This document shows positions 1-32,937 of a stretch of DNA of 32,937 bases, piece after piece. This DNA is from Atractiella rhizophila. Lineage: Eukaryota. Below the pieces are notes generated by a model, which searched no databases, had not been told where the DNA came from, and saw only the letters and a program-made list of their open reading frames with translations. The translations under genes and the position numbers were made by a program. Numbering within the stretch: the stretch's first letter is position 1; each line of letters starts with the position of its first letter. The stretch is from assembly GCA_021432655.1 (NCBI GenBank), contig MU271225.1, positions 102,568 to 135,504 of the forward strand. The letters run 5' to 3'.

Positions 1-61
1 TTTTATTCCGAGATGTTTCATTGCTCTCGTATGAATGGTTTCCTCATGCATTCCATTCTAG

Positions 62-3000
62 GACACCAACTCGACGTTGGCTCTGAGTTCCCTCCACCTT
101 CTCTCCCTGTAATGTCCACTGGACGAGGATGACGAGTTCGTCCAATTCTCAGCTCAACAGCTCAACACAGCGGGGATTGGCGGCGGGGCCGGTATCTCGT
201 CTTCGTCAAGCTTTGGTTCGAGACCAGAAAGCAACACGAGGCATTCCCTTCACTGATGGTCGAACGGTTACGCTACCTCAATAAAGTTGGGGCAACTATT
301 GTAACGATCCTGATTGAAGTGGGCGAGCTGGAGGAATATGAAGAGGATAACCGGGACCTGGACTTTGTGCCCGAGGAGGAAGAGGAAGATGGAGTTGGAG
401 CTGGAGCTATGGAGGAAGAAGAAGACGGCAGAGAGATGAATCAAGCAACGGCGGATGCGATGAAGGAGAGAAGAAAGGAAGATGGAACCCAGAAGGGAAA
501 GACAAGAGCCCAGAAGAAGAAGGAGCAGAAAAAGAAGAAGAAACGAAAGGTGCCAGGAGCGGTGCGAGTAGGTGTCAACCATTCTTTTTTGACCGTCCGA
601 CTAATAGCAAGTTGCAATAGGAAACAACTGATGATGACGAGCAGCAAATGGGGTTCGGTTCAGAATCCGGGAGAAAGGTGCGTACCTGATGCTTAGCTAC
701 TTCCTTGTTCACCCTGACAAGTTACTCAGAGAGCTTGCAATAACGAACCTCGCGGCAAGGCGATGTGCAAGTTCTTCTACCATCATGTTGAAGATCATAC
801 TGCCGTTCCGAAAGGAGCATTCGGAACTCGCCCTGTCGTTCCTAGCGACCGTATCTTTCAATGCCGCCGATGCAGCCTCTACTTTTGCCAGACGAGCGAA
901 AGTAAATACAACTACGACGCCTTGATCAATCATCTGCAGAACAAGCATGGACAATATGTCACAAAAGCCCTCCAACGACTCGCAAATACTCCGGCCAGCG
1001 AGGACCTGAATGACGCAGACATCATATATGCAAGAAAGGAACTGACGACTCCAGAATACAAGTCGTCGCACAGGGATTCGCCGTCTGAGGATGAGGATGT
1101 GCCAGCTCCGGGTAGTATTCAAGCATGGATGAGGAATCATTCGATTGCAAAGGGGTCGTCCTTTGAAAGAAATGGCAATGAGGTTTGTTTCGTTCGCTAT
1201 TGGCAAAGCATGGGACTTATAGATTATATTACAGAAGGTAGATCCTGAAAGGCTCAAATACCTCCTCATGCGTTGGGTTTCGGTCAGCATGCAGCCTTTT
1301 ATGGAGGTTGAATGCCAGGAGTTGAGGGATCTGCTGAGCTATGTCCACAGTTCCCGACTGGAGATTCCCTCTTCAACAACGATCCGACGTGCAACTTCAG
1401 ATTATTCTGACAACCTTGGGCACAAACCCATCAAATACTATGAGGTACATTTATTTTATTTTGTCACACTCGCATTGACCCATGACTTTTATAGTCCCTG
1501 GAATGCAAATTCGCTATTTCCCTTGATCTTTGGACCACCAGTATTAATTCGAGTTTCCTCGCCATCTGTGGCCATCCAGCTGATTCCAACTGGAATCTTA
1601 ATACCGATTTGTTGGATTTCGTTGAGGTGCATGGAGAGCACAGCGGGAAAAAGCTTGCCAAGTTGGTTTACGATGTTCTCACACGGTTGAGGATTTTGGA
1701 AAAGATACATATTTGCTCTATAAGAAGTGGTGTCACAGTACTTACCTGAACGGAGCCTAGATTTCTGTGATTGTTTCGGACAACGCAAGCTCCAACGACA
1801 CGATGATGGAAGAATTAGAGCTGCTGTTTGCCAAGGATGGTATACCCTTCCCAGCAGCCGAACGCAAAGGAAAATGTCTTCCGCATATTGTCCATCTCGC
1901 CGTCATCGAACTCCTCAATTCAATTGGCGCATGGCCCAAAGTGAAGGATGGCGGCTCTTCCTCAACTGTGGCAGCTACAGATCCCACTCCTCTCAGTGCA
2001 ACCTCAACTAGGGCACCCAGCTCTTGTCACACTGGAGGATGAGGCGCACGAACCATATCAAAGCACGCTGGAGAACATCACTGCTCCTTCTGATCAGGCT
2101 GGGGACCTTGAGCAGCGTGTTGGTGGTAGCGGGGAGAGAGATGGGGATGCTCTCGGTTGTGAGAGCAATGCTGACGTTGGCACTGCCATTCAAAGGGTAC
2201 ACATTTATCTTGCTGTTCTATATCTTGAATATAGGCCAGAAGCTGATATCTTGAGCACCAGCTGCGAACCATTGTGAAATGCACTAAGTCGTCACCTCAA
2301 AAGAAAGATTGGTGGCTTTGTTGCATTGATACAGCGAGGCAGGATCTGGACGAAAAGGAGAAGCTCTTGCTCCTTGATGTTCAGACACGATGGTCTTCGA
2401 CATGTTTCATGCTGAAGCGAGCGCTGGCATTTAGGCAAGCAGTGGACAACTTCTCGGCAGTTCAAACAAAGGATCTCAAAGGTGCATGCCTATCCGAAGA
2501 TGACTGGGCTGCAATTGAACTCGTTACAACGTGGTTGGAGGAGTTTGCTGATGTAACCGCTCTCATGTCCAGCACTTCCTGTGTTACGGTCAGTAGTGTT
2601 GTCCTGCTTTTCCTCCAGCTCTTCGAGAAGTTGGAGGATGTGGTCGCTACTCTGCCTTTCACAGCTCCGCCAGTTGTCATGAACGGTTTGATCAAGGCTC
2701 ACGAAAAGTTAGCAAAATATTTTGCCAAAACTGATGATTATCCATGGTACTACTGGGCAATTTGTAAGTGTTTTGCTTATGCACTTGGTTAGTGAACTGA
2801 ATACTTCCTGTAGTGTTGGATCCCCGGATGGGACCTGCAATCTTTGAAAACCTGACTATGGACTCGATCCGCGGACCCTCGAACAAGCCAAGTCAAGCCT
2901 GAAATTCAAGTACAATCGGGAATATGCACGCAATCCTCCCCAAGTTCCTCCAGCTCCCTCCCCATCCGCTGCTCCTCCAGCTGTCGGTGTGCCAGAGCCG

Positions 3001-3489
3001 ACCACAGCAGCCGATAAGTTAAATGCACGAATTTTCTCCAGTGTACGGAAAACCACCGCTCTTTCACAGTTACATCCTTTGGAACGGTACTGGAACCACG
3101 TCACCAGCAAGGAAGGAGAGTCTGACGATTGTGCTGCTAATGCGGAGTCGAATGTTTTACTTTGGTGGAAGAATCAAGGTCAGAATGGTCGATTTGGCAC
3201 ACTGGCCGCACTTGCTCAAGATGTACTCAGTATTCCGGGTGTGTGCTCACTGCTGCCTTTCCTGCTCTATTTCACACTTAATTCCTGTGCTATAGCTTCC
3301 TCCGTCGCCGTTGAACGTGTGTTTTCATCTGGACGGGATGTTATCTCCTTTCGTGACACCTCCCTGAAAGCAGAAACAGTTCACAAATTGATGCTCCTCA
3401 GGGCGTGGTGGAGATATGACGGAAGGATGAAAGGAGAATTGGAGTGGCTTTTCCGTATGCCTCAAGACGGACCGATTGTTATTGATTGA
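62..3489 (+). pseudogene. hAT-family transposase, multi-exon, probably defective
   Basis: Motifs in order: BED-like finger FQCRRC...LINHLQNKH (763-950); SLDLWT (~1519-1536, D1); SDNASSND (~1776-1800, D2); CLPHIVHL (CxxH); DVQTRWSST; dimerisation domain LLWWK...LAALAQDVLSIP/ASSVAVERVFSSG (E). GT-AG introns at about 570-608, 678-729, 1183-1233, 1445-1494, 2198-2240, 2764-2813 and 3239-3295. Lesions: in-frame TGA near 129, apparent donor loss (AAG|ATACAT ~1705) and a frame change at ~1950-2040. The 5' limit is uncertain. Confidence 0.9.
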
Positions 3490-3580
3490 AGAACTTCAGT
3501 GAAGTGTCATGTCACTGATGGGATAACTGATTATGTTTTTGATCATTATTACTGAACCTGGTTCCCTCCCTCCCCATCAA

Positions 3581-3744
3581 ACCGTGTAAGCCCGTGGGCA
3601 AGCCGTTTTAGCCAACTGTACCCCGTCCCGTTCCCGTCCTCGACAAGGAAAGAATCCTGCAGACGGGACAAACGGGACAGGGTGTAACCGTCCCGTCCCC
3701 GTTTCGCCCAAAAAATCAACGGGTCGGCAGGGTGTCGAGCCCTA
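3581..3744. repeat. hAT subterminal repeat array plus terminal inverted repeat
   Basis: Many CCCGT/ACGGG copies in both orientations (CCCCGTCCCGTTCCCGTCC, GACGGGACAAACGGGAC, CCGTCCCGTCCCCGTTT) directly before GTCGAGCCCTA. Confidence 0.8.
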
Positions 3745-4184
3745 CTTGCGGGTGCTATGCTTCAATGAGATGCCGGAAGTTGCGATGAAATCAACGCGTA
3801 AAGCGGCACGTGTTGCTAATCGTAGTCCATCCTCCTCCGCCTTTTTCTTCCTGGCTCGAGCACGAATGGAGGGATATGGCGATGAAGAGTTCCTAGTGGA
3901 TCTCAGGCTGTCATGGAGAGGGATAGAGGGATGAGATGGGATGTCGAACTAGGGTGCATTGAGCTGGATCTCATGGAAAGGACAAATAGGAGGATGCTCG
4001 ATAAGAATTGGGAGGGATTCATATGGTGATACCGGTGCACAGAGTAGCTGAAGAAAGGTCTGCTTCTGTTTTCACTGCGATTGTTGTCAGAAATTCTGAC
4101 ACGCTCCTCTCTTCTGGTGCAGAAATGCATGCATCAATTCGAAACATTATATGCACTACATTTTCGTTGAGACAAGAGAACGAC

Positions 4185-4674
4185 GACAGCTCCATCCATC
4201 CACCTTCCCCTCTAGTCGATCCTCTGTGCCGCATTCGAGTTAGCCGCTCCATTCACCCGTCCCCCTCGATCTTCCTCCGGCTTCCCTATTTCTCTCCTTC
4301 GAGCTCCTTCCCCACATTGTACGCCCGACTCCAGCGCCGCACCGACTCTTAGAGACGTCTTCAGTCGCCTTTCTCCTCCACACGCCACATCTTTCCCTCA
4401 AGCAAGTCAGCGACAACACAGAGCACTGCATTATATCCACGTGTGGCTAGAGGCCAGACAGGGTAAGGAGGTGGCGGAGAAACTGTCGAGAGCTGGAAGA
4501 AGACGGAGGAGGATGTGGTCACGGTTTGATGGTGTCAATAAGAATGCAGTCGAATTCCTTCGCTTGTGGCGGAGGTAAAGCTGGATGAAGGCCTTAGAAG
4601 GGGTCATGAGATTAGGAGATTTTGTGTAGGAGTGCAATGAATAATATGCTGTCATGGGAACCTGGAGTCGGAAA
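4185..4674 (+). pseudogene. Hsp104/ClpB N-terminal relic, copy A
   Basis: Frameshifted remnants QLHP-IHL, HIVR-PA, LKQVS, FDGVNKNAVE, GKAG/KLD, ILCRSAMNN and EPGVGN are collinear with the Hsp104 N-domain through the NBD1 Walker A motif. The copy stops abruptly at GGAAA (4674). Confidence 0.75.
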
Positions 4675-4677
4675 CAT

Positions 4678-6465
4678 CAGCACTTTCCTGGGCAACGTCT
4701 ATGGTGCTATAAGCCCTATCATAGCTCATAGGCATTTTGTCACCTAGGCTCTATGGTAGACCCTCTATAGTGCCATAGGAAGGGCCATCCTATGCGCCGA
4801 ATCTGCGGTGCCTTGATGTTCCGACAACGACGGTCTTGTCGTCTTAGCTGCTGTTCCATTCTGAAGCATCGCGTCGTAAGCGATGAGATCGTAGCTGTCA
4901 GAGGGTCGGAGAAGGTGCTCTCGTCCAAGTGGTGTCGCTTCGGCCATTTCCTCCTTTGCCTTCTTCAACTCCTGCTGTAAGTTGGTTACAAGATCCTCAT
5001 CGGCAGATACAGCTTCCTCAAGGTCTCCAATGATGTCCAGCTCGTTGTAATCTACGGTATTAATATAAATAGCTTGCTAGATCATCAAGAAATTGGAAAA
5101 AACAAACCTTCAATCTCCTCGAAGGTTTGCGTCTCCAACTCGTCTTGTCTTCCACCTTTTCTCCGTTGAAATTCTTTCCCTTATCCTTTCTCTCTCTTGT
5201 TGTAAGTGGTCCATCGCTTGATGACGACCAATTGCTTCAGCTTGGAGACTGTAAGAGGATTGCGAGCTCGAGTATGAATGCGACTGAGAACAGAAAAGGT
5301 ACTTTCAACAACCCCAACGTGTGGAACCATGCTGAAGATGCGAATGGCGACGGAAATGAGTGGATATTGCGATGGAGGAAGGGCCAATTCCTCCAAATAC
5401 TTCAGGGCATTAAGGGAGGTTTCCGCAAACTTCCCCTCAAAGTTATGATACTCGTCAACATTGTCACAAAGAAGGGCGGAGGCTTTGCTGGAAAGCTTCC
5501 AGCGCTCCGCAAGTTGAAGTAAGAAGCATTTGACATCGGTGAGGTTGCGAGAGTTCGCTACGCGTCGGGAGACGGCGATTCCACGGCACATTGGATGAAG
5601 GTAAAGGGCGACGAAAAGGAGGTCGGAATCGATGGTGTGGAACCGGTTCTTGAAACACGAAACTGCATACTCGACGAATAAGTTTTCCCAGCCGATATCG
5701 GGGTCTTCCTCTTGCTCCAAATCCATTTGATCGAAGTGCTTTACAAGACGAAGCAGCTCAAGCGCAACGTCAGCTAATGTGCAGTTGGACCTCTCCAGCT
5801 TTCCAATCGTATCAACTACAGGACCGACAATACGGAGAAGGAGCTTGTTCTCTGGGAAGAAGGAGATACGACGCAGTGAAGTGAGGACATCGGCATTGAT
5901 ACCCGTTCCCTTGCGATCTGTTGCCTCTGAATGCATGCTAATCTTTCCAAAAGCAGACCAAATACCAACATTTACATTAGTGGATCTGTGAGTAAGTGAA
6001 AAGATAGACATCATATTCGTGACCAATAAGAGCACGGAGGAGATGTCCAATATAGTACCATCTTGTTGCGACTTCACTTCTCAAGCCACGGGTAACATTC
6101 TCAAGCTTGCGTATGTCGCCTAATCTGGCTTTCCAAATATGAGAAGTTGTAAAAAAGCGAATAATAGCAGAATTTTTTTTAATAAGTGTGGAAGCTTCAA
6201 CAAAACTACAAATATCACGGATCAAAAGAGCGAAGTGATGCAGAGAACATGGCCCAATAAGCAATGAAGGATGTTCTTTCTCAAGATCTGCCCGTAACTT
6301 TACCATTGTAGAAGGTGAATCCGTAAACAGAGAAGAAACAGCGTCCCAACTAACTCCAGCTCTAACAATTGATTCATTAACAAACTGTTGCAGACAGGAA
6401 GCAGTATGACGGACATCACTGAGATCTTGGAGCTCGAGGATAATGTTAGGGCTGACACTATGTAC
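4678..6465 (-). mobile_element. Second hAT transposon (DUF659-type), 5'-truncated
   Basis: Transposase remnant on the minus strand. At its 3' end is a CTATRG/CATAG-rich subterminal tract (4699-4795) and a candidate TIR starting CAGCACTTTCC at 4678, right where repeat copy A breaks off. Confidence 0.7.
4765..6460 (-). pseudogene. hAT transposase fragment (DUF659 region, catalytic core, dimerisation domain, acidic tail)
   Basis: Minus-strand translation: LELQDLSDVRHTA...LFTDSPSTMVK...PCSLHHFALLIRDI (CxxH)...SEVATRWY...VALYLHP...AIRIFSMVPHVGVVESTFS...RARNPL. Probable introns near 5970-6010 and 5057-5107. The N-terminus and first catalytic Asp are absent. Confidence 0.85.
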
Positions 6466-6486
6466 GGTCGCCGATAGGCGATGCGT

Positions 6487-6563
6487 CTGTAGTGGAGGTA
6501 AACCTAAGAGAATAGTATGGCATGAGAAGACTAACCTGTAGTGGAGGTAAACCTAAGAGAATA
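6487..6563. repeat. Short direct duplication (~27 bp, two copies) at the hAT truncation point
   Basis: CTGTAGTGGAGGTAAACCTAAGAGAATA at ~6487 and again at ~6536. Confidence 0.9.
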
Positions 6564-6916
6564 CTCTGAGGTCACCACCACTACATCTTGATGTATATAT
6601 ACATAAGTAAAGGCACTGCCATAAACTGTAACATACGTTGCTTGAAACGTGTAAGATAGCTAGATCAGGAAAGTAATAAAGGGAATACTCGGAAATAAGA
6701 TATACTGGGCAGTACTAGTGAGAAAGGACAATAAGGCGAAAATGGAGCCAGTGCAGACCGGCGAAATGTAGAAGGTTTGCTGAGCAGCGATTCGTGTGAG
6801 AAATGGGAAAGCGGCGAACAGCGCAGACATGAGCGAAGCGGCGATAGGTAGGCACATCATCTCATGATACGGTAGAGTGGGTCACATGACCTCGGATGGT
6901 GCATTTCGGTAATGCG

Positions 6917-7766
6917 CCTTTCTCTCAAGCGAGTCAGCGACAACACAGAGCACTGCATGATCTCCAAGTGTGGCTAGAGGCCAGAGGTAGTAAGGAGGCA
7001 GTGGAGAAGTTTCTAAAGCTGGATGAAGACGGCGGAGGATGGGTCATGGTTTGATGGTGTCAATAAGAATGCAGTCGAATTCCTTCGCTGGTGGCGCAGG
7101 TAAAGCTGGATGTGACCTTAGAAGGGCTGGTTAGGATTTTGTGTAGGAGTGCAATGAATAATCTGCTGTCATGGGAACCTGGAATCGGAAAGACTACTGT
7201 GGTGGAGTGTCTGGCACAGAGAGACACCTGCCTCCTTTCTTTCTTTACGATGGTATTTTATGTTCTCCCATTCAGAAGGTTGGATTGATAATTGCCTACA
7301 TATGCAGACGAAATATAGCAGCCACCGCTGTGGACCATCCCTCCTCTCCAATTCTCCCCTTCATCCTCTCCAAAAGCATCCAGCATCCCCCATTCTTTTG
7401 CATCTCCAAGTCCAGCAGCTTTATCAACAATCATTCCATTCAGGCTTGCAGAAGCGGACCTAGAATTCTCCAACGGCACCTGTTCCGTCGAAAAGGAACA
7501 GAAGCTTAAAAGGTGTGGGGGATTGGTGTATTGCATTATATCCTGCCCCTCAACCATTTAAAAGGTGTGCGGGATTGGTGTATTGCATTATATCCTGCCC
7601 CTCAACCATTTGATCCTAGCGGCGTGGATGGAGGTGAGGAGAAGGAAAAATAGGGTGGAAGAGGTGATGAATGAGATGAAGGAGTTGGGGGTTGGGAGGG
7701 ACATGTAGAAGAAGTCACCAGAGGAGGGTTTGAATTCGAAGTTCTGAGCTGAGCGTGAATGAGTTC
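6917..7766 (+). repeat. Mosaic repeat copy B: Hsp104 relic (6917-7225) plus downstream segment shared with copy C
   Basis: Closely similar to 4395-4674. Encodes RILCRSAMNNLLSWEPGIGKTTVVECLAQR (cf. ClpB/Hsp104 [27 protein letters not shown]). 7225-7766 aligns by eye to 13672-14120. Confidence 0.85.
7506..7611. repeat. 52-bp tandem duplication
   Basis: TTAAAAGGTGTG(G/C)GGGATTGGTGTATTGCATTATATCCTGCCCCTCAACCAT starts at 7506 and 7558, with one mismatch. Confidence 0.95.
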
Positions 7767-8145
7767 ATCTCCAATGCGCTAAAGGCGGAACAAATGGCCA
7801 GCTTTGGACTTGACTGGACTTATGAGCAGCTTCTTCTTTTGCTTTCTCCTGTAGATCATATTATTCACTGTCCAAAGGACTTCCTCTCAGCGACAGCCCT
7901 TTATTGTATATTTTTTCAATGGGTTAGTTAACCATTACTTGACCGTCAGGCTGCCTTAGTGGTATCCTCCCAACTTGTAATCTAAGCATTTGCCTGGGTA
8001 GCGAAATGAGTGCACAAGCCCCCCTCGCGACCTCTTTCACGTCCACGTCCACCTCCAATCATGAGCTCCTCAGAGCGATGTGAGAGTCCAGCGTCTGATC
8101 CAGTAGCTCCAGAGGTGGAGCCTGAATCAGACTGCGCCTTCTACA

Positions 8146-9297
8146 CTATTCCCCTCCCTCCCCAGGCTCCCAAATGCCTGACTTCCAGCTCGTTTTGTGC
8201 TTTTCCATCGTACTCCTCGCAATCACAATCTCCTCCTCGCTCCACTCTCCAAAGAATAAACGAACCTGGAGACACCACCCTATCCCCTTTCCGTCAACCC
8301 GATCCTCCTTCTCAATCCCCCTCACCCGCCAATCCCCAAAGAACCAGCGGATGAAGTCTGGGAAGTCGAACGAGTACACTACACAGTACCGGAGTGTTAT
8401 CCAGTGTATCTGCTTTGCATTTGTGAGGGTGCTGAAGAACTCGCGGGAAACGAGGTTTGACATTTCTTCACCCCTGTCAAGGATCAGCTTGGTGAGATGT
8501 CTGAGGTGTGATAAGTCGAACGGAGAGGGTAGGATGGAGGTCTTTCCATTGCCGGAGAAGGGGGCGAGGATGACTGTCAGATGTTCCAGAAGAGGCGGCA
8601 GAGGGTCATCTGAGATGGAGGAAGGGAGTGGACACATATTCCAGAGTTTGAGGTGCTTGATGGTGCATGGGAGGGAGAGCGATAGGAGAGGCGGGTACTC
8701 GTAAAGGCTCAGGTATTCGAGATGAGAAGATAAGTGAAGGCCTGCTGAGGCTGAAGCGGGAGAGTCCTCCACGTCGTGAACACTGAACCATCTGATCCTG
8801 TCACCCATCCTCCGCATAAAGTTCTCGATTTCCTCCTTCCTCCACTTTCTTGAACCACTTCCAAACATGACATCATCCACCCGTTTCAAGCCTTCGATTG
8901 CATTCAACACAATCTTCACCTCCTCTTCATTCCAAAATGCCTCCATCCAGACCTTCGTGACATTCGGCGAGCCTGCGATGAGCTCTTTCCCTTGCTCAAC
9001 ACTGATGCCTTTGTCAAATTCCAGGACTTCCCACAGATGTCCAGCACCCGGATAGCGTTTCAACCGCTCATACTTTTCCACCACATCATCAGGTTCGTCC
9101 CAATAAGGCGGCGAAACTTCCCTCCAGAGCTTGCAGACGTCAGAGAGTGTGGAAGCATCGTTGGAGAAACTGAATATGAGAGAGAGGAGCTCGACAGGCA
9201 ACCGTGCAATGGAGCATGGATTAACCTCTAGAGGTGGGACAGAGAGTTGGATGACACTAGCACCGTGGCAAAGGCCAGCTGTTTGCTCCTCCGCCAT
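8146..9297 (-). CDS. F-box domain protein with LRR/RNI-like C-terminus, intronless, 383 aa
   Basis: Uninterrupted ORF. F-box signature SIARLPVELLSLIFSF...LSDVCKLWREVS, followed by LRR-like units (LEYLSL, IKHLKL, LEHLTV, LRHLTKLIL). Confidence 0.88.
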   Translation of the reverse strand: MAEEQTAGLCHGASVIQLSVPPLEVNPCSIARLPVELLSLIFSFSNDASTLSDVCKLWREVSPPYWDEPDDVVEKYERLKRYPGAGHLWEVLEFDKGISVEQGKELIAGSPNVTKVWMEAFWNEEEVKIVLNAIEGLKRVDDVMFGSGSRKWRKEEIENFMRRMGDRIRWFSVHDVEDSPASASAGLHLSSHLEYLSLYEYPPLLSLSLPCTIKHLKLWNMCPLPSSISDDPLPPLLEHLTVILAPFSGNGKTSILPSPFDLSHLRHLTKLILDRGEEMSNLVSREFFSTLTNAKQIHWITLRYCVVYSFDFPDFIRWFFGDWRVRGIEKEDRVDGKGIGWCLQVRLFFGEWSEEEIVIARSTMEKHKTSWKSGIWEPGEGGE

Positions 9298-9833
9298 TGT
9301 TTGAGAAGAGGCAGCAGACTAGAACCCACAACCCATGTTAAATCAGACGAAGAACGCCGAAGTTGGAGATGAAATCATGCCTGGATGGCGTCATCAGCAG
9401 GGGTTACCCTCCTCCTTACCCTCCTCATCTTGACGGGATCGAAACTGTGACGAAGCCTGATGAGAATGAGCCGACGTCCAAACTGTGAGCTGTGAGGCTG
9501 CCTTGACCAATAGTTTGTGGGATAATCAAGGCGAAAGGCAAGATCGATGTATCGTTTTGCAGTTGGGGGATTGAAGGACGTTGCCTGCTTTAATATGTGA
9601 TGTGGAGAACTCGGACTTCAGCAGGACGACGTCTGGTTCGTGTTGGGCATGGAGAAACGACCTTCTTTGATTAATGAACAAAGCGATTCAAGCAGAGCAA
9701 GCGGACTGACCTAGATTGGTCAAGTCGTTTAGTGGGTGGATGGGTAAGTCCGTACCTATTGTGAGAGCATGAGCTCTCTGGTTCACTCGGTCCCCCTCCA
9801 TTCTACACTTAGGGTTAGGGTCATGTTCTGGTT

Positions 9834-9927
9834 CCACAGCGATTTGACCACCATCCGCTGTGGACCAGGTAGGGAGTTCATTGCATTGTATGACAGCGAT
9901 TTGACCACCATCCGCTGTGGACCAGGT
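9834..9927. repeat. 35-bp direct repeat, period 57; first copy forms a hairpin
   Basis: ACAGCGATTTGACCACCATCCGCTGTGGACCAGGT at 9836 and 9893. CCACAGCG pairs with CGCTGTGG in the first copy. Confidence 0.9.
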
Positions 9928-10108
9928 CCAGCGCACACCTATATCCGGTTCAATCCAGAGAGGCACTGATTGAAGCCGCACTCGTTGCGCCGCGGAGAGA
10001 GCAGGTGGTGGGCTGGCGGAGGACAGGGAGGGAAGAGCCAGTTGATCCCTTGATGTACGAGTGTTCGGGAGAATGTTCAGATGACATGTTGGCCCTGATC
10101 AGGCCTGA

Positions 10109-10690
10109 ATGGAGGGAGCTCCAGGAGCTACTACACAGGTAAATTGCATATTGATTGATGTGTTGCTGTCAATGATCTTAAGAGCCAAACAAACAAAACA
10201 CATGGTAGCGGCCGCAACTCCGTCCACAAACAACTTGGCCAGTTTTGACCTGAGCGAAATGGGAAGAGATCCCGGTCCTGGGACATTTTATCGTAGCAGA
10301 GACAGAGATCGAGACTGGGGAGAGCGGAAAAAGGATCACCGTGAAAGTGAGGGGAGGGGAAGGGGGAAGTGTGAGAAGGACAGAATGGACCTGGAGATTC
10401 CATACAGACTGAGAACGGTAGTTCATGCGTATCAGTGTCGCGTGAACGTCAGTCACAGAGAGCGAGAGGGAAGGAGACGCTCTCGTTCTCGTTCCAGGGA
10501 GAAGCGGATAGAGAAGAGGAGGGAGATGCCCCGCTCCCCTTCTAGAGACAGAGACAGGAAGAGGAAAGGCTCCCGGTCTCCAGGTCTGTCTTTCCTCACC
10601 TTTCTGTTCAATGTATCCTCGTATTAAACCAAACGTGAACGCGCAGAAAGGCGCTCGCGCTCTTCCTCCCCCTCTTCCAGCTCACAGCTG
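10109..10690 (+). pseudogene. Arg/Ser/Asp-rich (RS-domain-like) gene fragment
   Basis: RSRDRDRD...RRRSRSRSREKR...RSPSRDRDRKRKGSRSP, with plausible introns (GTAAAT...TAAG 10139-10182; GTCTGT from ~10584). No folded domain recognised. Confidence 0.45.
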
Positions 10691-12510
10691 TCAGCCTATT
10701 TTTTTGGTGCTCCCCAACCCGCTCGCTTGCAAGCGGAGTACGTGGGATCGGACAAATGATGCTGCTGCTACACAAGTTGGAATCAAAATAATGCATATTC
10801 TTTGGAAAGGCAGGCTTCCATACCCACAGCCATAAATCACGGCTCGATACCCTTCCCGCGCTGTAAAGACCAGTAGAATAAATTGTCCAATGTCCCCTGC
10901 CGTCGTTCCCTTGTGGATGGGTGGTGTACTCGCAGATGACAAAAGGACAGATGAGGGAGTTGGGAGACTCGTAGTCGTTCTGGGGTGGATGTGACCCTTG
11001 AAGTGAGGAGAGCGCGCTAGCTCAAGCTTCGGCTTTGAGAGAAGTGTGCACGCAAGATATCAGAGCGCGAGTAGCATACGAATGACATCCAGTGAATTGA
11101 TCCTTCTTCACTTTCCCCTTTCTCCTCCTGCGCTTCGCCCCCAGCTACGTATCGCTACGGCTCTACATCTTCCATACTTTCGTCTTCCTCCTTGCACCCC
11201 TCATCCTCCTTCATTCACCTCTGCACCACGAACCGCGTCGGAAATTCTCCTTCCTCTTCCCTCTTCCATCTCTTAGGCAGCGAGCAAGAAGACCGTGAAG
11301 CATCACTGAAGCATTACTATTGCCTTGAGCCATAGGTCGGGCTTCCTTTCTCATGGGTCTTCGGACACATCTAACTCGGCTGTAGCAGCTACAGACGGGT
11401 AGTAAGGAGGAACTGGCGTGAGAAGGTTGGTAGTGCTGAGTGGCGCCGGGCTACCCAAAAATGTCCTTCCCCAAGCCGAAGGGATTCCGCCTGCGTGGAG
11501 CAGCAAGCTTGTTGCATCTGGGAGCATCGGACGGGTTTGGAGGGATCGGCATAGGTGCGCGCGGCTGCTGATACGTCTGCTTCTTCAGCTTGGACCTGTT
11601 GCGTATGTCGGATGGGATGAGTGGAGGGGGTCGCAGGTATTGCTACCAGTATGTCACAATACGGACGGTCAGGCTGAGTCAAGCCGCGGTCATCAATCTC
11701 CCTTGCTATCGGAAAGGAGGGCGTACAAACCACGGTTTCGTATTTGATCCTGTCGCCTTACCACAGATGTGAATACTCCGTGGCCAGCCAGCACTGCTGA
11801 CAAGGTAAGAGCCATCCCCCTTTGGGAAACACAGACAATGTCAACATCCTAAGTCTGCTGGTGAAGACAACAGAGCGTGAAAGTAAGGAGGACGTACCAC
11901 ATGGTCAATTAGCATAACCATCCGCTTCAATCTCCTCATCCTTCACAGACAGCCGCTCAATCGTTATCATAGCACATCACCCTCGCTGGGAGCCCTCGTT
12001 CAGCACGATGCTGCACCGACTCTCTCCCACCCAACTATCGTCTCAACTCTTTCCCTCCTCGGGACCATTCTTCAATCCTTCTTCACCCTCTCTTGCTTCA
12101 TCTTCTCCGACAGTGTACTCCCACATTCCATCCATTCTTCTCCCCCTGCTGCATTCCAGAATCTTGCCAGTGACCACTCGCACCGAACAAAGACATGAAA
12201 AAGTGAGGAAGCGTGCCCTTTACCGAATATCCCATGTGGTTTCTGCCAGTAGGCGACGGCAGCCGGAGAGATGACTGTCGAAGTGGAACGATGGACGCTC
12301 GACGCGTTCCACACCAGTTTGACGAAGCAGAGGGGCGGACGTGATTTGGGGCAGACAGGATGGTTGAGATGAGAGAGGTCGTCTGTGCCAATGGACAAAA
12401 AAGAACCCCTTTGAACGGTTATGTGATGCCTGCAGGCGAACGAGCAGAGAGACGTTACGTGGTGGGATGTTTTCCACGCCTCTCCACCATTGCTCTCGCT
12501 CCGGTCCTCA

Positions 12511-14120
12511 CCTTCTCCTCCTCGGGATGTGCACCTAGCTTGAAACAGATCCTCTACCTGGTGTCACGAACCCGCTTCGATCAACCCATCTCCCTCCTCA
12601 TCGTTCCTTCTCTTCCCTCTGCGGCATCCTCAAGCTTTCTACGGACTTCTCTAGCCGGTCTATCTAATGAATATTGAATAAAGCGAAGGAGGAAGGAGCG
12701 GAACGACGGGGATGATGCGGCATTTGCTCTTGTGCGACGCGAGTCGATATTCCGAAGGGCCTTAAAGACCTTTGCCGTATGTCGGTGGGTGGTGCGTCAA
12801 AGAAAGCGAAAGTGCAGGCGACGGCGACAGCGAAGTGAAAGAATGGGCGGAGATGAATTTGAGTGCAATATGGAGAGAGTGCTCGGTGGGGAGTAGGAGA
12901 GTGGTTTGTACTTGCGCGGGGGGGAGTGGTTTGGGATCCCGTGCCGGAGGTGGGAGGGATGAAGAGGAGCCATGGTTGTGAGGGACGAAGGGAATGCCTC
13001 GAGGGGAACACGTTGCGGTTAGGAGGGTCGACGAAGCGCATTGGGGGGGCGAATAGTGGACCTAGTTGAACAAAGTTGGAACCAAGGAAAGCAGAGGAAG
13101 GAGTGCCTGCTCACTCAAATTCCACCGTTTGGAAGTTCTCGCTCATGGACGGCGAGTTGAATGACGTAGTTGATCCTCCGCCACATCCGATCCCCGTCTC
13201 CCATCCCGCCTCGCCTCGACCTTCTTCTGACTTCCATCTTCTCCTTCGGGCTCCTTCCGGTACTCTACTCCTGAATCCAGCACCGCACACGTCTGCCGAC
13301 TACGAGGGGGATCTTCTGTTGCCGTTCTCCCCCGTACCTTCACTGTCACGCTCAAGCAAGTGAGCGAGCACACAGCGCACTCCAAGATGCCTATCTGTGG
13401 CTACGGCCAAAGGGAGTAAGGAGGCAGTGGAGAAAAGCTCAAATAGGTGGGAGTGAGGTGGAGAGTAAGCCAACAGAGGACGAGTTCCATTGCTCTCAAC
13501 AACCACTATGCTCTCGAATTGGCTCGCTTGCGGAGGGAAAGCTGGATGAGGTCTTAGAACAGATCGTAAGACTATGAGATTTTGAGTAGGAGGAAGAAGA
13601 ATATTACGCTCTCGTGGGATCCTGGAACGGGAAAGAATGCCGTGGTCACAAAGGTTCATCTATCGAGGTCAGACCTCGTTCCTCCCCTTTCTTTGCGATG
13701 GTATTAACGTTCTACTATTCAGATCGTTTGATTGCAGCAACTGCCTACAGATGCACGGAGTAGCAACGGCGCACACGCACTGGACTTACGCCGCTCTGTC
13801 TCTGATTCTCTCCTTCATCCTCTCCAAAAGAACGTCCAACATCCTCCGCTCTTTCATCTCTCCTAGTCCAGCTACCCCTTTACAAAAGAGAATCTGCAAT
13901 TCTCTCAAAGCACCTCTTCCATCTAAGATCACAGAAGCACATAGGCGAGGCAGAGCAGTGTATCGTATTATATCCCGCTAGTCTAGCTGCATGGCAGGAG
14001 GAGGGAGCAAGGAAGAATGGGTGGAGGAGACATTGAATGTGATGGAGTCGTCGAGGGTTGAGAGGGAGGTCAACGGAGGAGGGTTTGCCTTCGAACTCTG
14101 AACAGATTGTGAACGAGTTC
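12511..14120 (+). repeat. Mosaic repeat copy C (most diverged): unknown segment, Hsp104 relic (13172-13680), downstream segment
   Basis: GKLDEV, ILSRRKKN and DPGTGK remnants. The 5' part matches the backwards-read 17222-16205 and the 3' part matches 7225-7766. Confidence 0.8.
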
Positions 14121-14202
14121 TGCGAAGGGGAGGACAGTAGGTCTTCAGAAAGGATGACGAGATTAGCGGACTCATTCTATGTTGTGTAGAAACACGCAGA
14201 AA

Positions 14203-14227
14203 NNNNNNNNNNNNNNNNNNNNNNNNN
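14203..14227. other. Assembly gap, 25 N
   Basis: Run of exactly 25 n. Confidence 1.
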
Positions 14228-15538
14228 GTCAGAAACCGGCATTAAGACATTATTTCAACTTGTCGAGAGCTCACTATCGGTTACTGAGGGCCTTCATTCC
14301 ATAAGGTAGATACGTTCGTTGAATCAGTACACAAATAATTTAGTAAAATTTTTTATGCGGCTATGTATTAAGTATACCGACTTTCAAGGAGGTTTTCAAT
14401 CCTCTCCAATACGAGGTAAACGGTACTCAGACTGTAAACTCTCTTGTTGGTTAACGAAAGTTTAACGTACTATCGGGTATTTGACTCGCTATTGGTCAAC
14501 CGCGGTCGGGGACGAAAAGTTGAAAGCGGTACGTCGGAAACTGGCCTGTAAAGAGGTATAATATCGGTCCTTTCATAAGTCCTCAATCCTGTTCCTCTCC
14601 AAGTTGCTCTTTAAAAAGGCCTGTCAGTCTTTGCAAAGAAGCGGCATTTTACCAGTATTAGCCGTCACCCTCCTTACTTTTCTCCAGGTATCTCCCCTTT
14701 CGGTCACCCTTATCGAGGAACCAATTAGATGTAAAATGAACATTGGGTCTCTGAAATTTTATTCATGTCTTATCGTATGGAGAGACAGTTCCTGAGCCAA
14801 TTGTTAAAAGGATATAAGATTGTGAACCCGTCGTTTCTTATTAACGGGGAGGAGGGGTGTTATGAAAATAAAAAGAAGGTAAAGAGGTGACATAGTAACT
14901 GGCTAACTGAACAGGTGTAACAAAGGGTCAGGTGTTTCGGTCAAAAGGGAAAAATAAGGGTCGGAAGACAGCTCACACCCAGAGATCGTGGACAAACGTG
15001 TCACGGAAGTGCTGTCCCCCTAGCTTCTACAACCTCCTTTCGCGTCTGTACTGCTAACTTATTCCAGGTTACTAGACCATGAGACGACCCTCTTCCGCAC
15101 TTCCCACCCTGTCTCACCTACGCTACTCCTCCCCGCCCCGTGTTCTCTCGTCACCGGCACCTTCAACCACCTGTCTTCCACTCTTCGTTCGACTTTGTCT
15201 TTTATGACCCTCTATTACCAATCATGTTGTAAGTACGTTTCTCCTTTCCTTACTCTGTATTGTTCTCTCCGCGTGGAAAAGCGGCACGACGTCTTCGTGT
15301 GAGTGTCTAGTCTCTTATCTCCTACAGCCTCCTTCGATCCACCTACTCTTCTACCCCTTCCTTTCGCACCGACTACCCATCTACCTTCTTCCTCCTTTCC
15401 TGAACGTGTTGATGTGGTCAGGAAAGGAGGCGGAAACGAATCCCCAAACCCCCCAGGCAGGAAGAAGGAAGAAAAGGAGTAAGGTAAGTACGAAAGAAGA
15501 CTCTTGAGAAGAGAAGAAAGCTTCCTTCTAAACCGGTA
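14228..15538. pseudogene. 5' exons of the Dada-like transposase, readable only right-to-left without complementing (true + strand)
   Basis: Candidate ATG at 15538-15536. Introns at 15275-15206 (GTGCGC...CTAAC...CAG), 14779-14728 (GTATGC...TAG) and 14365-14309 (GTATCG...TAG). Peptide: CPEKFLVEPLLVLTPEYFPGYNMEKCPVKGC...GYRSVYGL...LKCQTHGKWSITSPNFW...YGIPYFRESLAITRELFNFITELRPKT. Some frameshifts are present. Confidence 0.85.
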
Positions 15539-15593
15539 CAAACACCGGAGCCTGCGCGTCGCGCGCGGCTGTACTGGTCAAAGGGGCGTCGTG

Positions 15594-15740
15594 TTTTGAC
15601 CAGCTGGTCAAAAGCCGTTTGATCAGCGGGGGTCCCCAAACGCGTTCGCCGGCCTCCGGCGTTCGCTTTTTACCAAAACGCGAAGTTAAAACTCTTTTAA
15701 ACGTTCGGTTTTTCGTCCAGTTTTGACCAGCTGGTCAAAA
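15594..15740. repeat. Two copies of a perfect 20-bp palindrome, 127 bp apart
   Basis: TTTTGACCAGCTGGTCAAAA at 15594-15613 and 15721-15740 (AAAACTGGTCGACCAGTTTT once the block is un-reversed). Confidence 0.95.
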
Positions 15741-15792
15741 TAGCGGCTGGTTGAGGCTGGGAACCCGCTGCCCCAGACGATTAACGCGGGGA

Positions 15793-16177
15793 GCGAGGCC
15801 TACTAGGGAACGCGGGGGGTTCCACCTTGGACTTCCGGGGAGCGTGTGCACTCGCCTTATGCTTACGGACTTTTTATAAATTTTACGCATTATTACTCGG
15901 AAACTTCCGAAGTATCCGTATTATGACCGTTTCTATTTAATTCCTTTCGTTCCTACCCCACCCCTTTTCCAGAAGCAACTCAAAAACTACTATATTTTCC
16001 CAGTTCTTGAACAAAGTCCACGAAAACTCCAATTTGTTTCGGAGACTTCACTACAGTTAACGTCTTTTACCACAGAACGAGCACGATCTTCAACCGCTTT
16101 TATCAATGTGCTGCGCGGTCACTTTGGACCCCCCGGACGTCCAAGGTGGAACCCCTCAGGTTGCTAGTAGGCCTCGC
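15793..16177. mobile_element. MITE-like element or subterminal fold-back: ~47-bp imperfect inverted repeats around an AT-rich non-coding core
   Basis: The reverse complement of 15793-15840 (CCCCGGAAGTCCAAGGTGGAACCCCCCGCGTTCCCTAGTAGGCCTCGC) matches 16131-16177 (CCCCGGACGTCCAAGGTGGAACCCCTCAGGTTGCTAGTAGGCCTCGC). No TSD identified. Confidence 0.65.
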
Positions 16178-16204
16178 CGTTTTCAAAAGAAACTGGGAGG
16201 GAGC

Positions 16205-17222
16205 AAGTAACGTGAGGATGTTTTTTAAGATTGGTGGGGAAGATTCCCGGTGTAGGTCGAAAGGGAAGCGGCGTCCGCTCCGTTAAGCTGACGTAAGAAT
16301 AACTGTCGTAGTTTCGGTAGGAGGGGGCAGAAGAAGGTCGAAAGCTGTTGGAGAGGCGACGGAGGAATGGCGGAGACCGGAGATCGGTGTCCACCCCTAG
16401 TGCGTCACGCGACACAAGAGCGACTGAGCGAACTCCCCTTTCCACTCCGCACATCTCGTCTTACCGCTGACTTCTGCGGGATTCTCAGCCATGACGCGAC
16501 CTCAGTCCGCATGTTACGCCCCTTCCTCGAGCTTCCTCTTCCTCTTCAGCCCTGCTCTTCGGCCTCCTTCTAGCTCCTCCTCCCCCACTTACCCCTCTAC
16601 TTACCTCGCCGATTGAGCTTACGCGGCGCCGCGTCTCCTAGTTATGCAGTAAGTTGAACGTCCGGTACTAGCTCCTGGCGCTTTGCCACCTTAGGTGGAG
16701 CAGCCGTCAGGACTGGCGTTGGACAAGGTGACGTCGGTAAAGACAGTAGGGGGAGGGTGCAGGTACCGAGGAGAAGTAGGGAGGGTGGAGGCCGTGCCCT
16801 AGGGTTTGGTGACAGGGGGCGCGCGTTCGTGTTTGACGAGAGGATCAGGAGTGGTTCGGTGGTAGAGAGAGGTATGACGTGAGTTTGAAGTAGAGGTGGG
16901 TAGGTCGAAGAGGCAGTGAAGGGGCAGCGGCAGAGGAAGTGAAAGCGAAAAAAACTACATAGTGGCGGACTGTATGGCGTCCCGGGGCAAGCTTATAGCT
17001 GAGCGCAACGTGTTCTCGTTTACGGCATAGGAGGGCAGCAAGGCGAGGAAGGAGGAAGCGAAATAAGTTGTAAGTAAACCATCTCGCCGATTTCGAGCAG
17101 TCCCCTACGGCGTCTCCTCCTATTCCTTCCCGCTCCTCCCTCTACCCCCAACCAACCAGCTTCAGCCAAAGCACTGTTCTTCATCTCCTAAACAAAGTTC
17201 GATACACGTGTAGGACTCTTCC
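16205..17222. repeat. Mosaic repeat copy D (in the reversed block), including Hsp104 relic 16640->16205
   Basis: Backwards reading gives HIVRL-PAQ, LKRVSE, DGFDAVNKNAVEL and EG-KLD, and matches 4218-4640 closely. It breaks off after GCAATGAA. Confidence 0.88.
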
Positions 17223-20073
17223 CCTATGTTGGCAAACTGGGAGAAGCGATTCAGCATGCGTAACTACTGTCTTTGCTTAGAAAAAACAACTTACACACTC
17301 TTTGTGTTTTGCAGAGCTACATTCGGAGCATGTCCAGCAGATTAAACGAGTTTGGCAACAGTACGCTATTAAAGAACAGATTTGTCACAAATGGCCTTCC
17401 GGCCCGTTCAAGCCAATCTTGAAGCAGTTCCCAGCTGTTCTATCCAGAGCTGCCGATCCAACTATAAAAGCTGATGTGATTAATCCCTCTCCATCATCTG
17501 ACCTCATCAAGACAATCTACGAACACTGGATAGAGTGTGAGCGTGGCCCAGAAAGCAACATGTATTTGAAGACCCTTACCGGTATGTATTTTGGCTTACC
17601 TTGGCCCTCTATCCTAATAAACCACCAGGTCTTTGTTAGGCCTCGATGCAACCCTCAATGTCGCCAAGAAGGCAAACATTTAGACTACCGTGAAGGAGAC
17701 TGGTAGTTGTCAAAAAGTACAAGTTACAAATATTTTTGGTGGAGGATTGTTGATGATGGTAAATGAGGACCGAGAACTTGTGGCATACATAAGTTATAAG
17801 GTTGCTGTCATCTGTAAATTCAAAGCCTAATGATAACAATCCAGGAATTTCTTGTTGGAAACTCACCGCTCGAGATGGGTCCACCACTTCAAGATTTTGC
17901 TCAACGTGCACGGCTCCTTGGAGTCGCCTTTGAAGGTAGCAGGCAGGCATGTGTTGACCTCTGCTGTCAATATAGGAACAGTATCCTTCTCTATGTGCCC
18001 GAACTCTGGATTGGTCAGGATCTAGCTCATCTCGAAATGTGTGTCTTTGAAACAATTCCTTATATCAATCCAGCACGAGCAGATTTCGTAGTGGCATTTC
18101 GAGAGGCAATCTTGAAGAAGAAGGCAGACTTGCACGGTGGGGTTGCTGAGTGTTATTCAGTTGAAAAAGCTTGGAGCGGCTTCCGAAAGTTGAAGACAAG
18201 TTCAAGAAGAATTCTGATCTTTGGAACAAGTGCTGTGCCACATTCGAGCTTCAAAAAGGTCACATTGCGAAGGGATGCCTTATTCCAAAGCATCAGCAAC
18301 TCCCATTTACAACATCAAATAATGAAAACTGGCATAATGCAGCTGGCGAGCTATTTTGTAGATCAGATTCTTCTCTTACAACTATTCTGAGTGTCCTTCC
18401 CGATATCTTCTTACGTAAAAAAGCTCCTTGTCAAAATTAAGAACCACTCCAGCCAGCTGACTCACCATCACGAGCATTTCGGAAGAAGGTTATTGAGGCT
18501 GGTACCCACCACATCTTTCTTGTGGATAGGAATCTTCGCCTGGAAGAAATCTTATACTCTTCAAGCCAGCCTAAACTGTTGGACATCTTTTCGAAGCATG
18601 AGTTTGGATTGGTCAAGTGTGAAAAGCAGTATGTTTTTGTACATGCTACTGGGAGTAGTACATTTATTGATATTCCATGAGTTTAGATTTACAGGAGTTG
18701 ACCTAGATTGCTATAAAGCGAAGTGAAAGGAGCTCCTCCAAACTCTCAAACCAGATGATATCGAACACCCCGAAGTGATTGTTATGGCTGTCATGAATGG
18801 AACGGTTGTTATGAATGGTGAGCTTCCTGTGGACTCTGAAGTTGAAATGGAGGTGTTTCCGAAGGCTGTAAGTCTTCTCTTCCCCAGTCTTCTCAACATG
18901 AGAATATATTCATATTGAGCTGTTATAGAAACCGGAGAACACTCCTTTACAACATTCTGCGATCAGTTCATCTTGCTTGCCAGAAAAGCGCATGGCGACC
19001 CAATTGGATAGTGAGGATGATGCCACTACTATGCTCGCAATCTCCTCCAAACACCCTCATCTAAATCGAGAACTTTTGGAGCCAGATATCAAGCCACCTC
19101 CGCTGCCTTCTTTTTGGAACTTTATAAAATCGAACCAGTCCCCATCTTCCACAAGTATGGATGTGGAAGCACAGCCACCACCAGTTCCTCTGCCTACGAA
19201 TGTCTACCAATCTCGAACGTCACAGACCTTTACTTCAGCAACAGGCACTTCGTTTGCAGATTATCAGGAGAAGAGTACAATTCAAATGTACTCTGATGCC
19301 TTCTGGAAGCTTGCAGCCTGCCGACTCCAGTTCAAAGCTACTTCTTCAATGACGGAGAAGCAGCTGAAGTTGTTTGCTGAGAAATATAATAACCCCCAGC
19401 TTATCTTGAACCCTGTGTATTCCAATGCAGAGAAGGGTGTTCTGAAAGACATAATCATTCGTGATGGTTTGGTGCTCAAAAACGGTTTATTTGCAATCGA
19501 GAAGGAGGTTGTTAGTCGTATTCAGAGAGTAGCCAGAGGAGACTGTGAGTTTGAACACTTTTATTGACAAGAAAAGGAATCTACTAATAGTGTTGAGCAG
19601 CCATCAAACCATTCTGGAAACTACAAACGACACTCCCTCCACCAGTGAAAGTGACATACATGAAGCCAACAAAGAAGGGCAACCTTGGAGCTGTAAAGAC
19701 TTGTGGTCGATGCAAGAAGCAAAAGGATGGGTATGGTGAGAAGAATACAAACAACCACAAGCGCGATGTCTGTGATGACAACTTTATGCATTGGTCCAAA
19801 GTTCCGTACCCACTGCCCAAGACCAACTTACGCAATGTCCCACTCTGCAAGAATATGTTGGGGAAGTGGAGTATAGACGAGAATGCAGTAAAGAAGTTTT
19901 TCACGGATATCAAGGATGGGAAAGTGCCAGATGTTGATCAATCGGTGGAGATGGTCAACATGCGAGTTTTTATGGCAATGACATGGGTAGAGGAAAAGAT
20001 GGACTGGGTTTTGACAAACGAAGGTTGCATATTGAAGCAGGGAAGAGAAAGTAGTGGTTCACTTAGTGAGTAG
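17223..20073 (+). pseudogene. Dada-like (DUF6729-type) DDE transposase, catalytic and C-terminal part
   Basis: LDATLNVAKK (D 17645), CVDLCCQ (D 17956), QDLAH (DxxH 18019-18030), GHIAKGCL, TTSNNENWH (E 18324) and a C-terminal CGRC...H....C finger (~19702-19773). Introns, stops (TAG ~17681) and frameshifts are present. The superfamily is assigned from recalled motif order. Confidence 0.7.
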
Positions 20074-20340
20074 TCAGATGCGAATGGATATCTTTTGTGA
20101 TTTTCAGTCTGGGACAAATAATGCACTAGCCTCCACTTTTGAAATTTTTATAAAGATCACGTCAACTATTCTAAATCAAAGGCAAATTTTGAGCCTTTAT
20201 TTGATCAATTACAGCTGCAGTTGCAAGAGGACTGGATGCACTGTTGCAGAGTCAGACAATGTAAATATAATGTGAGTTGATGCTCTGCTTTGTTAATATC
20301 CCCTCAATGCTAATAATCCTTATACATCGTGATAGCTAGC

Positions 20341-20650
20341 TCTCAGGCCTCGCATTCGATGTACTCACGCCTGAGATACGATGGATAATGGCGAAGCAAT
20401 GAGGAATTACGTTTTTTGATGTATATGAGATGCGTGTTTTGTTCTCCGCTTTTTTTAACGTTCGCTCGTTCTCAATACACATTATACGTCGTTGAAGCTA
20501 CATCTCAGGCCTCCCATTCGCGCTACTCACGTCTAAAATACGATAGATAATGGCGAAGCAATGTGGAATTGTATTTTTTGATGTATATGAGGTGTGTGTT
20601 TTGTCCTCCGCTTTCTTAATGTTCACTCATCGTTATTACATGTTATACAG
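20341..20650. repeat. Diverged tandem duplication, period 162 bp
   Basis: TCTCAGGCCTC...GATAATGGCGAAGCAATG...TTTTTTGATGTATATGAG starts at 20341 and 20503. The first unit opens with the hairpin TCTCAGGC/GCCTGAGA. Confidence 0.92.
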
Positions 20651-21217
20651 GGAAACAACAGCATCATATACGTTGCGTTCAAGCGACTTAACAGGAAAAC
20701 GCATTGGGTATTGATGTCGGAAGGTGCGATCATATTTCAAGTTTCGACTACCTATATCTTTATTTATTTATTTCAGAGACAGACACATTCCTTTTAATAG
20801 ACACTGGATTAGTCTAAATTATGTCCATGATGAATCATTAATCATTACTACATTTTGCATTCCATAATATTCGATGTCGACCACTTTTGTGTTTGCAGCC
20901 CGATGCGGCGCAAATCTCCGCGAAATTGAGCTCAAAACCCTTTTGAGCGCGAGGCCTAGGGCCGCCTGCGCAAACCCTCGGGGCGACCAGTTTGCCAAAG
21001 ATCTTACTTTCTCCCTCCTGCAGATTTCGAAGGCCGGCTAATCCACGGCTAATATCTAAGCCGACAATTGGTCCGTTCCGGCGGCCGGATTTCGACTGCG
21101 TTCTAGCGTTCTATCTGTCTCGAAGGCTTAAACTTCAGAATAAGCTCAATCGCAAAAGGCGACATCGAAGGAACTGTAACCTGTCTCCTCAACAACCCTG
21201 CAACAACAGCACCAGAT

Positions 21218-23708
21218 ATGCGCAAAAAGGGCCGCCCAACCCTGTCTCAGAAAGCCAAAGTCCTCAAACTTCAAGCCGGACGGCAAGCAAAACGAAAGGA
21301 GAGGCGGCAAGGAAGGCTCATGGAAGAGGAAGAGAGCCTTCAGTGTCGTGACGAAGAAGCTGGTGGGCATTCCTCCCAATCCATGTCGTTGGACCCACCA
21401 CGGTCACCTCCCAATCCGCGTCCAGTCATATCATCCTCTTCAAGTCTCCCATGTCCAAACCGTCCATCGCTGTCTCCAAATCTCTCAACAATCCGCTCTG
21501 CATCATCTCCGACGTTTCTGACAACATCTCCAAACCCGTCGCCTGCTGCACATGTCCCGCTACAACCCTTACTGTCCATTCCTGAACTTAGTGGCTTGCT
21601 CGTGACGGTTGAGGAAGATGAGCTTATGTTCTATGCTGAGATGATGGAACACAGATTACTGGAGGAGGTAGAAGCAGAGGAGATGGAGGGGGATGATGAC
21701 ATGCACAAAGAGGACGGTGATGTTGCGTATGGGGTTGAAGCGAAGTGTAGGGTATGGTGGAACAGGCAAGATACCGAAATCTACAGCCTTGGATGAGAAA
21801 CAGAGAGCAGAGGCATGGAAAAGACATGTTAATTCACTTCTCTTCCTCTGTTGTAATAATCAACAAATCAAACATGGTACAGAGCTGCTGAGAACACGAA
21901 ATCTCTTCATTCCTTTTTCCGGCCTGCCCTCCAACCAGCACTTTTTCCGCTCCCATCAGACTCTGCTCCCCCTCTCATCGCCACGGAAACCGCGCTCAAT
22001 GACAGCAACGCTACCTTCGATTCATTGCCTCCTCGTCTCTCCTCTCCCATCCTGCCGCCTGTTTGTCCTCCCTCTCCTGTTCTACCAGTGGACCTTGACA
22101 TATATGTTATTTCGGACTCCGATGGATCAGAAGCTGGAGGTGGATCGAAAAAGTCACAAGTTAGTTGTGTTGACGGCATGCCAGACAATGGTCCACCTCT
22201 CAAGAAGAAGCGCTTAAGTCGAGAGGAGAGTAAAGAAGGTAGGAAAACTAAACTTGCACGCTATGAAGAATCCGCAAAGATGCTGGCGATGCGACTGAAA
22301 TTCCACCAGTTTTTCAGTCCCCTTCAAGCTCGTCGTACCCGCGCATTAGAGTCGTATTTTTATCTTCTGCAAACGGGAAGGTATTCACGTGTGGTGGCTT
22401 CAGAAACAGCAGCTGCAGCGCATGGATTTGGCGCTACGTACGGTGGGTGGAGTGTCAGGACTTGGGGGAATCATTTCATGGACACTGCTGAGCTTCCTGC
22501 ATCAGCTTGAGGTTCGTCACGGCATATTCTTCCGTAGCTCTGCTTCATCAAGGCTTAGATAAATGTCAGGGTGTCATCCAAAAACATTTTCTTTGCAACA
22601 CCTGAAATCAGAGAAGAGTTGCGTGCTTGGATGAGGAGCCAGAAGTTTAGTATGGACCCTGCTAGAGTTATTGATTATTCACAGGCACATATGATACCTG
22701 CTGCAGTTGAGAAACATGCGAGGAATCAAGTTAAGAATAATCTTCCAGACAGGCTACGGAGTTACATCAACCTTACACTCTTTCCTCACATTGAGTGGAA
22801 GCCGTCGAAAGGTATTTCAAAGAGGACAGTCCGCCGATGGCTCAAAAAAGAAGGCTTCAAGTGGACACGGCACAAGAAAGGTTTGTATTATGAGTATGGT
22901 TTCGCTTTGTTGAAAAGGGATTGTTTTGATGAGATGGAAAGTGGGCATGAGCGGCCAGATGTTGTCAAGTACAGTCAAGAAGTTTTCATTCCAACATTCC
23001 TCTCCTTCCTTCTTCACATGTGCCAGTATTCTCTTGCAGACAACCCACAAGAAATCATCAAGCCGCTTCCACTAGGTGTCAATCCCGTTGTCCTGGTTGT
23101 CCATGATGAGACAACATGCACATCAAAAGATGGCAACTCGCATTCTTGGGTTCTGGAAGGTCAGGGAAAACTCAGGAAGAAGGGGCAAGGAAGGGGGGGG
23201 ATCCACCAATCTGATTTTCTCTGTTCCACCTTCGGTCATCTCGCAGAAGCTGGGGTACAGATTGAGTACGGGAAGAACCATGATGGATTTTGGACAGGTG
23301 AACAGATGTTAGACCAAGTATGTGCTTTATTTGCTCACTTCCGTGCACTGAAAGATCATCAAACAGGTCAAAACTAAGCTGATCCCGCTTTTTGAATGAC
23401 TGCATCCGGGACAGCAGATGTTGCTGTTACTTGATAATTCCCAAGGCCACAGCTTCTTTGCCAAAGATGCTTTGAGAGCAACTGAAATAAAACCTTGGGC
23501 CCAGTACGTGTTTTCTTAAAGTTCTTTGCAATAATAGCTTATCCAGCTCTCTGAGGGGGGCTCAGATAAAGCTTCGACCTGGGTGCTATGAGAAAGATGG
23601 TGTGTGGATTGTGCAGCCTATGGTGGATGCCAACGGGACTCCGAAAGGCTTATGGATTAATGGCCTAAGACGTTGCTGTAAAAGGGTCGGTGATCATTGT
23701 GATGATAA
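21218..23708 (+). pseudogene. Tc1/mariner (IS630-like) fungal DDE transposase, 3'-truncated
   Basis: HTH-like KGISKRTVRRWLKKEGF, KKGLYY/GHERPDVV, VVHDETT (D1), RKKGQGR, YGKNHDGFW, LLLDNSQGH (D2), KDAL, PKGL. Stops near 22508 and 23397. The final catalytic segment is not seen after ~23708. The low-complexity N-terminal exons from 21218 are assigned by collinearity. Confidence 0.85.
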
Positions 23709-24311
23709 CTACTCACCGCTGACGGACCACCTTATCACCACCCAATGAGTCAACGGACTCTTCCCTGGTGGCGCTGCGGTGCGATTCGTTTTTACATATA
23801 AGCTTAAGGATGAGGAAGGATAGTCGGGGCAGATTAGGAATTCGTTAACATTACTCCTGGCCCATCCAACCACGACCAACGTAGGAATCGATGAAGGTTC
23901 AAGAAACGAGACGGGAGAAATGAGCGAAGGGACGACTCGACAACCTCCTCCCCCTGCCTTCACGCTCCCTCCCGGAAAGCTCTTGAGTTCGTATTCTTCT
24001 GCATCCATTCAATCCAGTCTCCGATGGGGACACACAAATCAGGTGTATCTATTATGAGCACATATGCCCATGCAACAAAGTCAACAAACGTACGGCAACT
24101 TGAAGGTAACTATACTATATGGGGGAATACACATAAGGAAGCCAAACAGCCAAGGTAATCCGGCTCCATGAAGCAACAAGCTCAACATCACCGGAGTACG
24201 AAACTGAATATATTGATTCAATCGGCTCAAGAATCCTCCCCTAGAGATGTACGCACTTTTGTCGGTTGAAATTGTTGCGTAATATCAGAGATTATCCGGT
24301 TCACAAAACGT

Positions 24312-26600
24312 CATGAATACTTGATGATAGAGATCGAGAAAGGAAAGGAAGGGATGAACTTGGACCTTTGATTATAGTGTATATTTTGAAGTACAAGAAT
24401 CTTCAGGTAGGTAGTACATGTAGGGTAGTGATCCTGGAAAGGGATTGGAGGACCACTATCTGGCATCGGAGGGAACGAGCGATGACTTCTTGATGGCTGT
24501 TTCGCTGTGGGCAAGGCTACTTACCCTTGAGCGATGTACATGTTAAGGAGCAGATGGTCTCTAACCATCAAAAGCGATTAAAAGCTGAGTTCTCTCGAAG
24601 AACTGCGTAACATTCACCATGAAGGTATGTACCTATGTCTATTGTTGGGCCTGAAAGGATTGAGAAAGTCGGGAAGGTGATACTCTTGTTGGTACGATAG
24701 GAACAGGCATGTTAATGTCGAAGGGCGTAAAGAAGACCAGGGCTATAGTTTGTTTCTTAGCTTCTCGAATTATGAGACATTGAAGGTTTCTATGCAGCGT
24801 GACCTTCCTCCCGACCTACACAGAGGGAAGATTATGAGACAGGACGAGAGGTGCAAACATTCTGCCTCCACACATGTTAGCATTGTACCAACAATCGGTA
24901 TAATATTTCTACCAAGACACGTGGTACTAACATAAGGATTAGATTCGCTCAAAGCGATGGTCACAAACAACGATATTATCATCAACCTCAATATACTTAC
25001 CGCATTCGTTGAAGATGGTGTGCTACCACTTGACCATATCAATTGCCAGACCAGCAGAAGTGTTGCCAAACTAGCTACAAAGCATCTTCTCACAGCTGTA
25101 CTGTCTGCAGAATCCGACATCCACCTTCCAACCGATGCAGATGAAGATCACTACACCTCAGAAGACCTGCAGAACAATCCTGGGGGGGATACGCTTGGTC
25201 ATAACAGCCTTGGGGAAGAGACGCTGTTCCGCTTTAAGAGGTGGGAGAATGTGGGTTCTCGAAAGGCGATTGCAGAACTGTTGCAGGCCGTGCTAAGAGG
25301 TGCAAAGGTTGCACAATGGTTGTGCAAGAGATGGAAGCAGGCACACCCTGATTGCGTAGAGGTAAGCCTCTCCTCTTGGACTTTAGCTGTCTCGGAAGGT
25401 TAGCAGAGAGTGTGGTTGAAGCCTGGCTGGCGGGAAGTGGCAGCAATGCCCTGAATGTAAGGCTGTTTGCTAATCTCATGAGGCTTGCTGATTCAGGGGA
25501 AGGATGTGTGCTTGGCAAAAGATCTCAGGAACAGCATGGTGCGAGGGGAATATTCAGAGGCATTGCAAGCAAAGAATCTAGATGAAGGAACACCTACCAC
25601 TCCGAACAAGACAATCGAGGAGAAGGGTCTCCAAAGTGAAATACCATCCACTTCCGGTAATTACGATCTATCTCCTTCACACGACCACAGTGCGGACCAC
25701 ACCACTCTCGCTCCTGCTCAGCATGGCTTCTGGCCTGCCAATCAAGCCGCTCAGCCTGCACGAAACGATCACGATTTCCCTCCTCCTCCTCCTCCTCCTG
25801 CCAATCCCCACTTCTCTCCTCCTCAACTTGGCGCTGTTCACCATGGCACCTCCCCCCCTTGTGACATCACCACTCCGCAACATGTCAACCAAGATTTTCC
25901 TCCTTGTTCAGCCCCTCCTGTTGATCCTAGTCTCCTAGTCTCCAGCTTCCCAATTTGACCCACAATCACTCTGCTGGTACATCGCAACCTGTCCAGCCTA
26001 TTCCAGTGCTGGATATATGGCCAGCTCCACTCGTTCTTGTTCGAGGAAAGGAGGTGAATGAAGTCAGCACTAGCAAGAAAAAGAGAGGAAGAGCCAAGAA
26101 GAAAGTTAAAGACACTGAAGCCTCCCTGCCTCCGGAGGAAATTACAAAGCTGCATGAGGATGTGGAGAAGCTACGGCCTCTGTTGGACATGATGGATATG
26201 CCGTTGCAGATTGAAGAAGCCAAAAAGATGGCAAAGGACAATGGTTGGAAAGCGGAGCATTGGAAGAAAATGCTGCAGTATCAGGTAAGCCTAGCCTTTT
26301 GGCTAGCGATGTCTTATGGGATATTAGGCATACAATAAGGAGGTCGTCATAACAAAGTTCAATTTGATAGACAAAAAAGTCGTCGAGCTTCTTAGGTTCC
26401 TCAAGCTAGACCAAGAAAAGTGATGGCCAATGTGATTTGTAGACTGGAAGGCATGAAGGAAGCAGCCTTGTGATTGACCATGCAGTGATGACATCATGTC
26501 GATGATAGGAGAAGGAGTGAGGAGTAGATAATGGGCAGAGGAGGGAGATCTTAAGGACATGTGAGAGGAGACTTTGAAGGACCGGCGTCAAATCTGGTAC
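24312..26600 (+). pseudogene. Degraded multi-exon gene of unknown function (Pro-rich linker, basic NLS-like stretch)
   Basis: Consecutive + strand ORFs 24957-25403, 25485-25958 and 25955-26338 with GTAAGC donors (~25362, ~26285), poly-Pro, KKKRGRAKKK and several stops. Boundaries are approximate. Confidence 0.5.
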
Positions 26601-27202
26601 TCAAGACTGTAGTGTACAGAGAAAAATGCATTGCAATTGAAAGCAGAGGTTGCCGTATATCTAAGTAGACACTGGAAGCGACTAGAACCACACTTGCCAG
26701 TCAATGAATCCAAGCACTAAAGCAACACTGACGAGGCATCACAGAGGCACTAATATCAAGCACTACCACAACATTGACAAGGCACGAACTGTACACAAAA
26801 AGCACTAGAAATTCGATTTCTACAAAAGCACCAGCTTGTCACTGAAAGCACCGAAGGCACTACTGGTCGACTGCTGCGGAGCCAAAAGTCGACACTGGAA
26901 AAATCAAACCCTGCACTATTTTTGGGTGGTCGTGCACCGTTTGTGCCTCGAGCGACTACAGCAGCACCAGGTCGGCCCTGCAAGGTTCCAGGGGTTGAAT
27001 CTTGGTCGTTGGCTGGTCCTGAGTGATTTGAATCCCAAGGGTTTGGATTTGGGAGTTCAGAACCAGGGAACGACATGTTTGAGTTTGTTCTTCTATCAGG
27101 GCGGATGCTGAGACGTGGGTGGACGCGATGTGGAGTAGCGTACGACAACGTAAATCGACGATTCGTCGAAATCACGTGACGTGTGTAAATCGTCGATTCA
27201 GT

Positions 27203-27900
27203 GACCGCGCACGTCCATCTCCCTCCACTGAATACCAGGACACAGCAACATCAAAGGCAACGAGCTAGCGGACGCAGCAGCTAACAGCGCAACGGATCCA
27301 GAAACTGCAACAGGCCACATCGTCATCCCGAGAAGCCCAGCCACACTCAAAGCGATCATCACAACAAATCGATTCACTCCCAAAGAGGCCTCTTCCCCCC
27401 CATCCGGCAAGCACCACCATTCTCTATCCCGTCGACTCTCCCCGGATCAAACCTTCGACATGCTGAAGGAAATGCCACGCGCCCAAGCATCAATCTTCGT
27501 CCAGCTACGCTCAGGCCACACCTCCATCAACAATTACCTCCACCGTATTGGGGCATCAGAAGAACCGTCATGCAACTTTTGCGGAATGAGGGACACAGTC
27601 ACCCACCTTTTTTTCGAATGTGAGGAACACGAGGACGAAAGGAAGAAACTTAGGAGCAGGCTGAGGAAGAAGGACATCAAATTCAGGTCTCTTAGCGACC
27701 TCCTAAGTGAACCTGAGGCTATGCAAGCAGTGTGGGAATTCATCAGGAAGAGCGGGAAGTTCAGCTTATGGATCAAAAGGGCTCAAAGGGTGTTGGATAG
27801 GAGGAAAGAAGAGAGGGAAAAGAGGGCGGAAAGTAGAGGGGAAGAGCAAGAGGAAAGAGAGGAGTGGGAAGACTAGGAAAACAAGTTATGTCTAATCTCA
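27203..27900 (+). mobile_element. 5'-truncated Tad1-like LINE (RNase H C-terminus plus CCHC finger)
   Basis: ISLH*IPGHSNIKGNELADAAA (RNase H WIPGH..GNE.AD with TGG>TGA at 27229), then QLRSGHTSINNYLHRIG...CNFCG...TVTHLFFEC. ORF ends at 27876. The 3' tail and TSD were not located. Confidence 0.9.
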
Positions 27901-28411
27901 CTCTCTACCTATCTAAGGCACCTTCTGCAGGATCCTACCATACCAGGAAAACCAACGGCCTTGAAAACTAGAGTCGGTTATACTTGAGGAGGACTCCATT
28001 ACATCGTCACCCCATTTCGAAAACTACAACCATTCACACCATAGCCATCGCGATTTAGTAACCCCCCATCCGCTTCTTACTCTCATCGACAACATTACTT
28101 TTCAAGGGGAATTCAGGGGGCTTCTTTTTACTTTCAACTTACACACAATTAGCTGATTCATTCCTCCCGGCACACTGTCATCGTCCAGTTTGTTTCTGTT
28201 GATTCCAAGGGTCGAAAGGAATTAAATTACAATGAAGTTATAATGGGCTTTTTATACCTTAAGGAACTTGGCAAAATGAGAGAAACGGCAAAGGGGAAAG
28301 AAAACTAGAGCCACAAATGACAGTGGTACGAATGCAGCTTAAAACAGTGCCAAACTCTGACAGTTTCGGCTATATACTTCAATTTCTGTAACTGTGACTT
28401 CCCCCAAATGT

Positions 28412-28468
28412 AGAGCTACGTTGACTATAGTCTGAAAGCTCTGAAATATGATCACAACAACAACAACA
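28412..28468. repeat. ~55-bp dispersed repeat with dyad symmetry, copy 1
   Basis: AGAGCTACGTTGACTATAGTCTGAAAGCTCTGAAATATGATCACAA, matching 32596-32650. Confidence 0.8.
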
Positions 28469-28969
28469 ACCGCGCACGTCACGTACTGCAAGGACAATGC
28501 TGAGCGGAAATCCTGAGAGAACAAACTGGGTCTCTCAGGGGCATTGTCCTCGCCTATATACATAAACGGCTGTACAGCCACAAACCATAACTCTAACTGT
28601 TGTTTTCCTCTGCTGCTTTGTTAACCTCAAACAAATGTATTACGTTTGGCTGAGCTCTTGCAAACGCATGAGCAGCAGAAATACAAGAACAGGTGTTTAT
28701 ATACATGAGAGCTTGTGGCAAATAGAAAGTTCCAGAATGTTCATGAACAAAGTATTACTAACATTTTACACATCTCCACACTAACTTTAAGATAGGACGT
28801 CCTTTCTCTTTCCGCTCGTGCTGACATTGTGCTGTTTGGATTTTAGTTAGAGTTGCGCATCCTTTGGGGGAACCATTCCTTTCAGAGTTAGGAGACATTG
28901 TCCTTAATTATGTGAGTATTTCCTGATTTATTTCCTGATTTGAGCTTCCCTCATCGTTTACCATTGATC

Positions 28970-30708
28970 AGGACGCTTCTCCCACGAAAGATGACCCCCG
29001 CTCGGCCATTCCTGAGCTTTCGCAACGCTCCTCGAGCTCCCACCATCTTCGTACCTCACCAGCAGTCCCTACGATCCCTACGTCGGCAACAAACCTTCGT
29101 TTCACTGCCAGACCAGTGGCTCAACAGCCAGGCAGGAGCAAGAGCAAGAAGGCTTTCGCATTCGAGCCGACTCAAGCAGCCACACAACATGTGGGTCGAA
29201 CACCACCAGCGTCAGCGCCAGACTCCCCTGTGTCAACGGCTAGGTTGCATGCTGCTCCGAAGCCCTCTGGGTTCGCAGAGTCATCAGTGCAACGGGCTTC
29301 ACATGTTATGAACACCTTACTGGCTCCATCGACAGATGCCGTAAGCGTTTGTTTGTCCCTTCATATAACAACTTATAGTCCAGTAGATTTTACACGGGGA
29401 GACCGGATCCCAATGACTTTGACGGCAATCTCCAACACCGCCTTGCATATGCCGTAAGTACTCAGCTTAAATAAATGTACTCTGTTCTCAGCTTTGTGAC
29501 AGCAGACACCACTTCCTGACGAGCCCGATTCCAAGCCGGACGTCAAACCTGCCGTTGGACCGAAGGGCACAGGTTCTCGCAATCGGTTTACAAGTAACAG
29601 TTCGTCATTATTCCTATCTGTCATTGCGCTGAAGGTCTAAGCTACTGATATAGATTTCACTGGGGAGTCCGTGCAAGCTGTCGACCTTGCGACCAGGCTT
29701 TTCCTCAGGCATCACATACTCATCTCAACGGATCCATTCATCACAAGGCAGAGTGGAGAAGAGCGTATAAAGGCGGAATTTGCGAATCACAACTCAACAC
29801 CGCTGTCAAAACCAGTGTTGGCAATGGTCAGTAGTTTTCTCCTCTGTGTGGCTAGACTATTGCGTAACTATTTTCTTTCGCAACTGTCAAGCTACTGTGG
29901 CGAATTCCTTGGAACGGCGAAGACGGCATTGTGAGTCAAATGGAAGATTCCCATCGACAAAATCACCAGAGCTGAAGCGGAACATCTTCTCGAAGTAATT
30001 GCATTCTGATCAACCTGGTAGCCATTTGCAGATGCCAACTACGAAGATCGGGATTCATACAATGCTTCTCAGGATGAAGAAGGGGGTGAAGACCATCTTG
30101 TACGTGTCTTTCTCCTACAAACTTAGCTGATACTGCTGCACAGAATCCACAGCAACAATGACTAAGCGATCATTGGTTGTCTTGCCTTCGCGACCAACTG
30201 TTCCTGTCTCCCTCAAGTGCTTGGTATAAAGCAGCTCAAGTTTTACCAAATTTTCGTCAAGGGACAATTCCTGCAAGTACTCTTGCTTTCATGGCTTGTG
30301 CCGTCTGTTTTCAATTTGTCTTTGAACCTCTTTTGATTCTTCGGCTACAGATTCAGCATGCCTTCTCACTCTCACATCTCCACTGTGAGGCGGTCATCTC
30401 CGGAACCAAGCCTCCGAAATTGAACTTTGATCGAGCGAACACATTGTCGATGTACGATACATTCCTTGAAGACTTTACAGTGATGGGTGGCTCAGATGCT
30501 GAAGGAGGTAACCGGAGCCTGTTATTTGAAATCAACAGAAAAGCAGGGCAGTCTGTTTGATTCACATGCACCGTCAATGCCGAATTGTCCTACAGGTGGA
30601 TTTGCTTTGCCGGCTCCCACTGACCCAACATCAACGGTCCTGATACGGCGTCCTCCATCACACTTGCCTCCCCGATTCAAGAAGATTGTCAGGAAAGATG
30701 GTGTGTAG
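28970..30708 (+). pseudogene. Multi-exon pseudogene with DUF6532-like C-terminus
   Basis: Donors at ~29341, ~29454, ~29594, ~29827 and ~30100. A disordered N-terminus is followed by TIPASTLAFMACA/IQHAF...LNFDRANTLSMYDTFLEDF, which resembles the recalled DUF6532 pattern. In-frame stops at ~29930-30020. Confidence 0.55.
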
Positions 30709-31149
30709 TATTAATAATTGGATTTGATATCTGTCTCGGTTTCCAGTATGATCTTAGCCGCTTTAATGATATTGCAATTGATTGTCTTTATTCTCCCTAT
30801 CTTTTCCGACCCCCTCCAAAGGTTTTGACAGGAATGAGACCATTTGAAAGGCATCAAAAGATATACCAATAGCAAGCAATGGAGACCTATCCATTGGGAG
30901 GTTATAGTTGTCAGGATCGCTCCAAAAATCGCCTATTCGCTCTCAAATCGCCGATTATCCGCAGCATATGATTCATATGCAAAATCGGCGATCGTATTTG
31001 GTCAAGGGTGCTCATGGTGCAGTAGTAAGTTGCTAACTTTTTGCCTATTAGGAGTCATGGGTTCAATTCACACTTGGGTCACTTTATTTTTGCATGTCTG
31101 TTCGTCTCTTTTCTCCTACATATCACGTGACATTTCGGACAAATGGACC

Positions 31150-31610
31150 CACCTCGTTTTGCGAGCGGCGTTTGCGCCATTCCGTCTAGTGTTGCGTCGA
31201 GGCGGCGGCGGATCCTCATCGTCGTCATCGTCGCGCTCGGTCATTCCTCCGCTTCGTAGTCGTCGTCGTCCGCTGCGCCATCGTTCTTAACCACACATCC
31301 TCCTTCGCCGTTGCAACTTCCTTGTGCTCTCGAACGCTTCGATCAGCGTCCGAAACGAGATGCGGAGTTAGCAGTGAGGGGTAGGGTCAGCGTGGGAGAG
31401 TCGCCATCGTCCCCATCGAGTGAGCCTGTAATGAAATGCGATGCATCCACTCAGTAAATATATATAATATTACCTTAAGCTGAAAGAACTTACGGGAACT
31501 GCCACGCAGATCGTACGTATCCATCCGAGACTGCTGCTGTCGATGGGCGGCAGCAACGTTGGAAACGTGGTGGACTGAAGGTGGACGTTGATGTTGTCAG
31601 CGCGCATGGT
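31150..31610 (-). pseudogene. Spliced gene fragment, unknown
   Basis: Canonical minus-strand intron 31493-31426 (GTAAGT...CTGAG...TACAG) between GC-rich coding-like exons ending ...ERDDDDDEDPPPPRRNTRR. No clean full ORF. Confidence 0.4.
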
Positions 31611-32595
31611 GAGGAGGGCGGGAGAAGCCTACCTTTAGACGGTCGTCGAAGAAAGAAGGTGTTCTCGTCCCATTAGTTGTCAACTACAGTGTTTTGTTCG
31701 TGTTGTAGTGATTCTTTTTTCTTTCGGACATCTCCTGGGGTAAAGTCCATAACTACATATAAAATAAAGAATCATGAAAAGACCTACGAGGTTTTGTGCG
31801 CCTCTCTCCCACGGTGCCGTCGACATATTTCTGACCTGTTTACGGTGATAGCTTCAGTTCAGGATAGTTTGAAAATATAATAAATGAATTTACTACCATA
31901 CCCGTTCGCCGCTGCGATTTCAGCCGGTGCACGCCTTTCATAAGCCTTCTGAGAAGCCCCCGCAACACCTGTGCACAACACCAACTCACAACGCATTCTA
32001 AACAGCATAAATCAAAACACAAACCTTCCTTTCCACTCCTTTTCTTCAAACCGGCAGCTTCCTGCAGCCGATGCTTTTTCCCAGCAGATTGTCAAGTTTG
32101 GAAGAAAGAATTAGAAACAGGCCCACCTTCACTTTGCTGATGGAGATTTCTTTACACCTTGATCTAAGTTCGTATGCGTTAGATCTTTGCTCTTAAAGCA
32201 ATGTATTATCTTGTTGAAGTTATTATGTTTCCGACTTTCACTTTCTTTTTCGTTCGCTTGAGTTGGCTATCGCATCCTGTATCAGTTCCGCCCGCCGTAG
32301 TGTAGTCTGTTTTCAGCTACCTGAGGGCCATGTAGATATCTTTTCTTTTGTTCTGTCACTCTGATGAACCTCAGGTTCAACATATCTCTGTTTTCATTTC
32401 AATTTGAAGCCTTGCTCTTACATTGAGGTTTTGTCCGATCTTGATTTTGATTTATTGGTTTATATGCCCCTCCCCCCCTTTAGCCATCGCGACGTCAGTC
32501 ATCCCTTCATCGCAATTACGCTATTGGGTACTGCATTTGGTTTCGTTAGGGGAAGTGATGTTGACTTTTGGTGATGTAGTTTACATTGGGTTCCC

Positions 32596-32650
32596 AGAGC
32601 TACGTTGACTACAGTCTGACAGCTCTTTAATATGACTACAAGGACAATAA
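32596..32650. repeat. ~55-bp dispersed repeat, copy 2
   Basis: AGAGCTACGTTGACTACAGTCTGACAGCTCTTTAATATGACTACAA, same orientation as 28412-28468. Confidence 0.8.
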
Positions 32651-32937
32651 CAAAAGACTTATAACAAAACGGAATGTACTTTTCTGCTTGGAGTGGTGCC
32701 TTTCTGCGTTCAAATAAGACATGAAAGGGGAGGAAAACATATTTGTTTGCGCGCATATCAACTTCACAGCATCTGAGGCGTCATTTCGCCGCCTATCCAA
32801 CCATCAGCTCCGCTCCTAAGTGTAGACAACAAACGATTTACCCTCGCTCTCTCTGTGCATATCTATCAGAATTTCGGCTGTTCTCTTGACGATGTCTCCA
32901 TCGGGCAAAGAAGCTGTATTGGCAGGGTCGAGGAAGA

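Follow-up and report, generated by a model that had tools for sequence, protein, structure and literature searches.

A 2998-nt block beside an assembly gap in Atractiella rhizophila is written back to front without complementing

Introduction

Why does a stretch of almost 3 kb next to an assembly gap resemble the sequence around it solely when its letters are read in reverse order and left uncomplemented? The question arises in a 32,937-nt stretch of Atractiella rhizophila DNA (contig MU271225.1 of assembly GCA_021432655.1, positions 102,568 to 135,504 of the forward strand), which was analysed over its full length and is referred to here as the window. An earlier note, made from the letters alone, had described positions 14228-17222 of the window as a mirror block and had attributed it to an orientation bug in contig extension. 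We approached the block through its nucleotide matches, its composition, the gene that it interrupts and the contigs of two public sequencing runs.

Results

The block occupies 14228-17225 (2998 nt) and matches the rest of the window solely when it is reversed without complementing. When 14228-17222 was reversed in this way and compared with the rest of the window by blastn, it aligned in five places: 12517-13042, its best partner (78.1% identity over 553 columns, E 1.7e-124), 4218-4641 (80.1%, E 8e-116), 6917-7158 (85.3%, E 5e-74), 13119-13559 (67%, E 1.4e-30) and 20910-20999 (79%, E 8e-15), the last being a 92-nt match that corresponds to 15612-15703 read backwards. As written, the block gave no match to the rest of the window on either strand (blastn, E ≤ 1e-3). 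The alignments that the earlier note had reported, of 17222 read down to 16205 against 12515-13600 and 4218-4640, were thereby recovered; its right border at 17222 was not. Comparison of the reversed whole window with the window itself returned this block as the only one, and because the resulting alignment extends to 17225 against 12514, the right border lies at 17225 rather than at 17222; with this border the best match covers 12514-13042, at E about 1e-123.

Exact matches single out the same form. The 49-mer quoted earlier does stand at 12927-12975, and the exact match is 51 nt in full (12925-12975 against the block read from 16812 down to 16762), the longest for the reversed form; uninterrupted identity reaches no more than 12 nt with the written letters, 15 nt with the reverse complement and 13 nt with the complement. 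Inversions and inverted duplications share with this locus a block in altered orientation beside related copies. An inversion or inverted repeat was considered and rejected, the reverse complement having no blastn match and its longest exact match being those 15 nt.

The matches and the neighbouring gene together give the block an internal layout. Read backwards, its right-hand part (16205-17225) is a copy of a repeat, dispersed or tandem, with the order and orientation of 12514-13559, 4218-4641 and 6917-7158. The main partner of this reversed match is the repeat copy at 12514-14120 (plus strand), which belongs to the left-hand contig and is written correctly, and further matches fall in partial copies at 4218-4674 and 6917-7766 (both plus strand); once the block is flipped, all four copies of the repeat line up in one direction on a single strand. 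The left-hand part (14228-15050, ~820 nt), also read backwards, is the 5′ part of a gene and encodes the N-terminal ~237 residues of the protein family of P0001, P0005 and P0006 (below). The rest of this gene lies at 17226-20051 (plus strand), where the right-hand contig starts, and corresponds in several exons to residues 248-630 of P0001 and 99-726 of P0005. Between the two parts, the block middle (15051-16204, ~1.15 kb) finds its only paralogue in the window in the 92-nt match, and its reversal is evident from composition only. The true plus strand of the block runs from 17225 down to 14228, so that base 14228 abuts 17226. As written, the block adjoins on its left a run of exactly 25 N (14203-14227), an assembly gap, just as the earlier note had described it; this is the sole run of N in the window. 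Several copies of palindromic TTGACCAGCTGGTCAA-like motifs stand at 15560-15760 in the block middle; because reverse-complement palindromes survive plain reversal, these motifs genuinely belong to the true sequence.

Since only about one third of the block has paralogues within the window, we applied a test independent of them. It exploits the fact that the strand symmetry of real DNA does not extend to a plain backwards reading. Briefly, we fitted an order-3 Markov model to the two strands of the window minus the block and compared the log-likelihoods of the written and the reversed letters; 25 window segments of equal length, each excluded from its own training set, served as controls. Reversal was favoured for the block by +67.6 nats. 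Among the controls the written direction was favoured in 25/25 (mean −78.6, s.d. 14.3, maximum −48.7 nats), which places the block more than 10 s.d. away from them. At finer scale, reversal was favoured in all 8 of the 600-nt segments inside the block (+8.3 to +19.7 nats) and in 2 of the 96 outside it (+1.4 each), and with 300-nt segments the preference flips sign at both block borders. In composition the entire block resembles reversed DNA, the part that has no paralogues included. The content of open reading frames, a weak criterion, amounts to 1136 residues in frames of at least 70 aa as written versus 2017 when reversed.

All of 14228-17225 is genuine genomic sequence, set down back to front and uncomplemented. 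A chance or low-complexity resemblance could in principle produce a reversed match; no point was found in its support, and against it stand E-values down to 1e-124, an exact match of 51 nt versus 12-15 nt in the other three forms, a composition more than 10 s.d. from the controls and protein matches down to E 8e-97 (below). We consider its probability negligible.

The protein evidence comes from the gene that the block interrupts. With the open reading frame at 17818-18390 as query, we retrieved 12 relatives, all hypothetical proteins of Atractiella rhizophila; the gene family is multi-copy and counts at least 12 such proteins. None of the 12 is identical to the window (0/12 at 100% identity), and no protein model of the locus itself was found. 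Against the block alone, none of the 12 homologues matches as written, and three match when it is reversed (residues 1-237 of P0001, E 8e-97), in agreement with the earlier claim that the backwards reading yields protein-like coding sequence. On the written letters of the window, the alignment of P0001 (630 aa) begins no earlier than residue 248, at position 17314; once the block is flipped, residues 1-248 form a single alignment over 16403-17257 that passes the join, and P0005 and P0006 likewise span the corrected join after the flip.

The peptide at the join, ELRPKTD/VGKLGEAIQ (ELRPKTDVGKLGEAIQ; a slash marks the join here and below), is the same in P0001, P0005, P0006 and the flipped window. 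That flipping the block would give an in-frame join had been proposed for 17222/17223; the frame was right and the position was not. All three paralogues carry D where a join at 17222/17223 would give A-Y, which is found in none of the three, and the join is therefore at 17225/17226, with the residues T-D-V-G. The same position is given by the sequencing runs, the nucleotide alignment and the proteins. Flipping the block in place restores a gene that runs across 17225/17226.

This gene contains intron-like insertions, two within the block and one just past the join. The first of those in the block is a 57-nt candidate intron of the GT..AG type with 3 stops inside, and the second measures ~49 nt. 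Relative to the paralogues there are 3 frameshifts in the 0.82 kb of the block and 2-3 frame breaks in the 2.8 kb of untouched flank; since the untouched flank has frame breaks too, the scattered indels that the earlier note had pointed to in the block cannot be read as the mark of long-read errors. The gene copy may be a pseudogene or otherwise decayed, or the assembly may carry small indel errors at this place. The frame breaks of the flank lie near 18165-18210, 18641-18667 and 20016, and contigs of the sequencing runs differ from the window by 1-nt indels at 18165 and elsewhere.

As to what the family encodes, Pfam gave no families for P0001, P0002, P0004 and P0005 and weak, unrelated matches only for P0003 and P0006, with no match to DUF6729 or Mutator in P0001-P0006. 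A language-model look-up in the Atlas pointed to DUF6729 / Mutator-like transposon proteins (score 0.89, to be read as a lead only; structural TM ≤ 0.21). The multi-copy gene is possibly transposon-derived.

Sequenced DNA at the corrected join was available from two public DNA runs, X1 and X2, which represent one sample and one study and were used as Logan contigs, not raw reads. No RNA run was listed alongside them. The share of window words present in the two DNA runs was small (0.20 and 0.17), and their contigs were aligned on window positions 11233-20217. In X1, one contig aligns on the window from 17226 and is preceded there by 30 loose letters, all of which (30/30) match 14228-14257 read backwards; X2 has two contigs that align from 17226, with a median of 170 loose letters, and 28 of 30 agree with the same reversed string. 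In the sequenced DNA, the base left of 17226 is thus the one written at 14228, followed leftwards by the block read backwards. With the block flipped in place, the corrected join at 17225/17226 reads CCAAAGACTG/ATGTTGGCAA. The earlier note had predicted that the right flank would be found attached to un-reversed sequence, a prediction borne out by both runs, in contigs that lie on a multi-copy flank.

Summed contig depth was 2206-15430 over the right flank (17226-20217) and 171-950 over the left flank (11233-14232). As written, the block had a depth of 0 in both runs in nine bins over 14233-16932, an absence of contig cover that carries no evidential weight, and the bin at 16933-17232 had depths of 164 and 127 in the two runs. 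The right flank being multi-copy, the contigs with loose ends may represent a paralogous copy rather than the exact locus. Paralogous copies do exist, since the X2 variant shows 2 differences; furthermore, many run contigs carry transitions relative to the window, so that some of them stem from paralogues or from another strain. These qualifications as to contigs, copy number and strain are immaterial as far as the orientation found in nature is concerned. Behind ~19737, one X2 contig departs from the window and continues as TAGGGTTAGGGTTAGGGTT, a telomere-like repeat, and at least one copy of the right-flank element family may lie at a chromosome end.

These contigs bear directly on whether the block could be a true biological mirror copy, that is, a sequence present in the genome in reversed 5′→3′ order. 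No process of replication, repair, recombination or transposition is known to give a reversal without complementing, and nothing apart from the written string itself speaks for such a copy. Against it, the run contigs place un-reversed sequence directly beside 17226, that sequence completes a gene with a join equal, residue for residue, to that of three paralogues, and the borders of the block coincide with the gap and with the contig start. We regard a mirror copy as exceedingly improbable.

Natural mirror repeats of the H-DNA or triplex kind resemble the block in that their arms agree once one of them is reversed and left uncomplemented. They are short and homopurine-homopyrimidine, with adjacent arms and a small spacer. 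The block is unlike them in having a complex arm of 1 kb with 78-85% identity to partners ~1.2 to 12 kb away, and in containing the 5′ part of a gene as well. The complex 1-kb arm and the distant partners led us to reject an H-DNA type mirror repeat.

Discussion

Almost certainly, the block is the real sequence left of 17226, reversed without complementing through an assembly artefact, and no biological feature. The un-reversed run contigs and the paralogous proteins that cross the join lend support to the earlier proposal of an orientation bug in contig extension rather than biology. As the most likely course of events, we envisage that the contig starting at 17226 was extended leftwards into the scaffold gap, probably with long reads, that the gap would have been left unclosed because a repeat copy lay on both sides, and that a minimal gap of 25 N would have remained. 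When the extension was attached, just half of the reverse-complement operation would have been performed. Either an extension in plus-strand orientation was presumably reversed, or a consensus of the opposite strand was complemented and left unreversed; the two routes would give an identical string. A half-done reverse complement is a common scripting error, and the block has its form, being at once the true sequence reversed and the opposite strand complemented, and lying at the end of a contig, a place that calls for strand handling.

Alternatively, the reversal could have arisen after assembly through data handling (editing by hand, a script for submission or conversion, or the way in which the window was prepared), the original assembly being correct. 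Nothing specific favours this, and the relatives include no protein model of the locus (0/12 at 100% identity). An intact locus might have yielded a full-length model like the paralogues of 630-726 aa, and the lack of one is a weak point against later handling. The block starts exactly at the 25-N gap and ends exactly at the read-supported contig start; with its borders placed there, an operation on contig ends within an assembler or gap filler fits better than a later accident. We consider post-assembly handling very unlikely.

The software cause is one that we infer from the anatomy of the block, and PBJelly-type gap filling as the tool is close to an even call, if slightly under it. A gap of exactly 25 N is the size that PBJelly-type gap filling would leave behind after an extension, as the earlier note had pointed out. 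In its extended flanks and its overfilled or reduced gaps PBJelly offers a likeness to this locus, where a 2998-nt extension likewise adjoins a gap of exactly 25 N. According to the portions of the sources that were consulted, PBJelly defines a gap as at least 25 N and uses long reads to extend flanks into gaps that cannot be closed (English et al. 2012, PMC3504050), and its default minimum gap is 25 (PMC6240028). The consulted portion of the PBJelly paper makes no mention of an orientation error (PMC3504050), and a preprint on Armillaria, as far as its consulted part goes, concerns a different assembly route (10.1101/166231). Among the matches listed in our literature search, we found neither a published account of reversed but uncomplemented kilobase blocks in assemblies nor a published report on the Atractiella rhizophila genome assembly.

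The relevance of the block is to data hygiene, not to biology. Open reading frames, motifs, repeats and gene models read from 14228-17225 as written are meaningless, and the first ~247 residues seem to be missing from the gene that goes on at 17226. Ordinary similarity searches, which cover both strands, are blind to an error of this kind; cheap tests that expose it are the alignment of gap-adjacent sequence after plain reversal and the comparison of Markov likelihoods for the written and reversed letters, both of which can be used over whole assemblies. It is conceivable, though we hold it doubtful, that the reversal is systematic, one pipeline step writing backwards whatever it adds to a given kind of contig end. 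If so, many gap-adjacent mirror blocks would be expected in this assembly, and possibly in others from the same pipeline version, where genes would be truncated and spurious annotation seeded; a scan by composition or by reversed alignment would detect such blocks.

Elsewhere, the window is transposon-rich. A Pfam search of 16 open reading frames of the window returned hAT dimerisation, F-box-like and zf-RVT matches only, all outside the block. The frames concerned lie at 2848-3489 (plus strand), 5181-6080 (minus strand), 8146-9318 (minus strand) and 27232-27876 (plus strand) and account for two hAT C-terminal dimerisation matches, one F-box-like match and one zf-RVT match, the zf-RVT match falling under the Pfam cut-off. 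Downstream of the interrupted gene, two overlapping direct repeat units of ~176 nt stand at 20312-20487 and 20474-20648, with 80% identity to each other.
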